Made by a program: the position numbers and the translations under genes. From Acidimicrobiales bacterium (GTDB lineage: Bacteria; Actinomycetota; Acidimicrobiia; Acidimicrobiales; RAAP-2), in the NCBI GenBank assembly GCA_035483935.1, contig DATHPK010000029.1, forward strand, positions 1 to 54,759: a stretch of 54,759 nt of DNA, written 5' to 3'. Below are positions 1 through 54,759 of this stretch, one piece after another. The notes beneath the pieces were generated by a model. It was given only the letters and a program-made list of their open reading frames with translations. It did not search any database and was not told where the DNA came from. The stretch's first letter is position 1, and each line of letters starts with the position of its first letter.

Positions 1-354
1 CAGGTTGAATTGGAGGGCGTCGAAGCCCAGACGCCGGGCCTCCAGCATCGAGTGCTCGACGAGGGTGCGCCCGACACCGGTCCCGCGGTAGGCGGCGAGG
101 ACGAAGTAGCCCGCGTTGGCGATGTGGGCGCCGCGACCGACGAAGTTCGGCTTGATGTAGTACGCCCCGATGAGATAGCTCCCGAACCAGGCAACGTGTA
201 CGGCGGACGAATGCTCGACCCAGTAGTCGTCGAACTCGTCGCGGGTGAGGGGCGCGGACTGGGGAAACCCTTCGCCGGCGGCGACGATGCGGCTGAACGC
301 GCCGAACAGCTCGTCGTAGTCGTCCACGGTGGCCACTTTGATGTCGACCGGCAC
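1..354 (-). CDS. GNAT family N-acetyltransferase, partial (C-terminus lies beyond the left window edge)
   Basis: Absent from the ORF track because it has no stop in the window. Manual reverse translation from GTG 354 gives VPVDIKVATVDDYDELFGAFSRIVAAGEGFPQSAPLTRDEFDDYWVEHSSAVHVAWFGSYLIGAYYIKPNFVGRGAHIANAGYFVLAAYRGTGVGRTLVEHSMLEARRLGFDALQFNL. YRGTGVGRTL fits the GNAT acetyl-CoA-binding R/Q-x-x-G-x-G/A motif. GC3 is very high. The + strand ORF 10..528 is its antisense shadow. Confidence 0.75.
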   Translation of the reverse strand, partial: MPVDIKVATVDDYDELFGAFSRIVAAGEGFPQSAPLTRDEFDDYWVEHSSAVHVAWFGSYLIGAYYIKPNFVGRGAHIANAGYFVLAAYRGTGVGRTLVEHSMLEARRLGFDALQFNL

Positions 355-452
355 GACTCCACGGTAGTGGGTGCGCGCGCCGCGAATCGGGGCACGGGCG
401 GAGCGTTTGCGCCGAACGTCATGCCGCTCGCCGGCAGCGGCCGGCGCAACCG

Positions 453-1289
453 TCAGTGCGCAGCGAAGCCCGTCGTGCCGATGCCCGGGCGCACGGCCTC
501 GATCGGGTCGCGCAGATCGTCGATGTAACCGAGTGCGTACGCGCCGCGGTCGTAGCCCATGAGGCGGAGCAGGTCGACAGGCAACGTCTCGGCCACTTCC
601 CGGGGCACGGAGAGGTACTGGTTCTCCTCCTGGCGCAACCACGCGACGGCATACGTGATGTTCAGCCCGATGCGGGTTGCAGCCGAGTTGTTGGCGCCGC
701 CCCCGTGGTACACGCTGCCCGAGTAAACGAGCACCGACCCGCGCGACATTTCGGCCGGTTCGGTGTCGTCGGGGCCGAAGTTCTGTCCGTCCGCCGATGC
801 GTTGCTGCCGGCGACGACCCGGGTGGCGCCGTTCTCCTCGGTGAAGTCGGTCAGCGCCCAGATCGTGTTGCACTGGACGTCGTACCCGGCCGGGAAGGGG
901 AAGAAGTCGAAGGCCCATTGGTCCCGGTGGACGGGTTGGGCGGTCTCGCCGGGCCCGATGGCGATGGCCTGGGTGAGATGGAGCTGGATGTTCGTGGCAT
1001 GGCCCAGGAACGTCCTCGCCGCACCGAGCGCGAGGGGGTGCATGACAAGCTCCCGGCACGAGGCCGAACGGGCGATGAGCGAGCCGGTGCGGCGGGTCAG
1101 GTTGCCGCTGAAGTCGTCGGGTCCCGTGGGCGTGGCGTCGAGGAAGGGCCGCAACTCGGTCTCGATCCGGTCCAGCAGCGCCGCTTCGGCCACGTCCTCG
1201 ACGATCACCACACCGTCGCGGACGACGGCCGCCGCCACGTCGTCGGGTCCGGCCTCGTTGCTCAAGCGGACGATCGCCACGCCCTTCAT
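453..1289 (-). CDS. Phytanoyl-CoA dioxygenase (PhyH) family Fe(II)/2-oxoglutarate oxygenase
   Basis: Track ORF 453..1316 (-). It contains PVHRDQWAFDFFP (H-x-D iron ligands), GATRVVAGSN and GSVLVYSGSVYHGGGANNS, a typical PhyH layout. Start trimmed to ATG 1289 (MKGVAIVRL) because the track start at 1316 is TTG. Confidence 0.85.
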   Translation of the reverse strand: MKGVAIVRLSNEAGPDDVAAAVVRDGVVIVEDVAEAALLDRIETELRPFLDATPTGPDDFSGNLTRRTGSLIARSASCRELVMHPLALGAARTFLGHATNIQLHLTQAIAIGPGETAQPVHRDQWAFDFFPFPAGYDVQCNTIWALTDFTEENGATRVVAGSNASADGQNFGPDDTEPAEMSRGSVLVYSGSVYHGGGANNSAATRIGLNITYAVAWLRQEENQYLSVPREVAETLPVDLLRLMGYDRGAYALGYIDDLRDPIEAVRPGIGTTGFAAH

Positions 1290-1373
1290 CCTGGACAACG
1301 GCCACAGGCACAGCAACTCCGGGTGACCCTCGCTTCGCCCGCCGTCTTCGGGACGTTGCGCCCCGCGTCTGTG

Positions 1374-1682
1374 TTACTGCGCCGGCGGCCCCGCCGTCAC
1401 CAGGCCGAGCTCGGCCAACTTGCGCAGGGTCTGGCGGACGTCGTCGCCCATGACCTCCGCCTGGACGGGATACGCCTCGGCGAGCTCGTTGACCATCTCG
1501 CCGACCGTCCTCGAGCCGTCACAGAGATTCCACACCGCACCCGCGCTGGAGTTGAGCAAGATCATCAATTGGCCCACGTCGTCGTAGAGGGCGATGTTGT
1601 CGTCCAGCTCGACGGCCGACGCTCCCTCCCGGCGCACCGGTACCGAACCCGCCTCCGGCCACGAAGCCTCCACGACCGCCAT
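1374..1682 (-). CDS. PqqD family protein (RiPP recognition element, peptide chaperone)
   Basis: Last 102 codons of track ORF 1374..2519 (-): MAVVEASWPEAGSVPVRREGASAVELDDNIALYDDVGQLMILLNSSAGAVWNLCDGSRTVGEMVNELAEAYPVQAEVMGDDVRQTLRKLAELGLVTAGPPAQ. Size and the LN-x-S-A-x-x-W-x-L-C-D-G-x-x-T-V-x-E pattern are classic PqqD. ATG 1682 lies 2 nt after the kinase stop (TAG 1687-1685). The rest of the track ORF is an Arg/Gly-rich shadow of the kinase gene. Confidence 0.85.
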   Translation of the reverse strand: MAVVEASWPEAGSVPVRREGASAVELDDNIALYDDVGQLMILLNSSAGAVWNLCDGSRTVGEMVNELAEAYPVQAEVMGDDVRQTLRKLAELGLVTAGPPAQ

Positions 1683-1684
1683 TC

Positions 1685-2596
1685 CTACACCCGGGTGCCC
1701 AAGAGGCCGAGCACCAGGCAGCAGGCCGCGTCGAGGTCGGAGAAGGCGAGCGAGTACCCCGCGCAGTGCGCCGCCAGCCGGCCAAGCGCCTGCGACCCGG
1801 TCGCGCCGTGGGGCAAGAGGTTCACCGCGTGCAGCGCCAAGGCGAAGAAGACTTCCGTCTCGGTCAACGGAACGAGCGCCGTCTCCGCAGACGGGTCGTA
1901 GCGGGGAACGATCACGAAGCCGGGCTCGCACGGTTCGCCGACACGCCGGCCCGTGCCGTCGCCGACGGGAACCTGCCACTCCCCATCGCCCTCTCCCTCG
2001 AGCATGTTCGGCGCCATGTCCGCCAGCACGCCGAAGCTGCCCGGTTTCACGGTGATCGGCTTCGGGTACGGCAGCAGTCGACCCGGCCCGGAGCCGGAGC
2101 CATCGAGCTCGAGCGCGACCAGCTCGTCGCTGAGATACCCGAGGCCCGTGCGCACGAGGCCCGCCGTCAGTGTCGACTTCCCCGACCCCGACGCCGCCGG
2201 GACCAGGATCCCGACACCCGAGGCCTCCAACCCACCGGAGTGGAAGAGCAGATGTTCGCCGCTGAACTCGGCGGCGAGACGGTTGACGTCCCAGACGATC
2301 CAACCGGCCGCGACGCCCGGCGCCAACCCGGACTCGACAACTTCCCCGTCGCGGCGGATGTCGACGGCGCCGGACCTCTCCGGCGAGGCGGTCAGCGAGT
2401 AACGGTGGGGCGCCGGCTGCCCGACGCCACCGCCATCGGCAGCATCGATCCCAAGGTCCGCGTCCAACAGCGACGACAACAACGCGGTGACATGGGCACC
2501 GAGGGCCGCGTCCTCGCAACAGACCGCGAAGCGGTAGGAGAGTGCCTTCAGGTCGGGGGTGCAGTGCGCCCGGGCGTGCGCGTCAAGCACGGGCAC
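1685..2596 (-). CDS. HPr kinase/phosphorylase C-terminal-domain-like P-loop kinase (HprK-related)
   Basis: Track ORF 1685..2596 (-), 303 aa. Walker A ILVPAASGSGKSTLTAGL is followed by GYLSDELVAL, as in the HprK-like kinases that accompany PqqD genes. GTG 2596 lies 3 nt after the stop of the upstream gene (TAG 2602-2600). Confidence 0.8.
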   Translation of the reverse strand: MPVLDAHARAHCTPDLKALSYRFAVCCEDAALGAHVTALLSSLLDADLGIDAADGGGVGQPAPHRYSLTASPERSGAVDIRRDGEVVESGLAPGVAAGWIVWDVNRLAAEFSGEHLLFHSGGLEASGVGILVPAASGSGKSTLTAGLVRTGLGYLSDELVALELDGSGSGPGRLLPYPKPITVKPGSFGVLADMAPNMLEGEGDGEWQVPVGDGTGRRVGEPCEPGFVIVPRYDPSAETALVPLTETEVFFALALHAVNLLPHGATGSQALGRLAAHCAGYSLAFSDLDAACCLVLGLLGTRV

Positions 2597-2599
2597 GGA

Positions 2600-3082
2600 C
2601 TAGGTCGGGTCGACCTGGCTCCCCGCCTCGTGCGCCCCGGTCGCCGGCTTCGGCGTCCGGCTGGCCCAGTGGTGCATCGCCCAGCCGCCGGCGATGAGCG
2701 CAGCGCCGATCTCGGCGTCGCGCTGGATGTCGATACCGGTGAACGCCAGTGTCGAGCCGGGCGACGTCGCCGGTGAGGACGCGGACGCCAGGGTCGCCGG
2801 GGTCGAGCCCGTGGTCGTGCCAGCGTCGGTCGACGAGGGGCTCGTCGTCGGGTTGCTCGAGCTGCCGCCGCCCGGCGGGGTGGTGTGATTCCCTGAAAGG
2901 GTCGCGCCCGCGGCCGGCTTGGCCGTGAGGATCTCCGGCACCACCCATGCCGCTGCGCCTGCGCTGGCCGCCACCGACATCCGCCCGAGGGCCTGGCGCC
3001 TCGAAAACGTCCGGCCGGAGCAGGCGTCGCCCGCTGCAACCGGAGGGGTCACCCCATCTCCATCCGTCCGCTGACTGTCCAT
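2600..3082 (-). CDS. Small exported Ser/Thr/Pro-rich protein with twin-arginine signal and C-terminal LAFTG + hydrophobic segment (putative class E sortase sorting signal)
   Basis: In-frame part of track ORF 2600..3169 (-). ATG 3082 gives 160 aa: MDSQRTDGDGVTPPVAAGDACSGRTFSRRQALGRMSVAASAGAAAWVVPEILTAKPAAG...STLAFTGIDIQRDAEIGAALIAGGWAMHHWASRTPKPATGAHEAGSQVDPT. GC3 is near 100 percent in this frame downstream of 3082 but only about two thirds between 3169 and 3083. The two other overlapping minus ORFs (2548..3039, 2583..3182) are Arg-rich shadows. Confidence 0.7.
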   Translation of the reverse strand: MDSQRTDGDGVTPPVAAGDACSGRTFSRRQALGRMSVAASAGAAAWVVPEILTAKPAAGATLSGNHTTPPGGGSSSNPTTSPSSTDAGTTTGSTPATLASASSPATSPGSTLAFTGIDIQRDAEIGAALIAGGWAMHHWASRTPKPATGAHEAGSQVDPT

Positions 3083-3369
3083 CTTGTCCGTCCGTCCTTT
3101 GGTCCCCGAGGGAGCCTGTACCGCAGTTCTCCCACTTGAGCAGCACTTTTCTGGCTGGATCGCCGGCAAGTCCGCATGCCACGACCCTGCGCCACTTCGG
3201 CTGCAGTGGTTGAGTAACGCCCGATCGCTCCGTTTACTACCGCAGTGCCTCGGACCGGTCAGAATTGCGCACTATTTGTGCAATCCCAGTGTCAGCTTCC
3301 GGGCCTGGGCGCTCGGCACTCGCAACGACTCAGGGACTCTCCGAGCGAGGCGGGCGGCATGATGAGCAA

Positions 3370-4503
3370 GTGAGGGGCGGGTCGAAGGTCGTGGATACGT
3401 CGATCGAGCCGACGGCGCAACTGCTCTGGGAAGCGTGCCGCGCCGATCCCGACCCGGAGGGGGTGCGGCAGGCCCTGGCCGGTGGCGCCGACCTCGCCCG
3501 TGCGGTTTCGGCGGCCGAGGAACACCGGATCAGCCCGCTCCTGTGGCGAGCGCTCGATGCGGCCGGCGCGTTGGACGCGCTCGGCCCGGACCGAGCCGCG
3601 CTCAAAGGGACCTCCGACGCGTTCGCCATGGAAGCCCTCCTGCTGATTCCGCGTGCGATGGAGCTCGCGATCGGACCGCTCACCGCCGCCGCCTTGGAGC
3701 CGGTCGTCTTCAAGGGGCCGGCCGTCGCCGCGCGATATCCGCGGCCCGGCCTGCGCCCCATGGAGGACATCGACCTGCTGCTCCCCCGCCGCGACCATGC
3801 CCGCGCTCTCGGTGCATTGGCCGGGGTGGGATGGACCGTCGTACGGGCGGCGGAGGGTGAGCAGTACGACACCGTCCTCACCCATCCCGAGGTTCCATCG
3901 CTGTTCCTGGAGCTGCACTTCGGGCTCGAGACCGCATCGCAACGGGTCACGGCTCTCGATCCCGTCACTCTGTGGTCCCGCCGCCAGGCCGCCGTCGTGG
4001 CCGGTACGCCCGCGTTCGTCCTGCCCCAGAACGAGGAGCTCGTCGTGCTCGCCGCACATGCCGGCAAACCGCACCACGGCTTCGTCCGGCTGGTGTGGAT
4101 CGCCGACATCGCAATGATCGTGGAGGCTGCCGCGAACGACGGTGACCCGATCGATTGGGAGCGTGTGCGCGCGGTCGCCGCGTCAACTCACTGTGTCACC
4201 GTCGTCGGCGCCGCCTTGGCCTTGGCACGTCGGGCGGGTGTCGATGCGCCGACGGCCTTGTTCCCACTTCCGACCCGGGGCTGGAGAGGCGAAGCGATGC
4301 AGCAGCTGCTCTCGGTGACCTGGCCGCTCACGCATCTCGAGCTGCCGGGCTATCAACTGAACTACGCGTTGACCGACGACCGCGTGCAGCGACTCAAGAT
4401 CCTTTTGGTCCTGCGCGGATCCGGCCACGGGATCGGACGGCGCGTGCGCCGCATCGCGGCCCTGCCGCGCCGGGCGCCGTCAGGGACCGGAACACCCGAC
4501 TGA
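3370..4503 (+). CDS. NTP_transf_5 family (uncharacterised polymerase-beta-fold) nucleotidyltransferase
   Basis: Track ORF 3265..4503 (+). VVFKGPAVAARYPRPGLRPMEDIDLLLP carries the G-x(n)-D-x-D nucleotidyltransferase motif. The overall length and the ELHFGL / HAGKPHHGF regions fit the NTP_transf_5 family that co-occurs with PqqD and HprK-like genes. GC3 is only about 55 percent between 3265 and 3369, so the start is placed at in-frame GTG 3370 (alternative GTG 3391). The 5' end is uncertain. Confidence 0.8.
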   Translation: MRGGSKVVDTSIEPTAQLLWEACRADPDPEGVRQALAGGADLARAVSAAEEHRISPLLWRALDAAGALDALGPDRAALKGTSDAFAMEALLLIPRAMELAIGPLTAAALEPVVFKGPAVAARYPRPGLRPMEDIDLLLPRRDHARALGALAGVGWTVVRAAEGEQYDTVLTHPEVPSLFLELHFGLETASQRVTALDPVTLWSRRQAAVVAGTPAFVLPQNEELVVLAAHAGKPHHGFVRLVWIADIAMIVEAAANDGDPIDWERVRAVAASTHCVTVVGAALALARRAGVDAPTALFPLPTRGWRGEAMQQLLSVTWPLTHLELPGYQLNYALTDDRVQRLKILLVLRGSGHGIGRRVRRIAALPRRAPSGTGTPD

Positions 4504-4528
4504 CGAAACACACGCAGCAAGACTTCGG

Positions 4529-5287
4529 CTACACACCGGGGAACACCCGTCGCAGCAGGTCGAGCACCTCGCCGTTGGCGGGTACCGCTGGGCTGTGAGC
4601 AGGATCCAAGCGGCCGTACACGAGGCGGCAGAATGACTCCGCCGGGAGCTCCAGGTCTGGCTCGACGCCACCATCGCCCTCGAGCAACTGTGCGGATACG
4701 GGCGTGAGGCGCACGGTGAAATGACGGAGGGGGTCGCGGGTGCGGACCCGGACCTCACGCTCGTCGCCGGTCGGCTTCGCGGCGAACCGGCCGATCATGC
4801 CCAGGTTGTCGATGATGACCGCCGCGGCGTCCGCCGGGAGACCGGCCCCGCCGTCCGACATGACCTCGATGTCCCAGGTGTGCAGCGCATGCTCGTTCAG
4901 GCGGAGGGCGGCCGCCGTCTCGAAGCTCAGCGTCACCGGCCCGAAAGGGATCTCGATGCGCCTGCGATCCTCGTCGCCCACCGCCTCGAAGGCCTTGCCG
5001 AGGCGCTCGTCCTCGGCCAGCGCGTCGTCCGCTTGCGCCTGCGGCGACTTGGCGTTCCATTCGTCCCAGACCGGCTGGGAGACGTCGTCGGGGAGCGGAA
5101 CGCCCGCGAGGGCGGCCTCGAGACGGCGCCCCAAGAGCACCGCGCCCGAGCCCAGATGGGACAAGACGTCCGCAATGGTCCACCCGGCGTCGAAGGACGG
5201 GCTCTCGAGCTGGTCGGCGTCGAGGCCGCGCACCAGCTCGCGCAGCCTTTGGACCGATGCGGCCAGGGGTGGCAGAGGGTTCTCCAT
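4529..5287 (-). CDS. Maleylpyruvate isomerase N-terminal domain / DinB-like mycothiol-dependent enzyme family protein
   Basis: Track ORF 4529..5287 (-), 252 aa. The N-terminal SPSFDAGWTIADVLSHLGSGA motif and the C-terminal SCP-like region are typical of the actinobacterial MDMPI_N family. Confidence 0.8.
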   Translation of the reverse strand: MENPLPPLAASVQRLRELVRGLDADQLESPSFDAGWTIADVLSHLGSGAVLLGRRLEAALAGVPLPDDVSQPVWDEWNAKSPQAQADDALAEDERLGKAFEAVGDEDRRRIEIPFGPVTLSFETAAALRLNEHALHTWDIEVMSDGGAGLPADAAAVIIDNLGMIGRFAAKPTGDEREVRVRTRDPLRHFTVRLTPVSAQLLEGDGGVEPDLELPAESFCRLVYGRLDPAHSPAVPANGEVLDLLRRVFPGV

Positions 5288-5333
5288 GCCCGCGTTCTAC
5301 CGGGCCGGCGGACGCAGCCGAACGCCCCGTTAT

Positions 5334-5365
5334 ATAACTTGACAGTTAACTAACCGGAGAGTTAA
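5334..5365. promoter_or_regulatory. AT-rich nested inverted repeats (ATAACT-tgac-AGTTAACT-aaccggag-AGTTAA), putative ArsR operator in a divergent promoter
   Basis: Read directly at 5331-5370: tatATAACTtgacAGTTAACTaaccggagAGTTAAatacg. The central AGTTAACT is itself palindromic, and a consensus TTGACA lies at 5339-5344. The site lies between the divergent DinB-like gene (start 5287) and arsR (start 5375). Confidence 0.5.
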
Positions 5366-5374
5366 ATACGAAAG

Positions 5375-5740
5375 GTGCCCGCACGACGCTCCGACGAAGG
5401 GCTCGATGCGGCGTTCGCCGCGCTCGCCGACCCCACCCGCAGGGCGATCCTGAGCCGGTTGGCGCGGGGCGACGCCACGGTGAGCGAACTCGCCGCGCCT
5501 TTCGCAATGTCGCTGCCCGGCATCTCGAAGCACCTCAAGGTGCTCGAACGCAGTGGCCTGATCTCACGCGGCCGCGACGCCCAGTTCCGGCCGTGCCACC
5601 TCGAGGTCGGTGCACTCGACCAGACACTCGATTGGATCAGCATGCACCGGCAGATCTGGAACGAACGCTTCGACAAGCTGGACGCGCACCTTCGTGACCT
5701 CCAATCTGGCGCAAAACGGCGCAGAGGCTCCGAACGATGA
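5375..5740 (+). CDS. ArsR/SmtB family transcriptional regulator
   Basis: Track ORF 5375..5740 (+), GTG start. ALADPTRRAILSRLARGDATVSELAAPFAMSLPGISKHLKVLERSGLI is the canonical ArsR winged-HTH. Confidence 0.9.
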   Translation: MPARRSDEGLDAAFAALADPTRRAILSRLARGDATVSELAAPFAMSLPGISKHLKVLERSGLISRGRDAQFRPCHLEVGALDQTLDWISMHRQIWNERFDKLDAHLRDLQSGAKRRRGSER

Positions 5741-6216
5741 TGTCGCCCGAGAACGACCTCCGCTTTACCCGGGTCTTCGACGCACCGCGCGAGATCGTCT
5801 TCCAGTGCATGATCGAGCCGGATCACCTGGCGCAGTTCTGGGGTCCGGCGGGCACCAACGCGCCGCGCGAGCACATCTCGGTCGACGCCCGGCCGGGTGG
5901 TGTCTTCTCTACCGTCATGGTCAACGACCGCGACGGCAGTCGGTACCCGACGCACGCCGTGTACGACGAGGTGCGGCCACCGGAGCTCCTCTCGTGGACC
6001 GAGACGCACTCGGGCATGAAGGTGGTCACGCAATTCGTGCCGCTCGGACCGGACCGCACCGAAGTACGGATCCACCAGCGCTACGTGCCCGAGGCGTTCA
6101 TGGCTCCCGAGGCACGGGCAGGGTTTTTGACATCGCTCGACCGCCTGGCCGCCCACCTCGGCCGGGTCGCAGCCCCCTCCTCCCGTTACGACACCGACCA
6201 GGGCAACGCCGGGTAG
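5737..6216 (+). CDS. SRPBCC / AHSA1 (activator of Hsp90 ATPase homolog 1-like) domain protein
   Basis: Track ORF 5737..6216 (+). LRFTRVFDAPREIVFQCMIEPDHLAQFWGP is the typical AHSA1 N-terminus. ATGA overlap with the arsR stop (5737-5740). ArsR-AHSA1 is a classic pair. Confidence 0.85.
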   Translation: MMSPENDLRFTRVFDAPREIVFQCMIEPDHLAQFWGPAGTNAPREHISVDARPGGVFSTVMVNDRDGSRYPTHAVYDEVRPPELLSWTETHSGMKVVTQFVPLGPDRTEVRIHQRYVPEAFMAPEARAGFLTSLDRLAAHLGRVAAPSSRYDTDQGNAG

Positions 6217-6229
6217 GAGGACCTCCACC

Positions 6230-6880
6230 ATGACACGCGACGCGACCACCACGGGCCACAGCGAGATGCTCGTCCAGGACATTGCCGAGGAGTTCCTCGC
6301 TCTGGCCGAGCTGTTGGAGGCGGCCGGCCCGGCGGCATGGGATGCGCTGTCGCTCTGCGAGGGATGGCGCACCAGGGAGGTCGTGGCGCACGTGACGATG
6401 CCGGCGCGCTACTCGGACCAGGACTTCATGGCCGAGCTCCAGGCGGCGGGCGGCGATTTCACCCGACTGTCGAACACGGTGGCGGCACGCGACGGCGCGT
6501 TGCCCACCGAGCGCCTCTTGGCCGACCTGCGTTCCGACGTGCTGCACCGCTGGCAGCCGCCGGGAGGTGGGGCGGATGGCGCACTGACTCACTGCGTGGT
6601 GCATTGCCTCGACATCATCGAGGCGGTCCCCCTGTCACGCCGAGTTCCCGACGGGCGCATCACGCGGGTGCTTTCGCTGGTGACCGACCCGTCGACGCCG
6701 AACCTCTTCGGCACCGACCTCTCCGGCGTGGAGCTGCGCGCCGACGACATCGAGTGGACCTACGGCGCGGGCGCGCCGCTCGAGGGCCCCGCCCAGGCAT
6801 TGGCCCTGGTGGTCTGCGGGCGTCGGCTCCCTCCGGGACGCGTGTCCGGGGAAGGAGCCCCCCGGTTCACGCAGCGCTGA
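6230..6880 (+). CDS. Maleylpyruvate isomerase N-terminal domain / DinB-like mycothiol-dependent enzyme family protein
   Basis: Track ORF 6230..6880 (+), 216 aa. LCEGWRTREVVAHVT and the overall length fit the same family as 4529..5287. Confidence 0.75.
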   Translation: MTRDATTTGHSEMLVQDIAEEFLALAELLEAAGPAAWDALSLCEGWRTREVVAHVTMPARYSDQDFMAELQAAGGDFTRLSNTVAARDGALPTERLLADLRSDVLHRWQPPGGGADGALTHCVVHCLDIIEAVPLSRRVPDGRITRVLSLVTDPSTPNLFGTDLSGVELRADDIEWTYGAGAPLEGPAQALALVVCGRRLPPGRVSGEGAPRFTQR

Positions 6881-6975
6881 CCGGCCGGATCAGCTGAGGG
6901 CACAACCGGACAGCAATTGACGTTCTGGTTCGAGGAATCCCTCCACCCTGGCCGCTCCCCCGGCAAGATTGCGCG

Positions 6976-9453
6976 ATGCAGCCCCTGCGCCAAGGCGAGG
7001 CGGAGAAGACGGGTGTGGAGGCTTCGGGCAACGGGTTCGGCGCCGAACCGGTGGCCGACCAGGCCGGGAGCCGGGCCTCGTGGCGCAGCCGAGCCCGCTC
7101 CCTGGTGCTCGGACCCCAGGGGGGCGGCACCAGCCGACGGCGGGCGTCCGACGTGGTCAGAATCGTCGTGGCGGTCGTCGTCATCGTGCTGTGCGTGCCG
7201 CTGGCACGGGCCAACACGTCGCCGGAGGTGCACGTCTCGGAGCTGCTGACACCGGCGCCGAACGGCGTGAAATGGTTGGTCACGACCTTGTGGTTCGTCG
7301 GCTCTCTCGGCGTGATCCTCGGCCTGGTGGTGATCGGACTGCTCGTCCCGAAGCTGGCCGCAGTGCGTCAGATGGCGCTGGCCGCAGTGACCGCACTGCT
7401 CGCTTGCCTGTTGATCGACGCCGCGTTGGGCGGCGCAGTGGGGCGGCCGCCCGTTCCTCAACTTTCGGGTTTCGACCCGCATTTCCCCGTGGTGCAGTTA
7501 GCCGTCGCGACGGCGGTGGCCCTGGCCGGCTTGCCCTATCTGAGCCGCCCGGTGCACCGACTTGTCGGCGCGGCCGTCTCGGTGGCTGCCCTCTGCGCCG
7601 TCGTCGGTGGCTACGGGCTCCCCCTCTGTGTCGTGGCGGCGATCGCCCTCGGTTGGGGTACGGCCGCCGCGTGCCACCTGGCGCTCGGCACCCCCAACGG
7701 GCTCCCCTCGGCGGCGGAGGTGGCCGCCGCGGTGCGCGACCTGCACGTCGAGGTGCGCGCTCTCGAGGCGGCCGACCAACAGGAGTGGGGAGTGGCGGCC
7801 TTTGCGGGGAGGGATGCCCTCGGCAGGCCCATCGAGCTGGCGGTGTACGGGAGGGACGCGGCCGACGCGCAGTGGCTGCGCAAGCTCTCGCGCTTCTGCA
7901 TCTACCGCGACTCCGGCCCGACCCTGATGTTCAACCGCTTACAGCAGGTGGAGCACGAGGCATACCTGACATTGCTCGCAGGGAACGCCGGTGTGCGCGT
8001 GCCCGAGGTCGTCGCGGCCGGGCGATGCGGACCCAGCCGCGACGCGGCCCTCGTGACCAGGTTGCCCGACGGCGAGCGGCTGGCCGGGTGCACGCCAGAG
8101 AATGTCAGTGACGAGGCGGCCGATGCCGTGCTGGATGCCGTCCTGCGCCTGCGCGCCGCTGACATCGCGCACAGCGCACTCAGCCCGCAGACCATCGTGA
8201 TGGGCACCGACGGGCCCGTGCTCCGCGACTTCCGAAGGGCATCCTCCTCCGCCCCACCGCTCCGCACCGACCGCGACGTCGCTGGCGTCTGCGCGGCGCT
8301 CGCCGCGGTGATCGGTATCGACCGGGCGGTCGCCGCGTCGTGCCGTGTGCTCGACGGCCACACGATCACATCGGTCCTCACGCTGCTCCAGCGATCGACC
8401 GTCGAGTCGGAGACGCAGCGCCTGGCGCGTTCGCAAAAGGCATTCATCCGGACCCTGCGTGAGGCGCTGGCGGCGAAGGCGGGCATCGAGGCGCCCAAGC
8501 TCGTAGAGCCGAAGCGGATCAGCTGGCCCAACTTCTTGATGTTGATCGGCAGCCTGGTCGGGCTGTGGCTCATCATCGGGGTGCTGACCGACGTATCGGG
8601 CTCGTTGAGCGTGATCCGGGGGGCGGCCTGGGGATGGGTCGCCGCCGCGTTCGTGCTGGGCCAGCTGCCGGTGGTCACGGGCGCCTGGGCTCTCACCGGC
8701 GCCGTCATCGGCACGCTGCCCTTCGGAAGATGTGTCGCCCTCGAGACCTCCAACCTCTTCACCTCGTTCGTGGGAGGTGACGCCGCCGTCTTCGGCGTGC
8801 GGGTGCGCTTCTTCCAGCGCCAGGGCCTCGACGTCCCCTCGGCCATCAGCTCGGGAGCCATCGCGGGCACGGCCAGCTGGATCGTGAAGGGAGCGCTCTT
8901 TCTCGTCTGCATCCCGTTCGCCGCCGGCGACTTCCACAAGCCGACCGACGAGGGCGCCAACTCGGGGATCGTGTGGATCTTGATCATCGTCGTGCTGGCC
9001 GTCGCGGTCCTGGCGGGGGTGATCGCACTCGTTCCCCGGATCCGTCGGCTCGTCACGGAGAAGGCGCGACCGCATGCCGTGACCATCTGGAAGGACGTCA
9101 AGGCGATCGCCGTCGAGCCGCGGAAGATCGCCTATGTGCTCTGCGGCTCGGCCGGCAGCCAGATCCTCATCGCACTCTGTCTCGGCGCGTCGCTGCATTC
9201 GGTCGGCGAGCACGCCAGCTTCGCGAGCCTCATCGTCGTCTTGACGCTCGCCTCCATGATCGGCGGCGCGGCCCCGGTGCCCGGCGGAGCGGGTGTCGTC
9301 GAGATCGGTCTGATCGCGGGCTTGACGAGCGTCGGGATCCCTCAGGATCAGGCAGTGGCCGCCGTGTTCATCGAGCGGCTGTGCACCGCGTACCTGCCGC
9401 CGATCTGGGGGTGGGCCACGCTCGTCTGGATGCGACGCAGCGATTACGTCTGA
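6976..9453 (+). CDS. Large integral membrane protein: N-terminal TM bundle, central kinase-like domain, C-terminal lysylphosphatidylglycerol-synthase-TM / flippase-like (UPF0104) domain
   Basis: Track ORF 6976..9453 (+), 825 aa. The central part has several hydrophobic helices followed by a soluble domain resembling RIO/LPS-kinase folds. The C-terminal 330 aa has multiple TM helices ending in GGAAPVPGGAGVVEIGL, typical of the LPG_synthase_TM family. Confidence 0.8.
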   Translation: MQPLRQGEAEKTGVEASGNGFGAEPVADQAGSRASWRSRARSLVLGPQGGGTSRRRASDVVRIVVAVVVIVLCVPLARANTSPEVHVSELLTPAPNGVKWLVTTLWFVGSLGVILGLVVIGLLVPKLAAVRQMALAAVTALLACLLIDAALGGAVGRPPVPQLSGFDPHFPVVQLAVATAVALAGLPYLSRPVHRLVGAAVSVAALCAVVGGYGLPLCVVAAIALGWGTAAACHLALGTPNGLPSAAEVAAAVRDLHVEVRALEAADQQEWGVAAFAGRDALGRPIELAVYGRDAADAQWLRKLSRFCIYRDSGPTLMFNRLQQVEHEAYLTLLAGNAGVRVPEVVAAGRCGPSRDAALVTRLPDGERLAGCTPENVSDEAADAVLDAVLRLRAADIAHSALSPQTIVMGTDGPVLRDFRRASSSAPPLRTDRDVAGVCAALAAVIGIDRAVAASCRVLDGHTITSVLTLLQRSTVESETQRLARSQKAFIRTLREALAAKAGIEAPKLVEPKRISWPNFLMLIGSLVGLWLIIGVLTDVSGSLSVIRGAAWGWVAAAFVLGQLPVVTGAWALTGAVIGTLPFGRCVALETSNLFTSFVGGDAAVFGVRVRFFQRQGLDVPSAISSGAIAGTASWIVKGALFLVCIPFAAGDFHKPTDEGANSGIVWILIIVVLAVAVLAGVIALVPRIRRLVTEKARPHAVTIWKDVKAIAVEPRKIAYVLCGSAGSQILIALCLGASLHSVGEHASFASLIVVLTLASMIGGAAPVPGGAGVVEIGLIAGLTSVGIPQDQAVAAVFIERLCTAYLPPIWGWATLVWMRRSDYV

Positions 9454-9833
9454 GCCGCCGCCGTTTCCTGCCACGCTCGCCACGCGCGGTACCCGCCGGC
9501 GAGGTCGGCCACCCGGGTGAAGCCCAACGCACGTAGCGAGGCCGCCGCCAGGCTCGAGGCGTAACCCTCGGAGCACGCGACGACGACAGGCTGGCCGTAT
9601 CCGTCCACATCAGCCAGTGCGTGATCGCCGCGCAGATCGAACCGCCACTCCAGCACGTTGCGCTCGACCACGATCGCATGGTCGAACTCGCCCTCCTCGG
9701 CTCTCTGCCGCTCGGGGCGGATGTCGATCAGGAGCGCCCCGGCCACGCGCCAGCAGCCGAGGTCCCTGGGGGACACCCGGTCGATGTCACGGCGCGCATC
9801 CGCCAGGAGTTGGTCGACGGACGTTGCGGTCAC
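9444..9833 (-). CDS. Rhodanese-like (sulfurtransferase) domain protein
   Basis: Track ORF 9444..9896 (-). LLIDIRPERQRAEEGEF and the active-site loop VVACSEGYASS are rhodanese-like. Start set at GTG 9833, which forms a GTGA overlap with the upstream stop (TGA 9832-9830). Confidence 0.8.
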   Translation of the reverse strand: MTATSVDQLLADARRDIDRVSPRDLGCWRVAGALLIDIRPERQRAEEGEFDHAIVVERNVLEWRFDLRGDHALADVDGYGQPVVVACSEGYASSLAAASLRALGFTRVADLAGGYRAWRAWQETAAAQT

Positions 9834-10405
9834 GGCGCGGCCGGCCTCAGCACCGATCGGGCCGACGGGTAGGGCGCTTCGCGCGACAGGTCCCACCGAT
9901 CCGGGCGTGGTATCAGCCGATCCCCGGAGCGGTCGTAGTAGGTCATCGAGGTCAGGGGCGGGCTGTACACGTGAAGGCTGAGCGCATGTTCGGCCGACTC
10001 GTTCCGCACATCATGGACGTGGCCGCCGCCGAACGCCAGGGTGACACCGGGCTGCACGTCCCTCCGCGCGAGGGTCACGCTGCCATCGTCATCACGCCAC
10101 GGAATGGTCTCGACCAGGGAGCCGCTGATCACGTGGAGCGCACCACGAGAGCTGCCGTGGTCGTGCAGTTCGGCGGTGGCTCCGCCCGGCCAGGCGATGA
10201 GCCACGCGTCGAAATCCCCGGTCCGGGCGATCAACCGCCAGGACCGGTCGCGTAAGGCGCCGGCACCGGGCCACTGGACGGCCGCGCCGAGACGCCGCGC
10301 GACCGCGGCCGGATCGACGTGCCGCCGCGCCGGTGTGGCTCGATCGACGTCGCGACCGGGTCGCCGCGGCTCGTCACCCGAAGGAAAACGGCCCATTCCG
10401 TGCAT
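9830..10405 (-). CDS. Cysteine dioxygenase type I family cupin (thiol dioxygenase)
   Basis: Track ORF 9830..10405 (-). WPGGATAELHDHGSSRGALHVISGSLVE and GGGHVHDVRN match the CDO 3-His cupin motifs. Confidence 0.8.
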   Translation of the reverse strand: MHGMGRFPSGDEPRRPGRDVDRATPARRHVDPAAVARRLGAAVQWPGAGALRDRSWRLIARTGDFDAWLIAWPGGATAELHDHGSSRGALHVISGSLVETIPWRDDDGSVTLARRDVQPGVTLAFGGGHVHDVRNESAEHALSLHVYSPPLTSMTYYDRSGDRLIPRPDRWDLSREAPYPSARSVLRPAAP

Positions 10406-10608
10406 CCCGAGAACCGTAGCGACTAAATACTAGTAAGTCAATCGGATTTCAGGGTTTTATCTCCGGTCCAACCCCAGATGCGGCGTTGCAGCGGCCGATG
10501 CGGCGTGTCCGCAACGACGGAGGAATTCATTTTTCGGTCACCGAGTGATCGACGGCATTTCAAAGGAGTCCTCTACCGTCCAACGCGATCACTGACTGGA
10601 GGTCCCCC

Positions 10609-11799
10609 ATGCCCCGCATCAGCTTTCGATCCGTCGGCGTCGTTTGCGCCTCCGGATTGGGCGCGCTCGCCGTTGCCGTGGTCCCGGCCGTCACGCCCGC
10701 CGGCGGCGATCAGCCCACCCCCCAGCCGTCCCTGACCGCGCTGACGATCCTTTCGGGGATGACGCTCTCGCACACGTACACGGTCAGCGGAACGACGAAC
10801 AGTACGGCCAGTGAGCCGCTGACCAAGCCGGACGACATCACCAAGCTCGGAGGACTTCTTTTTGTCGGCTTCCAAAACGGCGTCGGCCCCCAGGGCGAGC
10901 CGAGCTCTGACGGCAACACGGACAGCACGATCGTCGCCCTGGACAGATTCGGCCAGGCGCTGGCGCAGTGGGACGTCCAGGGCAAGGTGGACGGGTTGAC
11001 CGCCGACCGCGCGATCGGCGGCTTGATCGCCACCGTCAACGAAGACGCGAACAGCTCGCTCTACACGATCACCCCGGGGGCACACGGTGCCGCCGACGTC
11101 CAGCACTACACCTACAACGAGCCGCTGCCCCACAACGGTGGGACCGACGCCATCTCCATCCTCAGGGACCAGATTCTCATCAGCGCGTCGGCGCCCGGCA
11201 CGATCGGTACGACCCCCGCGCCGAACGCGAGCTTTCCCGCCGTCTATTCCGTGACCCTCGATCCCTCGACCTCTGTCGCTACCGTGTCGCCCCTCTTCTA
11301 CGACGAGGACACCGCCACCGTGGCCAACGTCGGCCCCCAGGAGGGGCAGACGACGGCGTTGGCGTTGACCGACCCCGACTCGAGCGAGATCGTGCCCAAC
11401 GGGGCTCCCCGCTTCGCTCATGACTTCATGCTCGACAGCCAGGGTGACCAACAGCAGATCTTCGTCGGCAAGGGTGAGAGGTCAAAGTCGCTCTCGGTGC
11501 TGTCGCTCTCCCAGTCGGTGGACGACACCGCGTGGGCCATCCGCCCCGGGGTCCTCTACGGCACGGACTCGACCAACGATGCCGTCGTCGCACTCCGCGG
11601 CACGTTCGGATCGAACCCGATCGTGGCGGTGACGCCGTGCGGGGCGAACAGCGCGCCGACCACCTGCCCGTCGCTGCCCGCCAACTACCTGGGGTCGCTC
11701 GACCCGTGGACCGGCGCGATCACCCCGGTGCCGGTCAGCGGGGCCGACTTCGTGCCTCAGGGCGGCCTCGTGTTCGTGCCGTTCCGGCACCAGCGGTAG
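10609..11799 (+). CDS. Secreted hypothetical protein (no family recognised)
   Basis: Track ORF 10609..11799 (+), 396 aa. Signal peptide MPRISFRSVGVVCASGLGALAVAVVPAVTPAGG. High GC3. GGAGG lies 6 nt upstream of the ATG. I recognise no catalytic motif. Confidence 0.7.
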   Translation: MPRISFRSVGVVCASGLGALAVAVVPAVTPAGGDQPTPQPSLTALTILSGMTLSHTYTVSGTTNSTASEPLTKPDDITKLGGLLFVGFQNGVGPQGEPSSDGNTDSTIVALDRFGQALAQWDVQGKVDGLTADRAIGGLIATVNEDANSSLYTITPGAHGAADVQHYTYNEPLPHNGGTDAISILRDQILISASAPGTIGTTPAPNASFPAVYSVTLDPSTSVATVSPLFYDEDTATVANVGPQEGQTTALALTDPDSSEIVPNGAPRFAHDFMLDSQGDQQQIFVGKGERSKSLSVLSLSQSVDDTAWAIRPGVLYGTDSTNDAVVALRGTFGSNPIVAVTPCGANSAPTTCPSLPANYLGSLDPWTGAITPVPVSGADFVPQGGLVFVPFRHQR

Positions 11800-12056
11800 A
11801 CAACTCGGAAACATGGGTTGGCCACCTGTCCGGAGCCCGCGAGGTCCACCGCACAGGTCCCACCCGCCCCTCCGATCCACGGCGAGGTGACAGATCACCG
11901 CGGTGGAACGCATTGTCGTAGCCGCGCGGTTGTCATGCACTTGTGTTGCGGAAGTTGTAACGTCCGACTCGATGCCGGGGGGCTGGTAGGCATGCCCGAT
12001 CGTCGGTCGCGCACGGGGCGAATAGGTACCACCTCCGTGCCCGGATAGGCCGACAC

Positions 12057-12920
12057 GTGGGCCAGGTCCTCGAGGTCCCCGAAAATTCCGTCGTCAAGGA
12101 CGCCAGCACGCCCGGAAGCGGCCTGCTCCTCGAGGTCCACGAGGTCACCATCGGCTTCGGGGGCGTTCTCGCGCTCGACGAAGTCTCGATGTCGATCGGG
12201 TCGGGCGAGGTCGTCGGGGTCATAGGCCCGAACGGCGCCGGCAAGACGACCCTCTTCAACGTGATCTGCGGCTTCGTCCACCCGAGCTCTGGCCGCATCG
12301 CCTACCGCGGCCACGACCTCCACCGGCACCACCCCCACGACCTCGCCAAGCTCGGCATCGCCCGCACACTCCAAGGGGTCGGGCTGTGCGCGGGGCTGAC
12401 GGTGCTCGAGAACGTCATGTTGGGCGCGCAGCCCGCGCTGCGCAGCGACCCGGCCTCCTCGTTCCTCGGACTCTGGCGTTCGAGCCGCGAGGAACGGCAG
12501 ACCGCGGCACGGGCGATGGAGGTCCTCGACGACCTCGGCGTCGCCACCTCCGCCCACCGGCTGCCGCCGGCCTTGCCGTATGCCGTACAGAAGCAAACGG
12601 CTCTGGCGCGGGCGCTGATGGCAGAGCCGCGCTTGTTGCTGCTCGACGAACCGGCCAGCGGCCTGTCCGAGGCAGAGATGGCCTCGATCGGCTCGAGGAT
12701 ACGCAGCCTCACGACGACCATGTCGGTGCTGCTCGTGGAGCACCACATGGACCTCGTCATGTCCGTGTGCGACCGGATCGTCGTCTTGAACTTCGGGCGG
12801 GTGATCGCCCACGGCACTCCCGACGCCATTCGCGCCGACCCCGAAGTGGCCACCGCCTACCTCGGAGACGAAGTCGAGGCGGCGAGATCGTCCACGGACC
12901 GTGCCGGACACCATGCTTGA
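12057..12920 (+). CDS. ABC transporter ATP-binding protein, branched-chain amino acid (LivG-like) type
   Basis: Track ORF 12057..12920 (+). Walker A GPNGAGKTTLFN, Walker B LLLLDEPASGL, and the LivG-type C-terminus DPEVATAYLG. Confidence 0.9.
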   Translation: MGQVLEVPENSVVKDASTPGSGLLLEVHEVTIGFGGVLALDEVSMSIGSGEVVGVIGPNGAGKTTLFNVICGFVHPSSGRIAYRGHDLHRHHPHDLAKLGIARTLQGVGLCAGLTVLENVMLGAQPALRSDPASSFLGLWRSSREERQTAARAMEVLDDLGVATSAHRLPPALPYAVQKQTALARALMAEPRLLLLDEPASGLSEAEMASIGSRIRSLTTTMSVLLVEHHMDLVMSVCDRIVVLNFGRVIAHGTPDAIRADPEVATAYLGDEVEAARSSTDRAGHHA

Positions 12921-13620
12921 AGTCCACGAGCTCTCGGTGTCGTTCGGGGCCGTGCGCGCACTGCGTTCCGTGTCATTCGACGCGGAACCCGGAGCGATTA
13001 CCGCGGTCCTCGGCGCGAACGGCGCGGGCAAGACCACGCTGTTGCGCACCATTTCCGGCTTGGTGAAGCCCCTGTCGGGATCGGTGTCCTTCGACGGAGG
13101 TGACCTTGTCGGCCGCTCCGTCGAATCGATCGCACGGATGGGAGTGGCGCACGTACCCGAAGGGCGCGGGGTGATCGAAGAGCTCACGGTCGAGGAAAAC
13201 CTGCGCCTCGCCACGTTGTGGTGTCTGAAGCGAAGCGAACGCCATGCAGCCATAGAGGAGATCCTCGAGTTGTTCCCTCGCCTGCAGGGCTTCCGGCGGC
13301 GCCACGCATCGACGCTTTCGGGCGGGGAGCGCCAGATGCTGGTGCTCGGCCGCGCGCTGATCTCCAAGCCGCGGCTCCTGCTGCTCGACGAGCCGAGCTT
13401 GGGACTGGCACCCCTGATCACCGCCCAACTGATGGCCATGCTGCACGAACAGACCGAGGGCAAAGACCTCACGGTCGTCCTGGTCGAACAGAACGCGCGC
13501 AGCGCGCTTTCGGTCTCGCATCACGCCGTCATCCTCAACCTCGGCCAGATCGTCGTATCGGACAACGCTGCGAAGGTGTCGGCAGACGACGCGTTGCGGC
13601 ATCACTATCTCGGCTTCTGA
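12913..13620 (+). CDS. ABC transporter ATP-binding protein, LivF-like type
   Basis: Track ORF 12901..13620 (+). Walker A GANGAGKTTLL, signature LSGGERQML, Walker B LLLLDEPSLGL. ATG 12913 (MLEVHELSV) is preferred over GTG 12901. Confidence 0.9.
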   Translation: MLEVHELSVSFGAVRALRSVSFDAEPGAITAVLGANGAGKTTLLRTISGLVKPLSGSVSFDGGDLVGRSVESIARMGVAHVPEGRGVIEELTVEENLRLATLWCLKRSERHAAIEEILELFPRLQGFRRRHASTLSGGERQMLVLGRALISKPRLLLLDEPSLGLAPLITAQLMAMLHEQTEGKDLTVVLVEQNARSALSVSHHAVILNLGQIVVSDNAAKVSADDALRHHYLGF

Positions 13621-13624
13621 CTCG

Positions 13625-14503
13625 ATGACCCTCTTCTTGGACTACTCGCTCGACGGTCTCGCCAACGGGATGATCTATGCCACCTTGGCGCTTGCGCTCG
13701 TGTTGATCTTCCGGGCCACGCGCATCATCAACTTCGCGCAGGGCGCGGCGGGCATGTTGACCACGTTCATCGCCTTCAGCCTCATCTCGGGGGGCTGGGG
13801 CTACTGGTGGGCCTTCCTCGTGGTCCTGCTGATCGGATTCGCCATCGGTGCCGCCACCCAGCGCGTCCTGATCCGGCCCTTGGCAGGAAAGTCAGAACTG
13901 AACCCTGTCATCGTGACTATCGGCCTGTTCGTCGTCTACGAAGGCCTCGCCGGTGCGATCTACGGCAATGCGAGCCGCGGGTTCCCCGCCGCCTACTCCC
14001 AGCGCGGACTGCATATCGGCCGCACGGCCGTCGCGTTCTCGTATTTCGACCTCTTCATCCTGATCGCCGTCCTCGTCCTCATGGCGGCGACATTCGTGCT
14101 GTTCCGCTTCACCGCACTCGGGCTGCGGATGCGGGCCTCGGCCTTTTCACGTGAGATCGCTCGTTTGCTCGGCGTGCGCGTCGGGCTGCTGCTGACGCTC
14201 GGCTGGGGACTGGCGGGGTTCGCCGGGTCGCTGGCTGGACTTCTCGCGGCGCCGACGAGCTCGTTCGGCCCTTATTACATGGACCTGATCTTCATCTACT
14301 CGTTCACGGCTGCCGTGATCGGCGGACTCGAGAGCCCCATTGGTGCGTTGATCGGCGGTCTGATCGCGGGTCTGTGTATCTCCTACGTCGGCGGGTATCT
14401 GGGGTCGGGGCTCGAGCCGCTCGGCGCGCTCGCCCTCCTCACGGTGGCGCTGATGTCACGTCCGGAGGGGATCTTCGCCCGGCCCCCGGCAAGGCGGGTC
14501 TGA
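13625..14503 (+). CDS. Branched-chain amino acid ABC transporter permease (LivH-like)
   Basis: Track ORF 13625..14503 (+), 292 aa. Polytopic, with a typical N-terminus LDGLANGMIYATLALALVLIF and INFAQG. Confidence 0.9.
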   Translation: MTLFLDYSLDGLANGMIYATLALALVLIFRATRIINFAQGAAGMLTTFIAFSLISGGWGYWWAFLVVLLIGFAIGAATQRVLIRPLAGKSELNPVIVTIGLFVVYEGLAGAIYGNASRGFPAAYSQRGLHIGRTAVAFSYFDLFILIAVLVLMAATFVLFRFTALGLRMRASAFSREIARLLGVRVGLLLTLGWGLAGFAGSLAGLLAAPTSSFGPYYMDLIFIYSFTAAVIGGLESPIGALIGGLIAGLCISYVGGYLGSGLEPLGALALLTVALMSRPEGIFARPPARRV

Positions 14504-14504
14504 G

Positions 14505-15566
14505 GTGGGCGCGGCCGCCTTCACCAAATTCGTCCGACTGACGCGCCAGCCCATGCTGCGCCACCTCCTCGTGGCGGTGGCAGCGGGGGCGATCCTCTAC
14601 TTCCTGACCGGGCGGCTCAGTCAGTACAACGACTACCAGGTGGGCGAGATCGCGTCGTACGTCGTGGTGCTGGCGGGGTTGAGCCTTCTGACCGGCGCCA
14701 ACGGCCAGTTCTCGCTCGGCCACGGCGGCTTCATGGCCGTCGGCGCCTACACGCTGGGGCTGTTCATGACCCACACCGGGACCAACTTCGTCCTCGAGCT
14801 GGCGGCGGCGGCGGGTGTGGCCGCGGTGGCCGGAGTGGTGATCGGCCTGCCGGCGACCAGGCTGAAGGGCCCCTACCTGGCCGGCATGACGCTGCTGTTC
14901 GCATTGTCGATCCCGGGCATCGCGGACAAGTGGCCCGCCACGTTCGGTGGCGACCAGGGGCTCACCGTGAGCGCGCCGACCGCGCCGGGAACGCTGAGCC
15001 AGGAGGAATGGCTGGCCTGGATCCAGATTCTGTGCGCGCTGATCGTTTTCGTCCTGTTGGCCAACCTGCTGTGGAGCCGTTACGGGCGTACGTTCCGCGC
15101 GGTGCGCGACGACGAGATCGCGGCGTCACTGGCAGGGATCCACGTGGCGCGCACAAAGGTGCTGGCATTCGCCATCAGCGCGGCGTGTGCCGGACTCGGG
15201 GGCGCACTGCTGGTGCTCTCGACCGGGATCGTCAACACCGGCGAGTTCCCGCTCTCCCTGTCGATCCAGTTGCTGGCCGCGATGGTGCTCGGCGGCACCG
15301 GGACGCTGTTCGGCATGGTGTGGGGCGGGATCCTCTTGGTGTACCTGCCGCAGTGGTCCACGTCGCTGTCGTCGGACTTCAGCCTCGGCACCGGGGCGAA
15401 CGCGTATCTCGCCACCATCATCTTCGGGCTGGTGCTCATCGTGGCCATGCTTGCGGCGCCCAACGGGATCCAGGGTGGGCTGCGTTGGCTGTGGGCGCAC
15501 CGCCCGCGCCCGGGGCAGGGCGACCACGGGGCGCCCGCCCCGATCACGGTGTCGGCAAGTGACTGA
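14505..15566 (+). CDS. Branched-chain amino acid ABC transporter permease (LivM-like)
   Basis: Track ORF 14505..15566 (+), 353 aa. GQFSLGHGGFMAVGAY and RAVRDDEIAA are LivM hallmarks. Confidence 0.9.
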   Translation: MGAAAFTKFVRLTRQPMLRHLLVAVAAGAILYFLTGRLSQYNDYQVGEIASYVVVLAGLSLLTGANGQFSLGHGGFMAVGAYTLGLFMTHTGTNFVLELAAAAGVAAVAGVVIGLPATRLKGPYLAGMTLLFALSIPGIADKWPATFGGDQGLTVSAPTAPGTLSQEEWLAWIQILCALIVFVLLANLLWSRYGRTFRAVRDDEIAASLAGIHVARTKVLAFAISAACAGLGGALLVLSTGIVNTGEFPLSLSIQLLAAMVLGGTGTLFGMVWGGILLVYLPQWSTSLSSDFSLGTGANAYLATIIFGLVLIVAMLAAPNGIQGGLRWLWAHRPRPGQGDHGAPAPITVSASD

Positions 15567-15609
15567 TGCAATGCGCAAACAAAGAAGAAACCAAAGAAAG
15601 GGAGGCGTC

Positions 15610-17004
15610 ATGCGACGACGAGCAAGGAGAACGACGGGTTGGGCGCGCTGCGCCCGGGCGCTCGTGGCAGCGTCCATCGGCTGCATGCTGGGGGTGACGT
15701 TGCTGCCGGCGACGGCACAAGCGGCGAGCACGCCCGGCGTCACCTCGAACTCCATCACGATCGGCGCCACGGTGCCGCTCACCGGGCCGGCTGCACCGGG
15801 CTACGACGAGATCGCGCCCGCGATGAACGCCGTGTTCGACTGGGTGAACGCGCATGGGGGTGTGGACGGTCGGAAGATCCACTACACGTATCTCGACGAT
15901 GGGTACAACCCCGCCAACACGGCGACGCTCACCCGCCAGCTCGTCCTTCAGGACAACGTCTTTGCGGACGTCGGGTCGCTCGGGACGCCCACCCAGTCGG
16001 CGGTGCAGGCATTCTTGAACCAGCAGAAGGTGCCGCAACTGTTCATCGAGTCGGGCTGCAACTGCTGGAACAGCTCGAAGTACCCGCTCAGCCTGGGTTG
16101 GCAGCCGCCGTACACCATCGACGGCAAGATCCTCGGCGCCTATATCAAGGCGAACTTCCCCGGCAAGAAGATCGGCTACCTGTACCAGGACGACGAGTTC
16201 GGCCAGGACGTGGTGAAGGGACTCGACATGGAGGTCCCGTCCTCGTCGGTCGTCTCGCGCCAGACCTATGACGCCGCCACGCTGTCCGGGCCGCTGTCGA
16301 ACCAGATGGCAGCACTCAAGGCCGCCGGCGCGCAGGTCGTCGTGCTCGCCACGATCCCGGCCGCCACCGCGCTCGCGATGCTCCCGGCCGCCGTCATCGG
16401 CTACTCGCCGCAGTACGTCGTCGACAGCGTGGGGGCGGACGCACCGACGGTCGGGCCCCTGCTCGCGTCTTTCGCTCAGAAGGGCGGTGCGAGTGCCGCA
16501 CAGGTGGCGGCCGCCGGAGGGTTGCTCAACAACGTCATCACGACCGCCTACTTCGCCCCCGAGTCGGACACGTCGAACTCGTGGGTACAGGTGGAGAAGA
16601 AGATCCTCGAGCAGTACGCACCGTCGCTGTGGGCGAAGTCAGGCCTCGACGGCAACACCCAGTACGGGGTGGCGCTCGCCTACACCTTCGTGCAGGCGCT
16701 ACAGAAGGCCGGCAAGAACCTGACGCGGGACAGCCTGATGAACGCCATCAACAGTGACGGTCACAGCTTCGTCACGCCGGGGTTCGTGCCGCTCTCCTAC
16801 TCGAGCTCGACACACTTCGGCTTCGAGGGCGAGGAGGTCGTGAAGCTGGAGAGCTCGGCGCCACCAGCGGTGACACCGACCGGCAGCTGGATCGGCTCCG
16901 TGCCCGTCGGCCCGGTCCAGACGACCAGCCCCGGGTCTGGACCGATCAAGAAGTACACCGGTCCGACGTCGACCCCGCCCAAGAGCTTGTCCTCGACGGC
17001 CTGA
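15610..17004 (+). CDS. ABC transporter substrate-binding protein, Leu/Ile/Val-binding (Peripla_BP_6) type, with Ser/Thr/Pro-rich C-terminal extension
   Basis: In frame with track ORF 15187..17004; the upstream part overlaps the permease gene. ATG 15610 is preceded by GGGAGG 4 nt upstream. Signal peptide MRRRARRTTGWARCARALVAASIGCMLGVTLLPATAQA. ITIGATVPLTGPAAPGY is typical of the family. Confidence 0.85.
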   Translation: MRRRARRTTGWARCARALVAASIGCMLGVTLLPATAQAASTPGVTSNSITIGATVPLTGPAAPGYDEIAPAMNAVFDWVNAHGGVDGRKIHYTYLDDGYNPANTATLTRQLVLQDNVFADVGSLGTPTQSAVQAFLNQQKVPQLFIESGCNCWNSSKYPLSLGWQPPYTIDGKILGAYIKANFPGKKIGYLYQDDEFGQDVVKGLDMEVPSSSVVSRQTYDAATLSGPLSNQMAALKAAGAQVVVLATIPAATALAMLPAAVIGYSPQYVVDSVGADAPTVGPLLASFAQKGGASAAQVAAAGGLLNNVITTAYFAPESDTSNSWVQVEKKILEQYAPSLWAKSGLDGNTQYGVALAYTFVQALQKAGKNLTRDSLMNAINSDGHSFVTPGFVPLSYSSSTHFGFEGEEVVKLESSAPPAVTPTGSWIGSVPVGPVQTTSPGSGPIKKYTGPTSTPPKSLSSTA

Positions 17005-17017
17005 GCGAACCGGTAGG

Positions 17018-17045
17018 CCGGCGGCGGGGGTGACCCCGTCGCCGG
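17018..17045. terminator. Strong GC hairpin between convergent genes (12-bp stem with one G-U pair, 4-nt loop), putative bidirectional terminator
   Basis: Read directly: CCGGCGGCGGGG-GTGA-CCCCGTCGCCGG at 17018-17045, 14 nt after the stop of the binding-protein gene (17002-17004). No U-tract, as is common in actinobacteria. Confidence 0.45.
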
Positions 17046-17103
17046 TCACGGCCGGAGTCATCGTCCCCCACGCTGGGGGCGGTCGGAACGACGCGGCGCA
17101 AAC

Positions 17104-17682
17104 TCAGCCGAGGCGGCCAAGCCAGGAGGCCACGACTTCCGCGGCCGCCCTTTCGCTCTTGCGCAGGGAGTGGTCCCCGTCGACGAGGGACAGCGTCACG
17201 TCGCCCGGGATCGCCGCCGTCTCGCGCTCGAGCTCGTCCGGGCTGGCGAAGGCGTCGCGCCGGCCCGAGACGAAGAGGCACGGGATCTTCAGCGCGGGGA
17301 AGTGCTCGGTGCGCAGCCGGTCGGGCTTCCCCGGCGGATGGAGCGGATAGCTCACCAGCACGAGCGCGGCGGGGTCGAGGCCGTCCGCCACGGCCATCGA
17401 GCACATCCGGCCGCCGAAGGAGCGCCCCCCCACGGCGATCTGGTGGAGCGGGACGTCGAGGCGCTCGGCCAACGCGGACGCGGCGGCGCGCACCGTCTCG
17501 ATGCACACGGCCGGCGGGTCGGTCCGGCGCTTGCCCGCAGCCTGTCCCGGGAACTCCACGCGCTCGACGGCGATGCCGAGCGGCGACACCGCCGCCTCGA
17601 TGGCGACCAGACCAGAGTGGTCCCGCCCGGCGCTCGCCCCGGGGGTCACGACGAGACCGGCGACGTGGGGGCGACGGGGCAC
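17104..17682 (-). CDS. Alpha/beta hydrolase family protein (dienelactone hydrolase / KANL3-Tex30-like)
   Basis: Track ORF 17104..17682 (-), 192 aa. Nucleophile elbow VGGRSFGGRM and a C-terminal D-G-D-H-S region. Confidence 0.75.
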   Translation of the reverse strand: MPRRPHVAGLVVTPGASAGRDHSGLVAIEAAVSPLGIAVERVEFPGQAAGKRRTDPPAVCIETVRAAASALAERLDVPLHQIAVGGRSFGGRMCSMAVADGLDPAALVLVSYPLHPPGKPDRLRTEHFPALKIPCLFVSGRRDAFASPDELERETAAIPGDVTLSLVDGDHSLRKSERAAAEVVASWLGRLG

Positions 17683-17724
17683 TCAGGCCAGTCTGTCCCA
17701 TCGCCACGGCGCGAGAGTGTCCGG

Positions 17725-18528
17725 GTGCCGCCCGCTGCCAGCCCGACGGATTGGCGGGAGCGCCTCGCACGCGCGGTGGGAACGCTCGCCGGCGAGCGGA
17801 CGCTGGGTGCCAACGCGTGGTTGGTCGAGGCCGGCGGCCGGGCGCTCGTGGCCAAGACCGCGCCCGGCGCCCGCGACGAGGCCGACGGGCTGCGACGGCT
17901 CGGCGCCGTCGGCGCCGCTCCCCCCGTCCCCGAGGTCGTCTTCGCCGACGGCGAGCTCCTCGTCACGGTGGCGGTCGACCAGGCGCCGCGCTCACCGGCG
18001 CACGAGGAGGCGCTCGGCCGCGCTCTCGCCGCGCTGCACGCGACGCGGCTCGAGCACTGGGGTGGCGGCTCCTCCTGGATCGGCGCCTGCCCGGTCGACC
18101 CTTCGACGTGGCCCGACGGCGCGGCGTTTTACGGCGCCCGGCTCTCGGAGCTCGCGGCCCGCGGGGGGCTGGAGGACCCGGTCGGCCGCGTCGTCGCCCG
18201 TCTGCCCGAACTGCTCCCGCCCGGTGGCCCGGCGCTGCTCCACGGCGACCTCTGGTGGGGCAACGTGCTGTTCGGCGCCGACGGCCGGGGCTGGCTCATC
18301 GATCCCTCGGTGCACGGGGGCCATCCCGAGGAGGACCTCGCCATGCTCGGGCTCTTCGGCGCGGTGCCGGATCGCCTTCTGGCCGCCTATGAGGAGGTCA
18401 ACCCGCTGGAGCCCGGGTGGCGGGAACGGGTCGCGCTGTTCCAGCTCTATCCGCTCCTGGTGCACACCGTCCTCTTCGGCGGGGGGTATCGGGCCCAGGC
18501 GGAGGCCGCGGCCCGCCGGTTCTCCTGA
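17725..18528 (+). CDS. Fructosamine kinase family protein (aminoglycoside-phosphotransferase fold)
   Basis: In frame with track ORF 17170..18528, whose first part is antisense to the hydrolase gene. LLHGDLWWGNVLF and IDPSVHGGHPEEDLAML are fructosamine-kinase signatures. Start set at GTG 17725 (uncertain). Confidence 0.8.
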   Translation: MPPAASPTDWRERLARAVGTLAGERTLGANAWLVEAGGRALVAKTAPGARDEADGLRRLGAVGAAPPVPEVVFADGELLVTVAVDQAPRSPAHEEALGRALAALHATRLEHWGGGSSWIGACPVDPSTWPDGAAFYGARLSELAARGGLEDPVGRVVARLPELLPPGGPALLHGDLWWGNVLFGADGRGWLIDPSVHGGHPEEDLAMLGLFGAVPDRLLAAYEEVNPLEPGWRERVALFQLYPLLVHTVLFGGGYRAQAEAAARRFS

Positions 18529-18581
18529 GGAATCCCCGTCGGCGGGCGCCCGGCGCGACGCAGCACGATCTAATTGCGCCC

Positions 18582-19463
18582 ATGGCCCCCATCGAGTTCT
18601 GGCTGTACCTGCCCCAGATGCGCCTCGGCATGCACGACATCGTCGAACGCGCGCAGACGGCCGAGATGGCCGGCTTCGCCGGCATGGCTGGCATGGACCA
18701 TCTCGCTCCGCCCGGCGCCGAATCGTCGCCCATGTTCGAGGCCATGACCACCAACGCGTGGGTCGCCGCGCACACGCAACAGATGCGCCTGGGCTCCCTC
18801 GTCCTCTGCGACGGCTTCCGCCATCCCGCGGTGCTCGCGCGCGAGGCCGTGACGATCGACCACGCGTCGGGCGGGCGGTTCGAGCTGGGCATCGGATGGG
18901 GATCGGTCGCCCCCGAGTTCGAGTCGTACGGCATCGGCTCGACCGAGCCCAAGCTCCGCGTCGGCCGCCTCAAGGAGTCGCTCGAGATCATGACCGCGCT
19001 GTGGCGCGGCGAGACCCTCGACTACGAGGGCGAGCACTTCACCCTCCACGGCGCGCAGCAGCAACCGGTGCCGCTCGGGAAGATTCCGATCCTCATCGGG
19101 GGTGCCGGGCGCAAGACCATGGAGCTCGTTGCGTCGTACGCCGACTGGTGGAACGTCCACATCAGCATCCTCGACCGGTTCGACGAGATGCGCGAACGGG
19201 CCGGCGCCGCCCGGTGCTCGCTCCAGGTGCAGATCGCGTTCGTCCACCCGCACAGTGACCGCGACGAGGTCGACGCCACCGCCCGCCGCCGCTTCTGGGG
19301 CAACCACGTCCTCGGGACCGCGCCCGAGCTCGTCGACTACTTCGGCACGCTGGCCGAGAGAGGGGTCGAGCGTGTCTACGCCTGGTTCACCGACTTCGCT
19401 CCGGGCGAGACGCTGCGCGAATTCGGCCAGCAGGTGATCACACCGCTCCGGGGCGCCGCCTGA
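18582..19463 (+). CDS. Luciferase-like monooxygenase (LLM) class flavin/F420-dependent oxidoreductase
   Basis: In frame with track ORF 18417..19463; ATG 18582 (MAPIEFWLYLPQ). TIDHASGGRFELGIGWG and IPILIGGAGRKTMELVA are LLM hallmarks. Confidence 0.85.
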   Translation: MAPIEFWLYLPQMRLGMHDIVERAQTAEMAGFAGMAGMDHLAPPGAESSPMFEAMTTNAWVAAHTQQMRLGSLVLCDGFRHPAVLAREAVTIDHASGGRFELGIGWGSVAPEFESYGIGSTEPKLRVGRLKESLEIMTALWRGETLDYEGEHFTLHGAQQQPVPLGKIPILIGGAGRKTMELVASYADWWNVHISILDRFDEMRERAGAARCSLQVQIAFVHPHSDRDEVDATARRRFWGNHVLGTAPELVDYFGTLAERGVERVYAWFTDFAPGETLREFGQQVITPLRGAA

Positions 19464-19475
19464 GACGGCGCCGGC

Positions 19476-20759
19476 TCAGGCGGCGGGCGTGAACTCGAGG
19501 TTCAATCGCATGAGGCCGCGCAAGATGTAGGTCGGCACGTAGTCGTACCGGCGCGCCCCCGCCGGCCCGTGCGCCGCCTCGGAGATCCGGATGTCGCTCA
19601 TGCGCTCGAGCAGCCGTACCAGGCTGATCCGGGTCTCCGCGCGTGCGAGCGGCCCGCCCGGGCAGGCGTGCGGGCCTCGGCCGAACGCCAGGTGCTCCTT
19701 GGCGTTCGAACGGTCCAGGCGGAACTCGTTCGGCTCGTCGAAACGGCGAGGGTCGCGCCCCGCCGCGCCGTTGAGCACCATCACCGTCGTCCCGGCGGGG
19801 ATGTCCACGCCGCCGACGGTGGCGGCCGTGCGGGAGAGGCGGAAGTCACCCTTGACCGGGCTCTCGAAGCGCAGGCACTCTTCCACGAACCCCGGGATCA
19901 ACTCGGGGTCGTCGCGTAGGCGCTGCTGGATGTCCTTGCGCTCGCCGATGGTCTGCAGCGCCGTACCGAGCAGTCGCACCGTCGTCTCCTGGCCGGCCGA
20001 GAAGAGGTTGGCGGCGACGCGCACGACGTCGATCACCTCGGGCATCGAACCGTCCGGGAAGGTGGCCGTCGCCAGACCGGTCAGCACGTCCTGGCGCGGC
20101 TCGCGCCGACGGTCCTCGACGTACGCGGTGAGCCGGTCGTAGAGGAACTCGAGCGGCGAGTGCGTGAGCGAGCCCTTGCCGGTGCTCCCGAGGCCCTGGG
20201 TGTCCTTTCGGTGTCCGCCCTGCAGCTCGTGGCGGAACCACTCGTGGTCCTCCTCGGGCACGCCGAGCAGGTCGGCGATGACATAGAGGGTGAAAGGGCC
20301 GGCGAAGTCGCGCACGAACTCGCACTCGCCGCGCTCGATGAACTCGTCGATCTGGCGGTCGGCGTACCGCCACATGAAGTCCTCGTTCTCGCGCAGCCGC
20401 TTCGGCGTGATCAGCCGCATCAACAGGCCCCGGTGCGCCTTGTGCACCGGGTTGTCCATGACGGTGATCTGGTCGCTGAAGGGCAGCTCGTGACGGTGCT
20501 CGTCGATGAGGTCGCTGACGTCGTCGCCCTCGAGCGGCACGGGGAACCCGGGGAACGGCCCGGTGACGGCGTTGCACGACGAGAAGGTGGCCGTGTTGGT
20601 GTAGACGGAAACCGCCTCCTCGTAGCCGGTCACCATGACGACGTCGTGGTTCGACTCCCGTTGGACGGGGCACTTCTGGCGCAGGTGGTCGAAGTACGGG
20701 TAGGGGTCGAGGACCAGCTCGTTGCCCCGGAAGAAATCGATGTCGTCGAACTCGCCCAT
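19476..20759 (-). CDS. Cytochrome P450
   Basis: In frame with track ORF 19476..20951; ATG 20759 (MGEFDDIDFF). I-helix AGQETT, EXXR (ECLRFESP), heme loop FGRGPHACPG. Confidence 0.92.
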   Translation of the reverse strand: MGEFDDIDFFRGNELVLDPYPYFDHLRQKCPVQRESNHDVVMVTGYEEAVSVYTNTATFSSCNAVTGPFPGFPVPLEGDDVSDLIDEHRHELPFSDQITVMDNPVHKAHRGLLMRLITPKRLRENEDFMWRYADRQIDEFIERGECEFVRDFAGPFTLYVIADLLGVPEEDHEWFRHELQGGHRKDTQGLGSTGKGSLTHSPLEFLYDRLTAYVEDRRREPRQDVLTGLATATFPDGSMPEVIDVVRVAANLFSAGQETTVRLLGTALQTIGERKDIQQRLRDDPELIPGFVEECLRFESPVKGDFRLSRTAATVGGVDIPAGTTVMVLNGAAGRDPRRFDEPNEFRLDRSNAKEHLAFGRGPHACPGGPLARAETRISLVRLLERMSDIRISEAAHGPAGARRYDYVPTYILRGLMRLNLEFTPAA

Positions 20760-21031
20760 CAAGCGCTCCTTACGCGTGCCGTCGTCCCGTCCCGAGTGCC
20801 GGCGAGAATGCCGTTCTTCGCTTCGGAGAGTACCACTTTGTACCGTTCGTTCCGCGGCCGGGTGGCGCCTCTGGCGACAGCCCCGGTCCAGCCGCCGGCA
20901 CCGGTCCCGGGGGGCGGGCCCGGTCGTCCACCCGCAGGGTGGCTCCGGCATCGGCCCAGGTGAGCGCCGGAGAACGGCAATTTCACGGCTCGCCTAACAT
21001 CGGGCCCATCACGTCAGGGGAGGAAGCTGCG

Positions 21032-21826
21032 ATGAGGACGGTCGTCGTCGGGGCGTCGAGTGGGCTGGGCCGCTGTATCGGCGTCGGCCTGACCAAACGA
21101 GGGGCGCAGACCGCGCTGTTGGCCCGCCGGCTCGAACGGCTCGAGGCGGCCGCCGCGGAGGCGGGCCCGGGCACGGTGGCGATCGCCTGCGACGTCACGG
21201 ACACCGCTTCGTGCCGCTCGGCCATCGACGAGGCCGCGGAGAAGCTCGGTGGCATCGATGCACTGGTGTACACCCCCGCCATCGGCCCGCTGGCCGCACT
21301 GGCGGACATGGACGCCGAGACCTGGCGGCAGGTCTTCGACACCAACGTCATCGGCGCCGCGCTCGTGACCCAGGCGGCGCTCCCGCATCTCGAGGCGACC
21401 AACGGCGTCGCGCTCTACCTCTCCTCGGTCAGCGCGTCGCTCACGCCGCCGTGGCCCGGGCTGGGCGCGTACGCCGTGAGCAAAGCGGCGCTCGACAAGC
21501 TCGTCGAAGCGTTCCGGGCCGAACATCCCGCCGTCGGGTTCACCCGGGTGATCGTCGGCGACTGCGCCGGTGGCCAAGGGGATTCCATGACGGGCTTCGC
21601 CAACGACTGGGACATGGACCGCGCCATCGCGTTCGGGACGGTGTGGGCAGAGCGCAAGTACCTGAGCGACAGCCTCATCGAGGTGGAGGAGCTCGTCACC
21701 GTGGTCGACTCGCTCATCCGGCACGGCGACAGCCTGAGCCTGCACTCGGTGACCGTGGCCCCGCGCACCGTGCCGGGTGCGGCGCCGTCGCCCGGGCTCG
21801 ACATGAGTTCGTCGTTGGGATCCTGA
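21032..21826 (+). CDS. SDR family oxidoreductase
   Basis: In frame with track ORF 20939..21826. ATG 21032 is preceded by GGGGAGGAAG. VVVGASSGLG cofactor motif and the YAVSKAAL catalytic YxxxK. Confidence 0.9.
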   Translation: MRTVVVGASSGLGRCIGVGLTKRGAQTALLARRLERLEAAAAEAGPGTVAIACDVTDTASCRSAIDEAAEKLGGIDALVYTPAIGPLAALADMDAETWRQVFDTNVIGAALVTQAALPHLEATNGVALYLSSVSASLTPPWPGLGAYAVSKAALDKLVEAFRAEHPAVGFTRVIVGDCAGGQGDSMTGFANDWDMDRAIAFGTVWAERKYLSDSLIEVEELVTVVDSLIRHGDSLSLHSVTVAPRTVPGAAPSPGLDMSSSLGS

Positions 21827-21842
21827 CGGCGGCGGTCGAGCG

Positions 21843-23066
21843 GTGCGCGTGAAGCCCTATCCGTTTCGGGCGCGCGCCTGGTGGGGTGAGGCGCTGGTCG
21901 GCGAGTCCGACGCGTGCCTTCTGGTCGAGCGTGACGGCGAGCCCGCTCTGTTGTACTTCCCCCGGGCCGACATCGACCTCTCGGCGTTCCGTAGCGCGGG
22001 GCCCGTCTCGCCCGAGCCCGAGGAGGGCATGGCCGAAGCCTGGGACGACGGATCGCCGGGCGACGCCGTGGTCACGATCGTCACCGACCCACCCGCCGCG
22101 TTCGCCTCGCTGCGCGACCGCGGGCGCTTCGACGCGGCGCGGGCGCGGGTCGAGGTGCTCGACGACGTCGCCGGCACCGGACGCGACATCTCCATCAAGC
22201 GCTTTCCCACCTGGGGCGACGCCGACGACCTCGTCGGTCTGCTCGACGTCGAGCGCGACGGCGACCTCGCCTTCGTCGCCGGGGCGCACACCGATGGGCG
22301 CCGTCCCGTGGTGGAGGGCAGCCAGATGCTGGGCCAGGCCATCGTTGCGGCCGGCCGTCACGCCCCCGGGCGCCGCGTCGTCTCGGCGTCGATGCTGTTC
22401 CTGCGCGCGGCCGATGCCGGTCGCCCGTTGCGCTTCGAGCTCTCCGAGCTCACCGCGGGCCGCACGTTCACCGGCCTGGCCGCCGAGGTGCTCCAGGGAG
22501 GCCGACGCTGCGCGGCCGGCACCCTGCTCCTCGACGTCACCGCGCCCGCGGTGGTCAGCCACGCCGTGGACGCGCCCGACGTACCGGGGCCCTACGAGTG
22601 CCCGCCCTACGACATGGGCGTGACCGGACGCGACCTGCGGGTGGTCGACGGCGCCTACGGCGACGACGCCGGCGCGCCGGTGGGGCCGCCCGTCATCGAC
22701 TGCTGGGTGCGCTTCCGGACGCTGCCCGACGACCCGCCGCTGCACGCGGGTCTTATGGCGCAATTCGCGGGACACGTCCCGATCGCGACGGCCCTGCGTC
22801 CGCACGCGGGCGTGGGGCAGTCGGCGGCACACCGGACGTTGTCGATGGGGATCAACGCGATCAATCTGTCGGTGCATCGAGATGTGCGGGCCGACGAGTG
22901 GATGCTCTACCACCACCACTCGACGTTCGCCGGTGACGGCATGACGCATGCCGAGTGCCGCGTCTTCACCGAGGGGGGCGAGCTGCTGGCGTCGTTCAGC
23001 GTCGACGCGATGGTGCGGCCCTTCGCCGAGGCGGATCGTGCGCAGGACTATCGGACGGCCATGTGA
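21843..23066 (+). CDS. Fusion protein: degenerate DUF427-like N-terminal domain + acyl-CoA thioesterase II (TesB-like) double hot-dog domain
   Basis: Track ORF 21843..23066 (+), 407 aa. Residues ~125-400 (VEGSQMLGQAIVAAG...LPDDPPLHAGLMAQFAGH...RPHAGVGQ...DEWMLYHHHSTFAGDGMTHAECRVFTEGGELLASF) are TesB-like. Residues ~8-110 align by eye to DUF427 repeats of the next gene but lack the C-P-Y-K-G motif. Confidence 0.8.
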   Translation: MRVKPYPFRARAWWGEALVGESDACLLVERDGEPALLYFPRADIDLSAFRSAGPVSPEPEEGMAEAWDDGSPGDAVVTIVTDPPAAFASLRDRGRFDAARARVEVLDDVAGTGRDISIKRFPTWGDADDLVGLLDVERDGDLAFVAGAHTDGRRPVVEGSQMLGQAIVAAGRHAPGRRVVSASMLFLRAADAGRPLRFELSELTAGRTFTGLAAEVLQGGRRCAAGTLLLDVTAPAVVSHAVDAPDVPGPYECPPYDMGVTGRDLRVVDGAYGDDAGAPVGPPVIDCWVRFRTLPDDPPLHAGLMAQFAGHVPIATALRPHAGVGQSAAHRTLSMGINAINLSVHRDVRADEWMLYHHHSTFAGDGMTHAECRVFTEGGELLASFSVDAMVRPFAEADRAQDYRTAM

Positions 23067-23743
23067 GCCTCAGCACGGGCCGCGGGCCCCTCAGCGGCCG
23101 GCCGGCCGGCCGTTTCACGGCGGCGATGCCGGCGGAGGTTGCGTACATCGAGCCGTTCCGCCGGCGCGTACGGGGCCGGCGGGACGGACAGACGGTGATC
23201 GACAGCGAACGCGTCCTGCTGGTCCACCGTCCGGGCCGGCCACCCGCCTATGCCTTCCCGGTAGACGACGTGCACGGCCCGGCGAGCGAGCCCGAACCCG
23301 ACACGCCGGGCTACGTCACGGTGGCCTGGGACGCGGTCGACTCCTGGTTCGAGGAGGCCGAACAGGTCTTCGGCCACCCCCGCAACCCCTACCACCGCAT
23401 CGACTGCGTGCGCTCCGAGCGCAAGCTCCGGGTCGACGTGGGATCGACGACCGTCGTCGACACGAACGACACCCTCATCGTCTACGAGACGTCGCTCGAC
23501 CCGAAGCTCTACGTCGACGCCCGGCACGTGCGCATGGACGCGCTCGAGAAGAGCGAGACCGTGACCTACTGCCCCTACAAGGGCACGTCCACCTACTGGT
23601 CGTTCCGCGTCGGCGACGACACCGTCACCGACGTCGCCTGGAGCTACGAGGACCCGCTGCCCGAGTCCGCGCCGCTGCGCGGCATGGTCAGCTTCGAGCC
23701 GTCCCGCGTGACGCTGGTCCACGACCTGCCCGCGGGCGGCTGA
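23063..23743 (+). CDS. DUF427 domain-containing protein (two DUF427 repeats)
   Basis: In frame with track ORF 22955..23743. VTYCPYKGTSTYWSF and DVAWSYEDPLPESAPLRGMVSF are canonical DUF427. GTG 23063 forms a GTGA overlap with the upstream stop. An alternative ATG lies near 23126 (MPAEVAYIEP). Confidence 0.8.
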   Translation: MSLSTGRGPLSGRPAGRFTAAMPAEVAYIEPFRRRVRGRRDGQTVIDSERVLLVHRPGRPPAYAFPVDDVHGPASEPEPDTPGYVTVAWDAVDSWFEEAEQVFGHPRNPYHRIDCVRSERKLRVDVGSTTVVDTNDTLIVYETSLDPKLYVDARHVRMDALEKSETVTYCPYKGTSTYWSFRVGDDTVTDVAWSYEDPLPESAPLRGMVSFEPSRVTLVHDLPAGG

Positions 23744-23761
23744 ACGCCCCGGCTCCGGTCG

Positions 23762-25036
23762 CTACGACGCGTTGGCCGTCTGGGTCCCCGGCAGGTCGGT
23801 GCCACAGGTCGGCGTCGAAGACACGAGCTTGAAGCCGGTCTTCTCGGCCTGCATGACCCAGGCACACGTCTGCGGGAGGTCCTTGCCGAAGATGGTCGAG
23901 TAGTTGATCGACTCGGGGAGCAGCCCGTTGACGTTGTAGGACTTGAGGCCACGCAGGTCTCTGATCACGGCCGCCTGGGTCGGGTTGCTGCCCGCCATCT
24001 CGAGGCCCTTGATCATGAGGTCCGCCCCCGCCCAGGACTCGTACTGGCCGAACGACGGGAACTGGGTCTTGGTGAAGTGCGCGTACTTCTCCATCGCGGC
24101 CTGCATCTGCTGGGTCCCTGCGTTGGGCAGCGACCACGGGCGGAAGGGCGCGAGGAAGTACGCACCCTGCAACGTCGACCAGGACGGCGAGTTGATGGCG
24201 TCGGGCTCGTACCCGGTCGCGTAGAGCGTCGCCTTCAGGTTGACCCCGGCCTGGTGGAGCGCCTGGGCCAACGCGTAGTTGGAGTTGGCGTCCATCGCCG
24301 GCACCATCGCGTTGACGCCCTTCTGCTTGGCGATGAGGGCAAGGCTGGTGAAGTCGACGCTCCCGAACGGCACCGAGGTGTCGAGGACACCGGTCTTGCC
24401 GCCGGCGTGCTGGAAGGAGTCGGCCGTCGCGATGGCGGCGCGGCTCGACGACGGCGAGATGCCATAGCCGTAGGAACCCAGGACGGTGCCGCCGTGTGCC
24501 TTGAGGAAGTTCCCGATCTGCGTGTTGACGGGGTACGCGGGGTTCACGCTGCCCTCGTCGGAGGCGAACATGTTCGTATACGGCTGCGTCCCCCACTCCG
24601 GCCCGTCGTCGTAGGAGCCCGTCACCGGGACTCCAGCCTGGTTCGGGTACTTGGCGGCGAGGAAGAACAGCGGGCTCTGCGAGACGATGCCGAAGGCCTT
24701 GGAGTCGGCCTCCTGCACGACGGTCGAGATGTTCGAGGGGTTCGTCTGGTCGTCGAGGATGAGCGGCACGAGCTTGTGCCCGTGCACCCCGCCCTCCGCG
24801 TTCTGCATGTCGAGGCGCGCCTCGAATCCCGAGGGCGAGTTGCCGTCCTGGGAGCCGCCCTCACCCGTGAGCGAGCTGATGTACGCGATGGTGATCGGCG
24901 CCGGAGCGGCCGAGGCCGGCGTCGACGACGTCGCCACCAGTGCGAGGGGCAGGCCGGCCACGGTCGCGGCCAGGACCGTTCCGAGTGTCCGCAGGCCAGG
25001 CCGTGTCGCGGCCTTGGAGATCATTCCGAGTTGCAC
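23762..25036 (-). CDS. ABC transporter substrate-binding protein, Leu/Ile/Val-binding (Peripla_BP_6) type
   Basis: Track ORF 23762..25036 (-), 424 aa. A signal peptide precedes APAPITIAYISSLTGEGG. GGAGGA lies 8 nt upstream of GTG 25036. Paralog of 35014..36255. Confidence 0.88.
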   Translation of the reverse strand: MQLGMISKAATRPGLRTLGTVLAATVAGLPLALVATSSTPASAAPAPITIAYISSLTGEGGSQDGNSPSGFEARLDMQNAEGGVHGHKLVPLILDDQTNPSNISTVVQEADSKAFGIVSQSPLFFLAAKYPNQAGVPVTGSYDDGPEWGTQPYTNMFASDEGSVNPAYPVNTQIGNFLKAHGGTVLGSYGYGISPSSSRAAIATADSFQHAGGKTGVLDTSVPFGSVDFTSLALIAKQKGVNAMVPAMDANSNYALAQALHQAGVNLKATLYATGYEPDAINSPSWSTLQGAYFLAPFRPWSLPNAGTQQMQAAMEKYAHFTKTQFPSFGQYESWAGADLMIKGLEMAGSNPTQAAVIRDLRGLKSYNVNGLLPESINYSTIFGKDLPQTCAWVMQAEKTGFKLVSSTPTCGTDLPGTQTANAS

Positions 25037-25175
25037 GTGCCGTTTCCTCCCCCGGACTCGCAGGAGTCCCTATCCAGGAGCATGGTAACCCGCTTTGACG
25101 ATTATGAGAATGGCAATCTCAGGCTGGGTTACTGCTGTTTCAGAAATGTAACGACCGGTCAGTACGGCCGGGCCG

Positions 25176-25925
25176 TCACTGTAACGCGTTCGTAACGCCA
25201 GCGGAGGTCGGGGCCTCTGCCTCCCCGAGGTAGCGCTCGATGACCTCGGCGCCGGCGTCGGCCGCCGGCCCGGACCAGCCGACCTGGCCCCGGGTGAGGA
25301 TGACACAGGTGTCCGCCATGGCCAGCGCGCGGTGCACGAACTGCTCGGTGAGGACGATGGTGATGCCGGAACGGCGCGCTTCCTCGAGGCCTTCGAACAC
25401 CGACTCGGCGACCATTGGCGCGAGGCCCAACGACATCTCGTCCGCGATGATCAGCTTCGGCGACACGGCGAGCGCACGGGCCAGCGCGAGCATCTGTTGT
25501 TCCCCGCCCGACAGGCTCCCGGCGCGTTGCGTGCGTCGCTTGCCGAGCACGGGGAAGCGGTCGATGGCGCGGTCGATCGCACCGGCCCGGTCCTGCCGGC
25601 GCTCTTGGGCCACGGCCATGCGCAGGTTGTCCAGCACGGAGAGACCGGGGAAGATGCCTCGTCCCTCCGGGATGTAGGTCAGGCCCAACTTGCGGATGCG
25701 GTGCGGCGACAGACGCGTGATGTCATGGCGGTCGAAGTGCACCGAGCCGGCGTTGCGGGGGACGAGCCCCGACGCGGCGCGTGCGAGCGTGCTCTTCCCG
25801 GCCCCGTTCGCTCCCAGTACCGCGACCACCGCCCCCGGGTCGACCGAGACCGACACGCCGAAGAGGGCCTGGGACGGTCCGTAGAGGACGTCCAGGTCGC
25901 GCACGTCGAGCAGGGGATCCGTCAC
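25176..25925 (-). CDS. ABC transporter ATP-binding protein, LivF-like type
   Basis: Track ORF 25176..25925 (-). GANGAGKSTLA, LSGGEQQML, LIIADEMSLGL. GTGA overlap with the upstream gene at 25922-25925. Confidence 0.9.
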   Translation of the reverse strand: MTDPLLDVRDLDVLYGPSQALFGVSVSVDPGAVVAVLGANGAGKSTLARAASGLVPRNAGSVHFDRHDITRLSPHRIRKLGLTYIPEGRGIFPGLSVLDNLRMAVAQERRQDRAGAIDRAIDRFPVLGKRRTQRAGSLSGGEQQMLALARALAVSPKLIIADEMSLGLAPMVAESVFEGLEEARRSGITIVLTEQFVHRALAMADTCVILTRGQVGWSGPAADAGAEVIERYLGEAEAPTSAGVTNALQ

Positions 25926-26779
25926 GACGTCGCCTTCGGACCGCGCTCGAGCTGGGTGTCGCCCAGGTAGGCCTCGCGCACGCGGGGGTCGTTACGGATC
26001 GCGTCGGGGCTCCCGGCGGCGATCAGCTCGCCGAAGTCGAGGACGAACACGGTGTCCGAGAGCGAGAGGACGGCGGCAACGTCGTGCTCGACGATCACCA
26101 GAGAGAGCGGCTGATCGTTCTGGTCGACGATCTGACGGAACACCGTCAGCAAATTCGCCGACGCCTTCATGTCGAGGCCGGAAAGGGGCTCGTCGAGCAG
26201 AAGGACCCGGGGCTCGCTGGCGAGGGCACGGCCCACCTCGACCAGGCGGGCCACGCCCAGGGGCAGCGCCGCGACGGGAGCCTGCGCGACGCGCGTCAAC
26301 CGCAGCATCTCGAGCAGACGATCGATGTGCTCGTTCTCGCGTTTCGAGGGAGGCAACAACGAACGCGGATCGAACATGTCCCGCCAGAGGCGTACGGGCG
26401 CGACCCGCGCCCTGTGCGCAAGGACGAGGTGCTCGCGCACGGTGAGCCCCATGAAGAGCTCGGGTTGTTGGAACGTCCGAGCCAGGCCCCGGCCCGCCCG
26501 GGAACGGGCCGAGGAGTCACTCACCTCCTCACCGCCCAGCCAGACCCGGCCGGCGTGGCACCGCTGCAATCCGGACAGCACACCCAGGAGGGTGGACTTC
26601 CCGGCGCCGTTCGGGCCGACGAGACCGGCAATCGACCCGCTGGGCACCTCGATCGAGACCTCTGACAGCGCGGTCAAGCCACCGAAACGGACGGTGACGC
26701 CTTGGGCGGCCATGGCATGCGCCGCCTCGGTGGCGCCGGACCCGGACCCGGGCTCGACAGTGAGCGGTCCCGTTGTCAC
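25922..26779 (-). CDS. ABC transporter ATP-binding protein, LivG-like type
   Basis: Track ORF 25922..26779 (-). GPNGAGKSTLL, LLLLDEPLSGL, DPRVREAYLG. GTGA overlap with the permease stop at 26776-26779. Confidence 0.9.
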   Translation of the reverse strand: MTTGPLTVEPGSGSGATEAAHAMAAQGVTVRFGGLTALSEVSIEVPSGSIAGLVGPNGAGKSTLLGVLSGLQRCHAGRVWLGGEEVSDSSARSRAGRGLARTFQQPELFMGLTVREHLVLAHRARVAPVRLWRDMFDPRSLLPPSKRENEHIDRLLEMLRLTRVAQAPVAALPLGVARLVEVGRALASEPRVLLLDEPLSGLDMKASANLLTVFRQIVDQNDQPLSLVIVEHDVAAVLSLSDTVFVLDFGELIAAGSPDAIRNDPRVREAYLGDTQLERGPKATS

Positions 26780-28797
26780 GAGACGCCCTCGGCGACGCGC
26801 GGCACGGCCGCATCGACGTCACCCGCCGTCAATCCGACGTCATCGAACCGTTGGGGCCCACGTCCGGCGGAACCGAAGCGCAACAGCAAGCTCCGCAGCT
26901 TGCGGCCGTTCTCGGCCAATGCTCCGTCGGGGTACTTTGCGGCCGAGATCGCACCCAGGCCGAAACCGATCTGCAGCCAGACGGGCAGGTTGGTGACCGA
27001 AGGCCAGTAGTACTGGAAGATGGCGTCGGGAAAGACAAGGATGACGCCTGCGATCACCGCGGCCGCGGTCGACCGGACACCGATGGTCACCAGGACGGCG
27101 AGCCAGACGATCCCTTGGAGGGTGGCGAACTCACTCGGCTCGAAGGTCGTCTGCGCCATGGCATAGAGCGCACCTCCTATGCCCGCGACAAGCGCAGCCG
27201 TCGCGCCGGCGATGACCTTCATCTGCACCACGCTGATGCCGGAGGTGCGTGCGCCCGCCTCGCTCCACCTTGCTGCGTTCAGCGCAAGCCCGGTCGTCGA
27301 ACGTCGGAAATTCACAATGAAGAGTGCGAGGATCCCGAACACGATGAGAACGAAGTAGGCGTAGGACAGGTTGGAGCTGACGAACTCAGGCCGGTTGAGC
27401 GTAAGGCCGATGCCCTGGTTGACGAAGCTGGGCAAGGTGAAGACGAGCGTCTCCATCAGGAGCCCGAAGGTAAGGGTGACGAGCGCGACGTAGAGATCGC
27501 CGAGCCGGATGCTGAGAAAGCCGATGATCGCCCCCATCGCGCCGGCGATGAGACCACCGACGGCGGCCCCGGCCAGGACCGGCCAGCCGTAATGGTTCGC
27601 CAACTGGGCGGTGGTCAGCGCGCCCACACCGGCGAAGGTGATCTGACAGAGCCAGAGCATGCCGCCCTCGCCGGTGACGATGGTCCAGGAGAGACAGATG
27701 ATGCCGATGGCAAACGCCGACGGGAAAAGACCGACCCAATAACCACTCACGAGGAGCGGTGCCACCGCCACCGCGACGAGGAGCAGAAGCGGACCGGCGT
27801 ATTTGCCGATGAAGTTGAGTGACGCGGCCTCGATCACGCTGCTCGTCGAACCGGCCAGGCGGCTCTCTCCCTGCGGGGTGATGGCCCGGTCGAGCGCGCC
27901 ACCCCAGCTTTCGGTCTCTCCGACGCGTCCGCGCCGGACCAGGCTGTAGATGAGGAAGAGCGCAATCACGATGAACGGGATGGAATTGATGAGTCCGGTG
28001 GTCCATTGGCTGTTCGAAGGCAGGTACCGCTGAATCAGGGACGTCGCCACACCCATCAGGAGGCCGACGATGACGGCCACCGGGAGGCTGCGCAGCCGGG
28101 CCGCCACCACCGCCGCGAACGAGGCGGCGATCAGGAGCGTGAACTGGCCCGGGTCCAATCCGTTGAGCGGGGCGATGAGTACTCCCGCCAAACCGGCGAA
28201 GAACGTGCTGACCGCCCACACCCCCACCGAGATCGCGGTGGGACTCGACCCCGAGAGGTCGGTCATGGCGGGAGAATCGACCATCGCACGCACCTTCAGG
28301 CCGATCTCGGTGTAGCGCAACACGACTGCGCCGAAGACCACCATCGCCGCGACGCAGATCAGCACGATGAGCTGGTTCTGATCGATCGGAACGCCCAGGA
28401 AGTGGTAGACCGCGTTCGGGTTCGGCGCGAGGCCGGGAGCGGACTGGATCGGGCCGTTGCCGAAGATCCACGTTGCAACCGCGGGAATGGCGACAAGCAG
28501 GCCGATGGTCGCCACCACCTTGATGAGGGGTGACGAGAGGCGCATGAAGCGGAACAGGACCACGTAGAGGAACACCCCGATGGCCGGTGCCAGGACGACA
28601 ACGGAGAGGACCGCCGCGGGGGCGATGCCCCAGTTGTGCTGGGTGTGCAGGAAGTAGAAGAAGCGCGCGACGAAGTAGGCGATCGCCCCGAATGCGAAGT
28701 TCAAGATGCCCGATGACGTGTACGTCATGACGAGCCCGGCCGAGGCGATGGCGTACACCCCGCCGGTGACCAAGCCGGCGATCACGAATTGCAGCAT
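26776..28797 (-). CDS. Fused branched-chain amino acid ABC transporter permease (LivH-like + LivM-like halves in one 673-aa polypeptide)
   Basis: Track ORF 26776..28797 (-). The N-terminal half (MLQFVIAGLVTGGVYAIASAGLVMTY...ILNFAFGA) is LivH-like. The C-terminal half (GEGGMLWLCQITFAGVGA...) is LivM-like. Confidence 0.88.
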   Translation of the reverse strand: MLQFVIAGLVTGGVYAIASAGLVMTYTSSGILNFAFGAIAYFVARFFYFLHTQHNWGIAPAAVLSVVVLAPAIGVFLYVVLFRFMRLSSPLIKVVATIGLLVAIPAVATWIFGNGPIQSAPGLAPNPNAVYHFLGVPIDQNQLIVLICVAAMVVFGAVVLRYTEIGLKVRAMVDSPAMTDLSGSSPTAISVGVWAVSTFFAGLAGVLIAPLNGLDPGQFTLLIAASFAAVVAARLRSLPVAVIVGLLMGVATSLIQRYLPSNSQWTTGLINSIPFIVIALFLIYSLVRRGRVGETESWGGALDRAITPQGESRLAGSTSSVIEAASLNFIGKYAGPLLLLVAVAVAPLLVSGYWVGLFPSAFAIGIICLSWTIVTGEGGMLWLCQITFAGVGALTTAQLANHYGWPVLAGAAVGGLIAGAMGAIIGFLSIRLGDLYVALVTLTFGLLMETLVFTLPSFVNQGIGLTLNRPEFVSSNLSYAYFVLIVFGILALFIVNFRRSTTGLALNAARWSEAGARTSGISVVQMKVIAGATAALVAGIGGALYAMAQTTFEPSEFATLQGIVWLAVLVTIGVRSTAAAVIAGVILVFPDAIFQYYWPSVTNLPVWLQIGFGLGAISAAKYPDGALAENGRKLRSLLLRFGSAGRGPQRFDDVGLTAGDVDAAVPRVAEGVS

Positions 28798-28846
28798 CCT
28801 GCGGAGTGCACCCCCTTGCCGGCCGGATCAGCCGGATATTTCTGAA

Positions 28847-28858
28847 ATCGACGTCGAT
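28847..28858. promoter_or_regulatory. Perfect 12-bp palindrome ATCGACGTCGAT upstream of the fused-permease operon, putative operator
   Basis: Read directly at 28841-28860: tctgaaATCGACGTCGATtc. It lies 50-61 nt upstream of ATG 28797 (minus). A minus-strand TACTAT (TAnnnT, 28868-28863) lies 4 nt upstream of it. Confidence 0.4.
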
Positions 28859-29005
28859 TCAGATAGTAACTAGGCGACGTAGCCCGTGCACAACGCCAAA
28901 TCCCGTGTTGAGCTGGGCCTTCCTTACTCTTTCCCGAGAACGACCCCGCCCGGACGGTTCAGGAAATTCTGCAACGCGCCGGCCGCAGGCCGGTCCCTAC
29001 GGCGC

Positions 29006-29914
29006 TCAGGAGTCGGCGCGGACCTTGTCCTTGACCGCCGGCACGATCGGCGGTGCCTCCTTCCAATTCGGGATCCCCGAGTCCTCCTTGGCCACGGGGA
29101 ACCGGTCCTCGTTCACCCAGGCCCAGTGCGAATGGTTCAGCTCGTGCAAAGTGAAGCACGCGTTGAGGGCGTTGTAGAAGCCCATGTTGTCGACGCTCTG
29201 GTTGACCGCCTCCTTGATGAGCAGCGACGTCATCGTCGGCAGCTTGGCGATGCGCCGGGCGAACTCGATCGTGCGCTCCTCGAGCTGGTCGGCGGGAAAG
29301 ATCTTGCTGACCATGCCGAGGCTGTGCGCCTCCTCCGCATCGACCGAATCGCCGGTGAGGAGAAGCTCCTTGGCCTTGCGCGGCCCGAATTCCCAGGGGT
29401 GGGCGAAGTACTCGACGCCGCACATCCCCAGACGAGCGCCGACGACGTCGGCGAAGCGGGTGCCCTCGGCCGCGACGATCAGGTCGCAGGCCCACAGCAG
29501 CATGAGGCCCGCGGCGTAGACGTCACCGTGCGCCTGGCCGATCGTGATCTTGCGGAGATTGCGCCAGCGTCGGGTGTTCTCGAAGTAGTAGTGCCACTCC
29601 TGGAGCATCAGGGACTCGGAACCCTTGCGCGTGGCGCCGTTGATCGTGTGCGAAGGGTGCTGATTCGGCCCCGGCATGTACTCCTCGCGGGACGCCTTCG
29701 AGCCCAGGTCGTGGCCCGAGGAGAACATCGGCCCGGCGCCGCCGAGAATGACGACCCGCACGGTGTCGTCGGCCTCGGCCGCCAGGAAGGCGTCGTTCAA
29801 CTCGACGAGCAGCCCGCGGTTCTGGGCGTTACGCGCCTCGGGGCGGTTCAAGATGATGCGCGCGATCGTCCCGTCGTCGACGGTCTCGTACTGCACGTAC
29901 TTGTAGTCAGGCAT
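29006..29914 (-). CDS. Enoyl-CoA hydratase/isomerase (crotonase) family protein
   Basis: Track ORF 29006..29914 (-), 302 aa. IILNRPEARNAQN and VVILGGAGPMFSSGHDLG are crotonase-fold motifs. Confidence 0.9.
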   Translation of the reverse strand: MPDYKYVQYETVDDGTIARIILNRPEARNAQNRGLLVELNDAFLAAEADDTVRVVILGGAGPMFSSGHDLGSKASREEYMPGPNQHPSHTINGATRKGSESLMLQEWHYYFENTRRWRNLRKITIGQAHGDVYAAGLMLLWACDLIVAAEGTRFADVVGARLGMCGVEYFAHPWEFGPRKAKELLLTGDSVDAEEAHSLGMVSKIFPADQLEERTIEFARRIAKLPTMTSLLIKEAVNQSVDNMGFYNALNACFTLHELNHSHWAWVNEDRFPVAKEDSGIPNWKEAPPIVPAVKDKVRADS

Positions 29915-29995
29915 CTCCGGCTCTCCGTGAACTCTTGCTCTTCGTGGTCGGGCCGACCCTATGTCAGAACCCGCGGGACTTGCGATGGACGGGTG

Positions 29996-31201
29996 TTACC
30001 CCGCCGCGCCCACCGGCACCTCGACCTTCATGATCTCGGCCAGGTTGCCGCCCATGATCTTGCGCAGGTCCCCGTCCGACACCCCCGCCGGCAGGTGCTC
30101 GGCGTAGGTACGCGGCTCGGCGAGGCCTTCCGGATGCGGGTAGTCGGACCCGAAGAGGACGTGGTCCGCCCCGATCGTGTCGATCAGCCGTTCGAGGTTG
30201 TCCTCGTGGAAGGGGCTGATCCAGACATGTGACTTGAACTGCTCGACCGGGTTCTCTTCGAAGGCCTGCGGCATCTTCTTGTAGGTGTCGGCGACGTGCT
30301 CGAGGAACCCGGCGACCCAGTCGCCGCCGCTCTCGATAGAGGCGACCCGCAGCTTTGGAAAACGCGAGAACACGCCGTGGCAGAGGAACGCCGTCATGGT
30401 GTCCTCCATCGGCCGCTTGCCGACACTGATGGCGCGGAAGGGGTCGAGCCGGAAAGGCAGCATCTCGTTCGCCTGACCGATCCAATCGTTCTGATAGCGG
30501 GTGTACCCGCTGTCCGACGAGTGCATGGAGACCAGGATGTCGGCCTCCTCCACCGCCTTCCAGAACGGGTCGAACTCGGAGTACCCGAACGAGCGCGAGC
30601 CGCGGTAGCCGGGCACGGGGGCCGGGCGGATCAGGACCGTCTTGGCGCCCCGCTCGAGCACCCATTCGAGCTCCTCGAGCGCCTTCTCCACGATAGGCAG
30701 CGTGATCACCGGCGTCGTGAAGATGCGGTTCTCGTAGTTGAAGGTCCATTCCTCGTACATCCACTCGTTCAGCGCGTGGATGGCGGCGTGCGTCAGCTCG
30801 GGGTCGTCGCGCATGCGCTCCTCGAGCAGGCTGGCCAGGGTCGGGAACATCAGGGCGCGGTCGACGCCGAGCTCGTTCATCAGCTCGAGCCGCGGGCCGG
30901 GCTCGCGGAAGGCGGGGATGCCGCGCATCGGCTCACCGACGATCTCGCGGTAGGACTTCCCGTCGGGGTTCCCGTCGCGGAAGTACTCCTCCTGGGCGCC
31001 CGGACGCGCCACGACCTCGAACGTCGGGTTCGGGATGTATTCGCTCACCGTGCCGCGGATCATGGTCTTGGTCCGGCCGTGCAGGTCCACGTAGTCGATG
31101 GCGCCCTTGAACCGATCGGGCAGGTGACGTGTGAACGAATCGCGCGTCTCGTAGAAGTGGTTGTCGGCGTCGAAGACAGGGAAGTCCAAGGTTCTGGCCA
31201 T
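29996..31201 (-). CDS. Amidohydrolase_2 (ACMSD/LigW-like metal-dependent hydrolase/decarboxylase) family protein
   Basis: Track ORF 29996..31201 (-), 401 aa. N-terminal VFDADNHFYE, and C-terminal VLFGSDYPHPEG typical of the family. Confidence 0.85.
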   Translation of the reverse strand: MARTLDFPVFDADNHFYETRDSFTRHLPDRFKGAIDYVDLHGRTKTMIRGTVSEYIPNPTFEVVARPGAQEEYFRDGNPDGKSYREIVGEPMRGIPAFREPGPRLELMNELGVDRALMFPTLASLLEERMRDDPELTHAAIHALNEWMYEEWTFNYENRIFTTPVITLPIVEKALEELEWVLERGAKTVLIRPAPVPGYRGSRSFGYSEFDPFWKAVEEADILVSMHSSDSGYTRYQNDWIGQANEMLPFRLDPFRAISVGKRPMEDTMTAFLCHGVFSRFPKLRVASIESGGDWVAGFLEHVADTYKKMPQAFEENPVEQFKSHVWISPFHEDNLERLIDTIGADHVLFGSDYPHPEGLAEPRTYAEHLPAGVSDGDLRKIMGGNLAEIMKVEVPVGAAG

Positions 31202-31208
31202 GACGGTC

Positions 31209-31238
31209 AGGTTAATCCGTTTTTGACAGCGACGTCAA
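31209..31238 (-). promoter_or_regulatory. Sigma-A-type promoter TTGACG-18 nt-TAACCT with leaderless geometry, embedded in palindrome-like TTGACGTCGCTGTCAA
   Basis: Minus strand reads ctgataTTGACGTCGCTGTCAAAAACGGATTAACCTGACCGTCATG. The -35 is at 31238-31233 and the -10 (TAnnnT) at 31214-31209. ATG 31201 lies 7 nt after the -10. Confidence 0.5.
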
Positions 31239-31288
31239 TATCAGATTCATGGACTCCCGCTCCCGCAGGCCGAGGCGCCCGTCCGCGC

Positions 31289-32449
31289 TCAGAGCCGGTA
31301 CAGCTGGCGCGCGTTCTCCCCGAAGATCTTGCGGCGGATCGCCGGGGTGAGAGTCTCCATCTTGGCTTCGACGGTCTGCAGCGGGTTGGGGTAGAGGCAC
31401 GTCGGGTGGGGAAAGTCGGTCTCGAAGAGGATGCGGTCCTCACCGACCGCCTCGATCAGGTCCGGCAGCTTGTTGCGGTTGTTCTCGAACCAGAACGTGG
31501 CGTACAGGTTCGTCCGGAAATAGTCCGAGGGCATGCGCTCGAGCTGTGCGAGCTCCTTCGGCGCGTTCTCCGCCATCTCGTAGTCGAGCGCCTCGAGGAT
31601 GAACGGGATCCAGCCAACCCCGCTCTCGACGGAGACCATCTGCAGGCCCGGGTGGCGGTCGAACATGCCCGAGAGGATCAGGTTGGTGACCACCCGCGCG
31701 TTGCCGATGAAGAGCAGCGTGCCGCCGATGGCCAGCTTTGTGTTCTCGGCGTGCGACTCCCACGGGTACTGCCCGAAGAACGTCATCGCCGTCTGGCTGG
31801 CGCCGATGTGGAAGTGCACGGGCAGGGACAACTCGCAGCAGACCTCCCAGAGGGGGTCCCAAGCCCGATTGGCCAGGTCCGGCGCGCCCAGGTCCTGGGG
31901 ATCCGACGTCATGTTCACGCCGCGCGCGCCGAGGCCCGAGACCCGACGCGCTTCGGCCACACAGGTGGCGACGTCCCACGCCGGCATCAGCGGGAGCGGC
32001 AACAGCCGGTTGCCCGAATCCGCCTGGATCTCGGCCATGCCGTCGTTGTAGATCTCGATCGCCACGCGGCACAGCGCGGGGTCGTCCACCATGCCGAGGT
32101 CCTGGCCGCCCAGACCGATGGTGCTCGGAAAGATGATCTGCGCGTCGATGCCGCACTCGTCGAGCACGGCGAGACGCACCTCGGGGTCGTGTGCGCCGAG
32201 ATGCACCTCGTCGTGATCCCACTCCATCAGCGCATGGAAGGAGCTCTCCTTCGTCCCGTCGCGTGCGATGACGCCGCCCGCACTGAAGCGGCCGAGGGTG
32301 TGCCCGTCGAAGACCCACATCTTCTCCCCGTCGACCTCCTCGACCCGGGGCACCCGGTCCTTGAAGGCGGCGGGCGCCCGCTTGGTGAAGAGATCAGGGG
32401 CTTCGCACCAGTGCGAGTCCGCGTCGACGACCAGCATGTCCTTCAACAT
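31289..32449 (-). CDS. Amidohydrolase_2 family protein
   Basis: In frame with track ORF 31289..32518. Start ATG 32449 (MLKDMLVVDADSHW) or ATG 32437. C-terminal ILFETDFPHPT. Close paralog of 46698..47879. Confidence 0.85.
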   Translation of the reverse strand: MLKDMLVVDADSHWCEAPDLFTKRAPAAFKDRVPRVEEVDGEKMWVFDGHTLGRFSAGGVIARDGTKESSFHALMEWDHDEVHLGAHDPEVRLAVLDECGIDAQIIFPSTIGLGGQDLGMVDDPALCRVAIEIYNDGMAEIQADSGNRLLPLPLMPAWDVATCVAEARRVSGLGARGVNMTSDPQDLGAPDLANRAWDPLWEVCCELSLPVHFHIGASQTAMTFFGQYPWESHAENTKLAIGGTLLFIGNARVVTNLILSGMFDRHPGLQMVSVESGVGWIPFILEALDYEMAENAPKELAQLERMPSDYFRTNLYATFWFENNRNKLPDLIEAVGEDRILFETDFPHPTCLYPNPLQTVEAKMETLTPAIRRKIFGENARQLYRL

Positions 32450-32458
32450 TGACGTCAA
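32449..32458. promoter_or_regulatory. Palindrome TTGACGTCAA abutting overlapping divergent -10-like hexamers (TAGGGT on plus / TACCCT on minus, 32462-32468)
   Basis: Read directly: caacaTTGACGTCAAtatTAGGGTAgcg at 32444-32471, between the divergent amidohydrolase (minus) and the DUF35-thiolase gene (plus, GTG 32536). Confidence 0.35.
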
Positions 32459-32535
32459 TATTAGGGTAGCGTCGCCTCTTGCGGCAACGGGCAAAAGGGC
32501 AGGTGGACGCGTGAACATCGACGACGAGGGGACAT

Positions 32536-34179
32536 GTGCGGCCGCTGCCTGAACTGACCCTGTCCAGCGAGTGGTTCTGGACCTCGGGAGCCGACGGCGT
32601 GCTCCGGATCCAGGGCTGTCAGGACTGCGGCCAGCTCGTGCACCCGCCGACCCCTATCTGCCCGTCGTGTCGCAGCCGCTCGTCGAAACCGGTGGCCGTC
32701 TCCGGCCGCGGCACGGTCGTCGGCTACACGGTCAACGCGCACCGGTGGCACCCGGATTTCGAGCCGCCGTACGTCATCGCCAACATCGCGCTCGCCGAGG
32801 ACGCGAGCGTCCATCTGACCACGAACATCGTCGGCTGCGCGCCTTCCGACGTCGCCATCGGCCAGGAGGTCGCCGTGCGCTTCGAACACCTCGAGGACGT
32901 CTGGCTGCCGCTCTTCGAGCCGACCGGTGTGATGGACCCGGTCGACCGGGTGCCCGAGCCGGCCCGTCCCCTCCCTCGCCGGCCTCCGACCTCCGAACGC
33001 TTCGAGCATCGCTCCGTGTTGTCGGGCGTCGGGCGCTCGCAGATCGGGCGGCGCCTGATGGTCGACCCGCTCTCGCTCGCAGTCGACGCCTGCCTGGCGG
33101 CGATCGCCGACGCGGGACTCACGCCCGACGACATCGACGGGCTGTCGACGTACCCCGGTGCGCCAGGCATGGGGATGAGCGAAGGCGGCGCGACGGCCGT
33201 CGAAGAGGCGCTCCGCCTGCACCCGACCTGGATCAACGGCGGCGGCGAGCTGCCGGGACCGGGAGGGTCGATCATCGCCGCGGCCCTGGCGGTGGCGTCC
33301 GGGCTCTGCCGCCACGTGCTGTGTTTCCGCACGGTGTGGGAGTCGACGTTCGCAACCCTCGTCGCGCAGGGCAAGGTGAGTCCGCCGCGCGCCGGCGGTG
33401 GGCGCGCGTCCGGCCCGATGCAGGAGTGGCGCGCCCCGTTCGGCGCACTGTCCGCGTCCAACTGGATCGCCATGAACGCGCACCAGTACCTCCATCGCTA
33501 CAACGTTCCGCGCGAGATGCTCGGCCTGATCGCGCTGAACGGCCGCGCCAACGCGGCACGCAACCCGGCCGCCATCTACCGCGAGCCGATGACGATGGAC
33601 GACTATCTCTCGGCCCGGCCCATCACGTCGCCGTTCGGACTGTACGACTGCGACGTGCCGTGCGACGCGTCGATCGCGGTCGTCGTCTCCGCCGCGGACG
33701 TCGCGGACGACCTGCCCCACCCCGCCGTGCGGATCGAGGCCGTGGGGACGCAGATCCTCGAGCGCGTGTCGTGGGACCAGGACACCGTGACCCACGAGCC
33801 GCAGGTGATCGGGCAGGCGGCCCACCTCTGGACGAGGACCGACATGCGGCCCTCCGAAGTGGACCTGGCGCTCGTCTACGACGGGTTCACGTTCAACGCC
33901 ATCTCGTGGATCGAGGCGCTCGGGTTCTGCGGCTTCGGCGAGGCCTACGACTGGCTCGACGGCGGGCGCCGCATCGCGCTCGGCGGCGAACTTCCCGTCA
34001 ACCCGCACGGCGGCCAGTTGTCGGAGGGGAGGACGCACGGTTTCGGCTTCGTCTACGAAGCGATGCAACAGCTACGGCACGACGCCGGCGAGCGGCAGGT
34101 GCGCGACGCCAGGACCGCCGTGGTCACTACCGGTGGGGGCACGCCGTCGGGGGTCCTCCTCTTGCGGAGGGACGGGTGA
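32536..34179 (+). CDS. Fusion protein: DUF35 (Zn-ribbon + OB-fold) domain + thiolase-like / SCP-x-type lipid-transfer (Ltp-like) domain
   Basis: Track ORF 32536..34179 (+), 547 aa. N-terminus has CQDCGQLVHPPTPICPSC (C-x2-C...C-x2-C rubredoxin-like ribbon) followed by an OB-like segment. Residues ~150-547 are thiolase-like (DDIDGLSTYPG, NPHGGQLSEGRTHGFG). GAGGGG lies upstream of GTG 32536. Confidence 0.85.
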   Translation: MRPLPELTLSSEWFWTSGADGVLRIQGCQDCGQLVHPPTPICPSCRSRSSKPVAVSGRGTVVGYTVNAHRWHPDFEPPYVIANIALAEDASVHLTTNIVGCAPSDVAIGQEVAVRFEHLEDVWLPLFEPTGVMDPVDRVPEPARPLPRRPPTSERFEHRSVLSGVGRSQIGRRLMVDPLSLAVDACLAAIADAGLTPDDIDGLSTYPGAPGMGMSEGGATAVEEALRLHPTWINGGGELPGPGGSIIAAALAVASGLCRHVLCFRTVWESTFATLVAQGKVSPPRAGGGRASGPMQEWRAPFGALSASNWIAMNAHQYLHRYNVPREMLGLIALNGRANAARNPAAIYREPMTMDDYLSARPITSPFGLYDCDVPCDASIAVVVSAADVADDLPHPAVRIEAVGTQILERVSWDQDTVTHEPQVIGQAAHLWTRTDMRPSEVDLALVYDGFTFNAISWIEALGFCGFGEAYDWLDGGRRIALGGELPVNPHGGQLSEGRTHGFGFVYEAMQQLRHDAGERQVRDARTAVVTTGGGTPSGVLLLRRDG

Positions 34180-34279
34180 GGATGCGATCCGACCGGGCCG
34201 GTGTCCACCAGCGCACGCCGGGGGCACGGGTACATTGATGGGACCCCCGGCCCGGGAGCCCGCACGGAAGGAGAGACGC

Positions 34280-34981
34280 GTGTCGACGGCGCGGCCGGAT
34301 ACGAACGGCAACGACAAGCCCAGCGGGCCCCGATCCCGCAAGGGCGTCGAGACGCGGGCGCGCCTCGTGGCGGCGGCGAAGCAGATCTTCGAACGCGACG
34401 GCTTCCTCGACGCGCGCATCTCCGACATCGCGGAGAAGGCGGGGCTCTCCCACGGGTCCTTCTACCACTACTTCGAGTCCAAGGAGGAGGTCTTCCGTGA
34501 GGTCGTCGCCGAGGTGGACGAGCGTCTCAGCGCGCCCATGACGAACATCATCCTCGACCCGAAGTCCTCACTCAGCCCCTTCGACCGCATCGGGGAGGCG
34601 ATGCGCGTCCACCTCGAGGTCTACCGTGACGAGGCTCGCATCATGGGGGTCATCGAGCAGGTCTCGCGGTTCGACCCGGAGGTCGCCGCCACGCGCATGG
34701 AGCGGCAGCTCCTCGGGCTCGAAGAGGTCTCGAACTCCATCCGCAGCCTGCAGCGGCACGGGGTCATCGATCGGCGCCTGGACCCTACGATCACGGCGGC
34801 GGCACTGGGGTCGATGACCCGCCGCTTCCCCGAGGCCTGGCTCGTCGAGAAGGTCATCGACGACGACTTCGACGACGTGATCGAGCAGTTCACCTTCATC
34901 TTTGCCCGTGCCCTCGGCCTCGACGTCAGCGAGCGCGACCTGCCGCGCGCGCGGGAGTCCGGATCCACGACGACAAGATGA
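34280..34981 (+). CDS. TetR/AcrR family transcriptional regulator
   Basis: In frame with track ORF 34133..34981. GTG 34280 is preceded by GGAAGGAGAG. HTH TRARLVAAAKQIFERDGFLDARISDIAEKAGLSHGSFYHYFESKEEVF. Confidence 0.9.
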   Translation: MSTARPDTNGNDKPSGPRSRKGVETRARLVAAAKQIFERDGFLDARISDIAEKAGLSHGSFYHYFESKEEVFREVVAEVDERLSAPMTNIILDPKSSLSPFDRIGEAMRVHLEVYRDEARIMGVIEQVSRFDPEVAATRMERQLLGLEEVSNSIRSLQRHGVIDRRLDPTITAAALGSMTRRFPEAWLVEKVIDDDFDDVIEQFTFIFARALGLDVSERDLPRARESGSTTTR

Positions 34982-35013
34982 CGTAGGCCGGCTCGTCGAC
35001 CGACGCGCCCGGT

Positions 35014-36255
35014 TCAGGATGAGGACGCAACCGCGGTGCCCGGAAGGTCGGTCCCACAGAAGGGCTGCGCCTGGGTCGGGACGAACCCGTTCGTCGCCGC
35101 TCGCAGGATCCAGATGCATTGCTTGGGCGGGTCATGTCCGAAGGTCGTCGCGAAGTCGAGCGGATTGGGCAGTACGCCATTGGCGTCGTAGGCCTTGATG
35201 CCGCGGAGCGCAGTGATGACGCCGGCGTGCGTGGGGTGGGGTCCCGCCAACTGCAGACCCTTGATCATGAGATCCGCTCCGGCCCAGGACTCGTATTGAT
35301 AGAGCGTCGGGAACTGCGTGCTCGACCAGTGCGCATACCTCTCGAGCGCTGCCTGCATCTGGCGGGTGCCCGCATTCGGGAGCTGGAAGGGGCGGAAGAT
35401 GGAGCCGAAGTAGCCACCCTGCAGCCAGGTCCAGGCCGGCGAGTGCACCACCGATGGTCCCAGACCGCTCAGATAGACCGCTGCCTTCAGCTTCACTCCC
35501 GCCTGCTCGAGAGCTTGCGCCAGAGCAAAGTTGGAGGAATCCTGCATCGCCGGGAAGATGGCGTTGATGCCGTCCTGCTTTGCCGTCAGCGCGGCGCTGG
35601 AAAAGTCTTCCGTGCCGTAGGGGAGCGACGTGTCGACGACCGGCGACCTTCCGCCGGCGCGTTCAAAGGAGTCTGCCGACTCGATCGCTCCATCGGTCGA
35701 AGACGGTGAGATGCTGTAGGCGTAGGTGCCGAGGACGGTGGCACCGAAGTGCTTGAGGATCGTCCCCTCGAGCGTGTTGACGGGGTCCTTGGGATTTTCG
35801 CTCCCCAAATCGGCGGCGAACATGTTGGTGTAGGGCTGCTCGCCCCATTCGGGCCCATCGGAGTAGGACCCGGTGACGGGAACCCCTGCCTGCTGCGCCG
35901 ACTTGGCTCCCAGGAAGAAGACGGGACTGACGGCCACGATCCCGAGCGCCCCTTTGGCAACCGCGTCGTTGACGGCCGTCTGCACTCCGGTCGGGCTGGT
36001 CTGGTCGTCGATGACCATCGCCACGAGTTTGTGCCCGTCGACGCCACCCTCCGCGTTCTGCAAATCGATCCGCGCCTCGAAGGTGGCGGGGTCGCCGATC
36101 GACTCCGAGCCGGCCGGGCCGGTGAGCGACGTGACGAGTGCGATCGTGATTGGTGCGGGTGCCGCTCCGCCGGGTGCCGACGGCACGGAGCCGACCAGGG
36201 AACACAGAAGCCCCGCGGTCACAGCGGCCAGAGCACGCCACATCCGGTATCGCAT
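35014..36255 (-). CDS. Orphan ABC transporter substrate-binding protein, Leu/Ile/Val-binding (Peripla_BP_6) type
   Basis: Track ORF 35014..36255 (-), 413 aa. Clear paralog of 23762..25036 (APAPITIALVTSLTGPAGS..., shared C-terminal C...CGTDLPGT). No adjacent permease or ATPase genes. Confidence 0.88.
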   Translation of the reverse strand: MRYRMWRALAAVTAGLLCSLVGSVPSAPGGAAPAPITIALVTSLTGPAGSESIGDPATFEARIDLQNAEGGVDGHKLVAMVIDDQTSPTGVQTAVNDAVAKGALGIVAVSPVFFLGAKSAQQAGVPVTGSYSDGPEWGEQPYTNMFAADLGSENPKDPVNTLEGTILKHFGATVLGTYAYSISPSSTDGAIESADSFERAGGRSPVVDTSLPYGTEDFSSAALTAKQDGINAIFPAMQDSSNFALAQALEQAGVKLKAAVYLSGLGPSVVHSPAWTWLQGGYFGSIFRPFQLPNAGTRQMQAALERYAHWSSTQFPTLYQYESWAGADLMIKGLQLAGPHPTHAGVITALRGIKAYDANGVLPNPLDFATTFGHDPPKQCIWILRAATNGFVPTQAQPFCGTDLPGTAVASSS

Positions 36256-36405
36256 CAGGTCCCTCCCCCGCCGGCGAGTGCCGGCTCCGGGTCGAGACCC
36301 TAATACTTGTTCCGACAGCCGACCCGGCGCCCGGCCCCAGAGGTCGCCGCAGAGTTCCGGCGGGGGATCATGCCGGCGCCGGACAACAGCAAAGCGGTGT
36401 GCAAT

Positions 36406-37485
36406 TCAGTTGGCCCGACCCACGGCCTTGGCGAGGCGCTCCGCCACCAGCTCCTCTGCCGCAACGAGCGGTGTGACGCCGCACGACTCCGCCCGGTCGA
36501 GGACCCTGGTGGTTGTGGAACGGATCTGACCGACGGCAAGCGTCGCACGCGCCCGGTCGTACCCGTGCGACTCTTCGGCGATGTTGATGATGCCCCCGGC
36601 GTTCGCCAGAAAGTCCGGGACATACAGAATGCCCGCGGCCGCAAGCGCGTCCGCGACTTCAGGGTGGGCCAGCTGGTTGTTGGCCGCCCCGACGATCAGC
36701 TCGAAGTGGAGCTCTGGCACGACCTCCTCGGTGAGCAGCCCACCCAACGCGCACGGGCAGAGGACGTCTGCACTCACCTTCATTGCATCGGTCGGGTCGA
36801 CGATGCGGGAGGCGCCCGCCCGCAATGCACCCTCGGCCCTGGCGCGATCCACGTCCGAGGCGACCACGACGACGTGTTGCTCCACGAGAAGCCGAATGAT
36901 CTCTCCACCCACCTTGCCGGCGCCGAGGACACACACCGTCCTGCCCTCGAGGCCGTCACCCCACCGGCGCGCCGCCGCTGCCTCCATCGAGACCACCACG
37001 CCGTAGGCAGTTGCCGCACTGGGATCGCCCGAACCGCCCTGCGCGGTGGCCGTGCCTGCCACGTACGGGGTCGTCTCGCGGATCAGATCCATGTCGTCCT
37101 GGGTCGTCCCGACGTCCTCCGCGGTGACGTAGCGGCCCCGAAGGCAGTCGACGGCGGTGGCGAAGTCACGGAGCAGAGCGGGCGTCTTCATGAGGCGCGG
37201 ATCCCCGATGATGACCGCCTTGCCTCCTCCCTGCGCCAGTCCCGCCAGGGCCGCCTTCTGCGTCATGGCTCTCGAAAGGCGAAGGACATCGTGGAGGGCA
37301 AGTGCCTCGTTCTCGTAGGGATAGAACCGGGCCCCGCCCAGTGAGGGACCGAGGAGCGTCGAATGGACGGCGATGATGGCGCGAAGACCGCTCTTCGCAC
37401 GTCGAACCGCGACGATGTCCTCGTGTTCGGACCCGGCCAGACTCTCGAGCACGTCGGTCGCCTCGGTCACGGGCTGTCCACTCAC
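36406..37485 (-). CDS. Glu/Leu/Phe/Val dehydrogenase family protein (leucine/valine dehydrogenase-like)
   Basis: Track ORF 36406..37485 (-), 359 aa. LGGARFYPY, AQGGGKAVI (catalytic Lys region), and the Rossmann motif VLGAGKVGG. Confidence 0.88.
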   Translation of the reverse strand: MSGQPVTEATDVLESLAGSEHEDIVAVRRAKSGLRAIIAVHSTLLGPSLGGARFYPYENEALALHDVLRLSRAMTQKAALAGLAQGGGKAVIIGDPRLMKTPALLRDFATAVDCLRGRYVTAEDVGTTQDDMDLIRETTPYVAGTATAQGGSGDPSAATAYGVVVSMEAAAARRWGDGLEGRTVCVLGAGKVGGEIIRLLVEQHVVVVASDVDRARAEGALRAGASRIVDPTDAMKVSADVLCPCALGGLLTEEVVPELHFELIVGAANNQLAHPEVADALAAAGILYVPDFLANAGGIINIAEESHGYDRARATLAVGQIRSTTTRVLDRAESCGVTPLVAAEELVAERLAKAVGRAN

Positions 37486-37542
37486 GAAGAAATTCTAGGG
37501 GGCGGTACGGTTCGAGGAACCGATGGCGGAAGGAGGTTTCAG

Positions 37543-38109
37543 ATGGCCAACCTGATCTATGCGGCGATCACATCGCTCGACGGCTACATCGAGGACGAGC
37601 AGGGCAAGTTCGACTGGGCCGAGCCGGACGAGGAGGTGCACGCGTTCGTCAACGACCTCGAGCGGACCGTCGGGACCCACCTCTACGGGCGGCGCATGTA
37701 CGAGACGATGGCCTACTGGGAGACCGAAGGCCGTGAGACGGCGGTCGGCCGGGACTACGCCGAGACGTGGCTGGCGGCCGAGAAGATCGTCTACTCGCGG
37801 ACACTCCAGACGGTGTCGAGCGGGAGAACCCGCATCGAGCGGGCGTTCGACGCGGGGGCGGTGAGGCGGCTGAAGGAAAGCTCGCCCTCCGACATCTCGA
37901 TCGGCGGGGCCGAGCTCGCAGGCCGGGCCATCCACGAGGGACTGGTCGACGAGTGCCATCTCTTCCTCGGGCCGGTCCTCGTGGGCGGCGGCAAGGCCGC
38001 CCTGCCGGGCGGTGTCCGTGCCGAGCTGCAGCTGTTGGACGAGCGCCGTTTTCGCAGCGGCGTCGCGTACCTGCGTTACCGCTTTCGAGGTTCGTCCTCT
38101 CGGGCCTGA
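37543..38109 (+). CDS. Dihydrofolate reductase family protein (RibD C-terminal domain-like)
   Basis: In frame with track ORF 37363..38109. ATG 37543 is preceded by GGAAGGAGG. MANLIYAAITSLDGYIEDEQGKFDW and HLYGRRMYE are typical of the RibD_C family. Confidence 0.85.
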   Translation: MANLIYAAITSLDGYIEDEQGKFDWAEPDEEVHAFVNDLERTVGTHLYGRRMYETMAYWETEGRETAVGRDYAETWLAAEKIVYSRTLQTVSSGRTRIERAFDAGAVRRLKESSPSDISIGGAELAGRAIHEGLVDECHLFLGPVLVGGGKAALPGGVRAELQLLDERRFRSGVAYLRYRFRGSSSRA

Positions 38110-38123
38110 ACCCGGTTGCTCGC

Positions 38124-38975
38124 TCAGCCGAGCGCGTCGGCGTGCCAGTCGAGCAGTTGCGGCGCCAGTAACGGCCAGCGCACGAAGATGCCCTTCTCTC
38201 GCTCCTCCCCGCGCTCGAGCCACTCGCGGTCGCCCCACGGCGGTTCCACGAGACGGGCCTGGGGCAACACGTCGGCGAGATGTTCCGACGTGGCGCGCGT
38301 GTGCCAGACGTCGCTCTCACCGCTCCGGAACACGAGTGCCGGGATGTCCAGCGCGCGCGCCGCGGCGACGGACAGGCCCGGCACCGGCTCGTCGGTCGGC
38401 ACGTACGCCAGCATCCAGCGCTCCATGGCCGCGATGAACGCCTTGGGGTCCTGGTCCAGGATGCGCTGGCGGTTGCCTGCATTGCGCGCGATGACCTCTT
38501 CCCACTCGGGCAGGTCGGCCACCGCCTCCATGCCGCCGCTCGTCCACGCCGCCGCCAGCGACCCGCCGCAGTAGTGCATGGCCAGGGTCAGCAGCCCGTA
38601 GACGCCTCCGCTGATCCACCAGGCCGCCAGGCCCGATGCCGCCCCGGGCTGCGCCGCCGCCAACAGCGACACACGTGCGCCACCGGACCCACCGATGATC
38701 ACCGCCGGCGTCATGTCGAGGTGCTCGAGCAACCCGACCAGTGCGTCTGCCTGCATCGCCGACTCGGAGGGGCCTTCGAAGCACACGTCCGACTCGCCGC
38801 AGTTCGGCCGGTCCCAGATCAGCACCCGGTTGCCCCGCGCGGCCAAGGCCTCGGCCAGCTCGCGCACTCCGGGCTCGTCCTTGGTGAAGCGACCACCCGG
38901 CGTGATGGCCCAGGGGCGCCCCTCCCCGATCGTCTCGTACGCCAGCGTCAACCCGTTGACGGTTGCGGTCGCCAC
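38124..38975 (-). CDS. Alpha/beta hydrolase
   Basis: Track ORF 38124..38975 (-), 283 aa. Nucleophile elbow IIGGSGGARV. GGGAGGG lies upstream of GTG 38975. Confidence 0.8.
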   Translation of the reverse strand: MATATVNGLTLAYETIGEGRPWAITPGGRFTKDEPGVRELAEALAARGNRVLIWDRPNCGESDVCFEGPSESAMQADALVGLLEHLDMTPAVIIGGSGGARVSLLAAAQPGAASGLAAWWISGGVYGLLTLAMHYCGGSLAAAWTSGGMEAVADLPEWEEVIARNAGNRQRILDQDPKAFIAAMERWMLAYVPTDEPVPGLSVAAARALDIPALVFRSGESDVWHTRATSEHLADVLPQARLVEPPWGDREWLERGEEREKGIFVRWPLLAPQLLDWHADALG

Positions 38976-39026
38976 GCTCTGTCCCTCCCTGGTGCTACCC
39001 GGTTGCCCTGCCGAATGACGCGGCCG

Positions 39027-40316
39027 TCAGCTCGAGCTCGGGCGGCTGCGCGGCACGTCGCGGAACGGCACGTCCTTGTCCAGTCGCCGCTCCCGCGGCA
39101 TGCCCAGCACGCGTTCCGCCACCACGTTGCGTGCCATCTCGAGCGTTCCGCCCCCGATGCTCCCGCCCTGGCGGATGAGGTAGTTGACGGCGGCACGACT
39201 CGTCGGGCCGTCCCCGCTCCAGGCCGCGCCCGCCGATCCGGCCACCTCGAACCCGAGGGTCCGGATCCGTTCCTGCCCGGACCCCTTGAACAGGCGCACG
39301 ATCGCCGCCGCCTGGTCGGACAGCTTCCCCGCCGCGATGCTCTCGTTGATCCGCTTGCCCAGCGTCTCGCTGATCACCTCGTACATGCGCGCCTCGCCGA
39401 TCATCTCCTGCGTCGCCGTGTCGCCGAGCAGGTCTGCCTCGCGTGCCACCTTGAACACGGAGGTGGCGTCCATGCTCCCGTAGGTCACTCCGACCGGATG
39501 GCTGGCGTAGGGCGAGTTGAAGAGCATCCGCTCGTGGAACATCCAGCGCGTGCCGACGGTCCACCCGTCGTCCACCTCGCCGATGCGGTCCTCGTCGGGA
39601 ACGATGACGTCCGTCAGGAACTCCTGGCAGAACTCGCGCGACCCGTTGAGCATCTCGATGCGGTGCACCTCGACGTTCGGTTGGTGGATCGGCAGCATGA
39701 AGACGGTCAGCCCGCGGTGCTTCGGCACGTCCCAGTTCGTGCGGGCGAGGCAGAGTCCCCAGTCGGACCACCAGGCCCCGGTCGTCCATATCTTCGACCC
39801 GTTGAGCACCCACTGGTCCCCGTCGCGCACCGCCGTGGTGAGTGCCGCCGCCACGTCGGACCCACCGCTCGGTTCCGAGAGGAACTGCATCCACAGCTCC
39901 TCGCCCCGCAGGATCGCAGGCAGATGACGCTGCTTCTGCTCCTCGGTGCCGAACTCCAGGATCACCGCCGCACAGGGCACGAACGTCGGCACCTGGATCC
40001 GCCAGGGGAAGTCGCGACCCACGATCTCCTCGTTGAAGACCTGCTGGTGCGCCGGCGTCAGCCCCTGGCCGCCGTAGGCGCGCGGGAAGCAGATGCCCGC
40101 AAACCCGCCGTCGAACAGCATCCGCTGGAGATCGCGCTCGTGCGCCACCTCGGCCAGCTCGGCCTCCTCGTCGCCCACGCTGTAGTCGAGGCGCATCTCG
40201 TCCATCGTCTTGGCTGCCAGGTTGGCCGTGATGAAGGCGCGCGCCCGCCGCCGGAAACTCTCGAGGTCCTCCACCTCCGCCGTCTCGGTCTCCTCCTCGG
40301 CCCGTAGCGCGCTCAC
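39027..40316 (-). CDS. Acyl-CoA dehydrogenase family protein
   Basis: In frame with track ORF 39027..41084. GTG 40316 (VSALRAEEE) is preceded by GAAGGAG and forms a GTGA overlap with the upstream ACAD stop. FLSEPSGGSDVAA and WVLNGSKIWTTGAW are ACAD motifs. Confidence 0.88.
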   Translation of the reverse strand: MSALRAEEETETAEVEDLESFRRRARAFITANLAAKTMDEMRLDYSVGDEEAELAEVAHERDLQRMLFDGGFAGICFPRAYGGQGLTPAHQQVFNEEIVGRDFPWRIQVPTFVPCAAVILEFGTEEQKQRHLPAILRGEELWMQFLSEPSGGSDVAAALTTAVRDGDQWVLNGSKIWTTGAWWSDWGLCLARTNWDVPKHRGLTVFMLPIHQPNVEVHRIEMLNGSREFCQEFLTDVIVPDEDRIGEVDDGWTVGTRWMFHERMLFNSPYASHPVGVTYGSMDATSVFKVAREADLLGDTATQEMIGEARMYEVISETLGKRINESIAAGKLSDQAAAIVRLFKGSGQERIRTLGFEVAGSAGAAWSGDGPTSRAAVNYLIRQGGSIGGGTLEMARNVVAERVLGMPRERRLDKDVPFRDVPRSRPSSS

Positions 40317-41458
40317 GCCGCCGCTCCTTCCCGGGCCTCGACGAGCCCGGCGATGCGGCGGAGGTGCTCCCGCGGCGTCCCTGCGACCGAGCGGTTGACC
40401 GTCAGCCGTCGCAGGTACAGGTGCAGGTCGTGGTCGAACGTGACGCCGATCCCGCCGTGCAGCTGCACGCAGTCCTGGATCAGTTCGCCGCCGTGGCGGC
40501 CGATGAAGGCCTTGGCCGCGCTCGCGAGCTCGTCGGCATTGGGCTGGTCGTCCTGCGCGGCCGCGCACGCCGCGTCGCTGATCGCGTGTCCGGCCTGGAG
40601 CCACGACATCATGTCGGCGAAGCGGTGCTTGAGCGCCTGGTACGAGGCGAGGGGCCGTCCGAACGAGTAGCGGTCGAACGACCACTCCACCGTCATGTCG
40701 AAGGCTCCCTGCATGGCCCCGACCGCCTCGCAGTTCAGCATCGTCACGGCCCGGCGCAGCTGGCGCGCCACATCGGAGGAGGCGTCGCCCGCAGCGCCCA
40801 CGATCGCGTCGGCGCTCACGCGGACGCCGTCGAAGCTGACGGCCCCGAAGCGCCGGGTCAGGTCGACGGTCTCGAGCGGCTCCACCGTGATCCCCTCGGC
40901 GCCCGTCGGGACCAGCACCTGGGTCAGGCCCGCCCCGTCGCGTGCGGCGACGAGGAGCTGATCGGCCTGGCCGGCGTGCTCCACGGGACGAACGGTGCCG
41001 CGCAGCACCAGGCCTTCGCCGCCCCGCTCGGTCACGACGCCCGTGCGCCACTCGCCCGGCCGCGCCCCGAGCTCGGGTGCGCACCAGGTGCCGATCGTCT
41101 CGCCCGAGAGCAGGCCGGAGAGCACCTCCGCCTGCTCACCCGCGGCGGGGTGGTCGCTCAGCGCGGAGGCCACGACGTTCGTCGCGGTCAGCGGCCCGGG
41201 CGCGGCGTGGTGGCCGAACTCGTAGGCGACCAGGCTCAGATCGACCAGCCCGGCCCCGCTGATGGAACCGCCGCCGTGGGCCTCGTCCACCAGCAGCGAC
41301 GTCCAGCCCAGCTCGGCGCCCCGTCGCCAGTATTCGCGGTCGAACCCCGCGGCGTCGTCGCGCAGGCTGCGCAGCGCGTCGGGCGGGGCGTGCTCGACCA
41401 GGAAGCGTTCGGTGGTCGCCCGGAAGAACTCCTGTTCCTCGATCGGATTGATCAGCAT
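40313..41458 (-). CDS. Acyl-CoA dehydrogenase family protein
   Basis: Track ORF 40313..41458 (-), 381 aa. ACAD fold (WTSLLVDEAHGG, QLHGGIGVTFDHDLHLYLRR). Confidence 0.88.
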   Translation of the reverse strand: MLINPIEEQEFFRATTERFLVEHAPPDALRSLRDDAAGFDREYWRRGAELGWTSLLVDEAHGGGSISGAGLVDLSLVAYEFGHHAAPGPLTATNVVASALSDHPAAGEQAEVLSGLLSGETIGTWCAPELGARPGEWRTGVVTERGGEGLVLRGTVRPVEHAGQADQLLVAARDGAGLTQVLVPTGAEGITVEPLETVDLTRRFGAVSFDGVRVSADAIVGAAGDASSDVARQLRRAVTMLNCEAVGAMQGAFDMTVEWSFDRYSFGRPLASYQALKHRFADMMSWLQAGHAISDAACAAAQDDQPNADELASAAKAFIGRHGGELIQDCVQLHGGIGVTFDHDLHLYLRRLTVNRSVAGTPREHLRRIAGLVEAREGAAA

Positions 41459-41477
41459 CGCGGTCTGCGGTCCTCCC

Positions 41478-42743
41478 TCACAGCGCGCCGATGCCGGCGG
41501 CCTCGTTGCGCCTGCGCCACTCGTCCTTCGACATCCGCGTGACGTCGACGTCGCTCGCCACCGTGCGCAGTGCGCCGACGGTCGCCTGTTCCCTTGGCGT
41601 GTGTGCGAAGGGGTCCCACCCGTAGAAGCGGCATGCGTTCTCGAACGTGATCTTGTTGATCTCGGCCTCGTCGGTGACCCCGGCCTCCTGGAACTCGCGC
41701 CAGGCGAACTCGGGCGACTCGGGCCAGGTCGTGTCCGTGTGCGGGTAGTCGCACTCCCAGGCGATGTTGTCGATCCCGATGCGGTCGCGCAGCAGCAGGC
41801 CCGAAGGGTCGGTGATGTAGCAGGCCAGGATGTGGTCGCGGAACACCTCCGAGGGGAGCTTGCCGCCGAAGTCGCTGTGCAGCCACTCCTGGTTTCCGTA
41901 GTGGCGGTCGATGCGGTCGAAGTAGAACGGGATCCAGCCGATCCCGCCCTCGGAGAGCGCGACCTTCAACTCGGGGAAACGGCGCAGCGTGGGGCCGAAC
42001 AACAGGTCCTGCGCGGTGATGGCGCTGATCTGACAGGCCAGCACCATGAGGTGGTCGACAGGCGCCTCATCGGCCCGCTGGATGACCCCGAACCCGGCCC
42101 CGATGTGGAGGGAGAGCACCATGTTCTCGTCGCTCAGCGCCTTGAGCATCGGATCCCAGTAGCCCGACAGGAAGCTCGGGAACCCCTGCACGTGCGGCGT
42201 CTCGAGGAAGCTGATCGACCGGCAGCCCTTCTTCGCCACCCGGCGCACCTCGTCCACCGCAGCGTCGACGTCCCACATCGGGACGATGCCGAGCGGGATG
42301 AACCGGCCCGGGTAGGCCCCGCACCACTCGTCGATGGCCCAGTCGTTGTAGGCCTGCAACATCACGAGCGCGATCTGCTTGTCGCGTGCCTCGGCGAACG
42401 TGCGGGCGTTCCAGCCCGCCATCGTCGGGAAGCACATGGAGCCGAGCACGCCGTTGGCGTTCATGTCCCGGACGCGCTCGTGCACGTCGAAGCACCCGGG
42501 CCGCAGCTCGGTGTAGGTGCCCGGGTTGAAGCCCCACTCCTCGGACGGCCATCCCACCGTGGCCGACATGCCGAAGGAAGTGCTCGTCTTCTCGCCCTGG
42601 AACACCCACTGGTCGATGCCGTCCTCGTGCACGACGCGAGGTGCCTCGTCGGCCCACTTGTTCGGCACGTGGTTCTCGTACATGTGCGGCGGCTCGATCA
42701 TGTGGTCGTCGATGGAGACCAGGATCATGTCCTCCATGTTCAT
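41478..42743 (-). CDS. Amidohydrolase_2 family protein
   Basis: In frame with track ORF 41478..42977. ATG 42743 (MNMEDMILVSIDDHMIEPP) is preceded by GAGGAGG. IAWECDYPHTD near the C-terminus. Confidence 0.85.
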   Translation of the reverse strand: MNMEDMILVSIDDHMIEPPHMYENHVPNKWADEAPRVVHEDGIDQWVFQGEKTSTSFGMSATVGWPSEEWGFNPGTYTELRPGCFDVHERVRDMNANGVLGSMCFPTMAGWNARTFAEARDKQIALVMLQAYNDWAIDEWCGAYPGRFIPLGIVPMWDVDAAVDEVRRVAKKGCRSISFLETPHVQGFPSFLSGYWDPMLKALSDENMVLSLHIGAGFGVIQRADEAPVDHLMVLACQISAITAQDLLFGPTLRRFPELKVALSEGGIGWIPFYFDRIDRHYGNQEWLHSDFGGKLPSEVFRDHILACYITDPSGLLLRDRIGIDNIAWECDYPHTDTTWPESPEFAWREFQEAGVTDEAEINKITFENACRFYGWDPFAHTPREQATVGALRTVASDVDVTRMSKDEWRRRNEAAGIGAL

Positions 42744-42765
42744 CGCCGGCCCTCCTCTACGTTCC

Positions 42766-43965
42766 TCACGCCGTCCGTACGGGCAGCGTCTCCCAGCCGC
42801 GCACCGTGGAGGTGCGGGCGCGCTTGGCCCGGTCGTAGTCGACCTCCCACTCGGGGAAGCGGTTGAGCACCTCGTCCAACGCGACGCGCCCTTCGAGCCG
42901 GGCGAGCGCCGCGCCCAGGCAGAGATGGATGCCGTAGCCGAAGGCCTGATGGCGGCCGATGTCGCGGTGGATGTCAAAACTGTCGCCGTCGGGGAAGTGC
43001 CGCTCGTCCCGGTTGGCCGATCCGTTCAGCATCACCATCACGCTGCCCTCGGGCACCGTGCGGCCGAGGACCTCGACGTCTCGCGCCACGTAGCGCGACT
43101 GCACCGGACTCGGTGACTCGTAGCGCAACAGCTCCTCGATGGTGTTGGGTATCAGCGACCGGTCCGCCACGAGCTCGGCGCGCTGGTCCGGGTGGCGGCC
43201 GAGCACCTCGCCGGTGAAGCCGATCAGGCGCGTGGTGGTCTCGTTCCCGGCCCCGGCGAGCAGGCCGACGTAGCCGATGATCTCCTCGTGGGTCAGCGTC
43301 CGCCGCGTGCCGGTGTGGTCCTCGAACTCGGCGTTGATCAGTTCGGTCATCAAGTCGTCGGAAGGGTGGTCCGCCCGCCAGGTGACGTACTCGGAGAACA
43401 CGTCGAACTGGGCGTTGCCGTCGTACACCCGCTCGGACGGGGCGCCCTCGTCGAGGCGCAGGCCTTCGTCGAGAACGTCGCGGATCGCCTCCTGGTCCTG
43501 TTCGGGGATGCCGAGCAGCATCCCGATGACGCGCATGGGCATGAACCGGCCCAGGTTCTCGACGAAGTCGAACTCACCGGTCCCGACCAGGGGGTCGAGC
43601 ACCTGCGCGCAATAGGCGCGCACCTGTGGCTCGAGCGCCAGCATCTTCTTCGGCGTGAAGACCCGGGACAGCAGGGACCGGTGCTCGTCGTGGGCGGGTG
43701 GGTCCTCGAAGAGGATCGACCCCGGTGGGATCTCCACGCCCGCCTTGATGATCTCGAGCACCGAACCACGGCCCGAGAGATAGGTCTGCCAGTCGAGCAT
43801 GGCCGCGTCGACGTCTTCCCAGCGGCTGAGCGCGAAGAACTCGTACTTCTCGTTCCAGTACAGCGGCGCCTCGTCGCGCAGGCGCTTCCAGACTGGATAC
43901 GGGTCGGCGTCGATGTCGAAGTCGTACGGGTCGTAGTAGACGTCCGAGGAGCTGGTGACGGTCAC
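42766..43965 (-). CDS. Cytochrome P450
   Basis: Track ORF 42766..43965 (-), 399 aa. AGNETT I-helix, ELLRYESP (EXXR), heme loop FGYGIHLCLG. Confidence 0.92.
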   Translation of the reverse strand: MTVTSSSDVYYDPYDFDIDADPYPVWKRLRDEAPLYWNEKYEFFALSRWEDVDAAMLDWQTYLSGRGSVLEIIKAGVEIPPGSILFEDPPAHDEHRSLLSRVFTPKKMLALEPQVRAYCAQVLDPLVGTGEFDFVENLGRFMPMRVIGMLLGIPEQDQEAIRDVLDEGLRLDEGAPSERVYDGNAQFDVFSEYVTWRADHPSDDLMTELINAEFEDHTGTRRTLTHEEIIGYVGLLAGAGNETTTRLIGFTGEVLGRHPDQRAELVADRSLIPNTIEELLRYESPSPVQSRYVARDVEVLGRTVPEGSVMVMLNGSANRDERHFPDGDSFDIHRDIGRHQAFGYGIHLCLGAALARLEGRVALDEVLNRFPEWEVDYDRAKRARTSTVRGWETLPVRTA

Positions 43966-43989
43966 GTCCTGGCCTCCTGCCCGCGAGCC

Positions 43990-45477
43990 CTAGCCCGCGG
44001 GCCAGGAGACCGACTTGATCTCCAGGTACTGCTCGAAGCCGGGCTTGCCGTTCTGGCGCCCGACCCCACTGTGCTTGTACCCGCCGAAGGGGAGGTCCGG
44101 GCCGTAGGGTGCGCCGCCGTTGATCGACAAGCCACCGGTCCGGATCCGCTTGGCCACGGCCAACGAGTGCTCGACCGAGCCCGAGAAGATGCCCCCCGAC
44201 AGCCCGTAGATGCTGTCGTTGGCGATGCGCACGGCGTCGTCCTCGTCCTCGAACGGGATCACGACGAGCACCGGCCCGAAGATCTCCTCCTGGGCGATGG
44301 TCATGGAGTTGTCGACGTCGGTGAAGAGCGTCGGCTCCACCCACCAGCCCTTGGCGAACTCGTCGCCCGAGGGGCGGCCGCCGCCGAGGGCCAGCGTCGC
44401 GCCCTCCTTCTGCCCCTTCTCGATGTAGCCCAAGACCCGTTCGCGCTGCTTGGCCGACACCAAGGGCCCCATGATGACGTCCTCGCGGTGCGGCTCGCCG
44501 TAGGGCACGGCGGCGAACATGGCCGTCAGTTGCTCGACGCCCTCGTCGTAGCGGGACCGGGGCAGCAGCATCCGCGTCTGAATCGCGCAGCCCTGCCCGG
44601 CGTGGAAGCACGCCCCCATGCCCATCATCGCCGCCAGGCCCAGGTCGGCATCCTCCAGCACGATGGTGGCCGACTTCCCACCCAGCTCGAGGAAGACCCG
44701 CTTCATCGTCGCCGCGCCCTTCTCCATGATCCGGCGCCCCACCGCAGTCGAGCCCGTGAACGAGATCATGTCGACCTTCGGCGAAATCGTGAGCTCTTCG
44801 CCGACGAGGTGGTCCGACGACGTAACGACGTTGATCACGCCGGCGGGAATGTCGGTCTTCTCCGCGATCAGCCGCCCGAGGAACGTGGCGTTCCACGGGG
44901 TGTCGGGCGCCGGCTTCACGATCATCGTGTTGCCCGTCGCCAGCGCCTGGCCGACCTTGTGCAGCGTGACCTCGACGGGGAAGTTCCACGGGATGATGGC
45001 GCCCACGACGCCGACGGGCTCGCGCCAGATCCGCCTCGAGTCCAGGGCGCCGGTGATCCCCATGGCGTCGGGCAGCACCGTCTCCCACTCGAAGTTGTCG
45101 ATCTCCTTGGCCGGCCACGCCAGCGCCTCGGAGAGCGGCGCGTCGAGCTGCGGGCCGTGCGTCGTCATCACCGGGCATCCCACCTCGAGGATCAGCTGCT
45201 CGCGCAGCTCCTCCTGCTCGGCCTGGAGCGCGTCGTGCAACTGCTCGAGGCACCGCTTGCGCAGGGCGTGGTTGGTCGACCAGTCGGTCTCGTCAAACGC
45301 GCGGCGCGCCGCGTCGATGGCCTGGAGCATCTCGGTGGACGACGCGTCCGTCACCGACCCGATGACCTCTTCGGTGGCCGGGTTGATGTTGTCGAAGGTC
45401 TTGCCGGAATCGGCCTCGACCAGCTTCCCGTCGATGAGCATCCGCTGCTCAGGATTGACCTTCACTGCGTCGGCCAC
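43990..45477 (-). CDS. Aldehyde dehydrogenase family protein
   Basis: In frame with track ORF 43990..45753. GTG 45477 (VADAVKVNPEQRMLIDG) is preceded by AGGAAGAGGA. VFLELGGKSA and the catalytic Cys region FHAGQGCAIQTR. Confidence 0.9.
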   Translation of the reverse strand: MADAVKVNPEQRMLIDGKLVEADSGKTFDNINPATEEVIGSVTDASSTEMLQAIDAARRAFDETDWSTNHALRKRCLEQLHDALQAEQEELREQLILEVGCPVMTTHGPQLDAPLSEALAWPAKEIDNFEWETVLPDAMGITGALDSRRIWREPVGVVGAIIPWNFPVEVTLHKVGQALATGNTMIVKPAPDTPWNATFLGRLIAEKTDIPAGVINVVTSSDHLVGEELTISPKVDMISFTGSTAVGRRIMEKGAATMKRVFLELGGKSATIVLEDADLGLAAMMGMGACFHAGQGCAIQTRMLLPRSRYDEGVEQLTAMFAAVPYGEPHREDVIMGPLVSAKQRERVLGYIEKGQKEGATLALGGGRPSGDEFAKGWWVEPTLFTDVDNSMTIAQEEIFGPVLVVIPFEDEDDAVRIANDSIYGLSGGIFSGSVEHSLAVAKRIRTGGLSINGGAPYGPDLPFGGYKHSGVGRQNGKPGFEQYLEIKSVSWPAG

Positions 45478-45582
45478 AGTCCTCTTCCTCTCGTCGCTCG
45501 GATTTGCCCACCCCACGAAGGGCACGGCTGTCCCGCCGGAGACCGGAAAACCCCGGTCACCCTGCTGAGACGCCTGTTTCGG

Positions 45583-45626
45583 AGGGTATCTGACTTTGAC
45601 GTCGCCGTCAAAATTGGCGATAGGCT
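45583..45626. promoter_or_regulatory. Back-to-back divergent promoters sharing the palindrome TTGACG-TCGC-CGTCAA (45596-45611)
   Basis: Plus strand: TTGACG (45596-45601), 19-nt spacer, TAGGCT (45621-45626). Minus strand: TTGACG (45611-45606), 17-nt spacer, TACCCT (45588-45583). The site lies between the ALDH operon (minus) and the thioesterase gene (plus). Confidence 0.5.
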
Positions 45627-45742
45627 CGCCTGGTCCCAAAGTAGCGCCTCGCGTCCCGGCCTCGGCCGGGCGTGGAGGCCGGACCGCCGCCTCCACCGAC
45701 AGTGAAATCGCCCGTTCCGCCGCCGAGAAGAAGGAGCCCCTG

Positions 45743-46573
45743 ATGCCAACCATCGACGCCTTCCTCGAGGCCCTGACCCTCGAGCCGGCCGGCGAGGACC
45801 GCTACCGCGCCATCAACCTGCCGTCGGCCCACGGGGTCGTGTTCGGCGGCCAACTCCTGGCCCAATCGATCGTGGCGGGGCTAGCGGGACAGGAAGGCAA
45901 GTCGGTCAAGACCATTCACACCGTGTTCGCTCGAGGCGCATCGCACGACGCACCCCTCGAGATCGCCGTCGAGCGCATGCACGCAGGACGTTCCGTCGCG
46001 AGCAGCACCGTGACCATCAGCCAGGGCGACCAGATCTGCACCCGCTCGCTCGTTTTGCTCAGCGCGCTCGAGGACGACGTCATCCGGCACGCCGACCCAC
46101 GCCGCTCGTCCTCGAGCCCCGACGATGTCGCCGGCCACGTCCGCGGCGAAGAGGCATGGGAGATCGGCATCGTGGGCAACGTTGACATCAGCGACCCCGA
46201 GCTCGTCGGGCCACCCGAGCTCGACGTCTGGATCCGCTTCGCGGGCGCCCCCGACGATCGGGCCACCGACCAGGCGCTCGTCAGCTACTCGACCGACGGC
46301 TTCCTCATCGGCACGGCGATGCGCCCGCACGCAGGCGTCGGCCAGGCGCAGGCGCATGTCACCCTGTCAACCGGTGTACTCAGCCACACGCTCACGTTCC
46401 ACGAGCTCTGCCCCGCCGGCGATTGGCACCTGTTGGAGCAGCGTGCCACGTACGCCGGCCACGGTCGCAGCTACGGCCGGGGCGAGATCTTCCGCTCCAA
46501 CGGACAGCTGGCCGCGTCGTTCGTACAGGACGCCATGATCCGCGCTCGCTCCGGGACCGCCGGAAAGCTCTGA
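45743..46573 (+). CDS. Acyl-CoA thioesterase II (TesB-like)
   Basis: In frame with track ORF 45596..46573. ATG 45743 is preceded by GAAGGAG. VFGGQLLAQSIVAG, RPHAGVGQAQAH, GRGEIFRSNGQLAASFVQDAMIR. Confidence 0.88.
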   Translation: MPTIDAFLEALTLEPAGEDRYRAINLPSAHGVVFGGQLLAQSIVAGLAGQEGKSVKTIHTVFARGASHDAPLEIAVERMHAGRSVASSTVTISQGDQICTRSLVLLSALEDDVIRHADPRRSSSSPDDVAGHVRGEEAWEIGIVGNVDISDPELVGPPELDVWIRFAGAPDDRATDQALVSYSTDGFLIGTAMRPHAGVGQAQAHVTLSTGVLSHTLTFHELCPAGDWHLLEQRATYAGHGRSYGRGEIFRSNGQLAASFVQDAMIRARSGTAGKL

Positions 46574-46697
46574 CGCGGAGTTCCACGATGACATGCAGCA
46601 GTGCCTTGACACATGAAGAAGATGGTGAAGGAGATACGGATGAGTAGCCTCGAAAAGCACGGTGCGTGCGCCGTGGTCTCGAAGTCTGGAGGACCTA

Positions 46698-47879
46698 ATG
46701 ACTCTCGCCAGTGAAGTGCCTGAGGGGCTGGCTGTGCTGGACGCCGATTCGCATTTCACCGACGTCCAGGACCTTTGGACGAAGCGGGCCCCGGCGGCCT
46801 TCAAGGATCAGATCCTGCACGTCGAGGACGTCGACGGGGAGCGCCAGTGGGTCATCGAGGGGACGGCCGTGGGTAAGGCGGGCGGCGGAAGCACCATCGA
46901 CCGGGAAGGAGTGAAACATCCCTTCATGGAATCGATGCTCGAATGGGATTTCGAACGAGCCCACGTCGCCGCCTGGGACGTCGACGCCCGCCTGGAGGTG
47001 CTCGACGACATGGGCATCCAGCATCAGGTCCTGTATCCCAATGCGCTCGGACTGGGAGGCCAGACCCTGGGCGAGGTGAAAGACCTCGCGCTGCGTCGCA
47101 TCTGTGTGGAGATCTTCAACGACACGAGGGCGGAAATTCAGGAGCGCACGAACAACCGCCTGCTGCCGATGCCCATCCTGCCCGCTTGGGATGTCGACGA
47201 ATGCGTTCGCGAGGCGGAGCGGATCGGAGGCCTCGGGCTGCGGGGGATCAACATGACGTCGGACCCCCAGGACCTGGGCTCGCCGGACCTGGCCAACCGG
47301 GCCTGGGACCCACTCTGGGAGGTCTGTGAGGACCTCGAGCTCCCGGTCCACTTCCACATCGGCTCGAGTCTCACGGCCATGAACTTCTACGGGCAGTACT
47401 TCTGGGAGTCCCAAGATGAGTTCGTGAAGCCCGCAATCGGCGGCTCCATGCTGTTCATCGGGAATGCCCGCGTCGTGATCAACACCATCTTTTCAGGGCT
47501 GTTCGACCGTTTCCCCAAGCTCAAGATGGTGTCTGTCGAGAGTGGCATCGGCTGGGTGCCGTTCATCCTCGAGACGATGGACTGGGAGCTGCCCGAGAAC
47601 GCACCCGCTCAAGCAGCAGAGCTCGGGCGAAAGCCCTCGGAGTACTTCAAGTCGAACTGGTTCGGCACCATGTGGTTCGAGACAGGGCGTGGGCATCTCC
47701 AAGAGCTGGTCGACAAGGTGGGTGAGGACAACATCCTCTTCGAGACCGACTTTCCCCATCCCACCGCTCTGTGGCCAAAGCCACTGCAACACGTGCACGA
47801 CGCGATGGCAACGCTCAGGCCGGAGTCGGTTCGAAAGATCCTCGGAGAGAACGGGACCAAGCTCTACCGCCTGCGCTAG
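46698..47879 (+). CDS. Amidohydrolase_2 family protein
   Basis: In frame with track ORF 46662..47879. ATG 46698 (MTLASEVPEGLAVLDADSHF) is preceded by GGAGGA. ILFETDFPHPT. Long near-identical stretches with 31289..32449 (DLANRAWDPLWEVC, LPVHFHIG, GNARVV, MVSVESG). Confidence 0.88.
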   Translation: MTLASEVPEGLAVLDADSHFTDVQDLWTKRAPAAFKDQILHVEDVDGERQWVIEGTAVGKAGGGSTIDREGVKHPFMESMLEWDFERAHVAAWDVDARLEVLDDMGIQHQVLYPNALGLGGQTLGEVKDLALRRICVEIFNDTRAEIQERTNNRLLPMPILPAWDVDECVREAERIGGLGLRGINMTSDPQDLGSPDLANRAWDPLWEVCEDLELPVHFHIGSSLTAMNFYGQYFWESQDEFVKPAIGGSMLFIGNARVVINTIFSGLFDRFPKLKMVSVESGIGWVPFILETMDWELPENAPAQAAELGRKPSEYFKSNWFGTMWFETGRGHLQELVDKVGEDNILFETDFPHPTALWPKPLQHVHDAMATLRPESVRKILGENGTKLYRLR

Positions 47880-47909
47880 GAGCCCGGCCACGACCCTTCC
47901 TGCGCCGGC

Positions 47910-48875
47910 TCAGTCCTCGCCAAGTTGTTTGAGCTGGCGAGCCAGCCAGTCGTCCTTGCACCGCGTCGCAAGCTCCACGGCCTGTGCGTCCTGGGCCATC
48001 TGGTAGGCGTGCGGCAATCCGGCGATCACGTGCAGTTCGCACGGCACGCCGGCCTGGTTGAGCCGCGATGCGTAGTCGACATCCTCGTCACGGAAGCCGT
48101 CGATCGATCCCACCACGACACAGCTCGGTGGCAGACCGGCGAGGTTTGTCGCCCGGGCCGCCGCCGCGTGGGGCGGGACGTCGTCCGAGCCGTAGAGATC
48201 TCCGAGGTAGGAGCGCCAACCGAACGTGTTCGATTCGGCGCCCCAGATGTAGAGGCCGGCCGCACCGATCGACGGCGTGACCTGGCGGTCGTCGAGCATG
48301 GGACAGTCCAGAAGCTGAAACGCCATCGGAAACTCGCCGCGGTCACGGACCATCAGCGCCAAGGCCGCGGCCAGCCCTCCTCCCGCGCTGATGCCGTAGA
48401 TGCCAAGGCGTGCGGGATCGACGCCGATCTCGTCCGCATGCTCGTGTGCCCAACGCAATGCCGCGTAACAGTCTTCGATTGGGCCGGGGTACGGAGTATC
48501 CGGTGCCAACCGGTACTGCACCGAGATGCCGACCGTCCCGAGACTCGGGGACCATTGATCGTGCAGAAAGTCATCCATGTCGTACGAGCCGATGACGTAG
48601 CCGCCGCCGTGGATGGTGAAGATGCCCGGCAGCACGCCGTCCACCCCCGCCGGGCGGTGCACCCGAACGGGAATCGGTGGGTCCCCGGGCACAACGTGCT
48701 CCGTGCGTGCGACAGCATCGGACAGCGCCATTCCCGGGAACGGCGTATTGCGGATGGCCGAAACCGTTTCGGCATCGAATGGCGGCAACTCGAACGAGCC
48801 GAACACCTCGCGGAGCTCCGGATCGAGCAGACCGCGTACATCGACCGGGTCGTTTCCTTGCGACCGCACGCTCAT
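47910..48875 (-). CDS. Alpha/beta hydrolase, hormone-sensitive-lipase-type esterase (Abhydrolase_3)
   Basis: In frame with track ORF 47910..49331. ATG 48875 forms an ATGA overlap with the upstream SDR stop. Oxyanion motif FTIHGGGY, nucleophile elbow YGISAGGG. Confidence 0.88.
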   Translation of the reverse strand: MSVRSQGNDPVDVRGLLDPELREVFGSFELPPFDAETVSAIRNTPFPGMALSDAVARTEHVVPGDPPIPVRVHRPAGVDGVLPGIFTIHGGGYVIGSYDMDDFLHDQWSPSLGTVGISVQYRLAPDTPYPGPIEDCYAALRWAHEHADEIGVDPARLGIYGISAGGGLAAALALMVRDRGEFPMAFQLLDCPMLDDRQVTPSIGAAGLYIWGAESNTFGWRSYLGDLYGSDDVPPHAAAARATNLAGLPPSCVVVGSIDGFRDEDVDYASRLNQAGVPCELHVIAGLPHAYQMAQDAQAVELATRCKDDWLARQLKQLGED

Positions 48876-49705
48876 AATGACAACGCTCCAGTCCTTATTG
48901 CGGCAATCACTCCGCCGTCGACCGTCAGGTCCACGCCTGTCACATAGCGCGCCTCGTCGGAGAGCAGGAAGGTCACAGCCGACGCGACCTCCTCCGGGCG
49001 GCCTTCTCGCCCGAACGCGGACGATTTCACGAGCATCGCCATGACGTCGTGGGTGTCCGCTTCTTGCCGTCCCATCGGGGTGTCGATGATGCCGGGCGTC
49101 ACCGAACAGATCCGGGCTCCCACTCGCCCGAACGGACCGGCCTCGCGACGGACAAATCGCTGCACTCCTCGCTTGGCCCAGGTGTACGCCATCCCGGGGT
49201 CCTCGAGGCTCGACCCGACCGACTCCCGGAGGCGCTCGAGGAAGTCGGGGTGCAACGGATCGTCGAGGGCGCCGTCGGCGGGTTGGTCGACATCGGGGAT
49301 CGCCAGCGGAGCTGAGATCGAGGCGAAGCACACGATCGCCGTGCCCTCGGTGGCCAGGGGTCGCAGTGCATCGACGAGCATCGCCGTGCCGACCAAATCG
49401 ACCGTCAGGACCTCACGCCATTCGGCCATCGTCGGCGAGACCCCCGCCGCATGGGCCACCGCTCGCAGTGGACCCAGTTCTCCGGACCGAGCGGCCAGTC
49501 GCGCCAGGCCGTCGCGGTCCTTGACGTCGACGGCGATCGTTTCGACCGTGGCGCGCCCTGCCATCGACGACAGCCGTTGGGCCGCGGCGGCGAGGCCGGC
49601 CTCGTCCCGGTCGACCAACACCAGCACGTCCACCATGTCCTTGACCCGGTCTGCGCACGCAGCACCCATGCCGCGCCCCGCTCCCGTCACGATGCCGACC
49701 GTCAT
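48872..49705 (-). CDS. SDR family oxidoreductase
   Basis: Track ORF 48872..49705 (-), 277 aa. IVTGAGRGMG, YTWAKRGV (YxxxK), and the C-terminal YVTGVDLTVDGG. Confidence 0.9.
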   Translation of the reverse strand: MTVGIVTGAGRGMGAACADRVKDMVDVLVLVDRDEAGLAAAAQRLSSMAGRATVETIAVDVKDRDGLARLAARSGELGPLRAVAHAAGVSPTMAEWREVLTVDLVGTAMLVDALRPLATEGTAIVCFASISAPLAIPDVDQPADGALDDPLHPDFLERLRESVGSSLEDPGMAYTWAKRGVQRFVRREAGPFGRVGARICSVTPGIIDTPMGRQEADTHDVMAMLVKSSAFGREGRPEEVASAVTFLLSDEARYVTGVDLTVDGGVIAAIRTGALSL

Positions 49706-49737
49706 CGACCCCTCACCACTCCCCGCTCACCATGGAC

Positions 49738-51375
49738 TCAGCCTCCGACGCTCGATGCGGCCGCCACCTTGTCGAGAGTATTGGCGTCGGGCGCCAGCAG
49801 ATAGCCCTCATGCACCTCGGCCGCGGTGGCCGCATCCCACTTCTTCACGAAGTCCTCGTGCGTCGGGTACAGATGTGCCAACTGCGATGTACTGAACGGG
49901 ACCGTCGTCCCGAAGATGGCGCACAAGACGCCGGCGCCGATTGCAGAGCTGGACGACGTGGTCTGCTGCCCCACCGGCTGGCTCGGCGCCGGGGTGGCTC
50001 CCGGTTGCCCGAGTCCGGAAAGCTTTGAAACTGCAGCCACCACCTGCGGCGTGCGGATGCCGCCGAGGGCGTTGCCGTTGGCGTCGGTCACGAAGCCGGT
50101 CTTGGCCGAGTTCACTTCGAGACGCGGCGACTGGGATGCCGGGATGCCGGTGCGCACCCAATGGTCGAGCGCGGCCACGGCGGCCCGCAGTTCGTAGGTA
50201 TGGGAACCCGCATTGATCGGCGCGTCGCAGTCGACGATGCCGGGGATCGGGTCCTTGGGCGGGTTCAGCATGGACGCGAAGGCCTCGGTATCGGCTTGCC
50301 CGGTCATGCTGTCCGATCGGGAATACAGCAGCCCGTAGGTGTCATCGTGTGCGGTACCGGCGGTCTCCCACTCGCGGATGTACTGCGTCGGTGGCTGCCG
50401 AGCTTCGACATAGCCCAGGAGCAGCAGGTCAGCCTCGGTCTCGAAGAGCAGGACGGGGACGTGGAGGTCCGTACGGATGTACGTGGGGTTCGGCGTCGCG
50501 ATGGTGGGCTGCGGCGACTGTGACAGGTCGGCGCCGTCGTTCCCGCGGCTGTAAACGAGGTACCCGTCGTACACACCTGGTGACAGAGGCTGGATCGCGT
50601 CGAGGTAGGTGGTGAGATAGAAGGCCGACTGCGACTCTCCGATCGCCAGCACCCGCTTGGGCACCAGGCCGCCGAGGAGCTTGGCTGACGACGTATGCAC
50701 CGCCTCACCCGCCTGCTCGAAGATGCTGTACGAGTAGCTGTCGCCGGGGTGGTTCAGCGCGGCATAGCGGGTGGGATCGGTCTGCTTGATGCCGCCCGCC
50801 CCGTCCGCGGTAGCGACCGAACCCGGCACGCCGTAGATCCCTCCGGCCTGCGCGTCCACGCCGATATAGGCCATACCGGCGCGCACCTCTTCCGGATGGC
50901 CGGTCAACCAGGCGGCCGCGGCGTCCACGCCGCCGGTGACGTTGAGCCATTCCACGTCGACCGTCCCGTCGAACTTCTTCGCGTCGATCGGCCGATAGAC
51001 GACGACACGGGTGGTGTAAGGCTCCGTACTGGTCGCCGTGACGTGCCACTTGCCATCCTTGGTCAGCGAGTTCTTGCTGGTGTACGCGGTTGCGGTACCC
51101 GACAAGAAGTACTCGGACTCCTCGTAGCCGACCGATGACAGGGAGAACAGCGTCGAGCCCAGGAAGGAGATGCCACTCGTCGGCAGGATGGGACCTTGGA
51201 CCGTGGGCGACGGGACGGAGGCATTCCCGGTAGACGCCACCATCGCGCTCGCCGATGCGGCCGGTACGACGGCGACAGCAAGGCTGCCGATGGAGGCTGC
51301 CAGGACCGCCAACGCGATGATCGCCCCGTGCAGTTGGACCGTGTGGGTCCGCTGCTGTGACGGTTCGTTCGACAC
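49738..51375 (-). CDS. Secreted alpha/beta-hydrolase-domain protein (uncharacterised family)
   Basis: In frame with track ORF 49738..52134, whose first 250 codons are a shadow of the + strand hydratase gene. GTG 51375 is preceded by GAAAGGAGGG. Signal peptide ...AIIALAVLAASIGSLAVAVVPAASASA. VLAIGESQSAFYL looks like a G-x-S-x-S/G nucleophile elbow. Confidence 0.75.
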   Translation of the reverse strand: MSNEPSQQRTHTVQLHGAIIALAVLAASIGSLAVAVVPAASASAMVASTGNASVPSPTVQGPILPTSGISFLGSTLFSLSSVGYEESEYFLSGTATAYTSKNSLTKDGKWHVTATSTEPYTTRVVVYRPIDAKKFDGTVDVEWLNVTGGVDAAAAWLTGHPEEVRAGMAYIGVDAQAGGIYGVPGSVATADGAGGIKQTDPTRYAALNHPGDSYSYSIFEQAGEAVHTSSAKLLGGLVPKRVLAIGESQSAFYLTTYLDAIQPLSPGVYDGYLVYSRGNDGADLSQSPQPTIATPNPTYIRTDLHVPVLLFETEADLLLLGYVEARQPPTQYIREWETAGTAHDDTYGLLYSRSDSMTGQADTEAFASMLNPPKDPIPGIVDCDAPINAGSHTYELRAAVAALDHWVRTGIPASQSPRLEVNSAKTGFVTDANGNALGGIRTPQVVAAVSKLSGLGQPGATPAPSQPVGQQTTSSSSAIGAGVLCAIFGTTVPFSTSQLAHLYPTHEDFVKKWDAATAAEVHEGYLLAPDANTLDKVAAASSVGG

Positions 51376-51504
51376 CAATCCCTCCTTTCCGGCGCTCCTG
51401 TGCCGGTGCATCGCCGGGTGACAGTAGCCGCCGCACCTGCGGACGGGAGGGGTCGGCCCCGAAGGTATTGTCCGGGCGCAAGCCAACGGGAGAGGGGAAG
51501 ACAC

Positions 51505-52293
51505 ATGGCCAACGAACTGGGGGCGGCTGGGCTGCGCTTCGAGCGAGAGGGCCCTATCGCCTGGTGCACCATCGACCGACCTGAAGCCCGCAACGCGCTG
51601 ACCCCGGCCATGTACTTCGGTATCAAGCGGGCGGTTCATCTCGTGAACCACGATCCCGATCTCGCCGCACTGATCATCACCGGCACGGGGGACGTGTTCG
51701 CTCCCGGTGGCGACCTGGGAGGCCGTCAACATCCCGACGACGAGCAGCCGCCGGACATCGAGCAGGACATCCTGCCGTTCTTGACCATCCGCGACAGCCG
51801 GGCGCCGGTCGTGGCGGCCGTGAACGGGATCTGTCAGGCCGGAGGCCTGTTGATCGCCATGCTCTCCGACATCTGCGTGGCGAGCGATCGCGCGACCTTC
51901 CGTGTGCCCGAGCTGCTGCGCGGCATCCCTGACGCGACCTACGCAGCGGTGTTGCCTGCCCACGTGGGCATCGCAGTCGCCCGGGATCTCCTGCTGTCGG
52001 GCCGTAGTTTCACCGCCGCCGGCGCGCAGCGCATCGGGTTGATCTCGCGCGTCGCACCACATGCGCAACTGCGGGAGGCGGCTCTCGAAGCAGTGCGTGA
52101 GATCCTGCAGACACCCCCGATGGCGCGCATGCACGTCAAGCGCATGCTCAACGAGCGTTATGGGACCATCGACTACCAGACCATGTTCTGGGCGCTGGCG
52201 GAATCAGACGAACCGCGCGAAGGCATGGCCGCGTTCATGGAGAAGCGGCTGCCGGCCTGGGTTCCTGAGGGTCTGGACGAACCCAAGAGCTGA
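51505..52293 (+). CDS. Enoyl-CoA hydratase/isomerase (crotonase) family protein
   Basis: In frame with track ORF 51400..52293; ATG 51505. TIDRPEARNALT, IITGTGDVFAPGGDLG, EGMAAFMEKR. Confidence 0.9.
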   Translation: MANELGAAGLRFEREGPIAWCTIDRPEARNALTPAMYFGIKRAVHLVNHDPDLAALIITGTGDVFAPGGDLGGRQHPDDEQPPDIEQDILPFLTIRDSRAPVVAAVNGICQAGGLLIAMLSDICVASDRATFRVPELLRGIPDATYAAVLPAHVGIAVARDLLLSGRSFTAAGAQRIGLISRVAPHAQLREAALEAVREILQTPPMARMHVKRMLNERYGTIDYQTMFWALAESDEPREGMAAFMEKRLPAWVPEGLDEPKS

Positions 52294-52354
52294 GCAGTTG
52301 GGGCGGCCGCCGCGACCAGGTCCGGCGGAACGACGCGGCCGTCCGGACAAGGGA

Positions 52355-53014
52355 TCAGCGCCGGACGGCGCGCAAGCAGAAGTCCACGACGCGATCGGTC
52401 TCGCTTCGGCTCGTTGCTGTGCCCCGCCACAGGCAGTCCGACAGCCAGCCGAGCGTCGCGTGCGCGGCGAGTGCCGCATCGAGCTCCGGCGCGTCGCTGC
52501 CGAGCTCGGAGAAGGGCTCGCGCAGCAAGGAGGCCAGGGGGGCGCTGGCGAAGTGGCGACCCGCAGCCTGGCCGCCGTCGGCGCTGCTCCCGTTCCAGAG
52601 CACCGCCAGCGTGACGGCCGCGACGTCCCCGTCGGCCTGACTGAGGACACCCTCGACCCAGCGGCGCACCCGCGCCTCCGGGGTGCGCGCCTTGGCCATC
52701 TGGTGCGCCAGGTACCCCCGCAGGCGTTCGGCACCGTCCTCGAGCAACGCGTTGACGAGATCGTCCTTCGAGCGAAAGTGCCGGTAAAAGGCGTCGTTGG
52801 ACAGCCCGGCGGCGGCGACGATGTCTGCGACGCGTGGGCGCGACGAGGTGCCGCAGTCGTGCATGACCTCGAGCGCCGCATCGAGCAGGCGTCGGACTTC
52901 GCCCGCGTACTCTCCCTCCCGCTTGGCCAGGGAGCGGCGCACGATGCGGCCCGCGACGCCCTCTTCGGGCGCGGATTCCGTTTCCGGTATTGCGTTCTTG
53001 ATAGCCAGAATCAT
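52355..53014 (-). CDS. TetR/AcrR family transcriptional regulator
   Basis: Track ORF 52355..53014 (-), 219 aa. HTH RVADIVAAAGLSNDAFYRHFRSKDDLV. Confidence 0.9.
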   Translation of the reverse strand: MILAIKNAIPETESAPEEGVAGRIVRRSLAKREGEYAGEVRRLLDAALEVMHDCGTSSRPRVADIVAAAGLSNDAFYRHFRSKDDLVNALLEDGAERLRGYLAHQMAKARTPEARVRRWVEGVLSQADGDVAAVTLAVLWNGSSADGGQAAGRHFASAPLASLLREPFSELGSDAPELDAALAAHATLGWLSDCLWRGTATSRSETDRVVDFCLRAVRR

Positions 53015-53022
53015 ATTCTGGC
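53004..53022. promoter_or_regulatory. Perfect inverted repeat GCCAGAAT-CAT-ATTCTGGC, putative TetR operator
   Basis: Read directly at 53004-53022. The 3-nt centre CAT is the complement of the TetR start codon (ATG 53014-53012). The site lies 22 nt upstream of the divergent ACAD ATG (53044). Confidence 0.6.
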
Positions 53023-53043
53023 ACCGAACCGAGGGAGGGCGCC

Positions 53044-54345
53044 ATGGCCTGGGACTTCGAAACCGATCCTGAGTACCAGAAGAAATTGGACTGGGTCGAC
53101 CAGTTCGTCCGGGAGGAGATCGAGCCGCTCGACCTGGCCTTCCCGCATCTGCAATTCACGCCGCTCGAAGGAAAGCGACGCGAAGCGATCGACCCCTTGA
53201 AGGAGGAGGTCCGCCGGCAGGGCTTGTGGGCCACGCATCTCGGGCCCGAACTCGGTGGCCAGGGTTTCGGCCAGCTGAAGCTCGCACTGTTGAACGAGAT
53301 CCTCGGTCGCTCGCAATGGGCCTCGGTCGTGTTCGGGTGCCAGGCCCCCGACACCGGCAACGCCGAGATCATCGCCCACTACGGCACCGACGAACAGAAG
53401 AAGAAGTACCTGCAGCCCTTGCTCGACGGCGAGTGCTTCTCGAGCTATTCGATGACCGAGCCGCATGCCGGCGCCGACCCGACGCTGTTCAAGACGCAGG
53501 CGGTCAAGGACGGCGACGAGTGGGTCATCAACGGCTGGAAGTACTTCTCGTCCAACGCCAAGACGGCGTCGTTCCTCATCGTGATGGTGGTGACGAACCC
53601 CGAGGTGAGCGCGTACCAGGGCATGTCGATGTTCCTCGTGCCGACGGACACGCCGGGTGTCAACATCGTGCGCAACGTCGGCCTCTACGGCGAGCCGGTC
53701 AACGAGGGCTCCCATGCCTTGATCCATTACGAGGACGTGCGGGTTCCCGCAGACGCCCTGCTGGGCGGCGAGGGGCAGGCCTTTGCGATCGCGCAGACCC
53801 GGCTCGGGGGCGGCCGCATCCATCACGCCATGCGGACGATCGGCATGGCACAGAAGGCAATCGACATGATGTGCGAGCGGGCGCTGAGCCGCGAGACGCA
53901 GGGCAGCATCCTGGCCGACAAGCAGTTCGTGCAGGGCTACATCGCCGACTCGTACGCTCAGCTGGTGCAGTTCCGACTGTTCGTGCTCTACACCGCGTGG
54001 GAGATCGACAAGTACAACGACTACAAGCGTGTGCGCAAGGACATCGCCACGGCCAAGGTCGTCATGCCGACCGTGCTACACGACATCGCGTGGAGGGCCA
54101 TGCAGGTGCACGGCGCGCTCGGGACGACCAACGAGATGCCGTTCTTCGGCATGATCCACGGCGCCGGCGTGATGGGCCTGGCCGACGGGCCGACCGAGGT
54201 GCACAAGGTCACGGTTGCCCGACAGGTGCTGCGCGACTACAAGGCGAGCGACGACATCTGGCCGACGCAGTGGCTGCCCAAGCGCCAGGAGGCGGCGCGG
54301 GCCAAGTTCGCCGAGTATCTCGAGACGGAGGTTGCAAACCTATGA
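53044..54345 (+). CDS. Acyl-CoA dehydrogenase family protein (FadE2 / ACAD10-11-like clade)
   Basis: Track ORF 53044..54345 (+), 433 aa. CFSSYSMTEPHAGADPT, WVINGWKYFSSNA, GLADGPTEVHKVTVAR are typical of this ACAD clade. GAGGGAGGG lies upstream of the ATG. Confidence 0.9.
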   Translation: MAWDFETDPEYQKKLDWVDQFVREEIEPLDLAFPHLQFTPLEGKRREAIDPLKEEVRRQGLWATHLGPELGGQGFGQLKLALLNEILGRSQWASVVFGCQAPDTGNAEIIAHYGTDEQKKKYLQPLLDGECFSSYSMTEPHAGADPTLFKTQAVKDGDEWVINGWKYFSSNAKTASFLIVMVVTNPEVSAYQGMSMFLVPTDTPGVNIVRNVGLYGEPVNEGSHALIHYEDVRVPADALLGGEGQAFAIAQTRLGGGRIHHAMRTIGMAQKAIDMMCERALSRETQGSILADKQFVQGYIADSYAQLVQFRLFVLYTAWEIDKYNDYKRVRKDIATAKVVMPTVLHDIAWRAMQVHGALGTTNEMPFFGMIHGAGVMGLADGPTEVHKVTVARQVLRDYKASDDIWPTQWLPKRQEAARAKFAEYLETEVANL

Positions 54346-54759
54346 GTGCGACGGAGACTCCGGCCGACGGGGAATGGCCCGTCGGCGACGTGCCGAAGAT
54401 CGCCGACGAGGAGAAGCTGACCGCCTGGCTCGACACCCAGGACCTCGGGGTCGGTGCACGGCTCGAGCACCACTACATCTCGGGGGGCAGCCAGAACGAG
54501 ATCTACGAGCTGCGCCGCGGCAACCTTCACTGCGCCCTGCGCATCCCCCCGCCGAGCGCGCCCGCACCGCGGGACGAGGGCATCGTGCGCGAGTGGCGGA
54601 TCATCGAGGCATTGGGTGGCACGGACGTCCCTCACACCGCCGCCATCGCGGTGTGCACCGACCAGTCGGTGCTGGGGCGCACGTTCTACCTGATGGGCTT
54701 CGTGGACGGTTGGTCGCCGATGTCGACCCGCCGCCAGTGGCCGGCGCCCTTCGACACCG
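54342..54759 (+). CDS. Phosphotransferase (aminoglycoside phosphotransferase/APH fold) family protein, partial (3' end beyond right window edge)
   Basis: Absent from the track (no stop in the window). Manual translation from ATG 54342 (ATGA overlap with the ACAD stop): MSATETPADGEWPVGDVPKIADEEKLTAWLDTQDLGVGARLEHHYISGGSQNEIYELRRGNLHCALRIPPPSAPAPRDEGIVREWRIIEALGGTDVPHTAAIAVCTDQSVLGRTFYLMGFVDGW. The G-G-S-Q-N-E-I-Y and FYLMxFVDG patterns are typical of APH-like kinases paired with ACADs. Confidence 0.8.
   Translation, partial: MSATETPADGEWPVGDVPKIADEEKLTAWLDTQDLGVGARLEHHYISGGSQNEIYELRRGNLHCALRIPPPSAPAPRDEGIVREWRIIEALGGTDVPHTAAIAVCTDQSVLGRTFYLMGFVDGWSPMSTRRQWPAPFDT

Follow-up and report, generated by a model that had tools for sequence, protein, structure and literature searches.

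The window, by which we mean the whole 54,759-nt stretch of Acidimicrobiales DNA analyzed here, carries a module of four genes that move and duplicate together in related genomes, encoding an NTP_transf_5 nucleotidyltransferase, a 160-aa mini-protein, an HprK-related kinase and a PqqD protein. The locus looks like an actinobacterial relative of the tailoring machinery of linear polyphosphorylated peptides (LPP) and phosphorylated lassos. On balance we lean toward a role in which the module modifies the mini-protein at Ser63 before Tat export, followed by retention at the envelope, a chemistry that we infer by analogy with characterized systems.

Gene calls and profile searches recovered all six genes of the initial annotation at the same positions, and its family assignments held against Pfam and NCBIfam profiles. 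On the minus strand, the genes for the mini-protein (2600-3082, GC3 0.88), the kinase (1685-2596) and the PqqD protein (1374-1682) are separated by only 3 nt (2597-2599) and 2 nt (1683-1684), with the kinase GTG start 3 nt past the mini-protein stop and the PqqD ATG start 2 nt past the kinase stop codon. This arrangement places the mini-protein, a putative precursor or substrate, directly upstream of the kinase-PqqD pair, in the precursor slot. Farther along the same strand are a PhyH-family dioxygenase (453-1289; PF05721, E = 1e-26), for which TTG at 1316 is a second possible start, and a GNAT acetyltransferase (1-354; Acetyltransf_1 PF00583, E = 8e-8) that is cut by the window edge and whose complete orthologue in L005 has 164 aa. 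The nucleotidyltransferase gene (3370-4503, plus strand) diverges from the mini-protein gene across exactly 287 nt (3083-3369), and its GTG start agrees with the 377-aa length of most homologues.

As read from the sequence, the catalytic motifs of the kinase and the nucleotidyltransferase are intact. The kinase aligned to nearly the full length of the HprK_rel_A model (NCBIfam TIGR04352, E = 9e-32), at 110 bits, below the model's cutoff of 200, and matched Pfam Hpr_kinase_C only at E = 0.0024. Its Walker A motif (A135-SGSGKST) is invariant among homologues, and the Foldseek matches of its AF2 model (pLDDT 80.8) were led by ATP-dependent PEPCK (E = 7e-6), ahead of HprK/P (E = 3e-3). The nucleotidyltransferase, of the Pol-beta fold (PF14907, E = 5e-38), corresponds to the "N" enzymes LppN and PsmN. 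Its G127..D133xD135 motif is invariant in 41 homologues, and its AF2 model (pLDDT 88.6) weakly matched the NTases MenT1, ANT(2'')-Ia and LnuA, plus FKRP. The PqqD protein is a discrete PqqD-type RiPP recognition element (RRE; PF05402, E = 7.6e-16) whose best PqqD-type PDB matches were LppB (9x8z_B) and lasso TbiB1, both as full-length alignments, with weak similarity to LppB (E = 0.046). The residues of LppB that bind the leader, N33 and D70, correspond in the alignment to N44 and D81, which are invariant in 66/66 orthologues, and Thr stands at the position aligned with LppB pocket residue F74. PqqD-kinase gene fusions were found in other lineages.

The 160-aa ORF had no Pfam or NCBIfam match at E <= 0.01, and nearly all of the 466 homologues found are unnamed or "hypothetical". 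It begins with a leader that reads as a Tat-type signal peptide (aa 1-60, 2903-3082, minus strand), in which S27RRQALG (2984-3004) is followed by a moderately hydrophobic stretch and a predicted signal-peptidase site, A58-G-A60 (2903-2911). A 48-aa middle rich in Ser, Thr, Gly, Pro and Ala follows (aa 64-111, 2750-2893); this low-complexity region varies from 27 to 73 aa in 47 homologues, averaging 36% S+T, 23% G, 14% A and 9% P. The conserved C-module (2660-2749) runs from L112-A-F-T-G (2735-2749) through IDIQRDAE and IGAALIAGGWAMHHW (2666-2710) to AS(R), comprising a weakly hydrophobic segment and then a tail with R and K. The initial annotation took LAFTG for a sortase sorting tail. LA[FMYSQK][TS]G is present in 44/47 homologues, the three most divergent being without it. 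The hydrophobic segment is weak (Kyte-Doolittle hydropathy only about 0.65) and the window mini-protein matched no LPXTG model, falling below the cutoff of every curated LPXTG-anchor model, which makes the putative sorting signal atypical. The window contains no sortase or Tat gene.

Variation in SRRQALGRMS by codon position (0.44/0.23/1.01 bits, 63 homologues) shows that the RR motif belongs to the translated protein and is maintained by purifying selection. Some gene callers put the mini-protein start at Met35, past this motif. The window mini-protein reached no curated Tat-signal model cutoff, scoring only 14.6 bits against TIGR02811; three relatives, L060, L064 and L069, have N-modules that pass TIGR01409. 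At the predicted cleavage site, Ala occupies -1 in 53/55 family members and a small residue occupies -3 in 55/55. Upstream of this site lies the near-invariant W46-V-V-P49-E-I51 (2930-2947), a candidate RRE-binding motif of the form [Y/W]xxPx[L/V/I]. Tat signals in general often have a Pro at the h/c boundary, so the motif could be partly generic. Relative to predicted cleavage the register is W-15/P-12/I-10, followed by the AGA site and Ser+3, which is Ser63 (2894-2896) of the predicted mature N-terminus T61-L62-S63-G64. Ser+3, which 53/55 family members carry, is the sole Ser with a fixed position relative to the motif. Among lineage representatives, 11/22 have Ser at the register position against a 12.7% background (binomial P about 3e-5, a statistic defined post hoc on non-independent lineages).

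Combinations of this kind were regarded as undescribed in the initial annotation. However, Popov et al. (Nat Commun 2026; PMC13381572) reported LPP systems, which are cyclase-free clusters of an RRE, an HprK-like kinase and an NTP transferase, so a lasso-free RiPP family of this type is already known. Their linear precursors of 35-200 aa are polyphosphorylated on Ser3, and the systems were reported as confined to Bacillota, with their own signal peptidase and exporter (PMC13381572). Lasso and LPP RREs bind [Y/W]xxPx[L/V/I], at W-15, P-12 and L-10 in PbaA and at Y-16, P-13 and V-11 in LppA (PMC13381572); the window motif has the same positions as PbaA and lies near those of LppA. LppK phosphorylates Ser3 of the core (PMC13381572), as does BsfK together with B1 (PMC10368454). 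By this analogy, and from family conservation, Ser63 is a candidate (poly)phosphorylation site, and the likeliest target is this one Ser beside the cleavage site and not the broad decoration of the Ser/Thr/Pro region proposed earlier. The LPP leader is removed by a signal-peptidase-I-type enzyme, and LppN had no activity in the sole LPP reconstitution (PMC13381572). Whereas Bacillota LPP clusters include a SipW-like peptidase and an MsbA-like pump, the window locus has no dedicated peptidase or pump. What is new here is a leader merged with a Tat signal, cargo carrying a putative LAxTG sorting signal, and apparently general instead of dedicated export.

In 58 genome loci of Acidimicrobiaceae/Acidimicrobiales, the kinase-PqqD pair is accompanied by a mini-protein homologue. 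The homologue directly precedes the kinase gene in 57 of these loci and lies roughly 5 kb off in L025. Mini-protein identities are 35-75% and kinase identities 40-81%. This gene unit is conserved in soil Acidimicrobiaceae. Since synteny in the family spans the entire 20-kb neighbourhood, flanking metabolic genes included, much of this co-conservation could reflect general synteny, and only rearranged or duplicated loci and distant lineages tell the module apart from its neighbourhood. Such loci include OY970336.1, with a second module copy that lacks PhyH and GNAT (L014 vs L030), and L015, with a tandem copy of the four module genes. The nucleotidyltransferase gene adjoins the mini-protein gene in Acidimicrobiaceae loci, is displaced with it as a pair in L025, and is duplicated with it in L015 and in the additional pairs of L024 and L047. 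Extra mini-protein paralogues in L020, L026 and L028 resemble the multi-precursor arrangement of RiPP clusters. LMW phosphatases adjoin the module in L014 and L075.

The dioxygenase and acetyltransferase, suggested earlier as tailoring enzymes, are probably neighbours outside the module, because they are missing from the relocated second copies L014 and L045, are far more conserved than the genes of the module, and adjoin a catabolism-type block (ECH, second PhyH, P450). PhyH is mostly 80-93% identical across loci where the kinase is 40-81% identical, and GNAT has the same distribution as PhyH. The absence of lasso genes was borne out: no cyclase, B2 protease or short precursor was found in the window or past its left edge in syntenic relatives. 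Every gene in the first 10.4 kb belongs to a non-lasso family, and the large ORFs beyond are all metabolic. In the syntenic relative L005, which has an 80% identical kinase, genes for an enoyl-CoA hydratase, a second PhyH, a P450, an alpha/beta hydrolase, MFS, TetR, an SDR and an FMO occupy the 8 kb beyond GNAT.

Related kinase/PqqD(/NTP5) genes also occur in other Actinomycetota and in Chloroflexota, where they lie beside proteins with unrelated mature parts, including an LPNTG Pro-rich protein that passes TIGR01167 (Jiangella anatolica L075), a choice-of-anchor P protein (L085), a Caldilineaceae protein (L069), Cys-rich domains and 60-70-aa peptides. The N-module alone is common to these neighbours (RR, h-region, [W/Y/F]xxPx[ILVM], AxA), and the RRE-type motif occurs in kinase-linked neighbour proteins at about 20 further loci.

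Modification before Tat export, as first proposed, is the best-supported reading because a [W/Y]xxPx[ILV] motif lies within a Tat-type signal, in the register of characterized precursors, with a conserved Ser+3. The 160-aa protein would be synthesized with W46xxP49xI51 in the h/c-region of its signal, where cytoplasmic PqqD would dock as lasso B1 and LppB do on their motif and offer the adjacent segment to the kinase. Ser63, the third residue past the predicted AGA site, would be (poly)phosphorylated, and the nucleotidyltransferase may add a nucleotide-derived group, such as a sugar, to the phosphate. The general Tat pathway would then export the protein and housekeeping signal peptidase I would cut the leader, standing in for the SipW-like peptidase and MsbA-like pump. 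The LAFTG C-module would keep the ~50-residue Ser/Thr/Gly-rich peptide at the envelope, by sortase wall anchoring or through the C-terminal segment.

The same module might act on the same substrate at other sites, either many Ser/Thr of the middle, the version of the initial annotation, which would yield a phosphoglycan resembling mucin or teichoic acid, or the cytoplasmic C-terminal tail (..EAGSxxDPx). The Ser+Thr content of the middle favors the former, and the latter accords with paeninodin-type kinases, which target a C-terminal Ser, and with the ..AGS..DP[TS] ending common among close homologues. We consider this version unlikely, as the middle is hypervariable in length and sequence and gives way to Cys-rich or folded domains in other lineages, the last residue varies (A, T, D, G, S), and only Ser+3 keeps its position relative to the motif. 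A little less probable is export control, with PqqD as a proofreading-type chaperone holding back the Tat signal, for which TorD/DmsD offer an analogy, and phosphorylation or nucleotidylation near or in the signal switching export or cleavage. The signal peptide is the sole element common to all putative substrates, and the LMW phosphatases would suit such a switch, but Ser63 lies past the predicted cleavage site and so would remain on the product, and we know of no case in which an RRE protein serves as a Tat chaperone.

The mini-protein might instead have an accessory role in the envelope, as a scaffold, immunity protein or anchor, with the enzymes acting on another peptide or a non-protein molecule. 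This accords with its weak Tat and sortase HMM support, yet we find it quite improbable given that it is the sole conserved small ORF at the locus, shares the RRE-type motif with the kinase-linked neighbours elsewhere, and multiplies inside clusters as precursors do. A decaying phosphorylated-lasso remnant, or a chance juxtaposition maintained solely by the 20-kb regional synteny, is disfavoured as highly improbable: all four genes are under purifying selection at identities down to 35-50% with invariant catalytic motifs, and the module is copied and moved as a whole and recurs in other phyla.

The 287-nt divergent control region contains conserved DNA blocks on the mini-protein strand at 3262-3283, 3214-3243 and 3110-3135 (alignment of 12 relatives). 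Intergenic alignments revealed no further conserved small ORF, as the conserved blocks have indels of lengths not divisible by three. An Rfam search of the region returned no match and its consensus RNA fold was weak. The sequence GGTAGTAAAC was found in 22 loci, with a single copy in each.

The window DNA is 70% GC, and its nearest relatives are Acidimicrobiales/Acidimicrobiaceae metagenome-assembled genomes. Listing the ORFs, analysing GC3 and scanning with HMMs bore out all six genes named in the initial annotation, at the coordinates it gave: a GNAT gene (1-354, minus strand) and a PhyH gene (453-1289, minus), both found by ORF listing and HMM scan, a PqqD gene (1374-1682, minus; PF05402, E = 7.6e-16), a P-loop kinase (1685-2596, minus; TIGR04352, E = 9e-32), a 160-aa ORF that we call the mini-protein (2600-3082, minus; ORF listing and GC3) and an NTP_transf_5 nucleotidyltransferase, hereafter NTP5 (3370-4503, plus; PF14907, E = 5e-38). 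The spacing it had reported, with intergenic gaps of 3 nt and 2 nt and a divergent region of 287 nt, was exact on re-measurement.

The kinase matched Pfam Hpr_kinase_C marginally (E = 0.0024). Its best curated model was NCBIfam TIGR04352 (HprK-related kinase A), matched near full length at 110.3 bits where the equivalog cutoff is 200 bits. The Walker A motif is invariant, and Foldseek searches with a structure model (pLDDT 80.8) returned ATP-dependent PEP carboxykinases and then HprK/P, the expected superfamily relationship. In the NTP5 model (pLDDT 88.6) the NTase core is of the Pol-beta type; Foldseek matched it weakly to MenT1, ANT(2'')-Ia, LnuA and FKRP, and the DxD motif of NTP5 is invariant. 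PDB sequence searches with the kinase and NTP5 gave no useful match, and a kinase profile run against PDB found marginal HprK matches only. The kinase-PqqD gene pairing recalls the HPr-rel-A system (TIGR04352 with the TIGR04353 PqqD family peptide chaperone), and the window PqqD protein also matches TIGR04353, although both window scores fall below cutoff (110 vs 200 bits for the kinase; 23.7 vs 35 bits for PqqD). We found no published substrate for HPr-rel-A in the literature, and literature searches on HprK-related kinases, NTP_transf_5 and RiPP recognition elements (RREs) with twin-arginine signals returned nothing relevant. Natural fusions with an N-terminal PqqD domain and a kinase domain occur in Proteobacteria and Actinomycetota lineages (L066, L073, L074, L076-L078), and the 411-aa Acidimicrobiaceae protein P0074, which carries a PqqD domain, is another. 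These fusions provide Rosetta-stone evidence that the RRE and kinase work as one unit.

Scanning kinase loci in one genome per GTDB species yielded 79 loci. A mini-protein homologue accompanied the kinase in 58/58 Acidimicrobiaceae/Acidimicrobiales loci, so that the neighbourhood comparison called for in the initial annotation came out in favor of co-conservation with the kinase-PqqD pair. Since the whole neighbourhood is syntenic in Acidimicrobiaceae, adjacency by itself is weak evidence, and the rearranged loci are the informative ones. In genome OY970336.1 NTP5, mini-protein, kinase and PqqD are present twice; the second copy (L014) has no PhyH or GNAT, and an LMW phosphatase gene and ThrRS come after it. 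The module at L045 also lacks PhyH and GNAT. The four module genes are in tandem at L015, additional NTP5 and mini-protein pairs are found at L024 and L047, additional mini-protein paralogues at L020, L026 and L028, and at L025 an NTP5 and mini-protein pair has been relocated jointly to the far side of PhyH/GNAT. These duplications and relocations show that four genes form the functional unit: NTP5, mini-protein, kinase and PqqD. The genes that had been suggested as possible tailoring enzymes, PhyH and GNAT, are mostly 80-93% identical between loci, much above the 40-81% identity of the kinase there, and they adjoin a block of catabolism-type genes. Based on their distribution (both absent from L014 and L045) and their context in L005, we rejected them as tailoring members of the module; they are probably neighbours and bystanders.

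An LMW phosphotyrosine-phosphatase-family gene adjoins the kinase/PqqD module in two unrelated contexts, the relocated Acidimicrobiaceae second copy (L014:11687-12319, minus; PF01451, E = 3e-16) and Jiangella anatolica (L075:2565-3089, minus), where a CX5R motif is the sole basis for the family assignment. This phosphatase may edit or reverse the modification, or may just be a Wzb-type neighbour from an exopolysaccharide locus. In many MFD MAG loci (L009, L012, L013, L015, L019, L026, L040, L043, L047 and L054-L059) the frames of the mini-protein, NTP5, kinase or flanking genes are split; these are most likely long-read homopolymer errors, not pseudogenes, and they hamper automated precursor detection.

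The mini-protein family comprises 466 homologues, nearly all nameless or annotated "hypothetical", and consists of two strongly conserved modules flanking a hypervariable middle. The N-module reads SRRQAxGRMSAVATAGAAAWVVPEILTAKPAAGA[T/A]LSG and the C-module LAFTG[LI]xIQRDAE[IV]GAAL[IV]AGGWAM[HQ]HWASR, while the middle spans 27-73 aa in the family (S+T 36%, G 23%, A 14%, P 9%) and is a low-complexity stretch of 48 residues in the window protein. The window protein has a Tat-type layout of S27-R-R-Q-A-L, the moderately hydrophobic segment MSVAASAGAAAWVV and A58-G-A60, in agreement with the Tat pattern of Z-R-R-x-hydrophobic-hydrophobic, h-region and AxA. It reaches no curated Tat HMM cutoff (TIGR01409 / PF10518) and scores just 14.6 bits with TIGR02811; the N-modules of proteins at three distant loci (L060, L064 and L069) pass TIGR01409 at 17.2-20.3 bits vs a cutoff of 16.7. 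Several gene callers place the mini-protein start downstream of the RR motif. Codon variation across SRRQALGRMS in 63 homologues was 0.44/0.23/1.01 bits at positions 1/2/3, indicating that the RR region is translated and constrained.

Near the C-terminus, the window mini-protein has an LAFTG pentapeptide at aa 112-116. LA.[TS]G is found in 44/47 homologues, and the three most divergent ones lack it and retain the remaining C-module. Class E sortase substrates of Actinobacteria, such as the Streptomyces chaplins, are small secreted proteins with LAxTG near the C-terminus, a hydrophobic stretch and basic residues. The mini-protein shares its small size and this order of elements, in which the segment IGAALIAGGWAMHHW precedes R142 and K145. 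It differs in that this hydrophobic segment is weak (Kyte-Doolittle ~0.65) and unusually conserved, the tail is long and acidic, the LPXTG-anchor models (TIGR01167, PF00746) do not match and the window has no sortase gene; the sortase-like TLxTC motif was found in no window ORF.

The closest described counterparts are the linear polyphosphorylated peptide (LPP) clusters, which lack a cyclase. Alongside the precursor LppA they encode LppB, which is a discrete RRE, the HprK-like kinase LppK and the uncharacterised NTP transferase LppN; the leader is removed in an RRE-dependent manner by LppS, a SipW-like signal peptidase I, and LppD is an MsbA-like pump (Popov et al., Nat Commun 2026, PMC13381572). 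LPP precursors, 35-200 aa in length, are conserved at the N-terminus (YxxPxVLxHQxIxFETxxS) and vary at the C-terminus. LppK polyphosphorylates core Ser3, and LppN was inactive in the only LPP reconstitution (PMC13381572). The RREs bind [Y/W]xxPx[L/V/I], which LppA has as Y-16/P-13/V-11 and PbaA, a paeninodin-like precursor, as W-15/P-12/L-10; LPPs and paeninodins are stated to be restricted to Bacillota, where LPP clusters have a capsule- or polysaccharide-locus context (PMC13381572). The initial annotation had regarded RiPP-like machinery repurposed for decorating a cell-surface protein as not known to be described, a novelty claim superseded by this 2026 publication of cyclase-free RRE/kinase/NTP-transferase clusters.

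The window module also has no lasso cyclase and combines a discrete PqqD-type RRE that can be aligned with LppB, an HprK-like kinase identified by TIGR04352, Walker A and its PEPCK/HprK fold, a PF14907 NTP transferase that is likened to LppN by enzyme class, and a candidate precursor whose 160 aa fall inside the 35-200 range, with a conserved [Y/W]xxPx[V/L/I] N-terminus and a variable C-terminus. Among PqqD-type PDB entries, the window PqqD protein best matched LppB (9x8z_B) and the lasso RRE TbiB1, with full-length alignment; the LppB match (E = 0.046) was ungapped over 74 residues. PqqD N44 and D81 align with LppB N33 and D70 and are invariant in 66/66 close orthologues and predominant in distant ones, and in LppB N33 holds the kink at the leader Pro (PMC13381572). 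Pocket positions V50, L67, L89 and L94 remain hydrophobic, and the equivalent of LppB F74 is Thr.

With cleavage after A58-G-A60, the candidate register is W(-15)-V-V-P(-12)-E-I(-10) through A(-1), followed by T1-L2-S3-G4 of the predicted core, which would equal the register of PbaA with Ser at +3. Across the family, the predicted cleavage site has A at -1 in 53/55 members and a small residue at -3 in 55/55, and Ser occupies +3 of the predicted mature protein in 53/55. Set against the LPP skeleton [Y/W]xxPx[VLI]L...S, WVVPEIL and Ser+3 match with a one-residue offset (W at -15, not Y at -16), but HQxIxFET is absent, and with it the extended LPP consensus VLxHQxIxFET. Unlike the LPPs, which were reported from Bacillota only, the window system belongs to Actinomycetota and has relatives in Chloroflexota; its leader of ~60 aa has a twin-arginine n-region and an h-region that look like a Tat signal, and its cargo ends in an LAxTG sorting-signal-like module. 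Neither an LppS-type SipW-like signal peptidase gene nor an LppD-type MsbA-like ABC exporter gene was found in ~10 kb of the window rightward or 8 kb of L005 leftward, the sole transporter near the module being an MFS protein ~5 kb past GNAT in L005. Leader removal from the mini-protein is predicted to use signal-peptidase-I-type chemistry, as in LPPs.

Phosphorylated lasso peptide systems are further close counterparts. Lasso kinases phosphorylate a C-terminal Ser and PsmN adds hexoses to that phosphate (PMC8498205), and BsfK with its B1 RRE phosphorylates core Ser3 (PMC10368454). The window resembles these systems (paeninodin/ThcoK/SyanK, Bsf, pseudomycoidin) in combining an HprK-like kinase, with or without a nucleotidyltransferase, and a B1-type RRE, in a counterpart of the WxxPxL motif at -15 and in Ser3, the residue phosphorylated by BsfK. 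In contrast to them, it has no Asn-synthetase-like macrolactam cyclase, B2 protease or ~40-aa precursor in or near the locus, and the candidate substrate is a 160-aa protein with an export signal. No Asn_synthase match was obtained among the cassette genes, the largest window ORFs or the L005 flank, no transglutaminase-like B2 leader protease adjoins the module within ~10 kb from the left end of the window or in the 8-kb L005 flank, and no ~40-50-aa lasso precursor lies next to the module, the intergenic alignments containing no conserved small ORF. The absence of lasso genes from the window, as first annotated, thus held in the genes and ORFs scanned. Instead, the first 10 kb encode MDMPI, ArsR, AHSA1, an LPG-synthase-like membrane protein, a rhodanese and a cysteine dioxygenase, and large ORFs beyond are metabolic. 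Because the public contig stops at the same place as the window, the left flank was judged by synteny in L005 (kinase 80% identical, gene order alike), where the 8 kb past GNAT hold enoyl-CoA hydratase, a second PhyH, P450, alpha/beta hydrolase, MFS, TetR, SDR and FMO genes; the lasso set that might have lain beyond the left edge was not found there. An AsnB at the distant locus L092 was rejected as a hidden lasso cyclase, as it has a full GATase domain and a strong Asn_synthase match and lies among glycosyltransferases.

Two further genes in the window were noted. An 825-aa LPG_synthase_TM membrane protein (6976-9453, plus) is conserved at a distance of a few genes in most Acidimicrobiaceae loci, with no evidence of membership in the module system. 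A fructosamine-kinase/APH-family phosphotransferase (17170-18528, plus), whose longest ORF has an N-terminal extension of ~200 aa, lies amid ABC-transporter and monooxygenase genes and is unrelated to the module.

More distant kinases were represented by loci L060-L080, taken from the genome scan, and L081-L160, obtained by scanning metagenomes with a subset of the alignment. In a near-versus-far test, a loose N-module regular expression picked up too much out-of-frame Arg-rich noise from DNA of 70% GC, and we used a stricter filter and a curated lineage table. Beside the distant kinase/PqqD(/NTP5) genes there are, time and again, proteins that have only the N-terminal module in common ([ST]RRxxLK, h-region, [W/Y/F]xxPx[ILVM]x[ST][LI], AxA) and whose mature parts are unrelated to one another. 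They include a Pro-rich LPNTG protein that passes TIGR01167 in the isolate Jiangella anatolica (L075), Cys-rich domains of ~100 aa (L060, L061, L064, L082, L083, L086, L092), larger domains (L076-78, L100, L103, L107), 60-70-aa Gly/Asn/Gln/Lys-rich peptides (L070, L108-L110, L115), a Caldilineaceae protein (L069) and a "choice-of-anchor P" protein with a Tat-type N-module (L085:6306-7010, minus; NF040603, E = 7e-21), which supports a tie between the system and surface-sorted cargo. The "choice-of-anchor P" family name denotes proteins with alternative sorting signals.

Part of the RRE-type motif may be a generic feature of Tat signals. Ser is found at the register position, which is index 18 when counted after W and index 19 when counted after Y or F, in 11/22 curated lineage representatives against a background of 12.7% (binomial P ~3e-5, for a register picked post hoc and 22 lineages that are related), and 21/22 have Ser or Thr within indices 17-19. 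Several of the distant systems, at L092:1864-5006, L062:4984-6906 and L085:3-605, are embedded in polysaccharide-type loci, a further likeness to LPP clusters. Pfam identifies a GT4 glycosyltransferase and a GATase-domain AsnB at L092, and protein N-termini at L062, L085 and L092 were judged by eye to be Wzz-like ("EYLRILRRRW").

The reading that best explains the window locus is an LPP-like system in which an RRE guides a kinase and an NTase and the leader would be merged with a Tat-type signal peptide. PqqD would bind W46xxPxI in the cytoplasm, the kinase would (poly)phosphorylate Ser63 and NTP5 might elaborate the phosphate. Tat would then export the modified mini-protein, general signal peptidase I would cut off the leader, these two standing in for the absent LppD and LppS, and the LAFTG module, a putative sortase signal, would keep the product at the envelope. 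TorD/DmsD/NapD-type proofreading chaperones bind the twin-arginine signal of their cognate substrate until maturation is done. The PqqD protein, also small and cytoplasmic, is proposed by analogy to hold the twin-arginine signal of its substrate, but its wHTH fold is unrelated, and the proposed maturation would modify a side chain covalently instead of inserting a cofactor. The core idea of the initial annotation survives in this proposal, while the tailoring role of PhyH/GNAT probably falls on their distribution, and the novelty claim is superseded by the 2026 LPP paper.

More broadly, and as a tentative generalisation that we rate as possible rather than probable, a widespread system beyond Bacillota (in Actinomycetota, Chloroflexota and possibly more) may use an RRE whose target motif lies inside a Tat signal peptide to couple N-terminal Ser (poly)phosphorylation, and possibly phosphate-linked glycosylation, to export of secreted, sortase-anchored or otherwise sorted proteins. 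RiPP leader logic would here be merged with a general secretion signal, Tat and signal peptidase I would replace the dedicated protease and pump, and the product would be a surface protein with a polyphosphate or phosphoglycan tip. Relative to LPPs, the system of the window locus and its relatives is new in its spread to other phyla, in the proposed fusion of Tat signal and RiPP leader, in having no peptidase or pump of its own, and in its sorted or secreted cargoes. If the proposal is true, LPP and phosphorylated-lasso tailoring chemistry would no longer be confined to Bacillota, and its substrates would include exported and surface-sorted proteins as well as short peptides. A RiPP leader fused to a twin-arginine signal would also illustrate how RiPP machineries recruit general secretion and signal peptidase, with a plausible evolutionary link to the signal-peptidase-type leader protease of LPPs. 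The proposal makes a testable site prediction, Ser63 dependent on W46/P49, and the envelope or cell-wall destination together with a cultured carrier, Jiangella anatolica GTF31, would offer a tractable route to the role of polyphosphorylated products.

The divergent region between the mini-protein and NTP5 contains three DNA blocks conserved on the mini-protein strand (3110-3135, 3214-3243 and 3262-3283): TTGCACAAATAGTGCGCAATTC, an imperfect inverted repeat GCGGTAGTAAACG-N11-CGTTAC, and GTGGGAGAAC..GTCTCCC. The inverted-repeat core GGTAGTAAAC occurs once per locus in 22 loci. A riboswitch or leader-RNA reading of the region was dropped, as it had no Rfam match and the consensus RNA fold was weak (-5.5 kcal/mol) with little covariation. 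A promoter/terminator scan of window positions 1-4700 found nothing over shuffled expectation. The blocks are probably operator or promoter elements. Next to NTP5 lies a conserved 4-codon mini-uORF, ATG ATG AGC nnn TGA (3359-3373, plus), whose stop overlaps the NTP_transf_5 GTG/ATG start. Its core, CGGCATGATGAGC, is kept in 12/12 aligned relatives (with one substitution in L011) and the sequence just upstream is unconserved, a pattern that suggests translational coupling or a leaderless uORF.
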